A DNA stretch of 64,000 bases from Candidatus Aminicenantes bacterium (lineage in GTDB: Bacteria > Acidobacteriota > Aminicenantia > Aminicenantales > UBA4085), in the NCBI GenBank assembly GCA_963803915.1, contig CAWDOL010000014.1, forward strand, positions 99,987 to 163,986, in the 5' to 3' direction. The position numbers and the translations under genes were made by a program. Of this stretch, positions 1 through 64,000 are shown in pieces (position 1 is the first letter of the stretch; the number at the start of each line of letters is the position of its first letter). The notes under the pieces were generated by a model. That model was not told where the DNA came from and made no database searches. It was given only the letters and a program-made list of their open reading frames with translations.

Positions 1-596
1 GCGCACGGTCCGCAGCTTCTACGATGACGGGCTGTTCGAGATCGCGTTGGGGACGATCTTCCTGCTCCTGGGCATCTACTTCTTCGGTGAGCTTGTCTTG
101 CCGGAGACCTCCTCCGTCCGGGCGTTCTTGAGCTTCTCCTTCATCTTCATCATCGTCTTCGCCGGGCTTCTGATCAACAAGATACTCCGCTTCCTGAAGC
201 GGCGCATTACCTACCCCCGCACGGGCTACGTCTCCTATCGCAAGGAGCGAAGCCCCAGGCGAAGATGGACGGCGGCCGCCATGGGCGCCGTGATCGGAGC
301 CTCGATCCCCTTCCTGACGCATTCCATCCCCTCCTTCACGGACATGCTGCCGGCGCTGATGGGCATCCTATGGGGACTCGCCATACTCCTCCTGGGCTCG
401 AAATCGGGGGTCTTTCGCTTCCATGCCCTGGCCGTCGTCTCCACGGTCATCGGAATCGCCCTGACGGCGTCGGGGATCGGCGACACCCGCGGCCTCAGCC
501 TCTTCTACGCTCTGTTCGGCGCCGCCATGATTCTATCCGGCCTGGCCGCGCTGTTCGTGTATCTGCGCAAAAACAAGCGCTCCGCGGAGGGCCCCG

Positions 597-607
<11 letters not shown>
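1..607 (+). CDS. Integral membrane protein of unknown function (5' end probably beyond window; the ORF track starts it at TTG 47). It is the first gene of a 3-gene cassette with the wHTH-ABC ATPase and ABC-2 permease.
   Basis: Open frame runs from the window edge. Product has 5-6 hydrophobic helices (LLGIYFFGELVL, FIFIIVFAGLLI, GILWGLAILLLG, AMILSGLAALFVYL). The stop overlaps the next start at 597. Confidence 0.45.
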
Positions 608-1870
<1,263 letters not shown>

Positions 1871-1886
<16 letters not shown>

Positions 1887-2605
1887 AGACCGTCATCTGG
1901 AAGGAAGCCAAAGAGATCCTCGGGCAGAAAGGCCGCTTCAAGGGCGGCAAGACCGGCATGCTCATCTTCATGGGCGTTTTCGGGATTCTGATGCCGCTGC
2001 AGAACGGCGAAGCCTGGATCCGGTCGCCTTTCGTCCTCGTCTACTGGGCCTGGATCCCGATCCTGCTGGCCAGCGGAGTCGTGGCCGACGCCTTCGCCGG
2101 AGAGAGAGAGCGGCACACCCTGGAAACGCTGCTGGCCTCGCGCCTTTCCGACCGGGCCATCCTGGCCGGCAAGATCGGAGCCGCCGTCCTCTACGGCTGG
2201 GGCCTGACCATGATCTGCGTCCTGATCGGCGCGGCCGCGGTGACGGCAGCGCACGGCAAAGGCAGGATCCTCTTCTACCCCTGGCCCATCGCCGGTGGGA
2301 TCCTGGTGCTGACCCTGCTCGTGGCCCTGTTCGGATCCTCCCTGGGTGTCCTGATCTCGCTCCGGGCGGCCACCGTGCGCCAAGCCCAGCAGGTTTTTTC
2401 GGTGGCCTTCCTCCTCCTGTTCGTCCCGATCTTCGCCCTACCTATGCTCCCGCCGTCCGCCAAGGCCGCCGTGATGGGCTGGGCGGCCAAAGCCAACGCA
2501 ACCGCGATCGGGATCGCCGTGGTCGCCGTACTCGCCGTCGCGGACGCCGTTCTGATCCTCGTCGCCGACGCTCGCTTCCGCAGGAGCCGGCTGATCCTGG
2601 ATTGA
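1871..2605 (+). CDS. ABC-2 type transporter permease
   Basis: 244-aa polytopic membrane protein directly after and overlapping the ABC ATPase. RBS GGAGGA lies before ATG 1871. About 6 predicted TM helices. Confidence 0.6.
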
Positions 2606-2758
2606 CGAAAAACGCCCTCCGCGTTCACGGCTTGGGAAATTCGGGCGGGAGGAAAGAGCGAATCGCGCGGCCCGCCCGAAGGGTAAAAACTCATGTTTTT
2701 GTATCTTCATGTGAACAAAAAATATTAGAATCTTAAGATTTTTTATGAATCATGCAGG
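2606..2758. other. AT-rich convergent intergenic spacer with a small A/T-tract hairpin motif (gcccgaagggtaaaaactcatgtttttg), shared with 46208-46236.
   Basis: Sharp GC drop relative to flanks. Lies between two convergent stops (2605 + and 2759 -). The motif recurs after the outer-membrane receptor gene at ~46210. Confidence 0.4.
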
Positions 2759-3604
2759 CTACGTGCGCCGCAGAACATAGTAGGCCCGCTCGCCGAAGAC
2801 GAAGTCGTCCAGGATGTAGCCGGCCTTGAAGTAGTGGATGAAGGCGGCCCGCATGGACTTCTGCCAGGCCGCGATGAGCCCGCCCAAGCCCTTGAGGTCG
2901 CGGATCGAGCGCGGGACCTCGACAAGCAGGACAGGTTCGAGCCTGCTATAGTCCGGCCGTCGCGGAGTGATGCGAGGGTAGAAGCCGTCGGGCCTCTGGG
3001 ACACCGCCTTGGGAAGAGCCTCGGGATCGAGGCAGGCCGGGGCGCTGATTCTGCTCTGGGGGGACCGCTCCTCCACCCGCCGCGAGGCGATCTCCCATTC
3101 CACAAGCAGGCGGTCCGTGGGCACGCCCGGCTCGAGAATCAATGAGGCCGCCGGCCCGTAAAAATCGTCCAAGTAGGTCCGCCCTATGGCGCCCAGGGTG
3201 TGGAGGTTGAGGTTGGCATTGCGGGCCTGGAGGGGATCGTACGTCCAGGTGATCAGGCTGTAGCCGCGGGCCAGGGCCTCTTCGCGCTGGGCCCATTTGA
3301 GGGTCTTGCCCAGCCCCAGCCCCTGGTGCTCGGGCAGGACCGCAAGATGGTGGGAATGCTGAATGGTCCGGCCGCCGTAGACGGCCGGGTAGGAGTAGAC
3401 ATAGCCCGCCGCGGCTCCCTCGACGAAGGCCCCCAGGAGAATCGCGCCCATGTGCACCGAGACCTTGAGCTGGTGGGGCGGCGTGATCTCCAGATCCGAT
3501 CGATTCCAGACGCGCCGCTGGATGCCGAGGCAGGCTTCGTAGTCCTCCGGCGAACGCAGCGGGCGGATTCTGATCGTGGCCGCGGGCTTACTCCTCCCTT
3601 CCAT
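2759..3604 (-). CDS. GNAT family N-acetyltransferase
   Basis: Two GNAT-like motifs (HHLAVLPEHQGLGLGKTL; ITWTYDPLQARNANL). ATG at 3604 (MEGRSKPAAT) preferred over upstream TTG at 3640. Confidence 0.55.
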   Translation of the reverse strand: MEGRSKPAATIRIRPLRSPEDYEACLGIQRRVWNRSDLEITPPHQLKVSVHMGAILLGAFVEGAAAGYVYSYPAVYGGRTIQHSHHLAVLPEHQGLGLGKTLKWAQREEALARGYSLITWTYDPLQARNANLNLHTLGAIGRTYLDDFYGPAASLILEPGVPTDRLLVEWEIASRRVEERSPQSRISAPACLDPEALPKAVSQRPDGFYPRITPRRPDYSRLEPVLLVEVPRSIRDLKGLGGLIAAWQKSMRAAFIHYFKAGYILDDFVFGERAYYVLRRT

Positions 3605-3689
3605 GGCCCGGATTTTGCGCCAATCCCCGGTGGGTGTCAACCGGGGGCGGGGTCCCTAAAATTGACAAACCCAGGCTGTTGCGGTTAGC

Positions 3690-4480
3690 ATGAGTCAACG
3701 CCAAAAGAGGATGATGCCGGTTGAAATGAGGATAGAAGCCTTCGGCCGGAGCGACGTCGGGCGCAAGCGCCAGGACAACGAGGACAGCTTCCTCGTCCTG
3801 GAGCTCGCCGGCAGGTCCGCGGGGGCCGAGTTCGAGTGGCTTCTGGCCGTGGCCGACGGCATCGGCGGCCACATCGGAGGCGCCCAGGCCTCGGCCGCGG
3901 CGGTCAGGGTTCTGACCGAGGCCTTCCCGCAGCAAGGCGCCGTCCCGGCCCGCGAAGCCCTGCTCGAGGCCGTCCGCAAGGCCAACGCCGAGATCTTCCG
4001 CCTGGCGGCCGGCATTCCCGACTCCGCCGGCATGGGCACGACCCTCGTCGCCGCCCTGGTCCGCCCCGGCTACGCCTTCATCGCCAACGTCGGCGACAGC
4101 CGGGCTTATGTCGTCCGCCGCCGCCGGCTCTTCCAGGTGACCCGGGATCACTCCTGGGTGGCGGAGCAGCGGGCCGCCGGCGGCATGAGCGAGGACGACA
4201 TCGAGCGATCGCCGTTCCGGCGCATGGTCACCCGCTCGCTCGGCTACGAGGCGACCGTCCGGGCGGACGCCTTCGAAGTCGAGCTGGACAGCGCGCGACG
4301 CGCTGCTGCTCTGCAGCGACGGACTGTACGGCCCGGTGCCCGAGCCGTCCTGGGCCGCGCTTTCCGCCGTAGTGGCGAGTCTGTCCCGGCTCTGCGCCGG
4401 GCTCATCCGGCTGGCCAACCGCCGGGGAGGGCCCGACAACATCACCGCCGTGGCCGCCCGGAACCGAGGACCCCACATGA
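3690..4480 (+). CDS. PP2C-family Ser/Thr protein phosphatase (Stp-like), with apparent +1 frameshift(s) near 4290 and before 4480
   Basis: RIEAFGRSDVGRKRQDNEDSF, AVADGIGGH, IANVGDSRAY in frame 0. The C-terminal motifs LLLCSDGLY and GGPDNITAV continue in frame 1. A TGA at 4478-4480 overlaps the kinase ATG (ATGA). Confidence 0.75.
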
Positions 4481-6415
4481 GCGAACAGCGGATCGGCAAG
4501 TACGTCGTCATCGAGGAGATCGGCCGCGGCGCCATGGGCGTCGTCTACAAGGCCCTCGATCCGCTCATCGACCGCGTCGTGGCCGTCAAGACCATCCGCT
4601 TCGACATGTATCGCCAATCCCGAACAGCGCGAGGAGGCCCAGAAGCGGTTCCTGCGCGAGGCCAAGTCCGCCGGCCAGCTGTCCCATCCCCACATCGCGA
4701 CCATCTACGAGGTCGGCGAGGACCAGGGCCAAGCCTTCATCGCCATGGAGTACATCGAGGGCCGCAGCCTGGAAGCCTGGCTGGCCGAGAAGCAGCGCTG
4801 GCCGGTCGAAGAGGCCGTCCGGTTCATCATCGAGGTGGCCGAGGCCCTGGAGACGACCCACCGCAAGAACATCGTCCACCGCGACATCAAGCCCGGCAAT
4901 ATCCTGGTCGACGCCGACGGCCACCCCCACCTGGTCGACTTCGGCATCGCCCGGATCCCGGCCTCGACCCTGACCCAGACCACGGCCGTCCTGGGCACGC
5001 CGTTCTATATGGCGCCCGAGCAGGTCGCGGCCCGCAAGATCGACCACCGGGTCGACATCTTCGCCCTGGGAGCCATCTTCTACGAGATGCTGACCCTGGA
5101 GAAGCCGTTCACCGGCGACAACCTGACCACGGTCGTCTACAAGATCATGAACGAGGAGCCGCCGCCGCTGCGCCAGTTCTCGGCCAACCTGCCGCAGGGG
5201 CTCGATCCGATCATCCGCAAGATCCTGGCCAAGGACCCCGACTCCCGCTATCCCTCCTGCCGGGCCCTGGCCAACGACCTGATCCGGTTCGCCGAGGAGG
5301 CCGGGTTCGAGACCGGACGCAAGCCGCAGGCCGAAGCTTCGCTGACCGAGACCAGGAAGATCAAACCGCTGACGGCGGCCAAGCCGGCGAAAACGAAGCC
5401 GCAGGGGCCGGCCGCCTCGCGCAAGCCCCTGCTGATCGTCGGAGCCGCCATGGCCGCGGTCGTCGTCGTCGCGGGCGGCCTCCTGCTCTTTACCAAGAGC
5501 GACAAGGGGCAGCCCGGCCCGACGATGGAGACTCCGGCGGTCGTCGACCCGGGCGCCGGCGAACCGTCCGCCAAAGCGGAGGACAAGCCCGAGGCCGGGA
5601 TCGAAAACAAGCCCGAAAACAAGCCCGCGGACAAGCCCGAGGACAAGCCAGCCGTCAAGGCCGCGGACAAGCCCGAGGACAAGCCCGAGAGCAAATCCGC
5701 CTTCCGCCTCTTCGACCCTACCACCGCGGGCGGGACCGTCAAGCCACAGAACCGGCCCGCTGATCCCGGGGCGGAGTCCAAGCCGGCGACGGTACCGGCC
5801 GTGAAAACGCCTAAACCGGCCCCCGACGCCGGCAAACCAGCGGTCAAGGTCGATCCGAAGGCGGGCAAACCCGACGAGAACAAGCCGGTGGAGCCGGGGC
5901 CGACGGACGCGGCGGCCGAGGCCGCGGCCCGCGCCGCCCAAGCTTGGGCCAAGGGGGACGGCAACGGGGCCATGGCGGCTATCCGCGAAGCGCTGAAGAT
6001 CGACCCCGAGAACGCGGCCGCCAAGTCGTTGGCCCGCGACATCGCCCTGCGAGGGGCCGAAGCCGAAATCCAGACGCTCGTCGACGGCTACCTGGCCGGC
6101 TTGAAAAAGGACGCGCTGGCGGCCTTCTACCAGGCCAGCGCAACGTCCGCTTTGGCCGGGCGCCTCAAGGGCGACCTGGCACTCATGGACAAGGTCTACG
6201 ATAAGTTCAACGGGACCGTGGGCGAGGTCAAGCTCGACTCGCGCAACGCCCAATACCCCCGCTTCGCCGTGCGGGCGTCCTTCCCGCACACGATCACCGG
6301 CCGCAAACGGTCCAACTGGAAGAACGAAACGATCTTCCAGGGCGTGTACACCTGGACCCTGGAGAAGGACGGAGGCCGCTGGATCATCTCCGGCCTGAAC
6401 TTTGAAGCCCGCTGA
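4477..6415 (+). CDS. Hanks-type Ser/Thr protein kinase with TM helix, K/P/E-rich repeat linker and C-terminal NTF2/SnoaL-like domain (one apparent frameshift ~4615)
   Basis: IGRGAMGVVYKA...VAVK in frame 1, then HRDIKPGNILVD, DFGIA, GTPFYMAPE in frame 2. TM helix LLIVGAAMAAVVVVAGGLLLF. Repeat DKPEAGIENKPENKPADKPEDKPAVKAADKPEDKPESK. C-terminal NTF2-like fold (WTLEKDGGRWIISGLNFEAR). Confidence 0.8.
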
Positions 6416-6432
6416 CCGAAAAAGGAGCCGCC

Positions 6433-7605
6433 ATGACCGTCCGAACTAAAACCGCGCTGCTTGTTCTCTTGCTGGCTGCCGTTCTCGCCGCCCCCCTCGC
6501 CGCGGCGGCTCAACCTATCAAGATCAGGGTCACCTCGGCCTCGGCCGTGCTGCGCCTGAGCGCCAACCCCCGCGGTGAGGTGGTCGTGGACAAGGTTCCC
6601 CTGGGCACGATCTTCGAGGTCGTCCGCAAGACCTTCACCTGGTTCGAGGTCCGCCACCGCTCAGAGATGGGCGTCCTCCTGACGGCCTTCATCAACGAGT
6701 CCGACGTCGAGGTCATCGGCGAAGTTCCCGCGCCCGCCAAGGTCAAGCCCGCGCCGCCGGCCAGGACCTCGGCACCGAGGCCGCAAGCCGCGCCCCGGGC
6801 GGCGGGAGGCGGAGGCTTGGAGCTGTCGATCGGCGGCGGCCTGGCCATGCCCGGCTTCAAGGACTGGAGCGGCGCCTACTCCGATACCTGGAGTTGGAAC
6901 CTCCTCCAGAGCGTCAGTGAATCGGGGAGGCTGTCCCTAACCGCCAAGAGGCCCATCCATATGGGCCTGGCCGTCGCCTACTTCCTGAGCGACACGTTTG
7001 GGATCCGCCTTCGCCTGGACTACCTGACCAAGCAGAGCTTCCAGGACGGGAAAGGCACCTACAGCATGACCTGGACGTGGTCGGTCGCACCGGGCGGCCC
7101 CTTCACCCAAGAGACGGAATGGCCCCTGTCGGGGGAGCTTTCGGCCCTGCCGATCAGCCTGAACGGCGTCTTTCAGTTCGTCTCCGGCCCCTCGTTCTCG
7201 GCCTGGGGAGAAGCGGGCCTATCGATCGTCATGGCCAAGCTGTCGGCTTCAAGCACCATCGGCTATGCCACCTCGTGGACCAGCGGACCGCAGTACATCG
7301 ACTATATCCCCCTGCCCGCTCGAGTGGACGCTTCCAAAACCGCCTTCGGCTTCAATGCCGGAGTCGGAGCGGAGTACAAGATCGGCAGCTCGCTTGGGCT
7401 CTTCCTGGAAGCCGCCTACATCGCGGCCGGATCCATGAGCCAGGGCTGGACGGTGCCGGCCGGAACCTATGCCGGCGTAAACTATCCGTCCGTGCGCTGG
7501 AGCTTCAGCGATGATTTCGCCGCGGAGGTCGCCGGCAATCTCCCCGACCTCAAAGCCGCGCTCGGCTTTTTGAAGCTGGCCGCGGGCGTTCACATCCGGC
7601 TCTGA
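6433..7605 (+). CDS. Secreted protein: signal peptide + SH3-like domain + P/A-rich linker + putative outer-membrane beta-barrel
   Basis: Signal peptide MTVRTKTALLVLLLAAVLAAPLAAAAQ. SH3b-like segment (GEVVVDKVPLGTIFEVVRKTFTWFEV). PA-rich linker. C-terminal half has alternating amphipathic beta-strand character. Lies immediately downstream of the kinase. Confidence 0.4.
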   Translation: MTVRTKTALLVLLLAAVLAAPLAAAAQPIKIRVTSASAVLRLSANPRGEVVVDKVPLGTIFEVVRKTFTWFEVRHRSEMGVLLTAFINESDVEVIGEVPAPAKVKPAPPARTSAPRPQAAPRAAGGGGLELSIGGGLAMPGFKDWSGAYSDTWSWNLLQSVSESGRLSLTAKRPIHMGLAVAYFLSDTFGIRLRLDYLTKQSFQDGKGTYSMTWTWSVAPGGPFTQETEWPLSGELSALPISLNGVFQFVSGPSFSAWGEAGLSIVMAKLSASSTIGYATSWTSGPQYIDYIPLPARVDASKTAFGFNAGVGAEYKIGSSLGLFLEAAYIAAGSMSQGWTVPAGTYAGVNYPSVRWSFSDDFAAEVAGNLPDLKAALGFLKLAAGVHIRL

Positions 7606-7677
7606 ACGGGTGGGAACAGCACCCCGCGGAAACGGGGTCGGGACGAACAGGCGGCCGGGAGGATCGGCCCTCCCGGC

Positions 7678-8845
7678 TCAGGCGCCCAGCTTGACCATCT
7701 TGCGATAGGCGATGCGCTTATAGAGGGCGATCGCCCGCCGGGCCATGGCCAGGGACGAGAACCGCTCGTGGACGACCTGATGGCCGCGCGCCCCGAACCG
7801 GCGGGCCAGGTCGGGATCCTTGTAGACCGCGTAGACCGCTTCGGCCAGGGCCCGCGGGCTGCGGGGCGAGACGAGAAATCCCGTTTCATCGTTCAGGACG
7901 ACTTCGGGGACGCCTCCGACCTGGGTGGCCACCACGGGCAGCCCGGCCGCCATGGCGTCCATGGTCGACGCGCGCGGGCCCTCCTGCTCCGAAGACAAAA
8001 CGAAGCAGTCGAGCGAGGCGAAAATGCGGGGGGCCTCGTCCTTGAACCCCAGGAAGAAGGCCAGGTCTCCAGCGCCCAGGTCGCGGGCTAAAGAGTCCGA
8101 CCCCAGCTCGAGCGCGCCCCTTCCCAGGATGACGAGCTTGATCTTGGGCGCGCGCTCCCTCAGCATCCGGGCGGCTTCGATGATGTAGCGGTGCCCCTTG
8201 CCGTCCTCCAGATAGGCCTCGATGCCGACCAGGAAGTCGTCGGGGAGGAATCCGAATTCGCGGCGCAGGAAGGTCCTGTCGTCGGCGGCTTCGAAAGCGC
8301 CGAAATCGAGGCCCTCGGGGATGACCTCGATTTTATCCGGAGCGATGCCGCCGTGGACCAGAATGTCGCGGACGTGCTCCGAGACGGCGATGATCAGGTC
8401 CACGTCATGGGCGTACTTGCGCTTGCCGAAGAGGCCCGGCCGGAAGCGCGAATGCGGTGCGCCGCGAGACGATCCGGATGGGCACCTTGGCCCGGGCGCA
8501 TGCGGCGCCGCCGACGGTCACGGCCCGGGCGCCGTGGAAGTGGGCCAGGACGCAGCGGTGCTTGCGCATGGCCCGCGACAGCCCGAAGCCCGCGAATTCG
8601 CCGTCCCCTTTGATCCGGGCCTCCAATACGGGCAGGCCTTCGGCCTCGGCGGCCGCTACGAGCGGCGAGCCCTTCGGCAGGACCAGGCGGACGGGAAAGC
8701 CCTGCGCGGCAAGCTCGCGGGTCAACAGGAACGACGGCCGGCCGCCGCCCTCCCCATCCAGGCCGGCGTCAATCTGGAAAAGGCTCAATGCGCTCTCCCT
8801 TTCTCCAAATCTCTCCCAGCTTGGCATAGCGGACGAAGATGGCAT
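7678..8845 (-). CDS. Glycosyltransferase family 4 (GT1-fold), frameshifted ~8440-8460; start uncertain (ATG 8845, or TTG 8788 just inside the GT2 stop)
   Basis: N-terminal GT4 domain in the 8405-8845 ORF. C-terminal domain (...GGVPEVV..., typical GT4 C-terminus) in the 7678-8403 ORF. The two are joined by a -1 shift. Confidence 0.7.
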
Positions 8846-9542
8846 AGCCGTTGAAGACCGAGACGACGATCCCGGCGAATCCGTCCAGAAAGCCCCGCTT
8901 CAGGATGTAGGCCTTGAGGAAGCGGCCCGGCGGCAGGCACAGGAGGTGATACCAACGGCACTTTTTGCCTTGAGCGTAGAGCTTCTGGGCCCCCAGGTCG
9001 GCGAACGTGTCCAGGCGAGCCATGTGGTCGCCGATGTTGCGGTACGTGAAGTGGTGGATCGGGTTCTTGAAGCGCCGAACCTCGCCGGCGACGACCAGCT
9101 TCTCGTGGACGTACTCCCCTTCCCAACGGGCCGCATCCTTGCGGAAGAGGCGCACCTTGCGGTCCGGGTACCAGCCGCAGTGGCGGATCCAGCGCCCCAG
9201 GTAAAAGACCAGACGGGGCATGGAGAATCCGACGCAAGCGGGTTCTTCATCGCGCAGGGCCAGGATTTCGGTCCGCAGGCCGTCCGAGATCCGCTCGTCG
9301 GCGTCGAGCGATAGGATCCAGGGCTGAGTGGCCAGCCCGTTGGCGAAGTTCTTCTGGTCGGCATAGTTCGTCCATTTGCGGGTGATCACTTTTTCGGTGA
9401 AGGCCCTGACCATCTTGACGGTCCGGTCGGTGCTGAAGCTGTCGACGACGACGATCTCGTCGGCGATCCCGCTCAGGCTCTTTAGGGCCGCCTCGATGTT
9501 GGCTTCCTCGTTGTAGGTGATCAGGACGGCGGAGACTCTCAC
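8769..9542 (-). CDS. Family 2 glycosyltransferase (WaaE/KdtX-like, LPS-core type)
   Basis: VSAVLITYNEE...DEIVVVDSFSTD...LSLDADE motifs. 257 aa. Overlaps the 5' end of the downstream GT4 gene. Confidence 0.7.
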   Translation of the reverse strand: MRVSAVLITYNEEANIEAALKSLSGIADEIVVVDSFSTDRTVKMVRAFTEKVITRKWTNYADQKNFANGLATQPWILSLDADERISDGLRTEILALRDEEPACVGFSMPRLVFYLGRWIRHCGWYPDRKVRLFRKDAARWEGEYVHEKLVVAGEVRRFKNPIHHFTYRNIGDHMARLDTFADLGAQKLYAQGKKCRWYHLLCLPPGRFLKAYILKRGFLDGFAGIVVSVFNGYAIFVRYAKLGEIWRKGERIEPFPD

Positions 9543-9586
9543 GGCTTGAAAGTATCACAGGCCGCTCATTTTCCGCAACACAGTCT

Positions 9587-9743
9587 AATTGGGGGACACC
9601 ATACGTAATTCCCGAATACATTTGTTTACGCAGGGGGGGCCTGAATTGGGGGACGAGCTCGGCCGTCCTCATATCCGTGCATTCTTTGCTTTTCTTGATG
9701 GGGGACACCATACGTAATTCCCGAATACATTTGTTTACGCAGG
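9587..9743. repeat. Intergenic repeat cluster: two 44-bp direct copies (gggggacaccatacgtaattcccgaatacatttgtttacgcagg at 9591-9634 and 9700-9743) around an aattgggggacgagctcggccgtcctcatatc motif. Same family as the elements at 59444-59615 and 60233-60402.
   Basis: Direct sequence identity between copies. Motifs are shared with the other two loci. Lies in the divergent promoter region between the GT2 gene and the PLP-decarboxylase gene. Confidence 0.75.
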
Positions 9744-9802
9744 TCTCACTTCGGCCTTCCCCGGCTTGAATCACGGCCCACAAGCCCCTATACTGGCCGC
9801 TC

Positions 9803-11245
9803 ATGCCCGCCTACGAGGACCTGCTCAAAGCCGCCTTCGATCCGGAGACATTCCGGGCCGAAGCCGTCCGCGTCGTCGACCTGCTCGCCGCCCACCTGGC
9901 CGCCTCCAACCCCGAGGGGCGTCCGCAGGTCATGCCCTATGAAGACCCGGAGACGATGCTGGCCTCCTGGGCGAACCGCTTCGGCAAGGACCCCGCGGTC
10001 CCCTTCCCCGAGCTCCTGCCCGAGATCCTGGCCCGCTCGAACGACCTGCTCCATCCCCGCTTCGTCGGCCACCAGTGCACGACCGCCCTGCCGCTGGCCG
10101 CGCTGGCCGGATTCGTCGGCCAATTCCTGAACAACGGCACGGCCGTCTACGAGATGGGCCCGGTCAATACGGCCATGGAGCGCCACCTCGTCCGCTGGAT
10201 GGCGGGGCTGGCCGGCTGGGGCACTGAAGCGGACGGCATCCTGACGAGCGGCGGCTCGATCGGCAACCTGACCGCCCTGCTGGCCGCCCGCCAGGCCATG
10301 TCCGAACGCGACGTCTGGCGGGAGGGCGTCGGCGATATGCGCGGAGCCGTCCTCGTCTCGCGCCAGTCCCACTACAGCGTCAAGCGGGCCGTGGCCGTCA
10401 TGGGCTTGGGCGAGGACGCCGCCGTGCCGGTGGACGTGGACGAGCGCTTCCACATGACCGCGGACGGCCTGGAGCGTGCCTTCGAGGAGGCCGAGCGTCG
10501 CGGCCGCCGGCCCTTCGCCGTGGCGGCCAACGGCTGCTCCACGGCCACGGGCAGCTACGACGACCTGGCCATGGTTGCGGATTTCGCGACCCGCCGCGGC
10601 CTGTGGTTTCATGTCGACGGGGCTCACGGTGCGGGCGCCCTGCTGACCCCGAAATACAAGCCCCTGCTGCGGGGCTTGGAGCGGGCCGATTCCTTCATCT
10701 GGGACGCCCACAAGAATATGCTCATGCCGGCCCTGATCACGGCGGTCGTCTTCCGCGACGGCCGGCATTCGTACGAGGCCTTCTCCCAGAAGGCGTCCTA
10801 CCTCTTCGAGGGGAGCGCCGACGAGGAATGGTACAACTACGCCCACCGCACGCTCGAATGTACCAAAACGATGATGGGGATGAGGCTGTTCGTCTCCCTG
10901 GCCGCCTACGGCACGGATTTCTTCGCCGGCTACGTGGAGGCCATGTGGGACCTGGCCCGGGCCTTCGCCGCCAAGCTGCACGACTCGGGCGAGTTCGAGG
11001 TCGCCGTTGAGCCCGAGAGCAACATCGTCTGCTTCCGGTACCTCAAGCCGGGCGGCGCCGGCGACGCGGACGAGACGGACGCCCTGCAGCGGCGCATCCG
11101 CCGCACGCTGCTCGAGCAGGGCAAGTTCTACGTCGTCCAGACCGAGCTCGACGGCCGCCTCTGGCTGCGCTGTACGCTGATCAACCCGCGGACCACGATC
11201 GCGGACCTGGACGACTTGATGGCCGAGATCCGCTCGATCGCCTGA
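9803..11245 (+). CDS. PLP-dependent group II amino-acid decarboxylase (GadB/DdC/L-2,4-diaminobutyrate decarboxylase-like)
   Basis: SGGSIGNLTALLAARQ, DAHKNMLMP (PLP-lysine), 480 aa fold-type I. Confidence 0.8.
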   Translation: MPAYEDLLKAAFDPETFRAEAVRVVDLLAAHLAASNPEGRPQVMPYEDPETMLASWANRFGKDPAVPFPELLPEILARSNDLLHPRFVGHQCTTALPLAALAGFVGQFLNNGTAVYEMGPVNTAMERHLVRWMAGLAGWGTEADGILTSGGSIGNLTALLAARQAMSERDVWREGVGDMRGAVLVSRQSHYSVKRAVAVMGLGEDAAVPVDVDERFHMTADGLERAFEEAERRGRRPFAVAANGCSTATGSYDDLAMVADFATRRGLWFHVDGAHGAGALLTPKYKPLLRGLERADSFIWDAHKNMLMPALITAVVFRDGRHSYEAFSQKASYLFEGSADEEWYNYAHRTLECTKTMMGMRLFVSLAAYGTDFFAGYVEAMWDLARAFAAKLHDSGEFEVAVEPESNIVCFRYLKPGGAGDADETDALQRRIRRTLLEQGKFYVVQTELDGRLWLRCTLINPRTTIADLDDLMAEIRSIA

Positions 11246-20822: not shown

Positions 20823-21454
20823 TCCGGCTTCCGCCCGAGGAGCATCTCGCGGCGGTGGAAGCCCCAGCTGACGGCGATGATCGCGACCTGGATGCGCCGG
20901 CAGGCGTCGATGTCGCGCATCTCGTCGCCCACATAGACGACCTCTTCGCGCTTCAGGCCGTGCACCCGCATCAGGTGGAGCAGGGCTCGATTCTTGCCGA
21001 ACAGGTTGGACTCGGAGTGGATGAAGTCGAAGATGTCCAGGTCCCGGGCGCGCAGGAGCTTCTGCACGTTCTCGCGCGAGTTCGAGGTCAGAATGCCCAG
21101 CCCAAAGCCCTCGTCCTTGAGCTCGCGGATGAGCTCACGGATGCCCGGGAAAAGGTCCACATCGCCCAACCGGCGGTGGAGCTCCTTCTGCGAGCGCAGG
21201 ATGAGGCCGGGGACCTTGGTCAGGGGGATGTTGTACTTGCGGATGATGGCCATGTTGGACAAGCCGCGCAGGGTTTCCACGTCGTGCTCGTCGAGCGGTT
21301 GAATGTGGAACTCCTCGGCATGGTCGTTGACCATTTCGATGATGACGGGGAAGGTGTCGGCCAGGGTGCCGTCAAAGTCGAAGATCAGGGTAGGGCGGTC
21401 CGTCTCCCGCACGGGGACGGAGGGACTCGTTTCGACCACCTGAAGAGACGACAT
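20774..21454 (-). CDS. HAD-superfamily hydrolase (phosphatase, PGP-like)
   Basis: Motif I LIFDFDGTLADT. 226 aa. The 3' end overlaps the GT-C paralog B 3' end convergently. Confidence 0.75.
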   Translation of the reverse strand: MSSLQVVETSPSVPVRETDRPTLIFDFDGTLADTFPVIIEMVNDHAEEFHIQPLDEHDVETLRGLSNMAIIRKYNIPLTKVPGLILRSQKELHRRLGDVDLFPGIRELIRELKDEGFGLGILTSNSRENVQKLLRARDLDIFDFIHSESNLFGKNRALLHLMRVHGLKREEVVYVGDEMRDIDACRRIQVAIIAVSWGFHRREMLLGRKPDYLVDSPEEIRSIMMG

Positions 21455-21537
21455 GCGTTCATGGCCTCACACTATTATACGTCCGGGGGACCCGAAAGGT
21501 CAATGAAACGGCGGGTCTGAGGCGCTTTAGGGAGCCG

Positions 21538-22566
21538 TCAGCGGACAAAACGTTCCACTGCCGGTCGGCGCGGATAGGCGTCCAGCTCGAGGGCGGGCGG
21601 GATCGGCTCTCCCCTCTCGAGCTTGGTCAAGGCCAGGGCGCCGACCATGGCCGCGTTGTCGGTGCAGAGCTTGCCGGACGGCACGGCCCAGGCCAGGCCG
21701 TGGGAACGGGCCTCCTGCTCGAAGCGGGCCCGGAGGCGCAGGTTGCGGGCCACACCGCCGCAGAGGATGACGGACTTCGGGTCCGCCTGTTCGGCCGCCC
21801 GGAGCAGGTTCCCGATCAGGGCCCGGGTGACCGCGGCCTCGAAGCTGGCCAGGAAGTCGGGCAGGCGCTTGTGGTCCTTGTCCAGGCCGCTTTCGCGGAC
21901 GTGGCGGATGGCCGCCGTCTTCAGTCCGCTGAAGCTGAAGTCCAGGCTGCGATCGGTCATGCGGGGCAGGACGAACGTGAAGGCCTCGGGGTCGCCGGGC
22001 TCGGCCAGCCGCTGAATGATCGGCCCGCCGGGGTAGCCCAGGTCGAGAAACTTGGCGATCTTGTCCAAGGCCTCCCCTGCCGCATCATCCCTGGTCCGTC
22101 CGAGAAGCTCGAGGCGCAGACGCTCGCGGAGCAGGAAAAGCGAGGTGTGGCCGCCGGAGACGATCAGGGCCAGGGCCGGGAGCGGGGTCGCGGGATGCTC
22201 GAGGAAAGCCGCCTCGATGTGGGCCTGGACATGGTCCACACCGACGAGCGGTTTGCCGAAGACATAGGCCAGGCCCTTGGCGAAGGAGACGCCGACCAGG
22301 AGCGAGCCGATCAGGCCGGGCCCTTGCGTCACGGCGAAGGCATCGATGTCGCTCGCGGCCAGGCCGGCCTGGGCCAGGCTTTCGGCCACAACGGGGGCGA
22401 TAGCCTTCAGGTGCTGACGGGAGGCGAGCTCGGGCACGACGCCGCCGTATGGGGCATGTATCTCGTCCTGGGAGAGGACGATGTTGGAGAGGATGCGAGG
22501 GGCGTTGCCCTCTAAGACGGCGGAGGCCGTCTCGTCGCAAGATGTTTCAATCGCTAGAATACGCAT
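21538..22566 (-). CDS. tsaD: tRNA N6-adenosine threonylcarbamoyltransferase
   Basis: MRILAIETSCDETASAV...HAPYGGVVPE, Kae1/Gcp family. Confidence 0.9.
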   Translation of the reverse strand: MRILAIETSCDETASAVLEGNAPRILSNIVLSQDEIHAPYGGVVPELASRQHLKAIAPVVAESLAQAGLAASDIDAFAVTQGPGLIGSLLVGVSFAKGLAYVFGKPLVGVDHVQAHIEAAFLEHPATPLPALALIVSGGHTSLFLLRERLRLELLGRTRDDAAGEALDKIAKFLDLGYPGGPIIQRLAEPGDPEAFTFVLPRMTDRSLDFSFSGLKTAAIRHVRESGLDKDHKRLPDFLASFEAAVTRALIGNLLRAAEQADPKSVILCGGVARNLRLRARFEQEARSHGLAWAVPSGKLCTDNAAMVGALALTKLERGEPIPPALELDAYPRRPAVERFVR

Positions 22567-22579
22567 CGTCCGATACCGT

Positions 22580-23609
22580 TCAGTCGCGCCAGGCGGCGAG
22601 CGAGGCCTCGTAGGGCGGAGTCGCCACACCCTTCTCCGAAATGATGGCCGTGATGTAACGGGCCGGGGTGACGTCGAAGGCCGGGTTGCGGACGGCCGCG
22701 TCCGGAGGCACGATCAGGCGACCGTTGATCTCGCGGACTTCGGCCGCCGGCCGTTCCTCGATCGGGATCTGGCCGCCATGTTCCAGGCTGAAGTCGAAGG
22801 TGCTCAAGGGAGCGGCAACCGTGAACGGGACGCCGTTCTCGCGGCAAAGCACGGCCACGGAGTAGGTGCCGATCTTGTTGGCCGCGTCGCCGTTGCGGGC
22901 GATACGGTCGGCCCCGACCACCGCGAATTGGACCTCGCTCTTGTGGATCAGCCAGCCGGCCATGTTGTCGGTGATGACGTGATAGGGAATGCCCAGCTTG
23001 CCCAGCTCCCATGCCGTAAGCCGCGCGCCCTGTAGGAAGGGGCGGGTCTCGTCGACCAGGACGCGGATCTTCTTGCCCGCCTCCCAGGCGGCGCGGATGA
23101 CGCCGACGGCCGTCCCGTAGCCCGCGGTGGCCAGCCCGCCCGCGTTGCAGTGGGTCAGGATGGTGGCTCCGTCGGGGACGAGGGCCGCGCCGTTCTCGCC
23201 GATGCGGCGGCAAATGTCTTCGTCCTCGCGCTCGATTTCCTTCGCTTCCTCGAGAAGCCGTTCCTGAAGGGTCGGCCAGCGACAAGCCGCGGTTGGCCTC
23301 GAAGACGCGCCGCATCCGTTCCAGGGCCCAAAAGAGGTTGCGGGCGGTCGGCCGCGTCCGCCACAGGCGGGCCTGGATCCGGTCGACCTCGGCCGCGACG
23401 TCGGCGCCGGGCTTGAGCCGCAGGACGCCCAGGGCGAAGCCGTAGGCCGCCGCCACCCCGATGGCCGGAGCGCCGCGGATGACCATCGTCTCGATGGCCT
23501 CGGCCACCCGGTCCTCGTCCGTGAACTCGAGGTAGATTTCCTCCAGCGGCAGCCGCCGCTGGTCGATCATCACGACCTTGCCGTCTTTCCATTCAATCGT
23601 CGGGTGCAT
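22580..23609 (-). CDS. mtnA: S-methyl-5-thioribose-1-phosphate isomerase (eIF-2B alpha/beta/delta family), 1-bp homopolymer frameshift near 23285
   Basis: N-terminus [21 protein letters not shown]...[15 protein letters not shown]. The C-terminal 235 aa continue in another frame ([25 protein letters not shown]...[12 protein letters not shown]...). Removing one C of a ccc run restores ...[15 protein letters not shown]. Confidence 0.8.
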
Positions 23610-23757
23610 CAGAGTCTCCGTTCTTTTCTTGGGCCTTATTATACGGGACTCGGCCGCGTCGTCACAGGCGGCAAGAAGACTCTCTCTGACCGATTAGAAA
23701 AGCAGAATTCGAGAAGTTATTTTGGCTTAAGGGCGAGGGGCATGGGAGGCAAAACCC

Positions 23758-23875
23758 ATCGACGAGGGAGCGGGCATGGTTCCCTGCCCTTGGCAGGGAG
23801 AGCGACCGAGTCGGCCGGAGCGAACGCCCTCGCTGGGGGCGTGAGCGTGTTTTGCCTCTCATCCCCGAGCCCCCT
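23758..23875 (+). repeat. ~110-nt structured element, copy 2 (same family as 14958-15070)
   Basis: gacgagggagcgggcatggttccctgcccttggcagggagagcgaccgag...gaacgccc-tcgctgg-gggcgtg. Lies between the lepA stop and the mtnA start. Confidence 0.5.
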
Positions 23876-23877
23876 TC

Positions 23878-25668
<1,791 letters not shown>

Positions 25669-25890
25669 AAGGGGGCAGTATTTTGGCAGATTCGGGGGCG
25701 GCGGTCAACGCCGCCGGCTCTCCGGCCGGGGCTTTCTCACGGAATGCCGATGACTTCGACTCATTTTCGGGTGCTTGGAGAATGAGAATTTCGGGTGTTG
25801 CGATCGTCTTCTCTCATGGGAGCTTTGAAATGTTCCTTTGGTAATACACTTATTATGTGTATAATATGTGTATCCGCACGGGAGGCGGCC

Positions 25891-26118
25891 ATGATGCAGG
25901 TCCGGCATAACATCACCTTGGATGAAGAAGTCTCGCGGGAGCTCGAGACGATCGCCCGGGAGCTCGGCGAAAAGAAGAGCTATATCATCGAGAAAGCCCT
26001 AACCGCCTATTTCGATCTTCTCGACCTCAAAATGGCGCGGAAACGCCTTAAAGACATCGAAAAAGGCAAGGACGAGATCATCCCGGCTGAGAAGGTCTGG
26101 AAAGAACTGGGGATTTGA
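25891..26118 (+). CDS. Type II antitoxin, ribbon-helix-helix (RelB/ParD/CopG-like)
   Basis: 75 aa. RBS GGGAGG precedes ATG 25891. Upstream AT-rich box carries repeated tatgtgtat half-sites and TATAAT. The stop overlaps the toxin start (ATGA-type). Confidence 0.65.
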   Translation: MMQVRHNITLDEEVSRELETIARELGEKKSYIIEKALTAYFDLLDLKMARKRLKDIEKGKDEIIPAEKVWKELGI

Positions 26119-26402
26119 CATTGTACGAGATCGAGTTCACCGGTCGAGCTCGAACCGATCTGAAAAAGATCGCCCGCCCTCAGCAGAGGATCATCAAAGC
26201 CAAGCTCGCGATTCTGGCTGAAAACCCGGAAGCGCTGAAAAACAACATCAAGAGGCTGGCCGCGGACGAGGAAATCTTCCGGCTTCGGGCGGGCAGCTAC
26301 CGGATCATCTTCAAAAAGAACGATCGCCGGCTTCTCATTCTCATCATCCGCATCGGCCACCGGAAAGAGATTTATCTCTCCTTTCGCGGGGGCGGAGCGT
26401 AG
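26115..26402 (+). CDS. Type II toxin, RelE/ParE family
   Basis: 95 aa (MTLYEIEFTGRARTDLKKI...FRLRAGSYRIIFKKNDRRLLILIIRIGHRKEIY), typical RelE/ParE fold signature. Confidence 0.7.
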   Translation: MTLYEIEFTGRARTDLKKIARPQQRIIKAKLAILAENPEALKNNIKRLAADEEIFRLRAGSYRIIFKKNDRRLLILIIRIGHRKEIYLSFRGGGA

Positions 26403-27538
26403 AACGAGGTCGGATTCGAAGTGTAGACCGCGCCGGAGAAGACGCTTTCGTTCCCCCCGGCGAACTTGGTGGGCTGGGCCGCGCCCCTGGGGACAAGGAC
26501 GAGCTGACGCTGGATCCGGTGCTCGAACGCCCGCTGGTCGTCCCCCATCTTGAAGTAAAACGCGTTTCTCAACAGGAAGGGCTTCCACTCGGCCAGCACG
26601 GCTTCGCCCGCGCTGCAGACGACCGGCCGATCCGCCACCAGGGCCGCCTGGAGCTCGACCGCGCTCAAGGGTACGCCGTCGAGCTCCCCGACCGCCCCGT
26701 ACTGCCCGTCGGCCAGAACCCATTTGCGGAATTCCTCCAGCCAAACCTCGGCCACGGAATGGGCTTCGCTTCCGGTCTCCACGTCCCGCGGCAGGAGGCC
26801 GATGACGCGGGCCGGCCAACCGTAGGCGGTGGCGACGCCGGCCATCACGATCGCGTAATCCCGGCAGATGAATCGCCCGCCCTTCTGCGCCTCGCGCAGA
26901 ATCGTGACCGGATCCGCCTTCGAAGCCATCTGCGTCGAGCTGTGCGCCCAGCGCGAGCTGACCCAGCGGGCCAGCCGCCGCAGGCGTTCGAGGCCGTCCT
27001 GCGCGCCGGATACAGCGGCGTCGATCTCGAACTCTCGCCGCATCTCGGCGAACCGCGAATCGGCCGGGTCGTCGAAACGGACTTCGAATTCGGGCGCCGC
27101 CGCGTCGCGGACCCAGAGAAGCGTCGCCGGGCCGTACTTGGCCTTAACCTCGGCCAGCAGGGCGGCGAACTCGGGCTCGTCCCGCAGCGAATTCAAGTCC
27201 GTGTCCGAGCGGAATTTCTCATAGTCCTTAAAGCCGACCTCGAAGGCCCGGCGAAGAGAAACCAAGGCCGGAGGCTTGTCCCCGGCCAGGGCCTGAACGC
27301 AGCCGCTCATATAGAAGATCGCCGCCTTGGCCTCTCCGTTCTTCGTCTCCTCCGCGAGCTTCATCATCCGATCGAGGACGGCCAGCGATGCGGGCCAGTC
27401 CTTCTTTTCGTAAGCGCCCGTAAGGTCGGCGTTGAGAGCGCGCCACTGCACCTCGACGGGCGGGTTCTGCGGCCAAGCGGCCGCGACGGCCAGGATGAGG
27501 CCCAGGATGATGAGAAACAAGAATCTCAATCGGATCAT
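26372..27538 (-). CDS. Secreted transglutaminase-like cysteine-protease domain protein with TPR-like N-terminal region
   Basis: Signal peptide MIRLRFLFLIILGLILAVAAAW. Transglutaminase-core-like segment FICRDYAIVMAGVATAYGWPARVI. The 3' end overlaps the toxin gene convergently by 31 nt. Confidence 0.55.
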   Translation of the reverse strand: MIRLRFLFLIILGLILAVAAAWPQNPPVEVQWRALNADLTGAYEKKDWPASLAVLDRMMKLAEETKNGEAKAAIFYMSGCVQALAGDKPPALVSLRRAFEVGFKDYEKFRSDTDLNSLRDEPEFAALLAEVKAKYGPATLLWVRDAAAPEFEVRFDDPADSRFAEMRREFEIDAAVSGAQDGLERLRRLARWVSSRWAHSSTQMASKADPVTILREAQKGGRFICRDYAIVMAGVATAYGWPARVIGLLPRDVETGSEAHSVAEVWLEEFRKWVLADGQYGAVGELDGVPLSAVELQAALVADRPVVCSAGEAVLAEWKPFLLRNAFYFKMGDDQRAFEHRIQRQLVLVPRGAAQPTKFAGGNESVFSGAVYTSNPTSFYAPPPRKER

Positions 27539-28575
27539 GTTCGCTCCTTCGGCCCTGTGGATGTCGTATTCACCGCCCCGGATCCGGACGGGCCCTCGGC
27601 ATTCGACGGCATGACAAGGACGATCTTCCCCTTCACGTGCCCGGCGTCGAGATACCGCATCGCCTCGGCGGCTTCGCTCAAACGGAAACTCCGATCGATG
27701 ACGGGCCGGACCTTTCCGGCTTCGATGAAGCCCTTGAGGTCTTCCAAGTTCGCAGAGGTCGTCTTGGCCGATAGGATGCCCAGCTTTTTGCTGCGGCCTA
27801 TCGACTTCCACGGCCCCAGGAAGAGGGCCTGGAAGATCTGCCGGTTGGAGCCCCCGACGGCAACATAGATTCCCTTGGGTTTCAACGCCTTCTTGTAATC
27901 CGCCAGCGTACGATCGCCGTTGACGGCCAGAATCAGGTCATAGCGCCGTCCGTCCTCGACGAAATCCTCTCGCGTGTAATCCATGACCCGGTCCGCGCCC
28001 AGGGATCGCACCAGATCCAGGCTCCCGGGGCCGCAGACGGCGGTGACCTCGGCGCCGAAGACTTTGGCCAGTTGGACGGCGAACGTCCCCACGCCGCCGG
28101 ACGCGCCGTGAATCAGCACGCTCTGGCCGGGCCGGAGCTTCCCCTTGTCGCGCAGCCCCTGCAGGGCGGTCGCCGCGGCCATGGGGACGGCCGCCGCATG
28201 CTCGAAGGTCAGGCCGGCCGGCTTCAAGGCCAGCGCGCTCTCGCGGGCCAGGGCGTATTCGGCGAATCCGCCGGAGCCGAGGAACGTGATGTCGCCGAAG
28301 ACTTCATCTCCCGGCTTGAATCGCTTCGCCTTCCGGCCGACGGCCTCGATCCGCCCGGCGACGTCCGCGCCCAGAATCGGGTTCCGGGGTTTGAACAGGC
28401 CGCCGGCCATGCGGGCGATAAACGGCTTGCCCCTCATCATCCGCCAATCTCCTCTGTTGAGGGAGGCGGCCTTGACCTCGATCAGGACTTCATCGTCCTT
28501 GGGGACGGGCTTTTCCGCCTCCCCATACTCCAGGACGTCGGCCGAGCCGTACTTGTGAAAAAGGATCGCTTTCAT
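27535..28575 (-). CDS. Zinc-type/MDR-superfamily NAD(P)-dependent oxidoreductase (quinone oxidoreductase-like)
   Basis: MKAILFHKYGSADVLEY...GASGGVGTFAVQLAK nucleotide-binding motif. Confidence 0.8.
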   Translation of the reverse strand: MKAILFHKYGSADVLEYGEAEKPVPKDDEVLIEVKAASLNRGDWRMMRGKPFIARMAGGLFKPRNPILGADVAGRIEAVGRKAKRFKPGDEVFGDITFLGSGGFAEYALARESALALKPAGLTFEHAAAVPMAAATALQGLRDKGKLRPGQSVLIHGASGGVGTFAVQLAKVFGAEVTAVCGPGSLDLVRSLGADRVMDYTREDFVEDGRRYDLILAVNGDRTLADYKKALKPKGIYVAVGGSNRQIFQALFLGPWKSIGRSKKLGILSAKTTSANLEDLKGFIEAGKVRPVIDRSFRLSEAAEAMRYLDAGHVKGKIVLVMPSNAEGPSGSGAVNTTSTGPKERT

Positions 28576-28645
28576 GGTCTTCCAGGACCTCCTTGTCCGT
28601 TAAGATTATGACCGCATCGATGACCGGGCGGGACGGATCGAATCA

Positions 28646-29674
28646 TCACGTCCTCCCGGCGGACTCGCGAAAATCGCCCGGGGGCATGGTGATGACCACG
28701 CTTCCGCGCTTGGAGCCCGATTCGACGTATCGATGCGCTTCGGCCGCCTCGGCCATAGGGAAGCTCCTGTCGACGATCGCCCGGATCGCGCCCTCATCAA
28801 CAAGTGCCTTGACCGCAAGCAGGTCCTTGAGGCCTCCCGGCGCGAGAGCACAGATGACGCGCCGGCCGCCGAACAAGCGCGTCCGGATCGCCGCCAGAAG
28901 CTGCCGCGCCTTGAAGCTGGCGCAGATGAGAACGCCCCGGGGCGCGAGCGAACGGCGGCATCGCGAGAGGGGCGTCCGGCCCAGGATGTCGAAGATGACG
29001 TCATAGGTTTCGCCGCTTTGTGTGAAGTCTTGTTCGGCGTAGTCGATAGCCCGATCCGCACCCAGGGCCCGGACGTAATCGAGCCGGGGCGCGCCGCAGA
29101 CCGCGGTCACGTCGGCTCCGAAATGCTTGGCGATCTGCACGGCGGCGGTGCCGATCGCGCCGCTGGCCCCGTTGATCAGAATCTTTCGGCCAGGCTCGAG
29201 GTGCACCCGGCGCAGCAGGGCCAGGGCCATGACGGCTCCGTAGGGAATCGCAGCGGCCTCCTCGAACGACAGTCCGGCTGGCTTGGAGACCACCGGGGCG
29301 CTTTCGGGCAGGCGGATAAACTCGGCGTAAGCCCCCATGCGCTGGCCGGAATAGCCGAACACCTCGTCGCCGGGTTTGAAGCGCCTGACGTTCCGGCCGA
29401 CCTCCGCGACGGTTCCGGCCAGCTCGTTGCCCAGCACCCGGATCCTGGGCTTCCGCCAGCCCAAGGCCGCCTTGCTCATGAGCCAGAAAAGGAAAGGCAT
29501 GTTGAAACCGCGCGGGGTCACGGACTTGAAGCTTCGGGCCATGAGGTCGCCGAAGTTGACGCCGGCGGCCCGGACCCGGATCAGGATCTCGTTGTCCTTA
29601 GGCGCGGGCCGGGCCATCTCCTCGAGCCGCAGGACATCCGGCCCGCCGAATTCGGTATTCACGATCGCTTTCAT
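28646..29674 (-). CDS. MDR-superfamily NAD(P)-dependent oxidoreductase, tandem paralog
   Basis: MKAIVNTEFGGPDVLRLEE...GASGAIGTAAVQIAK. About 35-40% identical by eye to the upstream paralog. Confidence 0.8.
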   Translation of the reverse strand: MKAIVNTEFGGPDVLRLEEMARPAPKDNEILIRVRAAGVNFGDLMARSFKSVTPRGFNMPFLFWLMSKAALGWRKPRIRVLGNELAGTVAEVGRNVRRFKPGDEVFGYSGQRMGAYAEFIRLPESAPVVSKPAGLSFEEAAAIPYGAVMALALLRRVHLEPGRKILINGASGAIGTAAVQIAKHFGADVTAVCGAPRLDYVRALGADRAIDYAEQDFTQSGETYDVIFDILGRTPLSRCRRSLAPRGVLICASFKARQLLAAIRTRLFGGRRVICALAPGGLKDLLAVKALVDEGAIRAIVDRSFPMAEAAEAHRYVESGSKRGSVVITMPPGDFRESAGRT

Positions 29675-29742
29675 GGTCGTTGAGGTCATGGTCATATAAT
29701 TCTATCCTTTTCGGCTCCCTTTCATAGGAACGGGGCGCGCCT

Positions 29743-30396
29743 CTAGAGAGCGGCCGCGATGAGCCTGATCCCATAGGGGACCATGGCGGCGGACATGAGC
29801 AGCGAGGCGCCGAGGTTGATGATCTCAAGCCCGTCCGGCGTGCCCACGAACAGGACTCCGATCAGGAAGAGGATGCTCTCGCCGCGAGGCAGGGCTTGGG
29901 CCTGGAGAAGGCCGACCGACTGAAGGGCGAATCCGGCCGGAAGGAGCACGATCCCCCAAACGAGCTTCATCCAGCCCTTCTTAGCGAATATGGCCCGCAA
30001 GCCCGGCATCGCCGCCGAGAACTCCTCGTCCGAGACCGTGTCCAGAGCGCTCATGGTCAGGCAAAGAGCCCCTTTGTCGGCGGCCAGGATGATCGCGCCC
30101 AGAACGGCCGGGATCGCGCCCGCGAATCCCGCCCAGGCTCCCCGGCCCCCGCTCAAAATCCTCATGAAGTGAAGCGCCGCAACGACGAGGAGCGCGGTGT
30201 TGAGCGTGACCAGGCCGTGTCCCCATTGCAGCCGCTTATGTCCCCTCGCCCGAAGCATGATCGCTTCGGGCCCGAGCAGGCGCGGCTTAAAAAGACGTGG
30301 ATGAGAGGCGAATGCGAAGACGAAGACCAGCGGGAAGACGATGAACGCGGCCCCCGTGCCGATCTGTTGAAGTTGAGAGAGAAGGTTGGCAGGCAT
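29743..30396 (-). CDS. Integral membrane protein, unknown function
   Basis: 217 aa with about 6 hydrophobic helices. Confidence 0.4.
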   Translation of the reverse strand: MPANLLSQLQQIGTGAAFIVFPLVFVFAFASHPRLFKPRLLGPEAIMLRARGHKRLQWGHGLVTLNTALLVVAALHFMRILSGGRGAWAGFAGAIPAVLGAIILAADKGALCLTMSALDTVSDEEFSAAMPGLRAIFAKKGWMKLVWGIVLLPAGFALQSVGLLQAQALPRGESILFLIGVLFVGTPDGLEIINLGASLLMSAAMVPYGIRLIAAAL

Positions 30397-30574
30397 CAGT
30401 TTCTCCTGGCTTTGTGCAACTTGGGACTCCTTCGATCCGCGCCATCTCCGGACGCGTCGCTAAACTATACGCGCCGCCGCGGGGAGCGGATATCGGGAAA
30501 CCGCCTGATTATGGGAATTCATACCTATTCCTGATGCCCCGCAGCCGATTCCGGGGGGCACGTCGGCGGCCGGC

Positions 30575-31621
30575 TTGCCAGGAGCGCCCCCTTTCCCTAT
30601 AATCCCCCGCATCGAGGGACAGGCCCCAGCTTTGAAGCACTTCAACGTCCTGACCATAGTCCTGATTCTGACCGTCGGGGTTTGGACGATCGTCGAATTC
30701 CGCCAACGATCCCGGCGCTTCCCCGAGCACAAGCTCGGCGGTCTGTGGCTGTTCCTGATCTTTTACAATGCCCTAGCCGTGGTCGTTTTTCTCAGCGCCT
30801 ACGGGGAGAGCAATTTCGCCCCAGACCAGCTGGTGAAGCTGACCTTCTGGTACAAGATCGGCGAATGGCTGGTCCTGGCCGCGCTCGTCCTGGGTGCCCA
30901 TATCTCACTCTACGCGTTCATTTTCCGGCGCCGGGATAAAAGCCTACCGGTTTGGCTGATCGCCGTCACGGCGACCTTCGTCGTCGCGGTGATGGTCTGG
31001 TACTTCCTGGCCATGAAATATCCGTCTCTGGCCCCCTCGCGGCCGGACAATACCTTCTGGCTTGCCCTCGTCTGGCCGTCGGGCCTGCTCGACATGATCT
31101 GGCTCGGTATCCTGCTGGCGGGAAGCCGAAAGGCCGTCGATCCCGGCCGGCGGAAGGTCGATGCCGCCTTCGCTTGGCTGATGCTGATCCGCTATCCCGT
31201 GCACCTGACCTTGAGCGTCTGGACCCCGGTCGGAGCGATGGCCTTAGCCCTGACGCTGACCCGGCTTCTCGGCCTCTACACGAATCTGGTGCCCTTGATC
31301 TGGCTCAAAGCCTATTTCCTCCCCTGGGCGGACAGCCTGGGCAAGGTGCTGGGAGCCCGCTTCGACCTGGCCGCGATCGGTCGGGCACGCAGCCTATCCG
31401 CCCGCGAGATGGAGATCCTGAAGCTCATGATCGACGGCAAGAGCTACAAGGAGATCGAGAGCGAGCTTCACATCTCGATCCACACGGTCAAGAGCCACGT
31501 CTACAGCCTCTACCGCAAGATGGACGTCAAGAGCCGCCACCAGCTGATCCACCGGATCGGCGTCTACGGCGGCGGCGCCGCCGCGCCCCTGCCCGCCGAT
31601 CGGCCGAATCACCCGGTCTAA
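30575..31621 (+). CDS. Membrane-anchored LuxR/GerE-family transcriptional regulator (polytopic N-terminal domain + C-terminal HTH)
   Basis: About 7 TM helices, then SAREMEILKLMIDGKSYKEIESELHISIHTVKSHVYSLYRKM (LuxR HTH). Confidence 0.65.
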   Translation: MPGAPPFPIIPRIEGQAPALKHFNVLTIVLILTVGVWTIVEFRQRSRRFPEHKLGGLWLFLIFYNALAVVVFLSAYGESNFAPDQLVKLTFWYKIGEWLVLAALVLGAHISLYAFIFRRRDKSLPVWLIAVTATFVVAVMVWYFLAMKYPSLAPSRPDNTFWLALVWPSGLLDMIWLGILLAGSRKAVDPGRRKVDAAFAWLMLIRYPVHLTLSVWTPVGAMALALTLTRLLGLYTNLVPLIWLKAYFLPWADSLGKVLGARFDLAAIGRARSLSAREMEILKLMIDGKSYKEIESELHISIHTVKSHVYSLYRKMDVKSRHQLIHRIGVYGGGAAAPLPADRPNHPV

Positions 31622-31717
31622 GGCGATCCGCGCGGCCATTTTGGCTGGAGGCGCCCCCAGCGGCCGCGGAACGACTCCCCCGCGTCACAAGGACGCTTCC
31701 TATGCGGAAGAGGACGA

Positions 31718-32905
31718 TTAATGAACCGTTCCAACTTCGCGAGCCGGGGCTTTTCTCCAGATCGGCGTCGAACAATCCCCGAAAAGGTGCCATCGCCTGA
31801 ACAGCCTTTCCGCCCGCTCCTTGCCGAGGGATTTCATGGCGGCCAGCGTCCCCCGGTAAAACAGCTCGCCGATCGTCTTGACGCTCTCATCGAAATAGAA
31901 AACCATGAAGACTTCTTTTTGGGCGGCGATGCAGGCGCCGGGGTCCATGGAGGTGGCGCCTCCCAGGAAGGCGATGGCCCCGGCCGGCTTTTCGACGGTT
32001 CCGGCTTTCATGAACGCTTCCGCCAGGCAATCGCCGTCCTCTATCCAGAAGCTTCCGGTGCTGCATGCCGCTCCATGGATGATCGGGAATCCCGTGTCGT
32101 GGTTTTTTAGTCCGGCCGCGTCCGTCCGCGAAAACGGGAGGCTTCCGAATGCGGTCGGGCTCCCGTGGCCGTGGTGGGCGATGAAATTGACTCCCGTCGT
32201 TTCGATCGCCTCGCGGATTTTTTGCGTGACGTCGGCATCCGATTCCATGATTTTTATCACCTGGTCAAAATAGTCCGGGCGGGCTTTCAGCCGGCCCTCC
32301 AGCTTGGCGGCGTGGTCCAGGCCGTCAAAGCCCGTCATCGAAGCGATGGCGGCCCGTCGAATCCATTCGAAATGCTCGAAATCGCCTTTTTCGTACTTGA
32401 GGATCTTGTTCAGCTGGTTTTTGAGCTCGGCCGGCGTATTGACGGAGATTCTCGAAATCAAGGCGTCTCCGATCAAGTCATCGCCTTCCAGAAGAGTATA
32501 GCTTGGGTCGGAGGGATATCCTTCCCTCCAGTATTCCCGAGATGACGGATCGGGGAGCATGAGGCTGGGGACATCGTCGATATCTCCGATCAGGATGATA
32601 TAGTCGAGGCCGCCTCGATCATACTTGTTCTGGAGTTTCTTCCGGATCCCTTCCGCGCCTTTTTCGGCCGAGAGAACATCGACCTCGACCTCAAAACCGC
32701 GGGATTTCTTCCAACGGATGTATTCGCCGAGGGTGCTTTGATATTTCGGAACGGAGACGATCAGCATCTTGTTTCCGAAAATCTCGCCCTTGGAAGGGTC
32801 GGGTTCCGGAGAAAGCGGCCGAAAGCTCGTTGCGCCCGACATCACGAGGAGGCAGAGGAAGAGGCCCGAGATGGGAGAAAGCATGGAATGTTTAAACCGG
32901 TTCAT
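31718..32905 (-). CDS. Peptidase C25 (gingipain-like) family cysteine peptidase, secreted
   Basis: Signal peptide MNRFKHSMLSPISGLFLCLLVMSGA. DYIILIGDIDDVP. Catalytic His/Cys contexts HHGHGSP and HGAACSTGSF. Lower GC than surroundings. Confidence 0.6.
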   Translation of the reverse strand: MNRFKHSMLSPISGLFLCLLVMSGATSFRPLSPEPDPSKGEIFGNKMLIVSVPKYQSTLGEYIRWKKSRGFEVEVDVLSAEKGAEGIRKKLQNKYDRGGLDYIILIGDIDDVPSLMLPDPSSREYWREGYPSDPSYTLLEGDDLIGDALISRISVNTPAELKNQLNKILKYEKGDFEHFEWIRRAAIASMTGFDGLDHAAKLEGRLKARPDYFDQVIKIMESDADVTQKIREAIETTGVNFIAHHGHGSPTAFGSLPFSRTDAAGLKNHDTGFPIIHGAACSTGSFWIEDGDCLAEAFMKAGTVEKPAGAIAFLGGATSMDPGACIAAQKEVFMVFYFDESVKTIGELFYRGTLAAMKSLGKERAERLFRRWHLFGDCSTPIWRKAPAREVGTVH

Positions 32906-33120
32906 GGTGGATATCTCTCCGAACGAACCCGAAATTTCGATCGAGATGGACATACTCTATACGCTGGAACCGGGCCGTTCGCTTCCTGAACGGATAAAGA
33001 AATCCTTGAGGGGGCCCTCCCGCTCACTAGTACTTCGGCCATAAAATTATGATACCAAAACCTATGTGTTGATGAACTGGTCCACGACGGCGGGCTCCGT
33101 GAGGAACGAGACGACCTTCA

Positions 33121-33200
33121 TAGCTGCGCCCCTTTTACAGCCTCTACCGCAAGATGGACGTCAAGAGCCGCCACGAGCTGATCCATAAGATCGGAGTCTA
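33121..33200 (+). pseudogene. Duplicated 3' fragment of the LuxR-family gene (SLYRKMDVKSRHELIHKIGVYG)
   Basis: ~75 bp nearly identical to 31500-31575. Forms direct repeats flanking the C25 peptidase gene. Confidence 0.6.
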
Positions 33201-33233
33201 CGGCGACGCGGACGGAGCGCCCGGGAAGGGCCA

Positions 33234-34721
33234 TCAGGACGATCGAGCGAGCAACAGATGGGCGGCCAGGAGCAGCGCCGCCGGGACGGCCAGGGCCGCA
33301 AACAGCCCCCAGCCCAAGCCCAGCAGGAGAAAGCCCAGAGCGGCGGCCGTCAGCGCGGCCAGGCTCTGCGGCAGCATGGTCTTGATGTGGTAGAGCGGCG
33401 GGATGCCGCAGGCGATTCCGGTCATCACCACCTTCTCCGAGTAGGGAATCAGATGTTCCCCCGCCACGGCTCCCGTGATGACCGCGCCGGAGAGGATGGG
33501 CAGCAGCGCCGGCTGGGCCAGGCCCAGGCTGTAGGCGACCGGGAGGATCAGGCTCATCGCCCCCCAGGAGAAGCCGGTAGCCACCGTCACGGCCGCGGCC
33601 AACAGGAAGCAGAGGGGAGGAAGAGCAGCGGGACCAAGCCAGGGGCCGATGGCCCCCGCCAGGTATGTGCCCGTCCCGAGGTCCACGGCCTGGCGAGAGA
33701 GGGCGGTGGCCAGGAGCATGATGAGAGAGACTTCGATCATGGCCAGCATGCCGCGGTGGAAGCTGCGCCGGATGTGAAGGTGCGACAGCACCCCATCCTT
33801 CCAGAGGAGCAGAGCCCCCACGGCCAGCGCCGCCAAAGTGGCCGCGATCAGGCCTTCGATCGGGTAGGCCCGGCGCAAGATCGTCTCGAGGCTCAGCGGC
33901 TCGCCGGCTTGCCGTGCGAACCAGGCGCCCGTGCCCAGCAACGCCGTGAAGGCGCCGCCCACCAGCACCGCCAGCGGGACGACGGCGTGGCGGGCGCGGG
34001 CGCCCTCGCCTTCGACGTTTTCGTCGAGGCGGGCGGGGAAGGACCGCTTGTCCGCCCGGGCGCCGAACCAGCGGCCCGTCCAGGCGACCGCCAAAGCCAG
34101 GCCTATCGCCAGGAAGGTGTAGAGGTGGTACGGCAGGGCCCGCAGGAAGAGAAGTGTGGCCGGAGCCTCGCGCCCGACCGAGGCGGCGGCCCTGGCCAAT
34201 TCCGAGCTCTCGAAGGCCGACCAGGTCGAAAGAAGCGCCGAGCTGGCCAGGATGGCGACCACGTCCACGATATAAGCCAGCATGGCCGGGGTCACCCGCA
34301 GCCGGTCCAGGACCGGACGCATGGCCGAACCGCTGATCAGGACGTTGGCGTAGTCGTCGAAAAACAGCCCGGCCGAGAGGCCCCAGGCGGCCATCCGGCC
34401 CCGGCGGGGTGTCGTCAGCCGCCGGGACAGGCGATGGGCCAGAGCGGCATAGGCCCCCGAGGCGCCGATCATCTCCAGCAGCCCGCCCACAAGGAGCAGG
34501 AAGATGACGATCTTGAGCTTGTCGACGTCGACCAGCCCGGCCGTCAGGGAAGCCCAGAAATAGCCGGCGCTGGGGGCGATGCGCCCCTGTCCCAGCACGA
34601 CCGCGCCGGTCAGGATCCCCAGCAGCAGCGCCAAAGGCAGCTTGCGGATGAAGACCGCGGCCAGGATGGTGACCAGGGCGGGCAGCAGGACGAGCAGGCC
34701 GGCGTCGGACATGGGGCTCAC
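33234..34721 (-). CDS. NhaC-family antiporter (Na+/H+ or substrate/product antiporter)
   Basis: 495 aa, about 12 TM, NhaC-family signature segments. The start overlaps the decarboxylase stop by 4 nt (operon). Confidence 0.7.
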   Translation of the reverse strand: MSPMSDAGLLVLLPALVTILAAVFIRKLPLALLLGILTGAVVLGQGRIAPSAGYFWASLTAGLVDVDKLKIVIFLLLVGGLLEMIGASGAYAALAHRLSRRLTTPRRGRMAAWGLSAGLFFDDYANVLISGSAMRPVLDRLRVTPAMLAYIVDVVAILASSALLSTWSAFESSELARAAASVGREAPATLLFLRALPYHLYTFLAIGLALAVAWTGRWFGARADKRSFPARLDENVEGEGARARHAVVPLAVLVGGAFTALLGTGAWFARQAGEPLSLETILRRAYPIEGLIAATLAALAVGALLLWKDGVLSHLHIRRSFHRGMLAMIEVSLIMLLATALSRQAVDLGTGTYLAGAIGPWLGPAALPPLCFLLAAAVTVATGFSWGAMSLILPVAYSLGLAQPALLPILSGAVITGAVAGEHLIPYSEKVVMTGIACGIPPLYHIKTMLPQSLAALTAAALGFLLLGLGWGLFAALAVPAALLLAAHLLLARSS

Positions 34722-36697
34722 ACGAAACAGTTGTTCCCCATCTCGTGGCCCTGCCGCTGAAGCTCGCGCTCTTCGTCGGCCGTGATCACGTTGAGCAGGC
34801 CGTCGTGCAGGCCGTGGATCTCGACGCCGTAGTCCCGGTAGGCGACCAGTTCGTCGATGATGGCCCGCGGTTGACGACCTGCCCGGGGACGAGCAGCGGG
34901 ATGCCGGGCGGATAGGGCACGACCATGGCCGTGGCGATACGGCCCTCGGCCTCGCGCAGGGGGATCTTCTCGCCGTCGCAGTAGAAGGCGAACCGGGGCC
35001 GGTACTTGATCGGCGAGAGCTCGAGCCGGAACTCGCGCCGGGCCTTGGCGCTGTCGGCCTCGCGCCGGCTGCCGCTCATGCGCTCGATGTTCTCCAGGGC
35101 GATGAACAGGCGGTTGAGCTTGCTCGTGGTGGCCCCGATGGTGATGAGCACGGTCAGGGTGTTGAAGGTGCTCTTCTCGATCTGGATGTTGTGCTTGGCG
35201 AGGAGGGTGCGCTCGATCTCGCGCGAGTCGTAGCCCGAGCCCGAGACGTCGATCGTCAGCTTGGTCCGGTCCAGGCGGAGGTTGTCGCCGCGGACCTCGT
35301 CGGCGATGAGATCCTCGAGGTCCAGCACCCGGAACTTCTCCAGGCTGTTGATGGACCGCCGCAGCGAGTCGCTGAGGTCGAGGATCCGCTGCAGCATCCC
35401 GAAGCCCTCCATGGCCATCTGGCGGCGGGCCACGTCGAGGCTGGCGATCATCGGGTACTGGGGGCTGGTGCTGGCCAGCATGTTGAAGTTCTCGCGGAAG
35501 AAGCCCTCGATCCGCTCGAAGTCGGGGTCCTGGACGTGGATCATCGAGGCCTGGCTGAAGGCGCTCATGGTCTTGTGCGTGCTCTGGGTGGCGTAGTCCG
35601 CGCCGGCGGCCATGGCCGAGGGGTAGAAGGCCGGATGGAACCCGGCGTAGCCGTACCAGGCTTCGTCCACGATGACCTTGATGCCGCGGGCATGGGCTTC
35701 GTCGACGACGGCCTTGATGTCGTAGACCAGTCCGTCGTAGGTGCAGTTGGTCAGGATCAGGGCCTTGAGCTTCTTTGCCCGCCGCCAGGGCCTGGTCCAT
35801 CGACTTGACGATGTCGGCCTTGGGGACGGGCCCGAAGATGCCGTAGCGGTTGTTGACGCTGGGCTTGAGATAGACCGGCTCGGCCCCGGCGATGACGACG
35901 CCGTAGTGGACGCTCTTGTGGCAATTGCGGTCGAGGAGGATGGCCTCGCCCGGCTTGAGCAGGGTCTGGATCAGGACCTTGTTGGCCGTGCTGGTGCCGT
36001 TGGTGGCGAAGAAGGTGTAGCGGGCGCCGAAGGCCCGCGCGGCCAGGTCCTGGGCCTCCTTGATCACGCCCTTGGGGTCGAGCAGCGAGTCGAGCTCGGG
36101 CACCGAGACGCTGAGGTCGGACTGGAAGACGTGGGGGCCGAAGAAGCGGAAGAACTCGCCCGCGGCCAGGCTGGACTTGACCGAGTCGCCGCCCGAGTGG
36201 CCGGGCGTGTGCCAGGCGTCGCGGGCCTGCAGGGCGTACTCGCGCAGCTTGTCGAAGAAGGGGGCGCGGTCCTTGGAGCTGATGATCTCGGCCCGGATCT
36301 TCTTGGCGATCTCGTCGTAGTCGCGGTCGGGCTTGAAGAAGTAGCCGTTGGTGTAGCCGCCGGCGCTGAACAGGGTGCAGTCGCGCTCGGCGGTGAAGAG
36401 GAAGATGTTGACCTCGAAGCGCAGGGCCAGGATGCGCTTGAAGAGGTCCACACCCTCGACGGTCGAGGCCGACTTGCGGGCCAGGGGCAGGCGCCACTCG
36501 GTCAGGACGGCGTGGATGCCGCCGTCGCGCCGAAGCTCCGCCTCGGCGTCCTGCCAGGTGGAGACGCCGACGGTTTTGAAGCCGCGGCTCCGCAGCTCGC
36601 GCATCTCGTCCTTGAGCTCGCGCGAGCCGGGGGTCATCAGCAGCACCCGGTAGGCGGGCGGGCGGTCCGAGGGACAGGGGCACCGTTGGGCGGACAT
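34718..36697 (-). CDS. Orn/Lys/Arg decarboxylase, large 'biodegradative' type with N-terminal wing domain (AdiA/CadA/SpeF-like); two compensating 1-bp frameshifts (~35770 and ~34865)
   Basis: Wing domain (YRVLLMTPGSRELKDEMRELRSRGFKTVGV). PLP-lysine context STHKT. Middle 300 aa readable only in the alternate frame. C-terminus IIDELVAYRDYGVEIHG back in frame. Confidence 0.8.
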   Translation of the reverse strand: MSAQRCPCPSDRPPAYRVLLMTPGSRELKDEMRELRSRGFKTVGVSTWQDAEAELRRDGGIHAVLTEWRLPLARKSASTVEGVDLFKRILALRFEVNIFLFTAERDCTLFSAGGYTNGYFFKPDRDYDEIAKKIRAEIISSKDRAPFFDKLREYALQARDAWHTPGHSGGDSVKSSLAAGEFFRFFGPHVFQSDLSVSVPELDSLLDPKGVIKEAQDLAARAFGARYTFFATNGTSTANKVLIQTLLKPGEAILLDRNCHKSVHYGVVIAGAEPVYLKPSVNNRYGIFGPVPKADIVKSMDQALAAGKEAQGPDPDQLHLRRTGLRHQGRRRRSPCPRHQGHRGRSLVRLRRVPSGLLPLGHGRRRGLRHPEHAQDHERLQPGLDDPRPGPRLRADRGLLPRELQHAGQHQPPVPDDRQPRRGPPPDGHGGLRDAAADPRPQRLAAAVHQQPGEVPGAGPRGSHRRRGPRRQPPPGPDQADDRRLGLGLRLARDRAHPPRQAQHPDREEHLQHPDRAHHHRGHHEQAQPPVHRPGEHRAHERQPARGRQRQGPARVPARALADQVPAPVRLLLRRREDPPARGRGPYRHGHGRALSARHPAARPRAGRQPRAIIDELVAYRDYGVEIHGLHDGLLNVITADEERELQRQGHEMGNNCFV

Positions 36698-36914
36698 GTT
36701 CGTGAATCCTTATGGGGCGGGTTTCGGGGGACAGTCCCCATCCCCGGCCGTTCGCTAGGCGCCGGGGGCTGAAAACCGTTGATTACAATACACCATCGGG
36801 CGAAAAAAGGAAAGTCCACCCGCGCTTCCCAGCCTTCGAAATAGAAAGGGGCGCCGGCCCTCCCCCGTTTCGAGGGAAGGACGGCGCCCCTGGTTGGACG
36901 CTTCGATCGAAGGC

Positions 36915-39096
36915 TTAGAACTCGACCAACCCGGCCATCTTGAGGATGGTCAGGTAGTTCATGATCCCCTTGATCGTCGACTTGCGCTGGAACTGCCCGT
37001 CCAGCATGGCCCTGATGTCCAGCACGCTGTGCTTGCCGTCGCTGAGGAGTTGGACCTCGGTCGGGTTGGTCAGCTCGGCGGCGTAGGGATACTTGGCCCG
37101 CTCGGCCGCCGGCACCTGGTCGATGTACTTGCGATAACCGGTATAGCCGTCCGCCTTGACCTTGGCCGTCGCCTTGGGGAAGATCTTAGCCGCTCTCTTC
37201 TCTTCCTCGCTCATGGCCAGGACGACGGGCTTCACGCCCAAGCGCTGCGCCGCGGCCTCCATGTGGGCCTGCAGGGCGGCCCGGTTGGCCATGCCCATGG
37301 CTTCGACGCTGGCCTTCAGCTTGGCCACGGTAGCGCCCACGGCGGCCTTGTTCGCGGCCAGCTCCAGAGTCGAGTCAAGGGTGTCCTTCTCGTTGATGAC
37401 CGCGGCATCGATGAAGGAGCGGGCCAGGCGGTACGCCTCGGCCAGGCCGTCGGCGCTCGCCCCGTTCATCGCCTCCAGCCCGACCATCATCTGGTGGCCG
37501 AGCGCGGCGGGCGGCGTTGGAGGTGATCTCCGAGGCCAGCTTGACGGTCGCGGCATCGTCGGCCGAAGCCACCGTGTAGGCGCCCGCGGCCCCGATCAGC
37601 GGCGGCCCGCTTCATCTGGGTGGCGTCGGACTTGTCGGCCGTGTCGCCGCTGGTGTGGTACCAGCGATCGGGCCAGGCGATCATCATGATCCCGGGCACG
37701 CCGACGCCCCAGTCGTTGAAGACCTCGTGGTCGGAGGCGCCGTAGTGGGTCTCGATGGAGTACCAGAACGGCTCGTCCGCGCCGAAGGGGGCGACGATCC
37801 GGACCGGCACCTTGAAGGCCGTGCTGCGGTTCTGGATGCCGCTCGCGGTTGCCCTCGCCGACGTAGCGGTAGATGTTTTCCATGACGTCGTTGATGTAGT
37901 GGGCGTTGCCGTAGGTCGTCCGCATCATGCAGAAGAAAGCCTGGTTCTTGCTCAGCCACTCCCCGACCATGTCCATGTTGATGTTGCAGAGGGTCTTGGC
38001 CATGATGTCCTTGTGCTCGCCGACCCACTTGCCGATGCCGGAGAACTCGGGCCCCCAGACCCAGCGGATGGTCCGCTTGGGCTGGGGCAGGCGTGCCGTC
38101 GTCGATGAGCGTCTTGAGGACGCGGGCCGACTCGAGGATGGCGGCGCTGCCCGACGTGTTGTCGTTGGCGCCCTGCTTGGAGATGCCCTCGAAGCTGTGG
38201 GCCGAAAAGATGACTTCGCCGGCGGTCGGATCGGTGCCGGGGATGGAGCAGGTCACGACTTCCATGTTGTACTTGACCTGGTTGGACTTGATCTTGACCT
38301 GGACGGTGATCTTCTCGTTGGCCATCAGGCGCTGCTTCAGGATCTCGCCTTCGCGGACGGGAAGCTGGAAGCCGAACTTGGGCGGCTGGGGCGGGGCCGA
38401 GGCGTCGAGCGGCCGGCGGCGTCGCCGCCGCGGAGCCGCCGCGCATGCCGCCGCCGACCGATGCTCGCCCAGCGCGCATCTGGCAGGGGTCGACGTAGTG
38501 CCGCGGACACGGGATGCGCCACGATGCCCAGGGCGCCCTTCTGGTTGCAGGCCAGGTTGTAGACCTGGCCCATCGAGCCCTCGGTGACCACGATCTTGCC
38601 CTCGACCTTGGCCGCCTCGATTTCGGCCGGCGTGCCGCGGCCGACCCAGACCAAGTCCGCCGTCAGGTCGGTGTCGGCGCTGCCGGAGGCCAGCTGGACG
38701 ATGTTGTCCTCGATGGACGCGATCTTGCGCAGGCCGGGCTTGACCTCCCAGATCGAGCCCTGGACCGCGTCCCAGGTCTCGCCGGCGGGGTACTTGATCA
38801 GCTCGGCGTCGGCGAATCCGTACCGCTTCAGCCGGATCATCATGGCCTCGGACTCCCAGAGCGTGCCCGGCCCATTCCTCGGGCTGGCGGTCGCGCATGT
38901 AGGTGGCGATGTCCTGGATGGTGGCCAGGGCGGCCTCGCCCGAGGCCTCGCCCACGATCAGGTCCATGTGCGCCTTGGGCAGCAGGGTCCAGTACAGCCA
39001 GGGCGTGTACTGGGCCGTGGCGCTGCCGGTGAAAACGATCAGGGCCGCGCCGCCGACCAGGGCGAGCGCGGCCACTCCGACGAGCAATCGTTTCAT
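36915..39096 (-). pseudogene. M28-family metallopeptidase with PA-like domain, at least 5 frameshifts
   Basis: Signal peptide MKRLLVGVAALALVGG. M28 metal-ligand context GANDNTSGSAAILE. Pieces lie in three frames (38337-38843, 37596-38003, 37487-37810, 36915-37556 ORFs). Confidence 0.55.
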
Positions 39097-40457
39097 GAGG
39101 TGCCTCCTGAAAGGTTGGACGATAGGACGGAGCCCGATCTTCCCGTTGCGATCGGCCGACCGGGAATGCCGCCGGGGCCGGGCACGGCTCGCCCGGGCTG
39201 CAAGAGTCTATCGGCGCGAACGGCTGCTCGATGGAGACGGCCTCCATCCCGCCCAGATGGCGGGCGCCGTCCTCGGTGACGACCATGCAGTCCTCGGTCC
39301 GGATGCCGAACTCGCCGTAGATGTAGACGCCCGGCTCGTTGGAGAAGGTCATCCCGGGCTCGAGCTTGAGGGTGTTGCCCTTGACCAGATAGGGGTACTC
39401 GTGGCCTTCCAGCCCGATGCCGTGGCCGAGCCGGTGGGCGAAGTGCTTGTAGCCGGGGCCGAAGCCCGCGTCTTCGATGACCTTGCGGGCGGCGGCGTCC
39501 ACCGACTCGCAGGTCGCGCCCGGCCGGGCGGCCTGCGAGCGCGGCGGCCTGGGCTTTGCGGACGATGTCCCAGATCCTGACCATCTTGTCGCCAGGCTTG
39601 CCGAAGACGATGGTCCGGGTGACGTCGGAGCGGTAGCCCTCGACACCGGCAGCCGCCGTCGACCATGATGATCGTACCCTCGCGACGGGTCCGCGGGATG
39701 CGAGAGCCGTGCGGGAAGGCGGTGTTGGGGCCGAACTGGGGCCCGCCGCCCCCGGCCGCCCCCAGCTTGGCTGGGCGGCGGCGATGGCCGCCGGCCAGGT
39801 CGCGCGGCGTCATGCCCTCGCGGACGCCGGCGGAACGCCCTCGCGAAGGCCAGCTTGGCGATCCGATTGGCCAGGTCGAGATAGGCGATCTCCTTGGCCG
39901 TCTTGGTCCCCCGGCAGCCGTCCGTGACGACGGCGCCGTCGGCCGTCTCGATCCCGGCGGCGTCCCTCTGCAGGCCGTAGACCTGGAAGGCGCTGAGATT
40001 GGGCGCCAGGCCCAGGCGCCGGCCGCCCAGGTCGCGGACGGCACCGCCGATCAGGGCGTAGGGGCTCTCGTGCTCCTCCCAGACCCGGACCTCGTCGCCC
40101 GCCGGGAGTGCTCTCCTTGGCCCGCTCGAGCTCGAAGGCCGGGCAGACCCAGACGGGGCGGCCCTTGCGGTTGAGGATGGCGCCGAAGGTCCGCTCGCTC
40201 GTCCCCCAGGAGACCGTCGTGAAGTAGGACCAGGTTCGTCCCGCCGCCCACGAAGACGGCATCCTGGCGGTTCGCGGCCATCAGGACGCGGGCCCGCTCC
40301 AGCCGCGCCTCGTAATCCGCCGGGCCGAGGGGCTTGAGGCCGGCGGCCAGGCTCTGGCCGGACGTCCCCGCCGTCTGGGCGCCGACGCGTCTTCGAGCAG
40401 ACCGGGCAGGGCCACGGACAGGCCCCCGAGCTTCAGGAAATCGCGACGCTGGATCAT
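39093..40457 (-). pseudogene. M24-family Xaa-Pro peptidase (creatinase-N + pita-bread fold) with Tat signal, at least 5 frameshifts
   Basis: Tat motif MIQRRDFLKLGG. M24 motifs HRLGHGIGLEGHE, GMTFSNEPGVY, EDCMVVTEDG. Spread over three frames. Confidence 0.55.
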
Positions 40458-40663
40458 GGATGCCTCCAAAAAGAATGCGGCGCGAACACGATTTTCGGAC
40501 TCTATCACCCGCCTTCCACGATGTCAAACCGATCGCCGACCGATCGGCCCGGCACCGGCGCCTCCCGGTGCCAGGTTTCGTTGACATTTCAGCCGCCTCT
40601 CGGGTACCTTTAGGGGCGTATTTTTACGTCCCGACAGCCCGGAGAACCCGCAAGGAGGCATAG

Positions 40664-40898
40664 ATGTTTCTGTTTGGAACGCTTGGTCCGCAGGAACTGA
40701 TCCTCATCCTGCTCATCGTGGTCATCATCTTCGGCGCCAAGAAGCTGCCCGACCTGGGCAAGCTCCCTGGGCGAAGGCATCAAGAACTTCAAGGGCTCGG
40801 TCAGCGGCAAGGACAAGGACAAAGACAAGGACGACGACAAGACCGCTCCCCCTCCAACAAGGACTGATGCAGCGGACGATCGAGAAACTGGCCGGTGA
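40664..40898 (+). CDS. tatA: Sec-independent translocase TatA/E (1-bp insertion frameshift ~40775)
   Basis: MFLFGTLGPQELILILLIVVIIFGAKKLPDLGK. After removing one C of ctccc the frame reads SLGEGIKNFKGSVSGKDKDKD... Confidence 0.65.
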
Positions 40899-42035
40899 TC
40901 GGCGCCGGCTCGAAGAACGTTTCCGAACATCAAGTCGATTCCCTCAAGGCCGCTTCCCGCGAGCTGGCCGGGCTGAAAGTCCGTCTGGCCGCCGACGCCG
41001 CGCCCGGGCGCAAGGGCGGCCTTTTCGCGGCGAAAGCGGAGTCCGCTCTCCCCTCCCTCTTCGACGAAAGCCTGCGCCTGACGGCCGGGCTGGCCGAGGC
41101 CGCCGCCGCGCTGGCGGAGACGGCCGACGCCCTGGCCGAGGCCCGGGACAAGGAGTGGGACGCCCTGGGCAACAATCACCTCGGCACTCCTCGTCCAAGG
41201 CCTGGAAAGCCGGGTCGAGCGCCTGGCTGCCGCTTCCGAGGACGCCGCCGCCGTGAGCCGGACCTTCGTCCATCTGCAGGATCAGCTCGGCCGGCTGCTC
41301 GGCGCCCTGCAGGACAAGCGCCTGCCGACGCCGGTCGAGGTCGGACGGGTGCTGGAGCCGCTGCAGGATTGGCGCTACACCCGCTTCGAGAACCGCCACC
41401 GCGGCTCGCGCGAGGAAGTCCGCGGCCAGCTCGAGCCTTATCTCGACCTGCTGCCCGCCGGTGGCACGATTCTCGACCTGGGCTGCGGCCGGGGCGAGCT
41501 GCTGGAGCTTCTGCGGCGAGCGCGGCTTCCGAGGCTCCGGTGTGGACCTCAACGCCCAGATGATCGCGTCCTGCAGGGACAAGGGATTGCAAGCCGAGCA
41601 GGCCGATCTGCTGGAGGCCCTGGCCGGCCGGGCGGACGCCTCTCTCGACGGGATCGTCGCCGTCCAGGTCATCGAACACATCCCGCAGGCCTCCCTCGAA
41701 CGCCTGGTCGAGCTGGCCGCGGCCAAGCTCGCCCCCGGCGGCGTCCTACTGCTCGAAACGATCAACCCGACCTCGGTCTACGCCCTGGTCCATGCCTTCT
41801 TCGCCGACCCGTCGCACCGCTCCCCCGTGCACCCCGAGACCCTGCGCTTCCTGATGGAGGCGGCGGGTTTCGGTGAAGACGGAGATCATCTACTCCGGCC
41901 GCATCGAGCCGGAGCGCCTGATTCCGGTCCCCGGCGCGGGCGAAGCCGCCCTGGCCCTGAACCGGAATTTCGACAAGCTCAACCGGCTGTTGTACGGCGC
42001 CCCCAACTACGCGGCCATCGCGCGGAAGGCCTGAC
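40867..42035 (+). pseudogene. Class I SAM-dependent methyltransferase with N-terminal coiled-coil region, at least 3 frameshifts
   Basis: Motif I ILDLGCGRGELLELL. Post-I VQVIEH, PGGVLLLET. Pieces in three frames (40867, 41253, 41461 ORFs). Confidence 0.5.
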
Positions 42036-42947
42036 ATGGCCGTCTTCGCCGGATTCGACCTCGGGGGATCCGGCCTCAAGGCCGGCCTGGCGGACGAGCG
42101 GGGCAGCGGTTCTCCACAGCCAACGCGCTCCCAGTCCGGCCACGGCCGACGAGTTTTTCAGCTCGGTCGAGACGCTGTGGCAAGGGCTTCAGAATCACGC
42201 ACGCCCGAGCCGATCCGGGCCGCCGGCTTCGGCCTGCCCGGCCTGTTCGATCTGCAAAGCCGCCGCATTCTGGAATCGCCTCACACGGGCGGGCTCGACG
42301 GCGTCGAGATCGAAGCCGCCCTGGAGCGCCTCCTGGGAGTTCCCGTGCGGGCGGACAACGACGCCAACCTGGCCGCCTTCGGCGAGTGGCGGCACGGCGC
42401 GGGCCGCGACGTGCGGAATATGATCCTTTTGACCATCGGGACGGGCATCGGCGCCGGCGTCATCGCCGACGGCAGGCTTCTGCGCGGCGGGCACGGCTAC
42501 GCCGGGGAAGCGGGCCACATGCTCCATCCGCCCCGACGGCGAGCCCTGCGCCTGCGGCGGGCGGGGCTGCCTCGAGACCGAGGCCTCGGCCCGGGCCATC
42601 GTCCGCCGCTACCTCGCCGCGACCGGCTCGCGGGAGCCGCTGACGGCCGAGGATGTTTCGGCCCGGGCCTCCGCCGGGGACGCCGAAGCCCGCCGGGCCG
42701 TCGACGAGACCGCCCGCTGCCTGGGCCTCGGACTCGGCATCCTGATCAACCTGTTCAATCCCGAGAAGATCCTGCTCGGAGGCGGCGTCCTGGGCGCGGG
42801 CCGGGCTTTTCTCGAGCCCGCGGCCGAGGAAGCCGGCCGGCGAAGCTTCAAGAGCGCCTACCGGACCTGCCGGATCGAACCGGCCGCCCTGGCCAACCTG
42901 GCCGGCATCGTGGGCGCCGCAGCCTGGGCCGCGGAATACGCGGCTTG
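42036..42947 (+). pseudogene. ROK-family sugar kinase/repressor (glucokinase-like), frameshifted
   Basis: MAVFAGFDLGGSGLKAGLADERG. GEWRHGAGRDVRNMILLTIGTGIGAGVI. Zinc motif CACGGRGCLE readable in another frame. Confidence 0.55.
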
Positions 42948-43015
42948 AAATCCGAGCCGGAAGCAACGATTGAGCCCCGAAACATGTATCATGAGTAGAC
43001 GACGAGGAGACCTTA

Positions 43016-46000
43016 TGAATAGCCACACCCTGCGCGCCGCCGCCATTTTGTTCCTGGCCGTGATCCTGGCGGGCCCTCTCGCGGCCCAGAATCCGACCGC
43101 CTCCCTGCGGGGAAGGGTCGTCGAGCCGGGCGGGAAGCCGCTCGCGGACGTTTCGATCCTGATCTCGAGCCCGTCCTATCCAGGGGCAAGCCGAAGCTGC
43201 TCGACGGGCGCAGGCGGCGCCTTCGATTTCCTGGCCCTGCCGCCCGGCCTCTACGATCTGCGGGCCGACCTGCCCGGCCACAAGTCCTACCTCCGCAAGG
43301 CCATCGACTTGCGCACCGGGCGGACGGTCGACTTGAAGATCGTCCTCGAGCCCTCCGAGCTCGAGGAGGACGAGGTCGCCACAAGCCCGCTACCCGGGCT
43401 GGATGTCCTATCCACCAAGGGAGGGATGATCATCTCCCAGGCTCTCCTCACCGCTCTGCCCTTGCGCCGCGACATCCGCGACCTGCAGGCCATGGCGCCC
43501 GGGGCCGTTGCCGAGGACCGCCCCTACGACCGGGCCGTCTCGATCCAGGGCGGCAGCGCCCGGGCCCAGGGCTACATCCTGGACGGCGCCTTGCTGACCG
43601 ACCCGTCCTCCGGCTTCCCGGTCGGCAACCTCAACGTCGACATCATCGACCAGGTCGAGATCATCTCGACCGGCAAGCCCGCGGCCGAGGAGGCCGGGCG
43701 CGGGGCGATCATCCACCTCGTCAGCCGCTCGGGCGGCAACGCGGTCTCCGGCAGCCTGAGCTTCCACACCGCAAGCGATGCCCTGAGCTCGGATGGTTTC
43801 GACGCCGCGGCCGTGCAGGGCCTGGCGCTGGCCCCGTCGGACCGCGTTCTGAGCCTCAGAGACTTCTCGCTCAACCTGGGCGGCCCCCTGTGGGAGGACC
43901 GGGCCTGGTACTTCCTCAACGCCCGGCGCCTGACGACGGCCTGGCCCAACCCCTACAACCCGGGCGCCCGGCTGGCCGGGCTGACGGAGGGCGACGCCTC
44001 CCTCTTCGACCGCGACCAGTCGGAGTGGATGTTCTACCTGAAGACGACGATCAACGCCACGGGCCGCATCCGCTACACGGGCTCCTTCCACTGGAACAAC
44101 CTCTACCAGCCCGTGGACGAAGCCTCTATCGCCCCCGACACCGCCCTGGACGCCACCTGGATCCGGGACCATGAGAACGCCTACGCTACGACCCATAACA
44201 TCACCTTCGACCTGACCCCCAAGGTCCGGGTTGAGGTCCGCGGCACCTATGTCGAGCGCGACGTTCCGCAGCTCGTCCGCGACGACATCCAGTATGCCAC
44301 CGAGGACTTCAGCCGCAGGGTCACCTGGGGCTCCGCTCCCTACAACCTGCAGAGCGCCTACAAGAGGATGTCCGGCCAGGCCGGCCTGACCGCCTTCCTT
44401 GACCGCGTTCTCGGCGCCGATCACGTCCTGCGGGCCTCGGTGGCCATCGAGCAGTCCGACTCCCGTCGCGACTGGTGGAAGACCAACCCTTATTCCTCGA
44501 TGTGGTACGACTACGCCGCCGGCAACCCCTACTACGTCGACCCGGTCCGCTCCATCGGCCGCCTGCGCATCGCGGCCGGGCCGGCCGGCAAGGGCTACTG
44601 GCACGTCCAGGACAGCATCCGCCGCTTTTCCGCTTCCCTGGAGGACGGCATCCGAACCGGGCGCTTGGCCCTCAATCTGGGGCTGCGCTTCGACTTCAGC
44701 CAGGAGATCGTCCCGGCCCAGAGCCGGCCGACCCTGGCCTACGAGTACGCGCCCGAAAACTACGCCGCCGGCCTGACCGACAACGACTTACTGGAAGCCC
44801 TGATCCTGCCCATCAACGACGCCGGCGCCTATACGCCCTTCAACGAGCTGACCATCTACCAGAAGACCATCGCCTCGTTCCTGACCTTCGCGCCCCGGGC
44901 CGGGCTGTCCTACGACCTCTTCGGCGACGGATCCACGGCCCTCAAGCTGTCCTTCGCCCGGGACTACGAATCCCTCTGGACCGGCCTCTACGGCGCCGGC
45001 CACATCTTCGACCCCCAGTATGTCGAGTGGGATTGGTACGACCTGAACGGCGACAAGCTGATGGACCTGCCCGGTGTCGACGAATACGTCCTGCTGACGA
45101 CCCTCAACCAGGATCCGACCCTCAACCTCTTCCAGTATACCGATGCCTCCGGCGTGGAGCACAAGGCCAAAGCGCCCCGGTCCGACCTGTACACCGCCTC
45201 GCTCGAGCGCGAAGTCATGGCGGACTTCACCGTGGGCGCCCACTTCACCCTGCGCCGCACCTCGAACCTCCTCTCGCTGATCGACATCGTCAACGGCTAC
45301 GATCCCGCGGCCCGGGACGACAAAGGCCTGATCTGGCTGCCGATGACGGTGACCGACCCGGGGCGCGACTCGGCCGCTGGGCACCTCCGACGACCGCTCC
45401 CTGACGGTCTACGGCCTGCGGGCCGACCGCCCGGCCCCGGTCTACCGCTACGCCAACGTGCCCGAGGCGCGAGCAGAAGTACACGGCCGGGATCCTGACC
45501 TTCGACAAGCGACTGTCGCACGGCTGGCAGCTGGCCGGGTCCTTCACCATCAGCTCCTTCAAGGGCAACCTGGGCGCGGACGCCGCCTCCGGCTACGCCT
45601 CCACGGCCCGCTTCACCGACCCCAACGGCCTGACCAACGGCTACGGCCCGCTCTGGCTTGACCGGCCCTTCCAGGCCCGGATCATGGCCGGCGTCCAGCT
45701 CCCCTACGGCTTCTTCCTGGGGGGCTATTTCCGGTACATGTCGGGCGCGCCGTACGGCCGCAGCCTGGCCCGGGTCTATTTCCCCGAAGGCTACATGGGC
45801 TACGGGACGCGCACGCCCTACGTGACGGTGGCGGCGGAGGCTCCGGGCGTCGGGCGCGAGCCGGCCTTCAGCAGCCTGGACGTGCGGCTGCAGCGGGGAT
45901 TCCGGGTCGGCCGCGGCGGCCGGCTCGACCTCTACGTCGACGTCTTCAACCTGCTCGGGTCGAGCGCCCTGCTCGAGGACATGGACCCGGCCGGGGAGCT

Positions 46001-46109
46001 TCGTTCCGACCTGGCCCAAGCGACCTACACGGCCTCCCCCTCCTACGGATCGATCCTCTCCTACTACGGGGTCCGGACCATCCGCATCGGGGCCAAGCTG
46101 AACTTCTAG
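43016..46109 (+). CDS. Carboxypeptidase-regulatory-like domain / TonB-dependent-receptor-like outer membrane protein (frameshifted ~45370-45690)
   Basis: Signal peptide, then CarboxypepD_reg-like RGRVVEPGGKPLADVSILIS. Long beta-rich body. C-terminal barrel ending ...RIGAKLNF (terminal Phe). Confidence 0.6.
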
Positions 46110-46314
46110 CCTGATTATTCACGAGTCGAGAGGGCCGTAGATGCAAGGCGCGGAGGGTGACGCTGTGCTAGTCGCACTGCGAACCCTTCGCAACGAAGCA
46201 GATGCGGTCGGATCGGCTTGCCCGAACGGTAAAAACTCATTTTTTAAAATCTTGTTCGCTTATACCGAGTCGAGATCGTCCCATACATGCTCGGGATGAG
46301 CGAGGCAAGTACCG

Positions 46315-46638
46315 CTATCTGCGCCTCGGCGTCTGTATCGAATTTCCATAGAAATGCGAGACGCTCAGGCTTTTTTGACTCAAGGCATTAAAAACCGGAG
46401 TATATTCTTTACCCTCCGGGGATAATTTATGGACATAGCCGCCATTGAACGATTCCATCATGACGACGAATACATTCGACGCGAGGGGATTTTGTTTTTC
46501 CCGGGGAACATCCAACGCCGCTTTATGGACGATCGGCTCGGCCGAGCCGGCCAAACGGAAGGAGCCGACGAAATGATCGACGATCGATCGCAAAAAATAA
46601 GTCATGTCGTTGTAGGCATACAACGGAGTCGCCATCAT
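46315..46638 (-). pseudogene. Fragment of a sulfatase / LTA-synthase-family gene in a low-GC block (46140-46905)
   Basis: NVFVVMMESFNGGYV and TPVFNALSQKSLSVSHFYG resemble the alkaline-phosphatase-superfamily N-terminal catalytic region. Truncated on both sides. GC around 45-50%. Confidence 0.4.
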
Positions 46639-46907
46639 GCCCGCCAGGACAAGGAGGAGCCAAAGACGTCGTGCGTCCCTGGCGATTTTTTGTCCGGGAA
46701 ACCATCAAGCTTCGTCGATAGGCGACCCATGCCCAAACGATTCCTCCGCCAGCAGAAGCAATGCCAGCTTGATGATTGGACAGTTTGGGAGCGGGTGGAA
46801 GGTGCATAGCGAGCCCGCCGGCCGCGATCATTGTAGCTGCTTCTAAACCCGAACGCCATCGATTTCGGGATCCTCGAAGCGAAGGCGTTTGAGCTGGGTG
46901 GAACATG

Positions 46908-47790
46908 TTAGGCCGTCATCGCCGCCATCGGCATCATCGAAGCCGCCGTCCCGAAATACAGGGAGGCCGGTGTCCGATAATCCAGGGCTTCGTGAAGCCG
47001 CTCCTCGTTGTAAAATCGGAAGTAATCGCCTAAACGCTTTTTGGCTTCCGCCACCGTTTGGTACTCGTGCAGATAAACCTCCTCGTATTTCACCGAACGC
47101 CACAGCCGCTCGATGAAAATGTTGTCGTAGACTCGGCCGCGGCCGTCCATGCTGACCCGAATGTCGTTCTGTTCCAGGAGTCCCGTGAAATCGGCGCTCG
47201 TAAATTGCGAACCCTGGTCCGTGTTGAAAATCTTCGGCTTCGAGATCTGCAGCGCTTGCCGGACGGCATCCAAACAAAAGCCCTGGTCCAGCGTCGTCGA
47301 GAGCCTCCAAGACAACACATACCGGCTGTGCCAATCCATCACCGCGACAAGATAAGCAAATCCGGTCGCCATTCGGATGTACGTTATGTCGGTACACCAC
47401 GCCAAATCGGGAGCGTCGACCGTCAGCCCTTTCAACAGATAGGGATAAACCTTGTGTTCCGCGCCGTTTAACGACAGCCGCGGTTTCGGATAGATGGCCA
47501 TCAAGCCCATCATCCGCATCAGTCGGCTGACCCGTTTCCGGTTGACTTCGTAACCCTGCGTCCGCAGCCAGGCCTTCATCCGCCGCACACCGTAGAACGG
47601 ATGCCGCAGGAACTCCTCGTCAATCAGACGCATGAGCCGCAGGTTCAATTCCGATTCGCCCTCGGGTTGGTAATAAAACGACGAACGGGACATGTCCAAA
47701 AGCTCGCACTGCCGGACGATCGACACGGCGGGAGATCCCGGTTCCACGAGAGTCCGCTTTTTCTCTACAGGAGTTGTTGCGACTTTTTTT
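46908..47790 (-). mobile_element. IS3-family transposase OrfB (DDE integrase core), 5'-truncated element retaining the A9G slippery site but no orfA
   Basis: ...FYYQPEGESELNLRLMRLIDEEFLRHPFYGVRRM...TDQGSQFTS...IERLWRSVKYEE (rve/DDE). aaaaaaaaag at 47785-47794. Confidence 0.75.
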
Positions 47791-48770
47791 TTAACCAGTC
47801 CAGCTCGACCTTGACTGAAGTCGACCGCCTTCTTCTGGGCTTCCTTGCCCGTCTGGTTGACGACCGTGACGAGCAGCTGGTCCTTGCCCTTGCCCAGGCG
47901 GGCGATCTTGGCCGCGTCCAGGATGTCGATGGGCACGTCCATCAGGAACTCCTGGCCCGAGCGGGCCAGCAGCTCGTCCTCGGCCAGGCTGACCGGGAAC
48001 GAGGCCTTGGACTCGAAGACAAGCTCCTTGTCCCCCGTCCGCACCTCGACGGCCACCTCGAACGTCGTCCGCAGGCGCTTGGCCTCGGAGGTGAACCAGA
48101 TCAGGCCGTAGGGCAGGCGCAGGCGGACCCGGGCCGCGATCCGCGCCGGGCCGCGCTCGAGAAAGGACAGCTCGAGCTCGTAGTCGAACCTCTTGCTCCC
48201 GGCCGGCAGGAAGCCCGCGCCGGGCCGGCCGGCGCGCGACTGGGCCGTGAGCTGGGAGATATCCAGCTCCCGGATCGGGGACATGTCGAAGGTCGACAGG
48301 CGGTAGCGGCCGGTGCAGTTCGAGTCGATGAAGACGACCGGGAAGTTGCCGTAGTACCAGATTTCGCTGCAGCGCATCGAGGTCTGGATCCGGTTGGGCT
48401 GGGTGTCGCGCTCCGTGGGGGGCCCGTAGAGGACGTAAATGCGGCCCCGATCGGTAAGGTAGCCGTCCTGGCCTTCGCCGACGAAGAGCTTCGCCGCCGC
48501 TTCGATGCGGTTCTCGTACTCCGTCTTCAGCTCGTTCTCCTCGGTCGCCGGGTCCGGATCGCGCTTCCGCCAGAAGGCCTCGACGAAGGCGGGCTTCTCC
48601 GCCTCGGGGAGGGCGATGAAGTCGCGGCGCTCCTCGTTGCTGATCAGGTACCGGACCTTGGCCAGGAACGCGGCGTCGGCGGGAGCGAGCTCCGCCGCGG
48701 ACTTGAACAGGGAACAGGCGGGCAGAAGGGCCGCCAGGAGAAGAATCAGGACCGGGATCTTCGCTTTCAT
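47791..48770 (-). CDS. GWxTD-domain lipoprotein (3' end fused to or interrupted by the IS3 remnant)
   Basis: Lipoprotein signal MKAKIPVLILLLAALLPAC. RDFIALPEAEKPAFVEAFWRKRDPDP...GYLTDRGRIYVLYGPPTE (GWxTD-like). RBS GGGAGAGG. No stop before the transposase frame. Confidence 0.5.
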
Positions 48771-48791
48771 GGCCTCTCCCCGGCCGGCGCT

Positions 48792-49475
48792 ACAGAGCGC
48801 TGGCCTTGGCGTAGTAGCGGTCGATGAACTTGGCCTGCACTTCGTAGGACCAGTGGACGTCCCGGATATGGGCGGCGGCCTCGGTCCGGAGCCTCTTGCG
48901 CGAGGAGGGCCACCAGCTCGGCATGCTCGCCGATGGAGGCCAGCTCCCACTCCTTGACGAATCCCTCCAGACGGGGAAAATCGTAGAGTCGCTTCTTCAG
49001 GAAAGCCACCGTTCTTTTCAGGTAGTCGTTCCCGGAATGGCGGAGGAAGACGTCGTGGAAGGCCAGGTTCTTCTCGTAATAGCGGTCGAAGTCGTCGCCC
49101 CCGATGGCCGCCTTCATCTCTCCGTTCAGGCGCTCCATCTGCCCGCGTCTCCGCCTCGCCGAGACGGTCGAAGGCCGCGAGCAGGGCGGCGCTTTCCAGG
49201 GCCCCGATGACCTCGTAGATGTCGCGGATGTCCTGCAGCGTCAGGACGTTGACCACGACCTTGCGGCGGGGCAGGATGGTGACGAAGCCCTCCATCTCCA
49301 GCTGCAGCAGCGCGTCGCGCAGCGGCGTCTTGCTGACGCCCAGCCGCTTGGACGTCTCCTCCATGTCGATGGCCGAGCCCGGGCGCAGTCCGCCCGTCCG
49401 CATCTGCTCGCGCAGGTGCTCGTAGACCTGCTCTTTCAGCGACTTGATGTTGAGTATGGGCTTGGAGTCCGTCAA
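48792..49475 (-). CDS. GntR-family regulator with FCD (FadR C-terminal) domain, 2 frameshifts
   Basis: HTH LKEQVYEHLREQMRTGGLRPGSAIDMEETSKRLGVSKTPLRDAL. FCD domain in the 48767-49138 ORF. Terminal ...YYAKASAL in a third frame. Confidence 0.6.
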
Positions 49476-49624
49476 TGCACCCCTCCGAAGGGATTTCCGC
49501 CGTTGCAGGCTCGGCCGTCCCAGTATAAGCGAAGCCGGGTGGGGGGTTCAACTCGCCGCGGCCGGCCGCGCCTTGGGGCCGATCGCCGTCTGTGGGATAA
49601 TACGCCGGCGACAAGGAGCCTGCG

Positions 49625-50361
49625 ATGATCGAAATCCAGCATGTCTCGAAAAGCTACGCCAAGGGCAAGGTCAAGGCCGTCGACGACCTGACCCTGACCG
49701 TCCGGCCGGGCGAGATCTTCGGCTTCCTCGGCCCCAACGGGGCGGGCAAGACGACGACCATCAAGCTGATCGTCGGCCTGCTGCGGCCCGACGCCGGGAC
49801 GATCGCCGTGGCCGGCTGGGACAACCAGCGCGAGCCGCTGAAAGCCAAGGCAGTTACGACCTACGTCCCCGACACGCCCGAGATCTACGAGCGGCTGACC
49901 GGCCTGGAGTACCTCAACTTCATCGGCGACGTCTACGGTGTGCGCAAGTCCGAGCGGCTCGAGCGCATCCGCAAGTGGCTGGACGTCTTCGAGCTGGCCT
50001 CGGCCGTGTCCTCCCCCATCCAGAGCTACTCACACGGCATGAGGCAGAAGATCGTTCTCATCGCCGCCCTCCTGCCCGCGCCCCACGTCATGATCCTGGA
50101 CGAGCCGATGGTCGGCCTGGACGCCCGCGCCGCCCACCACATGAAGGAGATGATGCGGAGCACTGCGACCGCGGCGGGACGCTCTTCTTCTCGACCCACA
50201 TCATGGAGGTGGCCGAGCGGCTGTGCGACCGCATCGGCATCATCCACCGGGGCCGGCTGATCGCCTGCGGGACCATGGCCGAGCTGCGGGCCTCGCGCCC
50301 AGGCCGTGGACTCGGCCGGGACGTCGCTGGAGTCGATCTTCCTGGAGCTGACGGACCAATG
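49625..50361 (+). CDS. ABC transporter ATP-binding protein (2 frameshifts near 50160 and 50290)
   Basis: GPNGAGKTTT, YSHGMRQKIVLIAALL, ILDEPMVGLD, then FFSTHIMEVAERLCDRIGIIHRGRL in another frame. End ...LESIFLELTDQ. Confidence 0.75.
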
Positions 50362-52127
50362 AAGAAGCTGCTCTGCCTCGTCCGGCGTCGCCCTGCGGGT
50401 CAACTTCGGCCTGTCCGTCCTGCGGCCGCGGGAGATCCTGAAGAAGAAGAAGGACCTCTGGATGGTCGCCGCTGATCGGGCTCGGCCTGGTCGGCCTGGT
50501 CCCCGTCCTCGTCTACTATTTGAAAGGCCTCCGCTGGGTCTACAACCTGCTCGCCCCCATCGGCCAGCAGGCGGCCGTGCTGACCTTCGGCCTGCTGGCC
50601 GGGCAGTTCCTGATCCTCGTCTTCGGGTTCTACTACGTCATCTCGTCCTTCTATTTCTCCCGCGACCTGCCTCTCCTCGTCCCCCTCCCGGTGACGCCGA
50701 CCCAGGTCCTGCTGTCCAAGTTCACGGTCATCCTGGTCAACGAGTACGTGACGGCCGCTCCGCTCGTCCTGCCGGTCCTCATCCAGTACGGCCTCCTGTC
50801 CAAGGCCGGGCCCCGCTACTGGATCGAGGCCGTCCTGGTCTACCTGCTGCTGCCCGGTCATCCCCCTGGCCCTCGTCGCCCTCCTGGCCGTCGGCCTGAT
50901 GCGGGTGGTCAACGTCGGCCGCAAGAAGGACTTCCTGATCGTGGTCGGGAGCCTGATCCTGATGACCGCGGCGCTCGGGGGCCAGTACTCGCTCGAGCCG
51001 CTCCATGGGCGCGTCCGTCAACTCCGAGGCCATCGTCCGCCTGTTCGCCTCGCCCGACGGCTTTGTCCAGACCATCGGGGCCCGCTTCCCGCCCAGCGTC
51101 TGGGCCACCCGGGCCCTGGCCTTCGGCTTCCGCGCCCCCGGACCGGCCGGCGCCGCTGCTTTACCTGGGCCTGTCGCTCGGGCTTGTTCGCCGCTCATCC
51201 TGGCGCTTCGCGCCGCGTGTTCTACCGGGGCCTGATCGGGCTGAGCGAACGGCGGAACCCGGAGCAAAGCGCTGGGCCGCGGCACGCTCGAGCGCGAGCT
51301 CCGCGGCGGCCGGCGGCCGGTCCGGGCCGTCTTCATCCGGGAGCTGCGGATCATGAACCGGACGCCGATCTTCCTGCTCAACGGCGTGCTCTCGGCCGTC
51401 CTCATTCCGATCGTCTTCGTCGTGATGGGCAAGACCGGAACGCGGAACCGGCTCCGACTCGGCCCGCATCATCGGCCTCCTGGCCGTCGGCCAAGCCGGA
51501 GACGGCCATCCTGGGCACGGCCCTGTTCATGACCATCTGCGCCTGCCTCAACGGGACGGCGTCTTCGTCCTTCTCCCGGGAAGGCGCCCAGTTCTGGATG
51601 TCCAAGATCATTCCGGTCGCGCCGCGCGATCAGGTCCAAGGCAAGATCCTCCACTCCCTGGCCATCGCCGGGCTCGGGCTGGCCGCCGCCGCCGCGGCCG
51701 GCCCTTCGTCTTCGGCATGCAGCCCCTCCATCTGGCCGCCGCCCTGGCCGTGGCCCTGCCGGCGACGTTCGTGTTGACCGTGGTCAGCCTGATGATCGAC
51801 CTGGCCCGGCCTCTTCTCGTCTGGACCAACCCGCAGAAGGCCATCAAGCAGAACCTCAACGTCCTGCTGGCTTTCTTCGCCGACGCGGGAATTCTGTTTC
51901 TGGGCTTCTGGCTGGTCAGGGCCCTGGCCTCGACGGGGATGCGGACGGCCGTGCTGCTGGGCGCCGTGCTGGCCGTTTTCGCCGCGCTGGGGACGGCCGG
52001 CTACATCCTGCTGGGCGCCTTCGCCGAGCGCCGCTACGGGCCATCGAAGTCTAATCATCCCCAATGGGGCCTCGGCTCCGGCACGACGGCCCCCAAGATG
52101 CCGGGGGTCTACCAGAAGATGATGTAG
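50358..52127 (+). pseudogene. Large ABC transporter permease (~580 aa, polytopic), multiple frameshifts
   Basis: Start MKKLLCLV overlaps the ATPase stop (ATGA). Hydrophobic segments in the 50520, 50899 and 51717 ORFs. End MPGVYQKMM at 52127. Confidence 0.4.
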
Positions 52128-53654
52128 AGGACGAGCGTCGCGGCGATCAGAAGAGGCCCCATCCACTTGACGGCCCGGGCCGGGGTCATGTCGAAGCCCT
52201 GCTGGACCGGCATCGTCACCGGCACCTTGAGCGGCTTCAGTACTGTCATCACCGCCAGGACGACGAGCAGGATGACGAAGGTGATGGCCATCCTGTTGAG
52301 GAAGGCGATCGAGCGAGAACTTCCACATCAGCAAGCCGTAGATCGGAGCGTTGAGCAGGAGCGCGACCAGTCCGGCCGCGCGAGGCGTCTTCTTGACGAA
52401 CAGGCCGAAGATGAAGGCGGCCAGGATGCCGGGCGAGATGAAGCCCTGAAACTCCTGGATGTAGTTGAAGATGCCCTTGAACTTGGGGTTGCCGAGCTGG
52501 GGGGCGATGAGGCAGACGGCGACGACGAAGACGAGTGTCGACCAGCGGCCCAGTCGGAGCAGCGTCTTCTGATCGGCGTTCTTGTTGAGGTGCCGCTTGT
52601 AGATGTCCATGGTCAGGAGGGTGGCCACGGAGTTGAGGAGCGAGCCCAGGGTGCTGATGACCGCGCCGGCGATGGCCGCCAGGATGAAGCCGCGGATGCC
52701 GGGCCCGACGAGATTTTTGATCAGGAGCGGGTAGGCCTGGTCCGTGGTCGCCCCGGGTGCCGTAAGCTGCGCTTTGTACAGCTGCCAGGAGATGATCCCG
52801 GGCATGATGATGATGAAGGGAATGAAGAGCTTCAGCGCCGCGGCGAAGAGGATGCCGAGCTGTCCCTGCTTGAGGCTCTTGGCCGCCAGTGTTCTCTGGG
52901 TGATGAACTGGTTCAATCCCCAGTAGTAGAAGTTCGGGATCCACAGCCCCACGATCAGGGTCGTCCAGGGGATGATCGGGTGGTTCGCCGGCATGATGAC
53001 GTGCAGCTTGTCGGCGTTGGCCGAGACGAACAGGCCCACTCCCCCGACCGCCTTGAGGCCGACGATCAGGGTGACGATGCCGCCCAGGATCAGGGCCGAG
53101 CCCTGGAAGAGGTCGGCCCAGGCCACGGCCTTGAGCCCGCCCCAGGTCGTATACACGGCGGCCAGGATACCGATCAGCCAGACGGCCTTGACCAATTCGA
53201 GGCCGAAGATCGTGCTCAAGGCCAGGGCGCCCGTATAGACCACGGCCGCGATGCTGACGGCCACATACATGATCATCAGGAAGAAGGCCATCAGCCCGCG
53301 GGCCGCGGGCGTGTAGCGGTATTCCAGGTACTCGGGGATGGTGTAGATGCCGGCCTTCAGGAACTTGGGCAGGAAGAACAGCGCCACCACGACCAGGGTG
53401 ATGGCCGCCATCCACTCGTAGCAGGCCACGGCCAATCCGGCCGCGCCGGCGCCCTGGCCCGACATGCCGACAAAATGCTCGGTCGAGATGTTGGCCGCGA
53501 TCAGCGAAAAGCCGATCAGCGGCCAGACCAGGCTGCGACCGGCCAGGAAGAAATCCTCCCCCGAACGGCCTTTGCGGCTCTTGTACATGCTGACGCCGAT
53601 GACCAGGGCGAAGAAGGCGGCGAAGACGGTGACGTCGGCCCAATGCAGGTTCAT
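52109..53654 (-). CDS. Sodium:solute symporter family (SSS) transporter, frameshift near 52310
   Basis: MNLHWADVTVFAAFFALVIGVSMYKSRKGRSGEDFFLAGRSL, GLKAVAWADLFQ. The C-terminal last TM lies in the 52109-52291 ORF frame. Confidence 0.75.
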
Positions 53655-53878
53655 GGACGGCTCCTTGGGCGGCCGAGGACGGCCGGGATTGGCGGGAGGG
53701 CGGCGGGTTGCAGCACCGGACCCTATTATATCCGGCGCCCCGGGCTTGGCAACCGCGGGATTTGGGATACAATAAGCCCGCAGAACCGGAACGAAGCGAA
53801 GCTCTTGCCCCGATCGAAAGCGGGGGGCTTAGTAACGCGAAATGGAATAGCGCCGCCGCGGGGCGGGGGGAGTGACTC

Positions 53879-54265
53879 ATGGAAGAGCTCGACTACGCCG
53901 TGGCGTCTTCAAAGACGTTCGACCAGGCCGTTGACGCCGTGCTGGAAGGGGCCAAGAGGCAGGGATTCGGAGTCCTCCATATCCATGACGTCCAGGCCAC
54001 CCTGGCGGCCAAGGGCTTCGCCAGGGGCCCGCTAAAAATCATCGAGGTCTGCCACCCCAAGCATGCCTTCGACGTCCTGGCCAAAGACCCCAAGATTTCG
54101 CTGATGCTGCCCTGCCCGATCAGCGTCTATGTCGAAGGCGAAACGACCACGGTCTGCGCCCTCAAGCCCAAGCTGATGGGCTTGTTCTACCCGGAGGCCG
54201 GAATATCCGAAACGGCGGCCGCCGTCGACGGCGCCATCCGGGCCATTGTCGATACGGCCCGCTGA
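53879..54265 (+). CDS. DUF302 domain protein
   Basis: 128 aa (MEELDYAVASSKTFDQAVDAVLEGAKRQGFGVLHIHDVQATL...), DUF302 fold signature. Confidence 0.55.
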   Translation: MEELDYAVASSKTFDQAVDAVLEGAKRQGFGVLHIHDVQATLAAKGFARGPLKIIEVCHPKHAFDVLAKDPKISLMLPCPISVYVEGETTTVCALKPKLMGLFYPEAGISETAAAVDGAIRAIVDTAR

Positions 54266-54281
54266 ACGACCGGAGTCCGAT

Positions 54282-55361
54282 GTGACCAAACGCGAGGTGG
54301 TCAAAGCCGCCCTCCGGGGCGAGCGGCCGCCCTACGTGCCCTGGTCGTTCCGATTCACCAAGCAGGCGCGCGACGTCCTGCGGGTTCGCCTTGAAACGGA
54401 TGACGTGGAGGGAGCCGTCGGGAACCACATCCTCGAGCTGGGTTCGGACATCGGCTTCTTCGACGACCTGGGCGGCGGACGCTTCCGCGACGCCTTCGGG
54501 GTGGTCTGGAACCGGACCGTGGACAAAGATATCGGCGCCGTCGAACGCCCAATCCTGCCGGGGCCCAGCCTGGCGGGCTATGTCTTCCCCGATCCGCTGG
54601 ACCCCCGCTTCTTCGCCGACATCAAAGGCAAAATCCGCCGGGCGCCGGATCGCTACCGGCTGTTCTGCCTGGGCTTCTCGCTCTTCGAGCGGGCCTGGAC
54701 GCTGCGCGGCCTGGAGAACCTGCTGGCCGACTTCGCCGAGAATCCGGCCTTCGTCCGCGACCTGCTGAGCGCCGTGGCCGACTACGCCGTGGCCCAGGTC
54801 CGCGAGGCTGTGCGCTTCGACATCGACGCCGTCTATTTCGGCGACGACTGGGGCCACCAGACCGGGCTGATGATGGGGCGGCGGGCCTGGCGCGAGTTCC
54901 TGCGCCCCGCTCTGGCCCGCATGTTCGGCGCCGCGGCCGAAGCCGGCAAGGCCGTCTTCCTCCACTCCTGCGGCAAGGTCGACGAGCTGTTCGACGACCT
55001 GGCCGACATGGGATTGACCTGCTTCAACCCTTTCCAGCCCGAAGTCATGGAGATCGCCGCCCACTATGCCGGCCGGCGCGGGCGGCTGTCTTTCTGGGGC
55101 GGCCTGTCCACGCAGAAGACCCTGCCTTTCGGCACGGAGGCCGAGGTGCGGCACGAGTCGCACCGCCTGCTGGCCATGGGCGCCCCCGGCCATTACATCT
55201 TTTCCCCCTCCCACGCCGTGGCGGGGGACGTCCCCCCGGCCAACATGCTGGCCTTCATCCAAGCCGCGCAGTCCCAGCCCGGGGCCGCGGAAGCGCCGGC
55301 CCACCCGCGGTCGGTGCCCTGGTTCCGTCCCGCGGACGAGGATGATATCATAGGCATATGA
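54282..55361 (+). CDS. Uroporphyrinogen-decarboxylase (URO-D) family protein (HemE/MtaA-like; no heme-pathway context here)
   Basis: URO-D TIM-barrel signatures (PYVPWSFRF, ...DDWGHQ...). GTG 54282 chosen (TTG 54246 in track). Confidence 0.65.
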   Translation: MTKREVVKAALRGERPPYVPWSFRFTKQARDVLRVRLETDDVEGAVGNHILELGSDIGFFDDLGGGRFRDAFGVVWNRTVDKDIGAVERPILPGPSLAGYVFPDPLDPRFFADIKGKIRRAPDRYRLFCLGFSLFERAWTLRGLENLLADFAENPAFVRDLLSAVADYAVAQVREAVRFDIDAVYFGDDWGHQTGLMMGRRAWREFLRPALARMFGAAAEAGKAVFLHSCGKVDELFDDLADMGLTCFNPFQPEVMEIAAHYAGRRGRLSFWGGLSTQKTLPFGTEAEVRHESHRLLAMGAPGHYIFSPSHAVAGDVPPANMLAFIQAAQSQPGAAEAPAHPRSVPWFRPADEDDIIGI

Positions 55362-56149
55362 GACGAAATCGCCGCCTCCTCGTCCCCGCCGTTCTCCTCG
55401 CCGTCCTCTGCGCCTGCGCCGCGGCCGGGCCCGGCCCCCAGACAAAGCCCCGGCTCCTGCGCTACGAGGTGGTCAAGGCGTACCCGCACGACCCATCCGC
55501 CTACACCCAGGGCCTGCTGTGGCGGGAGGGTGTTCTCTACGAGAGCACGGGCCAGTACGGGGAATCGACGCTGCGCAAGGTCGATCTGGAAACGGGCAAG
55601 GTCCTCCAGAGAAGCGACCTTGCCCGGCAGTTCTTCGGCGAAGGCCTGGCCCTTCTGGGGGACAAGCTCTACCAGCTGACCTGGGAGTCCGGGCTCGGCT
55701 TCGTCTACGACCGGGCCACCTTCCGCCGCTTGTCCACGTTCACCTACTCGACGGAGGGCTGGGGCCTGGCCGTCCTGGGCAAGGACCTGGTCATGAGCGA
55801 CGGCTCGAGCATCCTCACCGTCCGAGACCCCGAAACCTTCGACTTGCTGCGCCGCATCCGGGTAGAGGACGAACGGGGCCCAATCATCTACCTCAACGAG
55901 CTCGAAGTCATCGACGGCGATATCTACGCCAACGTCTACCAGACTGACCGTGTGGTGATCATCGACCCGGCCACCGGGAAGGTCAAGTCCGAGGTCGACT
56001 TCACCGGCCTCCTGCCGGCGGCCGACCATCACCCGAGCGTCGACGTCTTGAACGGCATCGCCTGGGACCCCAAAGGGAAGCGGCTGTTCGTCACCGGCAA
56101 GAATTGGCCCAAGCTGTTCCAGGTCAAGCTGGTCCCGGCAAGCCGATAG
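55358..56149 (+). CDS. Glutaminyl-peptide cyclotransferase (beta-propeller 'plant/bacterial type' glutamine cyclase)
   Basis: Lipoprotein-type signal (LLAVLCAC). YEVVKAYPHDPSAYTQGLLW...LYESTGQYGES...QLTWESG..F.YD. Confidence 0.7.
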   Translation: MRRNRRLLVPAVLLAVLCACAAAGPGPQTKPRLLRYEVVKAYPHDPSAYTQGLLWREGVLYESTGQYGESTLRKVDLETGKVLQRSDLARQFFGEGLALLGDKLYQLTWESGLGFVYDRATFRRLSTFTYSTEGWGLAVLGKDLVMSDGSSILTVRDPETFDLLRRIRVEDERGPIIYLNELEVIDGDIYANVYQTDRVVIIDPATGKVKSEVDFTGLLPAADHHPSVDVLNGIAWDPKGKRLFVTGKNWPKLFQVKLVPASR

Positions 56150-56505
56150 ACTGCCAGCGAACCACTACTCGATTCCGGGAAAAGCGGTCCGGAGTGCCGG
56201 CCCGGCAACGCTTTGGTAGTCCTCGCTACGACCGGCGCTTCGCCCGTCGTTGTGAGGGCGGCTTCGGTTTTTTCACGCCTTTTTTCGCTTCTCTTCTCGG
56301 CGCCTGCGGAACTCCGCATGTTTGCTCGAGACGAATGGCATGCCCACCCACTCTATCGCGCTACCGATTGATCTTCTCGTGCTCAAACATCCCTCGGCGC
56401 CCGTTGGGTTCCCTCGAAGAGCGGCAAAAAAAGGCTAAAACCTCGCAATTTCGCCGTTGGCCGGCACCCCGAACCGCTTGGATTTCCCGGAATCAGGAAC
56501 ATAAC

Positions 56506-59409
56506 CTATTTAAGGAATTGCGTCGTCCATTCCGGCTCGACGTTTTCGAAGAAGACGCCCTGGAAACGGCCGGGCCCGAGCGCGGGCAGGTCCACCTCGA
56601 CGGCGTAATCGCGGTCGGCCGCGAGGCTCGAGACGTCAGCGTAAAACCCAAGAAAAGTCCGTTTCGGTGAATGTCCGTAGATGCTGTTGTAGGCCTTGGT
56701 CAGGGCCACGGGCCGGCCGTCGATGCGGAGCGCCACGGGCATGGCCTCGTCGGGCTCGGCGATCTGGACGAAGAGAAGAAGGCGGTGCGAGCCCAGCCAG
56801 GTCGCGCGCAGGTCGTCTTCCGTATACGTCACCGGCCACGAAGCGCGGCGGGCATCGAGCTGGGCAAAGATGCGGGCCGGGATGCGGAAGGATCCGCGGG
56901 CCGTTCCGCCCTCGAAAGCCGGGTTGAAGGCAACGGCGGGCTCGCCGCGGCCGAAGGCCCGGCCCTCGAACCGCATGGGAAGGGACAGGAGCCGGGCGGC
57001 CGCGTCTTTGGGCAGGCCTGCCGCATCGGGGCGGACTTGCCCGTTCACAGCAACCGCCGATACGGCCGTACCGGCGGGAAGGATCACCTGGAGATCGCGT
57101 TCCGAACCCGGCTCTCCAGACACCCCATCGATCTCCAAAAGCTCGCCCCTAAGGACAGCCCGGCCGGAAGCGCCGAACAGGATCGGCTCCTTCACGGCCG
57201 CGGGCGCGGGGAGGAGCTCGAGGACCATCGCCTCGTTGGCCCGCATGGGCAGGACGACCTCATCGCCCGCGCCCCAGAACCCCTGGCCAGGCTTGCCGAG
57301 GAGCCGGCCTGCCTCGGGATGGAGCTCGCGCAGCAGAAAGCGCCCTCCCCTGTCGAGGCCGATCGAGGCGTCGAGCCGGAAGGAGGCGTCCATCCTGCGG
57401 TAGTTCGGGTTGAACAGAAAGACGAAGCCGCGGCCGTCGCGGATCGCCGCCGTGCCGTCGCAGCGGCCGATCATGGGCGGCCCGATGATGGGCCTCACCA
57501 GGCGCAGCGTCTCGGCCTGGGCATCCGTCCAGTCCAGCCAGCGGCGGAAGAAAGCCTTGTCCACCTCGGGCAGGGCCTTGAACTCCTCCTCGTCGCGGGC
57601 CGGGATGAAGCTCAGGGTGTGGTTGAAGGGGGCCGTGGCCACGGAGGAAAGAAGCGAATATACCCAGCCCAGCCGGTCCCAGTCGCGGGGCCGGAAGCGG
57701 TCGCGCCTCATGACGCCCTTCTCGTCCGTCCGCTCGGTCTGGTGGGTGATGTAGCCGGGCATGATCTCGGGCGGGGCGAAGCGCTCGACCCGGTACTTCC
57801 AGGCCGCGAAGCGCTGCCGGTCGGCCGAGACGCGGTCGGTATGCAGGTCGGGAAAGGCGGTGAAGCTTTCGGGCTGCTCGTCGGTCAGGGTGGGGTGCGG
57901 GTAGGAGCCGGCCAGCCAGGTCCAGGGCCCGAAGCTCATGTACTGCTGGCGGCCGTCCATGACGACGTCGGGCACGCGGCGGCGCAGCTCTTCCAGGATG
58001 CGGCGGGCGCCGTACCACTGGGCATACTTGCTGGTCGCCTTGGGGTCGTCGTAGGCGATCCACCAATGGTCGAAAGAGAATCCGGCCGCCCCGGTGGCCC
58101 GGACGAAGCCAGTCAGCGTCCCGATCCACCAGTCCTGGAAGCCGCGCTGCCCGGTGTCGACGGCATTATAGCCGCCCAGCTTGTCGCCCGCCCAGCGCGT
58201 CCAGGCCGGATCCTGCAGGAAGGGCAGGGAGGGATAGGCGTAAGCCAGGAGGCCCAGCCCGCGCGAGCGGCCGTAGGCGACGGCTTCGCGGATCGCGGGC
58301 GGCACGGGATCGCGCCCGGGCACCCATTCGCCCTTGCGGATCTTCTGGCCGAGCGAGAAGAACAGAAGATTCTCCCAGCCCCAGGCGTCGCGATTCTCGG
58401 CCAGGCTGGAGAAACGGCCGTCGGCCGGGGTGTAGAGGGTGTGCGTCGCACCCAGCTCGGCGGCACGGTCGATGATCCTGTTGAATTCGGCCCGGCCCTC
58501 GGCCGTGGCGACGTCGATCTGGTAGTCATTCTCGCACCAGGGGACGTGGACGCGGATGCTCTTTGTCGGCCGGTAGAGGAGGAAGGCCCGGACGCACTCC
58601 ACAAGGGCGTCGGACTCGGCCTCGTCGAGGACGGGGTTTTGGGCCAGGTAAGCGGCATAGTCGGGAACCCACTTCCACTCGGGCAGCGAGCGCGCCGGGA
58701 TGGTGCGGCCCGAGCGGGGGATGATCCCCAGCAGGAGGCGGTCCGAGGCGAAAGCGCCGTAGGCGGGCTTCCAGTCCATGGCCGGCTTGTAGGAGGCGGA
58801 CAGGGATGTCCCCTCGCCGACGAACTCGTTGTAAGGATTCTGATAGAGGGCGAAGAGGGAGAAAGCGGGCCGGGCTTGGCCCGCGGCGGGGAAACGGAGG
58901 ATCGTCCCGAAGCGGCCTTCCGAGAGGGGCATGCGGCTTTCGGGCGCGGTCTCGAGCGTGCCTTCATAAGCCCGGATCTCGTCGACCCGGAAGTCTCCCG
59001 CCGCCGCCTCGGGCTCGATAAAGACCTGCTTGCTCAGGAAGCGCCAGCCGGGGCGAAGCTCGTAGATGATCCTAACCCGAAAGCCGGACGCCGTTTGCGA
59101 GAAGGTCAGCCTGTCCTTGGCGATGGACAGGTCGTAGGGAGTGACGGCCCCGAGGTCGATGGTCCGGCCGCCGATCGTGATGCGGGCCGACTCGTCCCCG
59201 AAGTCGGCCCGAGCGCCGCTTTTCCGATCGAGCAGGGTGCGCACGCCGCGATTCAGAAAGACGGCGCGGATGTTCTCGTTGGCCAGGACGAGCTCGGCCG
59301 CGTCGGCCTGGGGCGCGGAGGCGGCCGAGGACGGGAGGATCTGTGGCAATACGCCCGCAATGAGAAGAACGGCGAGCGCGGCCAGAACCGCGGGGCGTCG
59401 GATGGTCAT
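56506..59409 (-). CDS. Large secreted protein (967 aa), possible glycoside hydrolase
   Basis: Signal peptide MTIRRPAVLAALAVLLIAGVL. Trp-rich central region (FSFDHWWIAYDD, QWYGARR). No family assignable by eye. Confidence 0.35.
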   Translation of the reverse strand: MTIRRPAVLAALAVLLIAGVLPQILPSSAASAPQADAAELVLANENIRAVFLNRGVRTLLDRKSGARADFGDESARITIGGRTIDLGAVTPYDLSIAKDRLTFSQTASGFRVRIIYELRPGWRFLSKQVFIEPEAAAGDFRVDEIRAYEGTLETAPESRMPLSEGRFGTILRFPAAGQARPAFSLFALYQNPYNEFVGEGTSLSASYKPAMDWKPAYGAFASDRLLLGIIPRSGRTIPARSLPEWKWVPDYAAYLAQNPVLDEAESDALVECVRAFLLYRPTKSIRVHVPWCENDYQIDVATAEGRAEFNRIIDRAAELGATHTLYTPADGRFSSLAENRDAWGWENLLFFSLGQKIRKGEWVPGRDPVPPAIREAVAYGRSRGLGLLAYAYPSLPFLQDPAWTRWAGDKLGGYNAVDTGQRGFQDWWIGTLTGFVRATGAAGFSFDHWWIAYDDPKATSKYAQWYGARRILEELRRRVPDVVMDGRQQYMSFGPWTWLAGSYPHPTLTDEQPESFTAFPDLHTDRVSADRQRFAAWKYRVERFAPPEIMPGYITHQTERTDEKGVMRRDRFRPRDWDRLGWVYSLLSSVATAPFNHTLSFIPARDEEEFKALPEVDKAFFRRWLDWTDAQAETLRLVRPIIGPPMIGRCDGTAAIRDGRGFVFLFNPNYRRMDASFRLDASIGLDRGGRFLLRELHPEAGRLLGKPGQGFWGAGDEVVLPMRANEAMVLELLPAPAAVKEPILFGASGRAVLRGELLEIDGVSGEPGSERDLQVILPAGTAVSAVAVNGQVRPDAAGLPKDAAARLLSLPMRFEGRAFGRGEPAVAFNPAFEGGTARGSFRIPARIFAQLDARRASWPVTYTEDDLRATWLGSHRLLLFVQIAEPDEAMPVALRIDGRPVALTKAYNSIYGHSPKRTFLGFYADVSSLAADRDYAVEVDLPALGPGRFQGVFFENVEPEWTTQFLK

Positions 59410-59443
59410 GGGGCTTTCTCCTTGGGATCCATTCTAGCAAATC

Positions 59444-59615
59444 AATTGGGGGACACCATACGTAATTCCCAATTCGATTTCGTCAATTTTATTGGACGTT
59501 TCAGAAGCCGCGACTCCCAGCGGAGATAGCTTGGCGGCGTCAACAAAACAATTCGGGAGTTGTGTATGGTGTCCTCATATCCTAGCGGATATGAGGGCTG
59601 CCGAGCCTGTCCCCC
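59444..59615. repeat. Nested-palindrome intergenic element (family member 2)
   Basis: aattgggggacaccatacgtaattccc at 59444-59470, its partial inverse aattcgggagttgtgtatggtgtcc at 59550-59574, palindrome tcatatcctagcggatatgagg, then gctgccgagcctgtccccc. Confidence 0.75.
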
Positions 59616-59632
59616 TATTATAGAACCCGCTC

Positions 59633-60229
59633 ATGCGCTATTATGAATTCATGTCCCCCCGCCTGTTCAAGACGGCCGCGGCCTGGAGGGCCTGGCTCAC
59701 TCGCAACGGCGGCCGGGCGACTGAGATCTGGTTGGCCTACTTCAAGAAAACCTCCGGAAAAAAGTCCGTCACCTACCAGGAAGCGTTGGACGAGGCCCTT
59801 TGCTACGGCTGGATCGACTCGATCGTGAACAGCCTGGACGCCGAAAGGTATATGCAGCGGTGGACGCCGCGAAAGCCGACGAGCGTCTGGTCGGCCCGCA
59901 ACAAAGCCCGCGTCGCCGAGCTTATGGCCGCCGGACGGATGGCGGAGCCCGGACTGGCCGCCGTGCGCCTGGCTAAGAAAAACGGCTCTTGGGACAAGCT
60001 GACCGAAATCGAGCGGATCGGCCGCGGCGGAGGCCCGCCCGACGAGGTGGTCGCAGCTATTTCGGCCTATCCCGGGCTGGGCAAGAAATTCGAAGCCCTC
60101 CCGGCCTCCAAGCGCAAGATGTTCGCCTATTGGGTGGCCTCGGCCAGGCGCCCCGAGACACGCGACCGCCGCATGGCCCAGATGGAGGAGCTCATCGACT
60201 CGAACCGGCTTCCCGGTTTTAAAAAATAA
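59633..60229 (+). CDS. YdeI/OmpD-associated family protein
   Basis: CYGWIDSIVNSLDAERYMQRWTPRKPTSVWSARN...KFEALPASKRKMFAYWVASA. 198 aa. Confidence 0.65.
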   Translation: MRYYEFMSPRLFKTAAAWRAWLTRNGGRATEIWLAYFKKTSGKKSVTYQEALDEALCYGWIDSIVNSLDAERYMQRWTPRKPTSVWSARNKARVAELMAAGRMAEPGLAAVRLAKKNGSWDKLTEIERIGRGGGPPDEVVAAISAYPGLGKKFEALPASKRKMFAYWVASARRPETRDRRMAQMEELIDSNRLPGFKK

Positions 60230-60232
60230 TAG

Positions 60233-60402
60233 GGGGACAGGCTCGGCAGTCCTCATATCTGGTAGGATATGAGGGCACCATACATAACTCCCGAATTATT
60301 TCCGTCAACTTTAGATGACGTGTAAACAAACGTATTAGGGAATTATGTATGGTGCCCTAATCGCCTATCGGCGATTAGGACTGCCGAGCCTGTCCCCCAA
60401 TT
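60233..60402. repeat. Nested-palindrome intergenic element (family member 3, most complete)
   Basis: Outer IR gggggacaggctcggcagtcc ... ggactgccgagcctgtccccc. Inner IR gggcaccatacataactcccgaat ... attagggaattatgtatggtgccc. Two 22-bp palindromes. Terminal tcccccaatt. Confidence 0.8.
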
Positions 60403-60484
60403 CAATTAGGAGGACGACGATGAGATGCTTCAGCAGCGGCAAGGACAGTCGTTTCGAGACCACCGTCATGTTCGAGCCGGCCGG

Positions 60485-61706
60485 ATGAGCGGCCCGATGC
60501 GACGGCGCGAGGCGCTTTGCGGGCTGGCCGGCGGGGCGGCCGCGCTTCTAACGCCCCGAGCGGGAACGGCAGCCCAGGCTCCCGCGTCCCCGGAGCCGTG
60601 GCCGCGGGTGGCCCGCGACGGCATGGGCTATCGCCGGCTGGGCCGCACGGGGCTGATGATCTCCGAGATCGTCCTGGGCGGCAGCCCCTTGCCGGACGAG
60701 AGCCTCGTTCGGAGGCTGATCGACCGCGGCGTCAACTACATCGACACCTCGGACAGCTACGAGAACGGCAACTGCGAGCGCAAGGTCGGCCGCCTGTTCA
60801 AAGCCGTGGGACGAGATAAGCTCCACGTACATGCCCGCTTCCACCTGCAGGGCTCCTGGACGGCGGACACGATCGTCGGCCTCGGTCGAGGGCAGCCTGC
60901 GCCGGCTGGCCACCGACCGGGTCGAGGTCTTGGGCATTCACGGCGTCGAGTCGCCCGACATCGTCGACGATCCTCGAATCCAGGACGCCTTCCGCAAGCT
61001 GGAGGGCAAGTACGCCTCCCGCGGCCTGACCTGCCATGTCAACGCGGCCGCGGTCATCCCCAAGGCCGTGGCCTCCGGCCTTTACGACATGGTCCAAGTC
61101 GGCTACAACGTCTTTGACCTGCAGCCGGGCGAGAAACCCGTGCGGGCCTATCCCGACTACCTCGGCGAATCCGGCCTGGGCCGGATGATCGACCTCTGCC
61201 GGGACAAGGACATCGGCGTCATCGGGATGAAGGTGCTCAAGGTGGGGGGACAGCGCCAGGTGCTCGACCGCTGGCGGACGGAGGGCGGCTCGCCCCAGGC
61301 GGCCATGATCAAATGGGCCTTGTCCAATCCGCGCCTTTCCGCGGTCGTGATCGAAATCCTCAACGACCGCGAGATGGAGGAGGACCTGGGCGCGTTGGGC
61401 GCTTCGCCGACGCCGGCAGAACGGAAGCTCCTGGCCGCCCATATCGCCGAGAACAGCCGGGCGTACTGCCACATCTGCGGCTCATGCCGGGCCGCCTGCC
61501 CGGAAGGCCGCCCCTTGAGCGAGATAGCCCGCGGGCTGATGTACGCCGAGAGCTATGGAAAGACGTCCCGGGCCCGCGAGGTTCTGGCGGCCGCAGTCGC
61601 GGCCGGATATCCCGCCTGCCGGGACTGCGGAGCCTGCGAGACGGCCTGTCCCTACGGCCTGCCCGTGCGCGAAACCGCCCGCCGGGCGGCGCGGTTTCTG
61701 GCTTAA
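60485..61706 (+). CDS. Tat-signal aldo/keto reductase fused to a C-terminal 2x[4Fe-4S] ferredoxin-like domain (frameshift ~60830)
   Basis: MRRREALCGLAGGAAALL. AKR motifs MGYRRLGRTGLMISEIVLGG, IDTSDSYENGNCE. C-terminal CHICGSCRAACPEG and CRDCGACETACPYG (CxxCxxCxxxCP x2). Confidence 0.65.
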
Positions 61707-62171
61707 TTAGACCTGCGTCGTCAGGAAGAGCGGCAGGGTCATGTGGCCGATCTGGTCCTGCAGCTCCTCGATGCCGTCGATGTGGGCGTCCTCGTCCTTG
61801 AGGATCTTCTCCAGGAGCTCCCGGGTGGCGAAGTCGGCGACCTTGCCGGCCAGCTCGATGCCCTGATTGTAGCTCTTGATGGCCCCCATCTCGGCTTCGT
61901 GGTCGGAGAGGAGCATCTTGGGAATCTCGGAGCCGATGTGGATGGGGTTGAGCTTGGAGACGACCGGGATCCCCTCCAGGAACAGGATGCGTCCGATGAG
62001 CGATTCGGCGTGCTTCATCTCGTCGATGGCCCGCTTTTCGAAGTGCTTGTGAAGCTTCTGGTAGCCCCAGTTGGCGCACATCTCGGAGTGGACCATGTAC
62101 TGGCTGACGGCGGTCAGCTCGTCGGCCAACAGGGCGTTGAGTGTCTCGATGAGTTGGACGTTCCCTTTCAT
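61707..62171 (-). CDS. bfr: Bacterioferritin
   Basis: MKGNVQLIETLNALLADELTAVSQYMVHSEMC...EMKHAESLIGRILFLEG. 154 aa. Confidence 0.85.
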   Translation of the reverse strand: MKGNVQLIETLNALLADELTAVSQYMVHSEMCANWGYQKLHKHFEKRAIDEMKHAESLIGRILFLEGIPVVSKLNPIHIGSEIPKMLLSDHEAEMGAIKSYNQGIELAGKVADFATRELLEKILKDEDAHIDGIEELQDQIGHMTLPLFLTTQV

Positions 62172-62426
62172 TCGTTTTCTCCTTTGCAGCGGGGTTGTCC
62201 CGATTATTTTATCACTTTTTCTGATGGGAATAGGAGGAAAAGATGCCCCCTCCCAAACCGCGGCACAGAAGCGCCATCTCACCGGCCGGGCTTGTGTGCT
62301 AAACTGGCCCGGACGCACGGTCAACACGATGAAGTCATCCCGTCCCGGAGGCCCCGCCGCCGTCTTCGCCGCCGTCTCCGTTCCGGCCTCCGCCCCAACC
62401 ATCCCCCCCACCCATGAGGTCCCGTC

Positions 62427-63779
62427 ATGAGCAAGCTGGAAGGCAATCTCTCTCTCTACGGCCTGACCATGGTCGCCATCGGGGCCTGCATCGGCTCGGG
62501 CATTTTCCTCAGTCCGTCCTATGTGGCCGGATACCTGTCTTCGCCTTTCCTCATCCTCCTCGTCTGGGGGCTGGGTCTGCTGCACGCCCTGACGGGATCT
62601 TTGACCTTCGCCGAGCTGGGCGCCATGATGCCCAAGGCCGGCGGCCAATACGCTTACCTCAAGGAGATCTACGGGCCGCTGACGGCCTTCCTCTACGCCT
62701 GGGTCACGTTCGTCGTCATCAACGGCTCGGGGATTGCCGTCCTGAGCCTGACTTTCGCCAAGTATACGGCCGTGATCGTGCCCTTGTCCGCCGCGGGCAC
62801 GCTGATCCTGGGCGCCGCCGCCATCGGGGCCATGGCCGCGGTCAACATTCTGGGCACCCGCTTCTCCGACCTGGCGGCCAAGCTCTTCACCGCGCTCAAG
62901 CTGGGCGGCCTGGCCCTGATCATCGGCGTCGGAGTCATCCTGGGCTCGCCGGCCCGGACGGGCTTCCACTTGAAGCTTGCCTCCCGCTCCTTGACCGATC
63001 CCGGCATCGGCCTGGCCGGCGCCCTGGGCCTGGCCTTCGTCGGCGTCTATTTCTCGGTCGGCGGCTGGCAGCACGCCTCTTACCTGGCCGGAGAGGCCCG
63101 CGACCCGAGGCGGACCGTGCCGCGGGCCATGATCCTAGGGGCGGTGATCGTCGGCCTGGTCTACTGGCTGACCAACCTGGGCTACCTTTTCCTCCTGCCG
63201 GTCGACCGCATCGCCGCTTCCTCCGGTGTCGCGGCCGAGGCGTTGGGGACGGTTCTGCCTTGGGGAGCCGTCTTGATCTCGATCATGATCGCCCTCTCGG
63301 CCCTGGGCACGGTGGGCATCTACACCTTCTCCGTGCCGCGCATCTTCTATGCCCTGGCCGAGGACGGCCTCTTCTTCCCGGCCGTCTCCCGCATCCACCC
63401 CCGCTTCAAGACGCCGGTCAACGCCATCCTCCTGCAGTCGGGCTGGGCTATCGTGCTGCTCTTCATCTGGGGCACCTTCGACAACATCATCAACTACCTG
63501 GTCTTCATGGACGGGATTTTCATGCTGCTCACGGGCATCGGCATCATGAAGCTGCGGCGGACCCGTCCCGCGGCCGAGCGTCCCTACCGCACCCTGGGCT
63601 ACCCACTGACGCCGATTCTGTTCATCCTGATGTCCGTCTTCTTCATCGGGGCCACGCTGATCAACAAACCGGTCCAGGCCGTGGCCGCGACCGTCGCCTG
63701 CCTTCTCGGGCTGCCGTTCTATTTCTATTTCCGGGGCAAGAAGCGGGCCGCCGAGAGATCGCTTCCGACCGGCGCCTGA
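62427..63779 (+). CDS. APC-superfamily amino acid permease
   Basis: 450 aa, 12 TM. LYGLTMVAIGACIGSGIFLSPS (APC N-terminal signature). Confidence 0.8.
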   Translation: MSKLEGNLSLYGLTMVAIGACIGSGIFLSPSYVAGYLSSPFLILLVWGLGLLHALTGSLTFAELGAMMPKAGGQYAYLKEIYGPLTAFLYAWVTFVVINGSGIAVLSLTFAKYTAVIVPLSAAGTLILGAAAIGAMAAVNILGTRFSDLAAKLFTALKLGGLALIIGVGVILGSPARTGFHLKLASRSLTDPGIGLAGALGLAFVGVYFSVGGWQHASYLAGEARDPRRTVPRAMILGAVIVGLVYWLTNLGYLFLLPVDRIAASSGVAAEALGTVLPWGAVLISIMIALSALGTVGIYTFSVPRIFYALAEDGLFFPAVSRIHPRFKTPVNAILLQSGWAIVLLFIWGTFDNIINYLVFMDGIFMLLTGIGIMKLRRTRPAAERPYRTLGYPLTPILFILMSVFFIGATLINKPVQAVAATVACLLGLPFYFYFRGKKRAAERSLPTGA

Positions 63780-64000
63780 GCCGCACCCGATCCACCGACC
63801 GTCCCGGCCGGGGAGCCCAGAACTATTACACGCTGCAAAGAAACTTTCCGCCCGTCCGGTGCGGAAACGCCGGCCCCGCCTGGAATAAGCCCGCTCAATA
63901 CCCCGGGCTCGGCTCCCGCCCCGGCGGTTCGACGACGGGGCAGAAGCTGGTACGAATCGTGCAGGATAGCCATGCGGGACGCGCGAGACGTGTTCCGATA

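What the first reader, a model, noticed from the sequence alone, without database searches (positions are those of the whole stretch)
9587..9743. Third locus of the same repeat family: two 44-bp direct copies in a divergent promoter region
gggggacaccatacgtaattcccgaatacatttgtttacgcagg occurs twice (9591-9634 and 9700-9743). Between the copies lies aattgggggacgagctcggccgtcctcatatc, a variant of motif 2 from the 59-60 kb elements. acatttgtttacg is the inverse of tgtaaacaaacgt inside the 60233 element. All three family loci lie in 5' intergenic regions. Here it is between the GT2 start at 9542 (-) and the decarboxylase start at 9803 (+). That placement is compatible either with preferential MITE insertion into promoters or with a repeated transcription-factor operator.
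Basis: seen in the sequence. Interest (0 to 1): 0.6.

Follow-up and report, generated by a model that had tools for sequence, protein, structure and literature searches.

The report
Broken copies of a small palindromic repeat
The two identical 45-base copies are broken half-pieces of a small palindromic, probably mobile, repeat family found in Aminicenantes bacteria; they sit between two back-to-back promoters, are missing from the closest relative, and are ordinary decaying repeat DNA rather than a regulatory site.

Summary
An exact 45-nt direct repeat lies at 9590-9634 and 9699-9743, with a third family fragment at 9644-9676. All three match the elements at 59444-59619 and 60228-60402.

The family is MITE-like: small, relatively AT-rich intergenic palindromes with termini AATWGGGGGACA...TGTCCCCCWATT. 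It has a short form of about 100 nt and a long form of about 175 nt that carries an extra 38-nt stem-plus-hairpin module on each arm.

The finding's 45-nt unit is one half-arm of the short form. It matches an intact copy in a related metagenome contig at 43/45 and stops at the palindrome apex. The middle fragment is a long-form terminus that stops at the apex of its hairpin. All three pieces point the same way, so the locus has no fold (z = +0.45 and +0.91).

The sister genome (93% identical decarboxylase) and at least two other relatives have an empty site. Two further relatives carry different family members at the same spot. The core promoter boxes of both flanking genes are kept on either side.

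The operator reading is therefore not supported. The MITE-in-promoter reading is supported, but this locus is a rearranged remnant. No transposase, no clean target-site duplication and no genome-wide copy count could be obtained. This is a new member of a known kind, of low to moderate interest.

The parts
9587..9634 (+). Copy 1: the outer terminus (AATTGGGGGACA) plus one inner arm of the short-form palindrome. It ends at the palindrome apex (TTTACGC), followed by AGG.
   Evidence: Exact repeat. 43/45 identical to the right arm of the intact short form in L014, and 27/27 to the left end of element A. nhmmer arm profile E = 1.3e-13.
9635..9643 (.). 9-nt junction GGGGGCCTG with no family match.
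   Evidence: Read directly from the sequence; not covered by the arm or T+H profile hits.
9644..9676 (+). Long-form terminus (T module AATTGGGGGACGAGCTCGGCCG) plus the left half only of hairpin H (TCCTCATATCC), cut at the hairpin apex.
   Evidence: nhmmer T+H profile E = 3.2e-11. 83-89% identical to the termini of elements A and B (I9/I10). Intact H hairpins are shown.
9677..9698 (.). 22-nt spacer GTGCATTCTTTGCTTTTCTTGA with no significant family match. It may be a degenerate, expanded H loop, so that 9644-9743 reads as one long-form arm.
   Evidence: No BLAST match to this stretch anywhere else in the window or the loci held; only a marginal extension of the T+H nhmmer profile hit reaches into it. 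The single-arm reading is an inference from module order compared with element B.
9699..9743 (+). Copy 2: 100% identical to 9590-9634, but preceded by GA rather than AAT, so it lacks the full AATW terminus.
9582..9751 (.). The whole block (about 170 nt) that is present in the window and absent from the sister genome L006. The boundaries are approximate.
   Evidence: Alignment A1 and the sequences of L006 and L007. Intergenic lengths are 260 nt here against 92, 58, 90 and 66 nt in relatives.
9766..9794 (+). Promoter-like site of the decarboxylase gene, TTGAAT-17-TATACT, 8 nt before the ATG at 9803. It is retained downstream of the block, and the -10 box is conserved in all relatives.
   Evidence: TATACT is invariant in alignment A1 and in L015 and L016.
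9549..9579 (-). Putative GT2 promoter on the minus strand: TTGCGG, 16 nt, then the extended -10 TGTGATACT, 8 nt before the GTG at 9542. It is retained on the other side of the block.
   Evidence: Read by eye (conserved ...AGTATCACAGG...CCGCAA). The consensus scan did not call it, so this is inference.
59444..59619 (+). Element A: short-form left end and long-form right end (hairpin H plus T module). It occupies the position where relatives have the -35 box of the OmdA promoter.
   Evidence: (z = -5.4). An orthologous diverged copy is in L013 and an empty site in L014 and L018.
60228..60402 (+). Element B: the intact long form. It has an 18-bp outer stem, two H hairpins and a long inner stem. 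Its first bases overlap the OmdA stop codon.
   Evidence: I3: 69-nt arms, 84% complementary; -109.7 kcal/mol, z = -14.6. The same site holds a short form in L014, a 31-nt remnant in L013 and another subtype in L018.

Best explanation
The locus is a rearranged, non-functional remnant of a lineage-specific family of small palindromic, MITE-like repeats in Candidatus Aminicenantes.

What intact members look like. They are 90-175-nt, relatively AT-rich palindromes with termini AATWGGGGGACA...TGTCCCCCWATT. The long form carries an extra 38-nt module on each arm: a 10-nt stem segment plus an 11-bp hairpin, called H here. The short form probably arises from the long form by deletion between the near-repeats GGGGGACA and GAGGGCA.

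What probably happened at this locus.
1. Family DNA entered the narrow AT-richer spacer between the back-to-back core promoters of the GT2 and decarboxylase genes, probably after the split from the sister genome.
2. The palindromes were broken at their apexes, leaving three half-pieces in one orientation: a short-form half-arm, a long-form terminus with half of hairpin H, and a second short-form half-arm.
3. The two 45-nt half-arms are 100% identical because of a recent local duplication or gene conversion.

Consequence. The block most likely has no function of its own. Its only probable effect is to push the two divergent promoters about 170 bp apart.

Shown: family membership, half-arm identity, absence of fold, insertion/deletion polymorphism, repeated occupancy of the site, and retention of the core promoter boxes. 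Inferred: transposition as the means of spread, apex breakage, the conversion or duplication step, and lack of function.
For: 1. The exact 45-nt repeat and the third fragment all match elements A and B.
2. The unit equals one arm of the intact short form in L014 at 43/45 and ends at the palindrome apex. The middle piece ends at the apex of hairpin H.
3. The target locus shows no fold on either strand (z = +0.45 and +0.91). Intact members fold extremely well: B z = -14.6, and about -9.0, -9.9 and -8.4 for L014, L015_C and L015_D.
4. The site is empty in sister genome L006 (93% aa) and in L007 and L016/L017. The P0002 contig has a 90-nt spacer.
5. The same spot holds a different complete 89-nt palindrome in L015 and a degenerate copy of another subtype in L010.
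6. Similarity does not follow locus orthology. C1 against A_L in the same genome is 27/27. C1 against L014_B_R is 43/45. C1 against the same-site copy in L010 is 29/45. A_L against its ortholog in L013 is 22/27.
7. The elements have about 0.40-0.53 GC in a genome of about 0.65-0.72 GC, and they are intergenic and non-coding.
8. The promoter boxes of both flanking genes lie outside the block and are conserved.
9. Independent Logan assemblies break inside the repeats.
10. These properties fit published MITE traits: TIRs, AT-richness, intergenic AT-rich targets, stable stem-loops, partial copies without TIRs or direct repeats, and clustering or nesting (PMC10969869).
Against: - No transposase or autonomous element with matching ends was found.
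- No clean target-site duplication is visible. There is only a 4-nt GTCT on both sides of the block, and the AATW is part of the inverted termini.
- The copy number in the source genome could not be measured. Only 3 loci were seen in 64 kb, and about 100 kb of relatives' DNA gave copies only at the same three sites.
- Occupancy of the C and B sites in several lineages could reflect ancient vertical inheritance with concerted evolution and loss, rather than repeated insertion.
- Hairpin H keeps pairing through compensatory changes, and the element at site B persists across lineages whose OmdA is only 72% identical. Both hint at selection on intact members.
- An a-b-a arrangement with two truncations that share the same 3 extra bases (AGG) is not what a simple insertion produces.
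Confidence: 0.75

Rival explanations
1. The two 45-nt direct repeats are operator or enhancer-like binding sites for a transcription factor that co-regulates the divergent GT2 and decarboxylase genes and, through related motifs, the genes at 59-60 kb.
For: The repeats are exact and lie in a divergent promoter region. Part of the motif recurs upstream of OmdA.
Against: - The block is absent from the orthologous promoter of the sister genome and of at least two other relatives, while both core promoters are conserved.
- The motif occurs only as part of palindromic repeat elements, never alone.
- The neighbouring genes (GT2, PLP decarboxylase, OmdA/YdeI, aldo-keto reductase, a 967-aa protein with no Pfam match) share no evident function.
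- A 45-nt unit spaced at 109 nt is unlike known operators.
- The unit is simply half of a 100-nt palindrome.
Confidence: 0.05
2. The family is not selfish DNA. It is a selected, structure-dependent element: a DNA or RNA hairpin acting as a terminator, mRNA stabiliser or protein-binding site, comparable to REP/BIME. The target locus would then be a dead or partial copy of such a functional element.
For: - Hairpin H keeps 97.7% pairing, with double-sided changes at 4 of 11 pairs across 4 copies.
- An element sits at or just after the OmdA stop codon in four lineages whose OmdA is only 72-86% identical.
- The core of B is 90% identical to the L014 copy, against 85% for the adjacent coding DNA.
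- Intact copies are extremely stable.
Against: - Only 4 hairpin sequences are available, and palindromic arms can be kept alike by DNA-level processes.
- Inner-stem differences are not compensated and favour neither strand (read).
- The forms at the same site differ wildly, from 31-nt and 98-nt to 175-nt versions.
- Copies decay freely in L013_A, L010_C and the target locus.
- No terminator-like T-tract is present, and there is no Rfam family.
Confidence: 0.13
3. The a-b-a arrangement (copy, 64 nt, copy) is an assembly artefact, created when a de Bruijn-graph assembler walked through a repeat shared by several genomic loci.
For: - The copies are exactly identical, and their length (45 nt) is in the range of assembler k-mers.
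- The source is a metagenome-assembled genome.
- Independent Logan assemblies break inside copy 2 (about position 9711) and inside element B, showing that the repeat does confuse assemblers.
Against: - A cycle a-b-a needs b to be flanked by a on both sides somewhere in the sample, so the pieces are real in any case.
- The 157-nt block is about the length of a single read.
- The conclusion that family fragments sit at this site, absent from the sister genome, does not depend on the exact arrangement.
Confidence: 0.07

Closest known systems
Prokaryotic MITEs in general, for example Correia/CREE of Neisseria, ERIC/IRU of enterobacteria, Nezha and Chunjie, QMITEs of Coxiella
   Same: Intact members share these traits:
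- small size (90-175 nt) with no coding capacity;
- long terminal inverted repeats;
- more AT-rich than the host genome;
- located in AT-richer intergenic and promoter DNA;
- transcripts or strands that would form very stable stem-loops;
- presence/absence polymorphism between close relatives;
- partial and clustered copies.
The traits are as listed in PMC10969869. Like Correia, copies sit directly at promoters and at gene 3' ends.
   Different: - No sequence similarity to any annotated element was found (plasmid search; Rfam).
- No target-site duplication is recognisable.
- No partner IS or transposase was identified.
- No promoter-like hexamer pair lies inside the elements.
- The modular long and short forms with an add-on hairpin module are unusual.
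- The target locus itself lacks inverted repeats.
Mosaic repeats: BIMEs (REP clusters) of E. coli and BOX elements of Streptococcus pneumoniae
   Same: The family has a modular, mosaic build. The terminus, hairpin H and inner-arm modules are combined differently in different copies, and same-orientation partial units are clustered at one intergenic site. This comparison rests on my own knowledge of those families.
   Different: The units are longer than REPs (20-40 nt). There is no GTAG or CGTC tag (compare PMC3733652, title and abstract seen). No RAYT gene was seen in any fetched locus. There is no sequence relation.
Tn3-family terminal repeats and Tn3-derived miniature elements (TIMEs). This is a lead from memory only.
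   Same: The arm of about 41 nt starts with GGGGG, has an A/T-rich interior and ends near ACGC. As I recall them, that outline resembles the 38-bp Tn3/Tn21-type ends. Those elements prefer AT-rich targets.
   Different: The resemblance was not tested against any Tn3 sequence here. No 5-bp target duplication flanks any copy (read). No Tn3-type transposase was seen.

Membership tests
MITE (miniature inverted-repeat transposable element) | Small (tens to a few hundred bp) and non-coding | tested here: met
   Elements are 89-176 nt and lie between genes. The only ORFs listed over the block, 9247-9804 (-) and 9788-10981 (-), run out of frame or antisense through the GT2 and decarboxylase genes, so they were judged not to be genes.
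MITE (miniature inverted-repeat transposable element) | Terminal inverted repeats | tested here: met
   Met for intact family members: B has 69-nt arms at 84% complementarity, L015_C 37 nt at 89%, L015_D 24/24, and L014 14/16 terminal bases. Not met for the target locus itself, which holds three ends in the same orientation and no partner.
MITE (miniature inverted-repeat transposable element) | Target-site duplication flanking the element | tested here: inconclusive
   No direct repeat flanks A, B, L014_B, L015_C or L015_D. AATW is part of the inverted termini or of a palindromic target. Only a 4-nt GTCT flanks the C block (read). The review notes that duplications fade with age.
MITE (miniature inverted-repeat transposable element) | Several dispersed copies in one genome | tested here: inconclusive
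   There are three loci in this 64-kb window. The rest of the source genome (a 629-kb contig) could not be read. Exact-pattern scans of the two large collections gave only chance hits, but the metagenome collection did not return L014, which is a known positive.
MITE (miniature inverted-repeat transposable element) | Presence/absence at orthologous sites in close relatives (evidence of mobility) | tested here: met
   Site C is filled in the window, L010 and L015 and empty in L006, L007 and L016/L017. Site A is filled in the window and L013 and empty in L014 and L018.
MITE (miniature inverted-repeat transposable element) | A cognate autonomous IS or transposase with matching ends | not testable with these tools
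   The terminus pattern has no further copy in the window or in any fetched locus. None of the called genes in the fetched loci has a transposase Pfam hit. The window's own ORFs were not scanned systematically. The source genome and ISfinder were not available.
MITE (miniature inverted-repeat transposable element) | AT-rich relative to the host, in intergenic AT-rich DNA, with a stable stem-loop | tested here: met
   GC is 0.40-0.53 against about 0.65-0.72 in flanking genes. Fold z-scores of intact copies run from -8.4 to -14.6.
Transcription-factor operator / regulon motif | Conserved in the orthologous promoter of close relatives | tested here: not met
   Absent from L006 (93% aa), L007 and L016/L017, while the core promoter boxes are conserved.
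Transcription-factor operator / regulon motif | The motif recurs on its own upstream of functionally related genes | tested here: not met
   The motif occurs only inside the palindromic elements. The flanking genes are functionally unrelated.
Known structured RNA family (Rfam 15) | Covariance-model match at or above the gathering score | tested here: not met
   No match at gathering score anywhere in the window. In E-value mode the target locus gave none. Elements A and B gave only generic long-hairpin miRNA-precursor models far below threshold.
REP / REPIN-RAYT system | 20-40-nt palindromic units with a GTAG or CGTC tag, and an associated RAYT gene | tested here: not met
   The units are 90-175 nt. 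The termini are AATWGGGGGACA, with no GTAG or CGTC tag. No Y1-transposase-like gene appears in the Pfam lists of the fetched loci. The whole genome was not searched.

The most novel reading that the evidence does not exclude
The GGGGGACA family is not just selfish DNA. It would be a structure-dependent, site-seeking element of Aminicenantes, whose hairpin modules are maintained by selection or by a hairpin-recognising enzyme. It would home repeatedly to the same promoter spacers and gene 3' ends, replace -35 boxes and supply stop codons, and so act as a lineage-specific module for rewiring transcription. The target locus would then be a by-product of repeated homing and apex cleavage at one hot spot.
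Probability: 0.12. Interest if true: 0.5.

Novelty: new member of a known kind. Interest (0 to 1): 0.25.

Why it matters
The practical value is for annotation. The repeats should not be read as an operator or as an RNA gene. They also explain why assemblies of these uncultured Aminicenantes genomes break at such sites.

No MITE-like family appears to be described for this candidate lineage: the one full-text search that paired Aminicenantes with 'inverted repeat' returned nothing, and a broader search on Acidobacteria returned seven papers that were not opened. The family offers a small natural experiment, because the same promoter spacer is empty, filled with an intact palindrome, or filled with broken halves in sister lineages. 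That could be used to study how palindromic insertions reshape leaderless-type divergent promoters, and how long palindromes decay by breaking at their apex and by deletion between short near-repeats. None of this changes current understanding of MITEs.

Tried and rejected
- Exact-pattern scan of 185k species-representative genomes with the outer terminus (GCCGAGCYYGTCCCCCWATT). It gave three hits, all chance matches inside coding DNA.
- Exact-pattern scan of the JGI metagenome collection with the inner-arm pattern. It gave two chance hits in AT-rich unrelated DNA. The scan did not return the L014 contig, which contains an exact match, so this negative result is weak.
- Two viral-contig scans: no hits.
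- Distant blastn of element B against plasmids: no match.
- Rfam at gathering score and in E-value mode: nothing meaningful.
- Exact-protein look-ups to reach the source genome.
- Reading L010 as holding two direct copies like the window. I rejected this: its second 'copy' is better explained as the right end (TGATTCGGG...) of its own subtype, as seen in L018.
- Composite transposon or gene cassette carrying OmdA between elements A and B. I rejected this because OmdA is present without element A in L014 and L018.
- Strand-specific RNA structure. Inner-stem mismatches are G-U-compatible on the plus strand in A but on the minus strand in B, so no strand is favoured.
- Outward-facing promoters inside the elements: none by consensus scan.
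- Integron attC, retron, DGR and CRISPR readings. I considered these and dropped them because their defining motifs or genes are absent from the sequences read and from the genes that were scanned.
- The Tn3-end resemblance is kept only as an untested lead.

Full report
**Observation.** The sequence TGGGGGACACCATACGTAATTCCCGAATACATTTGTTTACGCAGG occurs exactly twice, at 9590-9634 and 9699-9743, 109 nt apart. No shuffle of the window gave a match. Between the copies, 9644-9675 reads AATTGGGGGACGAGCTCGGCCGTCCTCATATC. The flanking genes are a family-2 glycosyltransferase (8769-9542, minus strand) and a PLP-dependent decarboxylase (9803-11245, plus strand). The motif AATTGGGGGAC, allowing one mismatch, is found six times in the window against 1.04 expected. 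All six lie at three loci: this one, 59444-59619 (element A) and 60228-60402 (element B).

**Anatomy of the family.**
- Element B is a 175-nt near-perfect palindrome. It has an 18-bp outer stem (GGGGGACAGGCTCGGCAG / CTGCCGAGCCTGTCCCCC), two 11-bp hairpins (called H here) and a long inner stem (CACCATACATAAYTCCC...).
- Taken as a single strand, B folds at -109.7 kcal/mol, z = -14.6.
- Element A has the same right end, but its left end lacks the 38-nt 'stem segment plus H' module (z = -5.4).
- Relatives fetched through the flanking genes show the other forms. L014 has a clean 98-nt short form, AATGGGGGACACCATAC...GTATGGTGTCCCCCAATT, at the site orthologous to B. L013 has only a 31-nt remnant there and a decayed short form at the site orthologous to A. 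L018 has a further subtype with its own H hairpin.
- The 38-nt module is bracketed by the near-repeats GGGGGACA and GAGGGCA. Deletion by slippage between them would turn a long arm into a short arm. This step is an inference.
- Across four copies, hairpin H keeps 97.7% pairing, with changes on both sides at 4 of 11 pairs.
- Intact members have GC of 0.40-0.53 in a genome whose genes run at about 0.65-0.72.

**What the target locus is.**
- The 45-nt unit is one half of the short-form palindrome. It is 43/45 identical to the right arm of the L014 element and 27/27 identical to the left end of element A. It stops at the apex of the palindrome.
- The middle piece is a long-form terminus plus only the left half of hairpin H, so it also stops at a hairpin apex.
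- All three pieces point the same way and none has an inverted partner. The locus therefore has no more structure than shuffled sequence on either strand (z = +0.45 and +0.91).
- The stretch 9644-9743 can be read as one long-form arm with a degenerate H. The upstream 45 nt would then be a local duplicate or conversion partner.
- Both copies share the three non-family bases AGG after the apex. This favours a local duplication or conversion over two independent truncations. The exact history is unresolved.

**Comparative evidence.**
- The window comes from a Candidatus Aminicenantes genome.
- The gene order GT4-GT2 (minus strand), then decarboxylase (plus strand), is conserved in relatives.
- The spacer between GT2 and the decarboxylase is 260 nt here. 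It is 92 nt in L006, 58 nt in L007, 90 nt in the P0002 contig and 66 nt in L016/L017.
- L006 is the sister lineage: 93% amino-acid and 91% DNA identity. L007 and L010 are roughly equidistant outgroups.
- Alignment A1 shows the flanks matching base for base, while about 170 nt (roughly 9582-9751) are missing from L006 and L007.
- The same spot is occupied in two other lineages by other family members. L010 has a degenerate copy of the GGGGTACAGTATACG subtype, the subtype also seen in L018. L015 has a complete but different 89-nt palindrome, GGGGGACAGTTACCAAATCCCC....
- L015 also has a related palindrome directly after the decarboxylase stop codon.
- Similarity among copies does not follow locus orthology. 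That fits movement or conversion among copies and does not fit a conserved regulatory site.

**Relation to promoters.**
- The decarboxylase has TTGAAT-17-TATACT ending 8 nt before its ATG. The TATACT is invariant in all relatives.
- GT2 has a conserved extended -10-like TGTGATACT 8 nt before its GTG. I read this by eye; the consensus scan did not call it.
- Both lie outside the block. The insertion therefore sits in the only dispensable stretch between two back-to-back, apparently leaderless promoters.
- Element A lies where L014 and L018 have the TTGACA -35 box of the OmdA promoter, while the -10 box is kept.
- Element B overlaps the OmdA stop codon.
- No promoter-like hexamer pair was found inside the elements.

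**Interpretation.** The best-supported reading is a lineage-specific MITE-like palindromic repeat family, with this locus as a broken, locally duplicated remnant that has no function of its own. Published MITE traits fit: inverted termini, AT-richness, AT-rich intergenic targets, stable stem-loops, partial copies lacking termini, and clustering (PMC10969869).

Three things are missing:
- a transposase or parent IS;
- a recognisable target-site duplication;
- a genome-wide copy count.

The source contig could not be read. Exact-pattern scans of the large collections returned only chance hits, and the metagenome collection evidently lacks the samples known to be positive.

The operator hypothesis fails the conservation test. 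It also fails the test of the motif standing alone, away from the palindromes. An RNA-gene reading fails for this locus, which has no fold and no Rfam match.

A weaker rival remains for the family as a whole. Intact members could be under selection as structure-dependent elements, because hairpin H shows compensatory changes and site B stays occupied across lineages whose OmdA is only 72-86% identical. An assembly artefact for the exact a-b-a arrangement cannot be excluded without reads, but it would not change the main conclusion.

**Verdict.** This is a new member of a known kind. Interest is low to moderate.

Noticed in passing
window 13065-13345 and 56257-56493: A second, unrelated repeat family. 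At 13.06-13.35 kb there is a roughly 285-nt imperfect palindrome with perfect 18-nt termini (TCGCCCAATTCCAGGAAG / CTTCCTGGAATTGGGCGA), folding at z = -9.4. An inverted, roughly 73-78% similar partial copy lies at 56.26-56.49 kb. An inverted repeat with a similar-looking arm motif (AGAGCTGTGGGAAAAGGCGA) lies at L018 6035-6195; I did not compare it further. No Rfam family matches.
   Followed up: partly
window 14935-15064 and 23733-23866: A third family of small palindromic elements of about 125-130 nt. The two copies share GCGAGGGG...GACGAGSGAGCGGGCATGGTTCCCTGCCC at 75% identity, and each has its own inverted termini (D17; I5 and I17).
   Followed up: no
window 60425-61706: The aldo-keto reductase / 4Fe-4S gene downstream of element B is split into two overlapping reading frames (60425/60485-61117 and 60831-61706). 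The relative L013 has one 407-aa gene (1144-2367). This is either a frameshifted pseudogene or an assembly error.
   Followed up: no
window 60421-60489: A 22-codon ORF with a strong Shine-Dalgarno sequence (MRCFSSGKDSRFETTVMFEPAG) overlaps the reductase start in an ATGA arrangement. It looks like the remnant of the Cys-rich N-terminus of a YbjQ-domain protein that is intact after the same element in L018 and L014 (MKCLRCGKDFPSIYYFQAP...).
   Followed up: partly
window 9542, 9803, 59651 and orthologs: Several genes appear to be leaderless. A -10-like box (TATACT, TGTGATACT, TATTAT/TAAGAT) lies 6-8 nt before the start codon, with no Shine-Dalgarno sequence, and this is conserved across relatives. 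The true OmdA start is probably the ATG at 59651, not 59633.
   Followed up: partly
window 2668-2707 and 46214-46253: A 40-nt direct repeat, CGGCCCGCCCGAAGGGTAAAAACTCATGTTTTTGTATCTT, at 83% identity and 43.5 kb apart. It could be a shared terminator or promoter module, or another repeat (D20).
   Followed up: no
window 5572-5703: An in-frame 12-nt-period tandem repeat (CAAGCCCGAGGA-like, about 11 units). If translated, it would presumably encode a low-complexity tetrapeptide-repeat region (D1).
   Followed up: no
L015 4219-4310: A 92-nt perfect-ended palindrome (AATTACCAGACACATACTTAATTC..., 24/24 complementary) lies immediately after the decarboxylase stop codon in MAG GCA_028749235.1. It shares the AATT-N5-ACAC(C)ATAC-TAATTC terminus outline with the family studied here, which suggests a wider superfamily.
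   Followed up: partly
L010 2160-2810: A very AT-rich gap of about 640 nt between genes in an otherwise GC-rich Aminicenantes MAG contig. It may be foreign or degraded DNA.
   Followed up: no

What the first reader, a model, noticed from the sequence alone, without database searches (positions are those of the whole stretch)
46110..48770. IS3-family transposase remnant, low-GC block with a sulfatase-family gene fragment, and an in-frame read-through from a GWxTD lipoprotein gene
46140-46905 is markedly AT-richer than the genome and holds only a ~107-aa fragment of an LTA-synthase/sulfatase-family protein. Directly upstream on the minus strand lies an IS3-family OrfB (DDE). It is preceded by the family's A9G slippery site (47785-47794) but only about 10 codons of orfA, so the IS is 5'-truncated. 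Its frame is open into the GWxTD lipoprotein gene, which gives an artefactual 855-aa chimeric ORF together with the frameshifted GntR gene. This looks like the scar of an insertion-deletion event involving foreign DNA.
Basis: partly seen in the sequence, partly recalled or inferred. Interest (0 to 1): 0.55.

Follow-up and report, generated by a model that had tools for sequence, protein, structure and literature searches.

The report
Dead IS3 fragment in foreign-DNA scar
A 1.7-kb patchwork of foreign, lower-GC DNA (a transposon fragment cut at both ends, a piece of a broken membrane-enzyme gene and a short hairpin-forming tail) sits exactly between the overlapping stop codons of two host genes; it is an ordinary, inert scar of horizontal DNA acquisition whose only consequence is an accidental lipoprotein-transposase fusion ORF.

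Summary
Window 46110-47814 (1705 nt, 54.8% GC against 67-69% in the flanks) is an insertion. Nine orthologous Aminicenantes-like loci lack it; there the GWxTD gene (319 aa) and the convergent CarboxypepD_reg outer-membrane-protein gene overlap by 4 nt.

The insert has three parts:
- **A, 47814-46771.** An IS3-family fragment, 92% identical in nucleotides to a metagenomic copy. It lacks the first ~319 nt (left inverted repeat and nearly all of orfA).
- **B, 46770-~46247.** An internal fragment (aa ~160-320 of ~630) of an LtaS/phosphoglycerol-transferase-type sulfatase gene, with one in-frame stop and one frameshift.
- **C, 46246-46110.** A tail with no detectable homolog that folds into a ~100-nt hairpin.

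No host base was lost. GWxTD is complete to its last codon and lost only its stop. It joins the orfB frame by chance, giving the 620-aa chimera (855 aa including the frameshifted GntR ORF).

The best reading is non-transpositional (illegitimate or end-joining) capture of already degraded foreign DNA. The block is inert. Interest is low.

The parts
47815..48770 (-). GWxTD-domain lipoprotein gene, complete. ATG is at 48770 and the lipobox is LLPAC. Codon 319 (Ser) is AG(47816-47815) plus T(47814), the T coming from the insert. The native stop codon is lost.
   Evidence: Pfam GWxTD_dom 43.9 bits. The orthologs are 318-319 aa, up to 94% identical, and all end ...QKKAVDFS.
46110..47814 (.). The inserted block: 1705 nt at 54.8% GC. 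It is absent from all nine orthologous loci.
   Evidence: Collinearity with L003 and L165-L172 breaks exactly here. The empty site reads GTCGACTTCAGCTAAAAGTTCAGC. Composition.
46771..47814 (-). Segment A: a fragment of an IS3-family element, corresponding to about positions 320-1362 of a ~1375-bp IS. It lacks the IRL, most of orfA and the last 13 nt of the IRR.
   Evidence: 92.3% nt identity without gaps to L004 105-1148, and 85% to L002. Full-length relatives are 1370-1398 bp with TGAG...CTCA ends and 3-bp target duplications.
47765..47812 (-). orfA 3' stub: KVELDWLKKKSQQLL plus stop.
   Evidence: Three-frame translation. It aligns with the orfA 3' ends of L004 and L002.
47783..47792 (-). A9G run containing the A_AAA_AAG -1 frameshift heptamer. 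L004 carries the same A9G; L002 has A8G.
   Evidence: Sequence; alignment.
46908..47762 (-). orfB (DDE transposase, HTH_21 + rve). The reading frame is intact and the stop TAA is at 46910-46908. The frame stays open upstream into GWxTD.
   Evidence: Pfam and NCBIfam transpos_IS3 E 5.9e-81. dN/dS against the L004 copy is 0.16.
46771..46907 (-). IS 3' non-coding end with the inner part of the IRR (...AAGGTGCAT-type box, CTGTCCA). The IRR tip is missing.
   Evidence: Alignment with L004 and L002; IR definition in full-length relatives.
46247..46770 (-). Segment B: an internal pseudogene fragment of an LtaS/phosphoglycerol-transferase-type sulfatase gene. It holds the last TM helix, the linker and the first ~90 aa of the catalytic domain, i.e. 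aa ~160-320 of ~630. There is an in-frame TGA at 46707-46705 and a frameshift near 46330.
   Evidence: phmmer against 1.84 billion proteins; Pfam on the hits; tblastn and phmmer of the reconstructed translation, E 5.6e-33 to P0252; source name of P0252.
46110..46246 (+). Segment C: a tail with no detectable homolog. On the + strand it folds into a ~100-nt imperfect hairpin (46122-46220). This is followed by GCCCGAACGGTAAAAACTCATTTTTTA (46220-46246), a motif that also occurs at 2674-2700.
   Evidence: MFE -57.7 kcal/mol with z -4.0 on the + strand and z -1.6 on the - strand. Motif search: 2 matches against 0 expected. No Rfam, tRNA or phage hit.
42970..46109 (+). Convergent CarboxypepD_reg/OMP beta-barrel gene. 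Its stop TAG at 46107-46109 is intact. Two single extra bases (45374, 45470) break the frame in this assembly.
   Evidence: Pfam. The orthologs are 1029 aa and overlap GWxTD by 4 nt. Indels.
48790..49475 (-). GntR/FCD regulator gene, split by two single extra bases (49141, 48901). Its shifted frame runs open into GWxTD, which produces the 855-aa ORF.
   Evidence: Pfam GntR and FCD on separate frames. Intact 227-aa orthologs in L166, L167, L171 and L172. Indel positions.

Best explanation
Window 46110-47814 is an inert scar. It is a 1705-bp piece of foreign, lower-GC DNA inserted exactly into the 4-nt stop-codon overlap of two convergent host genes, GWxTD lipoprotein and CarboxypepD_reg outer-membrane protein, in an Aminicenantes-like acidobacterium.

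The piece is a mosaic of three parts:
- an IS3-family element that has lost both ends (IRL and orfA on one side, the last 13 nt of the IRR on the other);
- an internal fragment of an LtaS/phosphoglycerol-transferase-type sulfatase pseudogene;
- a 137-nt hairpin-forming tail.

Neither border of the insert is an IS end, and no usable IS end remains. It therefore did not arrive by IS3 transposition and cannot move again.

The most likely route (inferred, about 0.45-0.5) is one-step illegitimate integration, by end joining or microhomology-mediated joining at a break, of an already degraded fragment from a donor genome. The target lost nothing. The junction destroyed the GWxTD stop codon and happened to fall in the orfB reading frame (a 1-in-3 chance). 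This created a GWxTD::OrfB read-through ORF that has no designed function.
For: **The insertion and its site**
- Nine orthologous loci, 77-91% nt identical, have the conserved order ABC-GntR-GWxTD / OMP with GTCGACTTCAGCTAAAAGTTCAGC at the site. The window is collinear with them on both sides, up to 47815 and from 46110/46109.
- GWxTD orthologs all end at ...DFS.
- Composition: 54.8% GC against 67-69% in the flanks, and GC3 of 61-74% against 91-95%.

**The IS fragment**
- Homology to L004 runs 47814-46771 at 92.3% with no gaps.
- Full-length relatives define the ends as TGAG...CTCA with 3-bp target duplications. The window has neither end.
- orfB is intact, with dN/dS 0.16 against L004. The fragment therefore came from a recently functional IS.

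**The other two segments**
- The sulfatase fragment is internal, matching aa ~160-320 of its relatives.
- The tail has no homolog.

**The left junction**
- The L004-type donor sequence (GGCCAAC|TCAAGG) shares no microhomology with the host TTCAG|, which fits blunt end joining.
Against: - The donor arrangement A|B|C was not found anywhere. The only database hit to the sulfatase ORF above 45% identity is this genome itself. The 'pre-assembled mosaic' is therefore inferred.
- TCAG occurs at both borders (host ...CTTCAG|, insert ...AATCAG G|CTAG). This could be read as microhomology or as a quasi target duplication, and an extra G is left unexplained.
- The assembly carries about one single-base indel per 600 nt. 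Base-level details of the junctions, the sulfatase frameshift and the reading frame of the fusion are therefore not fully trustworthy.
- No reads or second assembly of this strain were available to confirm that the insertion is physically real.
Confidence: 0.75

Rival explanations
1. In-situ decay. A larger foreign island, or a complete IS followed by further insertions, integrated here. Internal deletions later trimmed it to today's 1.7 kb.
For: The block contains at least two internal breakpoints: IS/sulfatase at 46771|46770 and sulfatase/tail near 46247. The sulfatase fragment carries a nonsense codon and a frameshift. Both are typical of decaying DNA.
Against: - The left host border is perfectly preserved and abuts the middle of the IS. 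A deletion that removed the IRL and orfA would have had to stop exactly at the last host base.
- A transposed IS would have its IRL at that border plus a 3-bp duplication, as in the relatives. Neither is present.
- orfB shows no decay: the frame is open and dN/dS is 0.16.
Confidence: 0.2
2. Assembly artefact. The 1.7-kb block was spliced into the contig by a chimeric long read or a mis-join, and does not exist in the organism.
For: The assembly is error-prone: seven single-base indels against intact short-read orthologs over ~3.9 kb. The block's composition is alien. Only one assembly, a 629,408-nt contig, carries the chimera.
Against: - An artefact would need two chimeric junctions that return to exactly the same base of the host, with no loss or duplication beyond one G.
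- The IS fragment aligns to L004 without a single indel over 1044 nt, so this region is well resolved.
- Assemblers build consensus from many reads.
Confidence: 0.1
3. The GWxTD::OrfB fusion is a functional, selected protein (a domesticated transposase domain on a lipoprotein), or the fragment still acts as a mobile element.
For: The 620-aa frame is open in the assembly and gene callers predict it. orfB is intact.
Against: - No ortholog has the extension.
- The junction frame is a 1-in-3 accident that depends on one base in an indel-prone assembly.
- OrfB alone lacks the OrfA DNA-binding part, and both IS ends are missing.
- A Sec/lipobox-exported transposase would not reach DNA.
Confidence: 0.02

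Closest known systems
IS3-family insertion sequences (OrfA/OrfB with -1 programmed frameshift, DDE transposase, copy-out-paste-in; e.g. ISSau2 as described in PMC5771124)
   Same: - OrfB has HTH_21 and rve domains and passes NCBIfam transpos_IS3.
- The A_AAA_AAG slippery motif is present, with orfB in the -1 frame relative to the orfA stub.
- Full-length relatives are 1.37-1.40 kb with 5'-TG...CA-3' inverted repeats and 3-bp target duplications.
   Different: - The window copy is only nt ~320-1362 of the element. It has no IRL, no functional orfA, no IRR tip and no target duplication, so it is a dead fragment and not an IS.
- The lineage itself is undescribed. The best genome-collection relative is 63% aa identical, the best plasmid match is ~66% nt identical, and 92%-identical copies are known only from metagenomes.
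LtaS / phosphoglycerol transferase (OpgB/MdoB-type) membrane-anchored sulfatase-superfamily enzymes (Pfam PF00884)
   Same: The fragment aligns at 38-47% identity to residues ~160-320 of ~600-645-aa proteins. This region covers the last TM helix, the linker and the start of the Sulfatase domain, including the N(V/I)F(V/I)xxxES metal-site motif.
   Different: Only about a quarter of the gene is present. It is interrupted by a stop and a frameshift, has no N-terminal TM bundle and lacks most of the catalytic domain. No close homolog (above 47% identity) was found in 1.84 billion representatives.
Illegitimate integration of foreign DNA at breaks or microhomologies in bacteria (double illegitimate recombination, SPDIR as in bioRxiv 10.1101/2023.11.22.568220; Ku/LigD end joining, from my own knowledge)
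   Same: Non-homologous DNA is inserted with 0-4 nt of junction homology, with no recombinase or transposase signature and no loss of target sequence.
   Different: - SPDIR patches are short microindels, whereas this insert is 1.7 kb.
- The mechanism is inferred from the product only.
- The host's competence and end-joining genes were not examined.
IS copies lacking target-site duplications after IS-mediated rearrangements (PMC11708052)
   Same: An IS-derived sequence without flanking duplication, next to unrelated DNA.
   Different: Those cases keep intact IS ends and arise by recombination or transposition between copies. Here both IS ends are gone and no second copy is seen in the window.

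Membership tests
IS3 family insertion sequence | DDE transposase OrfB with an rve catalytic core, matching the family model | tested here: met
   Pfam rve 4e-21, HTH_21 2e-18, rve_3 6e-14. NCBIfam transpos_IS3 scores 272.6 bits against a cutoff of 160, covering profile positions 84-367 of 369.
IS3 family insertion sequence | Two overlapping ORFs (orfA, orfB) joined by a -1 frameshift at an A6G/A7-type slippery motif | tested here: inconclusive
   The slippery A9G (47792-47783) and the correct -1 frame relation are present. Only 15 codons of orfA remain, so the OrfA HTH part is absent.
IS3 family insertion sequence | Terminal inverted repeats ending 5'-TG...CA-3' | tested here: not met
   Relatives have TGAG...CTCA inverted repeats. 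The window has no IRL, and its IRR stops 13 nt short of the tip.
IS3 family insertion sequence | 3-5 bp target-site duplication flanking the element | tested here: not met
   Relatives L090, L088 and L093 have 3-bp duplications. In the window neither IS end exists, and the borders of the whole insert share only TCAG with an unexplained extra G.
IS3 family insertion sequence | Full length of about 1.2-1.55 kb | tested here: not met
   The fragment is 1044 nt, against 1370-1398 nt in full-length relatives.
LtaS / phosphoglycerol-transferase-type sulfatase (PF00884) | Sulfatase-domain match above the Pfam threshold | tested here: not met
   The fragment alone scores 12.7 bits against a cutoff of 25, E 0.08, on profile positions 1-49. 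Homology is nevertheless secure through full-length proteins: E 1e-20 to 6e-33, and those scanned carry the domain.
LtaS / phosphoglycerol-transferase-type sulfatase (PF00884) | N-terminal multi-TM anchor plus a complete extracytoplasmic catalytic domain (~600-650 aa) | tested here: not met
   Only residues ~160-320 are represented, with one in-frame TGA and one frameshift.
GWxTD-domain protein (PF20094) | GWxTD domain above threshold and full length relative to orthologs | tested here: met
   43.9 bits against a cutoff of 26.9. The protein aligns end to end with 318-319-aa orthologs (94-62% identity) up to the final Ser.

The most novel reading that the evidence does not exclude
The block may be a natural record of one-step, loss-free end joining of patchwork foreign DNA at a double-strand break, located exactly in the 4-nt overlap of two convergent genes in an uncultured phylum. 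Its 137-nt tail (a + strand hairpin with z -4.0, plus the motif GCCCGAASGGTAAAAACTCAT that also lies downstream of another + strand gene at 2674) may be a host-type structured 3' module or terminator. That module would now terminate the outer-membrane-protein transcript, making it a new small RNA or terminator element that can be copied between intergenic sites.
Probability: 0.15. Interest if true: 0.35.

Novelty: new member of a known kind. Interest (0 to 1): 0.15.

Why it matters
The finding matters mainly for annotation hygiene.

- The block should be annotated as an IS3-family pseudogene fragment plus a sulfatase pseudogene fragment. GWxTD should end at Ser319, not continue as a 620-aa or 855-aa protein.
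- The chimera already contaminates a public protein clustering. A 90%-identity cluster joins GWxTD lipoproteins with IS3 transposases through it.

Biologically it is a clean, base-resolved example of non-transpositional acquisition of foreign DNA in an Aminicenantes-like genome. The empty site is conserved in nine relatives. It shows that IS sequences can enter a genome as passive cargo and not only by transposition.

It opens no new question of general importance.

Tried and rejected
- **Second or full-length copy of the IS in the window.** blastn and tblastn against the window found none.
- **Inverted repeats around the IS in the window.** The repeat finder gave only chance-level pairs. The true IRs had to be defined from relatives.
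- **Locating the window's own genome or the donor.**
  - The exact-protein look-ups of the 855-aa ORF, P0241 and P0247 were not on record.
  - The genome-contig scan gave relatives of at most 63% identity.
  - The metagenome scan gave at most 77%.
  - The closest copy, P0245 on a 107-kb contig, has no retrievable DNA.
- **Word-index protein search with the sulfatase fragment.** It returned only the fragment itself. The exhaustive HMMER search was needed.
- **Phage or plasmid vector.** Plasmid hits are distant IS3 copies only. There is no phage hit to segments B and C. Viral contigs hold IS relatives of at most 51% identity, and the tail motif is absent from viral contigs and from all fetched loci.
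- **tRNA or Rfam element at the site.** None was found.
- **Terminator and promoter consensus scan.** Nothing exceeded the shuffled expectation.
- **A 7-nt microhomology (TTCAGCT) between the IS interior and the target.** This was considered on the basis of L002. It was rejected as unproven because the closer relative L004 reads GGCCAAC there.
- **An imperfect inverted repeat near the insert ends.** TCAAGGTCGAGCTGG (47814-47800) resembles TCACGAGTCGAGAGGG (46119-46134). One arm is 9 nt from the border and lies inside the tail hairpin, so I treated it as coincidence.
Full report
**What is there.**
On the minus strand the region reads, in order:
- a GntR/FCD regulator (49475-48790);
- a GWxTD-domain lipoprotein (ATG at 48770);
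- with no stop in between, an IS3-type OrfB that ends at TAA 46910-46908.

Together these form an 855-aa ORF. The convergent CarboxypepD_reg/beta-barrel outer-membrane-protein (OMP) gene on the plus strand ends at TAG 46107-46109.

The stretch between the two host genes is compositionally alien. 46110-47814 is 54.8% GC, against 69.3% and 66.9% in the 5-kb flanks. It is the lowest-GC 1705-nt window of the 64 kb. GC3 is 95% in GWxTD and 91% in the OMP gene, but 74% in orfB and 61.5% in the sulfatase fragment.

**The empty site.**
GWxTD orthologs (94% to 62% identical) are 318-319 aa long and all end ...QKKAVDFS. The window protein matches them to the last residue and then continues QGRAGLVKKKV....

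Nine orthologous loci were fetched: L003, L165-L170, L171 and L172. They come from ENA, JGI, NCBI and Logan assemblies of Aminicenantes-like bacteria. All share the order ABC ATPase / GntR (227 aa) / GWxTD (319 aa) / OMP (1029 aa, opposite strand). In all of them the last two genes overlap by 4 nt.
- Their sequence at the site is GTCGACTTCAGCTAAAAGTTCAGCTTGG.
- The window's left border reads GTCGACTTCAG|TCAAGGTCGAG....
- The window's right border reads ...GAATAATCAGG|CTAGAAGTTCAGCTTGG.

The window is collinear with these loci up to 47815 and again from 46110/46109. The insert is therefore 46110-47814 (1705 nt), and no host base is missing. The GWxTD stop codon, ancestrally the TAG of AGC-TAG, was separated from the gene. 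The last Ser codon is now AG+T, with the T supplied by the insert.

**Segment A, the IS fragment.**
OrfB has HTH_21 and rve domains and passes the NCBIfam IS3 model. In the +1 frame the insert begins KVELDWLKKKSQQLL*. This is the 3' end of orfA and contains the A_AAA_AAG heptamer within an A9G run (47792-47783). The closest relative has the same A9G.

The closest copies are metagenomic:
- P0246 on locus L004, 92.3% nt identity over window 47814-46771 without any gap;
- L002 (identical to L001), 85% nt identity;
- further relatives at 66-77%.

Full-length relatives (L090, L088, L093, L002) are 1370-1398 bp. They have imperfect terminal inverted repeats that start TGAG and end CTCA, and three of the four have clean 3-bp target duplications.

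Against this template the window copy starts at about element position 320, so it has no IRL and no OrfA. It stops at 46771. L004 continues ...CCATC-GGGGGGCACTTCA to the IS end, whereas the window continues ...TCATC-AAGCTGGCATTGC, which is unrelated. Both ends are therefore missing.

orfB itself is undamaged. Its divergence from L004 has dN/dS 0.16. The fragment thus derives from a recently functional IS and not from an ancient relic.

No other copy is present in the window. Species-representative genomes, plasmids and viral contigs hold only distant relatives.

**Segment B, the sulfatase fragment.**
The 107-aa ORF gave nothing in Pfam. A frame-corrected version gave only a sub-threshold Sulfatase hit. 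A word-indexed search found only the ORF itself, P0241, from a 629,408-nt NCBI/ENA contig.

An exhaustive HMMER search found 210 relatives. The best are ~600-645-aa proteins matched at their residues ~160-290. Those I scanned carry a full Sulfatase domain. One is named phosphoglycerol transferase I from a Phycisphaerae MAG.

tblastn and phmmer with the reconstructed translation place the homology at about 46670-46247. There is a frame switch near 46330 and an in-frame TGA at 46707-46705.

The piece is an internal quarter of the gene, damaged, and at most 47% identical to anything known.

**Segment C, the tail.**
The last 137 nt (46246-46110) match nothing in plasmids, phages, Rfam or tRNA models. 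On the plus strand, which is the OMP gene's strand, they fold into a ~100-nt imperfect hairpin at 46122-46220. Its MFE is -57.7 kcal/mol with z -4.0; the minus strand gives z -1.6.

The hairpin is followed by GCCCGAACGGTAAAAACTCATTTTTTA. A near-identical 27-mer lies at 2674-2700, also just downstream of a plus-strand gene in a spacer between convergent genes. It matches twice against zero expected by chance. I could not determine what this element is.

**How it most likely arose.**
Neither border of the insert is an IS end, and the IS piece has no ends, so IS3 transposition did not put it there. In-situ trimming of a normally transposed IS would require a deletion that stopped exactly at the last host base. 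It would also require separate insertion of B and C behind the IRR.

The simplest account is a single illegitimate joining of a linear, already mosaic donor fragment into a break in the TTCAG|CTAG overlap:
- Junction homology is minimal. There is none on the left if the donor IS was L004-like (GGCCAAC|TCAAGG).
- TCAG is shared on the right, with one unexplained extra G.
- This is the product expected of end joining or double illegitimate recombination (mechanism from my own knowledge; SPDIR as described in bioRxiv 10.1101/2023.11.22.568220).

I put about 0.45-0.5 on this route, 0.2 on in-situ decay of a larger island and 0.1 on an assembly artefact. The descriptive conclusion (foreign mosaic insert, dead IS fragment, accidental fusion) I hold at about 0.75-0.8.

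**Quality caveat.**
Against intact short-read orthologs that are 90% identical (L165-L170), the window shows seven single-base indels in ~3.9 kb:
- two inside GntR (49141, 48901);
- two inside the OMP gene (45470, 45374);
- one in the ABC ATPase gene (50156);
- two in non-coding DNA: one upstream of GntR (49540) and one in the GntR-GWxTD spacer (48782).

These look like residual assembly errors, so the 'frameshifted GntR' is probably not biological. The reading frame across the junction and the sulfatase frameshift rest on base calls of the same quality. By contrast, the GWxTD gene and the IS fragment show no indels against their relatives.

**Consequences.**
- GWxTD keeps its full native sequence but, as assembled, runs on for 301 codons into the orfB frame.
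- Public gene calling records this as a 620-aa protein, P0247. Through it a 90%-identity cluster merges GWxTD proteins with IS3 transposases P0245 and P0246.
- The OMP gene keeps its stop codon and now has the hairpin tail as its 3' flank.
- Nothing suggests function for the fusion, and the fragment cannot transpose.

**Verdict.**
This is an ordinary scar of horizontal DNA acquisition, now resolved to the base. In novelty it is a new, dead member of a known kind, and interest is low.

Noticed in passing
window 46220-46246 and 2674-2700 (+ strand): A 27-nt motif, GCCCGAA(C/G)GGTAAAAACTCAT(T/G)TTTTT, occurs twice with one mismatch (0 expected by chance). Both copies lie ~70-110 nt downstream of a + strand gene, in AT-rich DNA facing a - strand gene. 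It may be a host terminator or 3' module, or a small repeat element.
   Followed up: partly
window 46122-46220 (+ strand): A ~100-nt imperfect hairpin in the insert's tail. MFE is -57.7 kcal/mol with z -4.0 on the + strand and only -1.6 on the - strand. It has no Rfam match and its origin is unknown.
   Followed up: partly
window 49141, 48901 (GntR); 45470, 45374 (OMP); 50156 (ABC ATPase); 49540, 48782 (non-coding): Single-base indels, six extra bases and one missing, relative to intact short-read orthologs that are 90% identical. Other genes in the window (the SSS transporter at 51630-53654 and the ABC permease region at 50520-51780) also look split. This is probably residual long-read assembly error and not pseudogenisation.
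   Followed up: partly
window 32200-33250: A second lower-GC stretch (52-57% GC). It covers the 5' half of a Peptidase_C25 (gingipain-like) gene at 31718-32953 (-) and its upstream region.
   Followed up: no
protein cluster of P0121 (public 90%-identity clustering): The 620-aa GWxTD::OrfB chimera of this genome (P0247) causes GWxTD lipoproteins and IS3 transposases (P0245, P0246) to be placed in one cluster. This is a database artefact that could mislead annotation transfer.
   Followed up: yes
L002:2502-3876 (= L001), JGI Ga0315284_10002107: An 85%-identical IS copy sits inside a polysaccharide-biosynthesis locus, between a Wzy_C gene and glycosyltransferase genes. It is itself degenerate: A8G instead of A9G, an in-frame TAG in orfA, and no target duplication.
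   Followed up: partly
L003 (ENA ERZ25039545 contig_181153): This orthologous long-read contig differs from the window by 129 mostly single-base gaps over 9.8 kb. The short-read orthologs differ by only 7 over ~3.9 kb. L003 is therefore much more indel-ridden than the window, and its GntR gene is also split.
   Followed up: yes

What the first reader, a model, noticed from the sequence alone, without database searches (positions are those of the whole stretch)
59444..60402. ydeI-like gene bracketed by two nested-palindrome repeat elements (possible mobile or regulatory cassette)
Elements at 59444-59615 and 60233-60402 share the same building blocks. These are a terminal aattggggga/tcccccaatt, the motif gggggacaccatacgtaattccc with its inverse, the motif gggggacaggctcggcagtcctcatatc with its inverse, and 22-bp perfect palindromes (tcatatcctagcggatatgagg; taatcgcctatcggcgattagg). 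They abut the start and stop of a 198-aa YdeI/OmpD-associated-family gene. The downstream element ends exactly at the SD of the next gene. This looks like either a MITE-pair-mobilised gene cassette or a shared palindromic operator or structured-RNA system.
Basis: seen in the sequence. Interest (0 to 1): 0.65.

Follow-up and report, generated by a model that had tools for sequence, protein, structure and literature searches.

The report
Transposase-linked palindromic repeats flanking resident ydeI
The two nested palindromes around ydeI are real, but they are ordinary copies of a widespread bacterial "junk" repeat family tied to a small tyrosine transposase, inserted separately on each side of a gene that was already there.

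Summary
Element A is at 59444-59619 and element B at 60228-60402. They share termini, arms and hairpin modules, and B folds far better than shuffled sequence (z = -14). A third, fragmentary locus lies at 9587-9742.

The cassette interpretation fails. In seven orthologous loci ydeI keeps its place in a ydeI-ybjQ-reductase operon. Relatives show empty sites on both sides, and the B site occurs in four states: plain core, extra module on one arm, on both arms, and a deletion remnant.

The arm GGGGACACCATACGYAAYTCCC recurs in at least 120 metagenome contigs as inverted pairs, singlets and clusters. In seven loci, including three MAGs assigned to other phyla, the same terminus flanks an IS200-like (HUH/Y1) tyrosine transposase gene on both sides. 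That protein's closest curated family and only solved relative is the REP-associated transposase. The arm fits the GGGGWSAS motif published for "TIRYT"-associated repeats.

The elements are therefore REPIN-like, non-autonomous repeats: a new member of a known kind.

Local effects are inferred, not shown. A displaced the -35 box of ydeI's leaderless promoter. B places a hairpin of about -110 kcal/mol inside the operon transcript.

A 38-nt hairpin module, always at GTATGGTG^TCCCCC and seen only in this lineage, is the one unexplained feature.

The parts
59444..59619 (.). Element A (176 nt). Head plus left arm AATTGGGGGACACCATACGTAATTCCC at 59444-59470. Loop at 59471-59554. Right arm GGGAGTTGTGTATGGTG at 59555-59571. 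38-nt E2 module at 59572-59609 (hairpin hp1, stems 59573-82 and 59587-96). Tail TCCCCCTATT at 59610-59619.
   Evidence: present only in the window and, degraded, in L119
59639..59644 (+). TATTAT, the retained -10 box of the ydeI promoter, 6 nt before ATG 59651 (leaderless geometry). The ancestral -35 TTGACA position is now occupied by the right end of element A.
   Evidence: alignment A1; five relatives keep TTGACA-N17/18-TAAGAT-N6/7-ATG
59633..60229 (+). ydeI (OmdA/YdeI family, PF13376). It is a resident gene, and its likely true start is ATG 59651.
60228..60402 (.). Element B (175 nt). Head at 60228-60237. E2 module on the left at 60238-60275 (hp1 type). Left arm CACCATACATAACTCCC at 60276-60292. 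Loop at 60293-60337. Right arm GGGAATTATGTATGGTG at 60338-60354. E2 module on the right at 60355-60392 (hp2, stems 60356-65 and 60370-79). Tail TCCCCCAATT at 60393-60402.
   Evidence: orthologous states in L120, L250 and L119
9587..9742 (.). Third locus, in the divergent intergenic region between a GT2 glycosyltransferase and a PLP decarboxylase. Two direct singlet units (9587-9633 and 9700-9742; the shared 43 nt from GGGGGAC are identical) flank a truncated head plus E2 fragment (9644-9676).
60420..60488 (+). 22-codon remnant of ybjQ (MRCFSSGKDSRFETTVMFEPAG*), with SD AGGAGG at 60408-60413. Its stop overlaps the reductase ATG (ATGA). This shows that B sits inside an operon.
60485..61706 (+). 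Aldo/keto reductase with a 4Fe-4S domain, the last gene of the operon, split by a frameshift near 60879-60880.

Best explanation
A and B are copies of a dispersed, non-coding palindromic repeat family. Its terminal arm, (A/T)T(T/C)C-GGGGACACCATACG(C/T)AA(C/T)TCCC, is the same sequence that flanks, in inverted orientation, the genes of a widespread ~220-aa HUH/Y1 tyrosine transposase subfamily (IS200-like, sister to RAYTs; the published name is TIRYT). The elements are therefore REPIN-like arm dimers: non-autonomous elements that most likely spread in trans when that transposase recognises the arm on single-stranded DNA. That last step is inferred by analogy with TnpA-REP and IS200/IS605.

The two copies inserted independently into a resident operon, ydeI-ybjQ-aldo/keto reductase.
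1. A plain core dimer landed between the ydeI stop codon and the ybjQ ribosome-binding site.
2. Later, a lineage-specific 38-nt hairpin module (E2) appeared in its right arm and then in its left arm.
3. Element A landed upstream, displacing the -35 box of the leaderless ydeI promoter, and also gained E2 in one arm.

Bracketing of ydeI is a consequence of the repeats preferring short intergenic gaps, not of cassette mobility.

Likely side effects are inferred. B is transcribed within the operon mRNA as a very stable intercistronic hairpin that can affect mRNA decay or downstream translation. A alters ydeI promoter strength.
For: Multi-copy family:
- Three loci in the 64-kb window.
- 58 complete inverted pairs of 44-308 nt (53 of them 44-177 nt), plus singlets and clusters, with up to 5 arms in 13.9 kb.
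- The arm is a discrete unit: conservation collapses outside about -7 to +20.

Transposase link:
- L242 carries a 235-aa ORF between inverted arms. It scores 46 bits on Pfam Y1_Tnp (cut-off 23).
- Its best and only NCBIfam hit is the REP-associated tyrosine transposase model, at 76 bits.
- Its only PDB relative is TnpA-REP 4ER8, with the HUH and Tyr motifs aligned.
- Homologues lie next to arms in L145, L198 and L199.
- In Methylomirabilis, Nitrospiraceae and Bipolaricaulota MAGs the gene is bounded by GGGGACACCATAC...(G/A)TATGGTGTCCCC.
- L242's flanking arms match L120's left arm at 23 of 23 positions, the window's A left arm at 22 of 23, and A's right arm at 20 of 20.
- The arm fits the GGGGWSAS motif reported for TIRs flanking TIRYT genes, which form repeat families of singles, dimers and clusters, including in Acidobacteria (PMC3733652).

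Resident gene and polymorphism:
- Synteny holds in seven loci.
- The A site is empty with an intact TTGACA-N17-TAAGAT promoter in L120, L121, L122, L250 and L251.
- The B site is empty in L121-L123 and L251, where TAG is followed directly by GGAGGACGAC and the spacer is 10-11 nt.
- Filled states at the B site: core only (L120), core plus E2 on the right (L250), core plus E2 on both arms (window), deletion remnant (L119).

Sequence-level, not structure-level, conservation of the arms fits a protein recognition site.
Against: - No transposase gene lies in the 64-kb window, and none of the top 120 homologues is on the 629-kb source contig. A cognate enzyme in this genome is therefore unproven.
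- All nine transposases tested fall just below NCBIfam's curated RAYT cut-off (66-76 bits against 80).
- The arms lack the GTAG/CGTC tag and the strong self-complementarity of classical REPs.
- Mobility is inferred from polymorphism between lineages that differ by about 15% at the protein level, not observed directly.
- Genome-wide copy number could not be measured.
- The E2 module and A's extra 39-nt GC-rich loop segment have no demonstrated origin.
Confidence: 0.8

Rival explanations
1. Composite, MITE-pair-mobilised cassette: the two elements act as the ends of a unit that moved ydeI into this position.
For: ydeI is bracketed by 76-nt, 92% complementary inverted repeats 604 nt apart. The transposase genes of this family are themselves bracketed by inverted arms.
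Against: ydeI is in the same operon context in seven loci, several with no element on one or both sides. The two sites have different phylogenetic distributions (B in four lineages, A in two). The ancestral ydeI promoter and the stop/SD junction are recognisable at the empty sites.
Confidence: 0.02
2. Dedicated cis-regulatory system for ydeI and its operon: the palindromes are operators for a dimeric regulator, or a structured RNA selected for function at this locus.
For: The predicted structures are extremely stable. A overlaps the promoter, and B lies between cistrons 5 nt from an SD. The two E2 hairpin variants differ at three stem positions, all compensated.
Against: The same arms occur next to unrelated genes in the window and in more than 120 unrelated contigs. 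Close relatives run the operon without them. Rfam has no family match. The arms show almost no covariation (311 paired cells against 294 +/- 10 in shuffles). The structure is equally good on both strands.
Confidence: 0.05
3. Immobile, host-maintained repeats: relics of an ancient burst that now persist only as genome-structuring or mRNA-stabilising hairpins (as proposed for some REP/BIME), with changes arising by replication slippage and gene conversion, not transposition.
For: There is no transposase in the window. Stuttered, variably truncated heads look like slippage. The copies here are diverged (79-85% between A and B, and between B's own arms). The L119 remnant is a simple microhomology deletion.
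Against: Occupancy differs between close relatives at two sites, and the E2 module is gained arm by arm. The two 43-nt singlets at 9591-9633 and 9700-9742 are identical. The arms are tightly linked to a highly conserved transposase across phyla.
Confidence: 0.12
4. Classical DDE-transposase MITE (Correia/ERIC/Nezha type).
For: It has inverted terminal arms of about 22-27 nt, a size of 90-180 nt, an AT-rich flank (AATT), and a possible TAG duplication at the B site.
Against: There is no consistent target duplication at A or in other loci. The TAG/AG at B is also required for the stop codon and the SD. Free singlet arms and direct-repeat singlets exist. The only gene found between arms is a Y1 transposase.
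Confidence: 0.03

Closest known systems
TIRtrons and TIRYT-associated TIR repeat families (Di Nocera et al. 2013, PMC3733652)
   Same: A RAYT-like HUH/Y1 transposase gene is flanked by long inverted repeats instead of GTAG REPs. The TIRs share GGGGWSAS (here GGGGACAC). The TIRs also form moderately abundant families of singles, dimers and clusters. Acidobacteria are among the described hosts.
   Different: I could not see the published TIR sequences (figures are not held), so identity with a named family is untested. The host here resembles Aminicenantes/Acidobacteriota. The extra 38-nt hairpin module nested in the arms is not described there.
REPINs and RAYTs (Bertels & Rainey 2011, PMC3116915; Bertels et al. 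2017, PMC5581495)
   Same: Two inverted short repeats separated by a spacer form a long hairpin. The elements are non-autonomous. The cognate tyrosine transposase gene is flanked by the same repeats. They are extragenic and multi-copy.
   Different: There is no GTAG tag. The single arms are barely self-complementary. The transposase scores just under the curated RAYT threshold. Whether the transposase is single-copy and vertically inherited, as Group 2/3 RAYTs are, is untested.
E. coli BIMEs (mosaics of REP types and linker motifs; from my own knowledge)
   Same: A modular mosaic: two kinds of unit share a common head (head+CCATAC... and head+GGCTCGGCAG+hairpin) and combine in different ways at different loci.
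   Different: The sequences are unrelated. Binding of host proteins (IHF, gyrase) is not testable here.
Correia/NEMIS elements of Neisseria (functional analogy only; from my own knowledge)
   Same: Palindromic repeats of about 100-150 nt, co-transcribed with neighbouring genes, that remodel promoters and form long RNA duplexes.
   Different: Correia elements have a TA target duplication and no Y1 transposase link.
IS200/IS605 and their palindrome-associated derivatives
   Same: HUH/Y1 transposase chemistry, no clear target duplication, and dependence on DNA secondary structure.
   Different: IS200/IS605 ends are asymmetric subterminal hairpins, not inverted repeats. Here the gene is bounded by true inverted arms.

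Membership tests
TIRYT-associated TIR repeats (TIRtron family, PMC3733652) | A tyrosine (HUH/Y1) transposase gene flanked by long inverted repeats that are not GTAG REPs | tested here: met
   L242, L145, L198, L199 and L244, L246, L248. This was tested in related loci, not in the window.
TIRYT-associated TIR repeats (TIRtron family, PMC3733652) | The TIR carries the GGGGWSAS motif | tested here: met
   The arm begins GGGGACAC in the window and in 96-99% of 180 distinct arms. The motif is quoted from the paper.
TIRYT-associated TIR repeats (TIRtron family, PMC3733652) | The same TIR forms a dispersed family of singles, dimers and clusters | tested here: met
TIRYT-associated TIR repeats (TIRtron family, PMC3733652) | The cognate transposase is encoded in the same genome as the repeats | not testable with these tools
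   Only 64 kb of the 629-kb contig is available. There is no hit in the window or among the top 120 homologues.
Classical REP/REPIN-RAYT | A 20-40 nt unit that is itself an imperfect palindrome, tagged by GTAG (or CGTC) | tested here: not met
   The arm consensus has no GTAG or CGTC tag. The single arm offers at best a 5-7 bp stem around an 11-17 nt loop (reading).
Classical REP/REPIN-RAYT | Inverted doublet with a spacer, folding into one long hairpin | tested here: met
Classical REP/REPIN-RAYT | The transposase belongs to the curated RAYT family | tested here: inconclusive
   NF047646 is the best and only hit, but at 66-76 bits against a cut-off of 80 in nine proteins. The only PDB relative is TnpA-REP 4ER8, E = 3e-4.
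Classical REP/REPIN-RAYT | The RAYT is single-copy and vertically inherited | not tested
   No complete genomes were available.
DDE-transposase MITE | Fixed-length target-site duplication | tested here: inconclusive
   A possible TAG/AG duplication at B is confounded by the stop codon and the SD. None is seen at A or in other loci.
DDE-transposase MITE | A parent IS with a DDE transposase and the same termini | tested here: not met
   The only coding sequence found between arms is a Y1 transposase.
Composite transposon or mobilised gene cassette | The gene travels with its flanking elements into new contexts | tested here: not met
   Synteny is conserved, with empty sites on both sides.
Integron gene cassette (attC) | Cassette boundary at a GTTRRRY core site, with R''/L''-L'/R' architecture | tested here: not met
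   The boundaries read AAT(T/A)GGGGGACA and TGTCCCCC(A/T)ATT, with no GTTRRRY.
Integron gene cassette (attC) | An integron integrase nearby | not tested
   The window's genes were not screened for intI. This became moot given the synteny result.
Described structured RNA (Rfam 15) | A match to a covariance model at its gathering score | tested here: not met
   No hits in the whole window. At E <= 10 there are only chance hairpin (miRNA-type) matches far below threshold.

The most novel reading that the evidence does not exclude
The 38-nt E2 module (a 10-bp perfect hairpin plus RCTGCCGAGCCTG) may itself be a tiny second-order mobile element that inserts site-specifically into the terminus of the first repeat, always at GTATGGTG^TCCCCC. 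In this reading it is a parasite of a parasite that targets the transposase's recognition or cleavage region.

The evidence is compatible with this but does not prove it:
- E2 is absent from all arms outside this lineage, including every transposase-flanking arm.
- It occupies 0, 1 or 2 arms at one orthologous site in close relatives.
- It sits at the identical position in four independent arms.
- It exists in two hairpin variants that differ only by compensated stem changes.
- At locus C it occurs with a head but without the CCATAC arm.
Probability: 0.3. Interest if true: 0.5.

Novelty: new member of a known kind. Interest (0 to 1): 0.3.

Why it matters
It removes a false lead: this is neither a gene cassette nor a dedicated regulator.

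It also documents, in poorly studied Acidobacteriota/Aminicenantes-like bacteria, a REPIN-like repeat family whose 13-nt terminus GGGGACACCATAC travels with one very conserved Y1 transposase subfamily in MAGs assigned to at least four phyla. That pairing gives a defined DNA-protein pair for biochemical study of TIRYT-type enzymes, whose recognition rules are unknown.

The orthologous series at the B site, and the replacement of a promoter -35 box at the A site, are clean natural examples of how such repeats remodel operons. The nested E2 module could be a new layer of intragenomic parasitism if it proves to be mobile.

Tried and rejected
1. The genome-contig scan with the 18-mer CTGCCGAGCCTGTCCCCC returned 118 loci, mostly Collinsella. 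None carried any other module. The pattern was too short, and the only genome scan was wasted.

2. I suspected that A's extra 39-nt loop segment (59500-59538) is captured ancestral promoter DNA (GGCGGCGTCAACA against GGCGGCGTTGACA). Local alignment scores are not significant: 95 of 2000 and 211 of 2000 shuffles score as well. Rejected.

3. I suspected that stuttered, truncated heads mark one precise cleavage point coinciding with the E2 insertion site. The breakpoints are spread over positions 6-12 of the head. Not claimed.

4. Loci with a common interior after a solo arm (L130, L131, L162, L165, L170, L200) looked like a parent IS. The gene is a Uma2/DUF820 endonuclease, not a transposase. 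Left as a side note.

5. The L177 arm pair 716 nt apart encloses no transposase homologue.

6. Rfam at gathering and at permissive thresholds gave nothing.

7. A literature text search for the arm sequence gave nothing relevant.

8. Viral contigs gave 0 hits for both the arm and E2.

9. The promoter/terminator scan found no plus-strand promoter and no intrinsic terminator in or next to the elements.

10. Looking up the source contig by exact protein returned only a 2-kb Logan contig without DNA, so genome-wide copy number could not be obtained.

Full report
**1. What is in the sequence**

Element A spans 59444-59619 and element B spans 60228-60402. B is a complete nested palindrome. Its parts, in order, are:
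- head AATAGGGGGA
- a 38-nt module, here called E2 (CAGGCTCGGCAG plus a 10-bp/4-nt hairpin)
- inner arm CACCATACATAACTCCC
- a 45-nt AT-rich loop
- inner arm GGGAATTATGTATGGTG
- a second E2, with a different hairpin
- tail TCCCCCAATT

A has the same plan but lacks E2 on its left arm (GGGGGACA|CCATACG...). Its loop is longer, at 84 nt.

The repeats are far beyond chance. The outer 18-mer occurs three times exactly, against 0.28 expected for matches allowing up to three mismatches. The inner arm occurs six times with up to three mismatches, against 0.03 expected. A's right half and B's left half are 92% complementary over 76 nt. B folds to -109.7 kcal/mol as RNA (z = -14.2) and equally well as DNA on the other strand (z = -14.5). 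The elements are 45-50% GC in a 65-72% GC background.

A third locus at 9587-9742 lies between divergent glycosyltransferase and decarboxylase genes. It holds two singlet units whose shared 43 nt are identical, plus a truncated head-E2 fragment. The family is therefore modular and not confined to the ydeI locus.

**2. The gene is resident, not a cassette**

The bracketed ORF is a genuine OmdA/YdeI-family gene. Its closest named relatives are in Acidobacteriota and Candidatus Aminicenantes MAGs.

Seven orthologous loci were recovered, with 74-86% protein identity. All keep the neighbourhood ydeI-(ybjQ)-aldo/keto reductase with 4Fe-4S domain-ferritin-amino-acid permease.

In L121, L122/L123 and L251 the ydeI stop codon is followed directly by the ybjQ Shine-Dalgarno sequence, with a spacer of 10-11 nt. 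The ybjQ stop overlaps the reductase ATG. This is a tight operon, and these loci are true empty sites for B.

Upstream, five relatives (L120, L121, L122, L250, L251) share TTGACA-N17/18-TAAGAT-N6/7-ATG, a leaderless-type promoter with no element. These are empty sites for A.

**3. Occupancy history**

The right junction of the B-site element (CCCCCAATT-N-AGGAGGACGAC-ATG) is shared by the window, L250, L120 and L119, so the insertion is orthologous. Its internal state differs between lineages:
- L120: plain 92-nt core (GGGGGACACCATAC...GTATGGTGTCCCCC), with ybjQ intact
- L250: plain left arm, and E2 (hp2) in the right arm, identical to the window's
- window: E2 in both arms
- L119: only cGGGACAGTCTCGGCAG|TCCCCAATT, a deletion across a GTCC microhomology that still shows E2 had been on the left

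Element A occurs only in the window and, degraded and without E2, in L119.

The two elements therefore arrived at different times. E2 was added arm by arm, always between GTATGGTG and TCCCCC.

In the window, L119 and L250, ybjQ has collapsed to a 22-codon in-frame remnant that keeps both ends of the gene. In the window the reductase is also frameshifted.

No unambiguous target duplication exists. A possible TAG/AG repeat at B cannot be separated from the need for a stop codon and an SD.

**4. What the family is**

A metagenome scan with GGRCACCATACRYAAYTCCC hit its 120-locus limit, in soil, peat and sediment assemblies.
- The arm is a discrete unit of about 27 nt. Positions -1 to +17 are nearly invariant, and there is no conservation beyond about -7 or +20.
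- It occurs as 58 inverted pairs of 44-308 nt (53 of them 44-177 nt) with very variable interiors. It also occurs as singlets, as tandem stutters of the head, and several times per contig.

In L242 the two arms enclose a 235-aa ORF.
- It is a Y1/IS200-like transposase (Pfam 46 bits, cut-off 23).
- Its only NCBIfam match is the REP-associated tyrosine transposase model (76 bits, cut-off 80).
- Its only solved relative is E. coli TnpA-REP (4ER8), with the HUH motif and the catalytic tyrosine region aligned.

Homologues with 58-67% identity abut arms in L145, L198 and L199.

The subfamily is very large. The search returned at least 8000 proteins at E <= 1e-20, having hit its candidate cap. Members in MAGs labelled Planctomycetota, Nitrospiraceae, Bipolaricaulota, Methylomirabilis and Alphaproteobacteria are 67-69% identical to the query. 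In three of these MAGs the gene is again bounded by GGGGACACCATAC about 40 nt before the start codon and by (G/A)TATGGTGTCCCC immediately after the stop codon.

L242's flanking arms match L120's left arm at 23 of 23 positions, the window's A left arm at 22 of 23, and A's right arm at 20 of 20.

Eight further members score 66-75 bits on the RAYT model. This is a sister group sitting just outside the curated RAYT family.

**5. Comparison with what is known**

Di Nocera et al. (PMC3733652) described RAYT-like genes flanked not by GTAG REPs but by long inverted repeats ("TIRtrons", encoding "TIRYTs"). They noted that many such TIRs share GGGGWSAS. Some form moderately abundant repeat families organised as singles, dimers and clusters. 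A sharply defined TIRYT group is found in Acidobacteria. GGGGACAC fits that motif, and every structural feature matches.

The arrangement also matches the REPIN concept of two inverted repeats forming a hairpin, mobilised in trans by a flanked tyrosine transposase (PMC3116915, PMC3337134; abstracts). It fails the classical REP definition, which requires a GTAG tag and a self-palindromic unit.

It is not a DDE-type MITE. It is not an integron cassette. It is not a described RNA family.

Across 48 distinct arm pairs, pairing at the variable positions barely exceeds the shuffle control (311 against 294 +/- 10). The conservation is of sequence, as expected for a protein recognition site, and not of structure.

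**6. How it most likely works**

Shown:
- family membership
- linkage of the arms to the transposase gene
- insertion polymorphism
- the positions of A and B relative to promoter, stop codon and SD

Inferred:
- The transposase acts on the arms in single-stranded DNA, by analogy with TnpA-REP and IS200/IS605.
- A cognate enzyme exists in this genome.
- B is transcribed within the ydeI operon mRNA as a very stable intercistronic hairpin 5 nt from the next SD.
- A changes ydeI promoter strength, because the -35 box is gone while the -10 box (TATTAT, 59639-59644) and the leaderless spacing are kept.

The scan found no plus-strand promoter or intrinsic terminator associated with the elements.

**7. 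What remains odd**

E2 is seen only in this lineage. It always sits at the same point in the arm. It comes in two hairpin versions that differ at three stem positions, all compensated. At locus C it occurs attached to a head without the CCATAC arm. It may be an independently mobile mini-element that targets the arm terminus, or it may have spread by local gene conversion. The data cannot decide between these.

A's extra GC-rich loop segment is unexplained. The idea that it is captured promoter DNA failed a significance test.

**8. Verdict**

The cassette and regulatory interpretations are not supported. The elements are REPIN-like, TIRYT-associated palindromic repeats inserted on both sides of a resident gene. 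This is a new member of a known kind, of modest interest, with one possibly novel sub-feature (E2).

Noticed in passing
window 60420-60488: A 22-codon mini-ORF (MRCFSSGKDSRFETTVMFEPAG*) is an in-frame collapsed ybjQ. It keeps the N-terminus (MRCxxxGKD) and the C-terminus (...EPAG*) of the 151-aa gene found in L121, L123 and L251, and it still overlaps the reductase start (ATGA). The same collapse is seen in L119 and L250. L120 keeps ybjQ intact.
   Followed up: yes
window 60485-61706 (break near 60879-60880): The aldo/keto reductase with 4Fe-4S domain is split by a frameshift. The intact 407-aa L119 orthologue maps to two reading frames. This is either a pseudogene or an assembly error.
   Followed up: partly
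window 13072-13232 (+) and 56333-56493 (-): A non-coding stretch of about 160 nt occurs twice at 81% identity. Each copy ends in GGGAGG-N-ATG upstream of a small ORF with no Pfam match (13226-13576 + and 56029-56319 -). It contains CCAACGG twice and has no Rfam match. It may be a shared 5' leader or an undescribed RNA motif.
   Followed up: partly
window 2668-2707 and 46214-46253; 14935-14991 and 23733-23789: Two further short repeats unrelated to the finding (83% and 75% identity). The first reads CGGC..GCCCGAA.GGTAAAAACTCAT.TTTT.
   Followed up: no
window 5572-5703: A tandem 12-nt repeat (about 8 or more units, CAAGCCCGAGGA-like), probably encoding a KPED-type low-complexity protein segment.
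   Followed up: no
L130, L131, L162, L165, L170, L200 (e.g. L162 728-1589): A solo arm followed by an identical ~100-nt leader and a Uma2/DUF820 endonuclease gene (PF05685) appears behind different left flanks. This suggests that a unit of arm plus Uma2 gene is itself multi-copy or mobile.
   Followed up: partly
L145 ~5050-5900, L159, L169, L239, L198, L199: The outer heads of many arms are stuttered: several tandem partial copies of flank plus GGGGAC(ACC...), truncated after 6-12 nt of the head. This happens especially around the transposase genes and looks like repeated abortive copying or slippage at the terminus.
   Followed up: partly
proteins P0121-P0240; loci L244, L246, L248: The ~220-aa Y1 transposase subfamily is unusually conserved: 63-84% identity among the top 120 hits, and 67-69% in members from MAGs labelled as five different lineages. 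Each of the three fetched MAG loci has the same 13-nt termini. This implies either strong constraint or frequent horizontal transfer.
   Followed up: partly
window 59546-59621 and 60226-60301: The 76-nt, 92% complementary inverted repeats 604 nt apart could in principle mediate inversion of the ydeI segment together with its -10 box. The one other assembly of this locus (a Logan contig) has the same orientation, and no evidence for inversion was seen.
   Followed up: no
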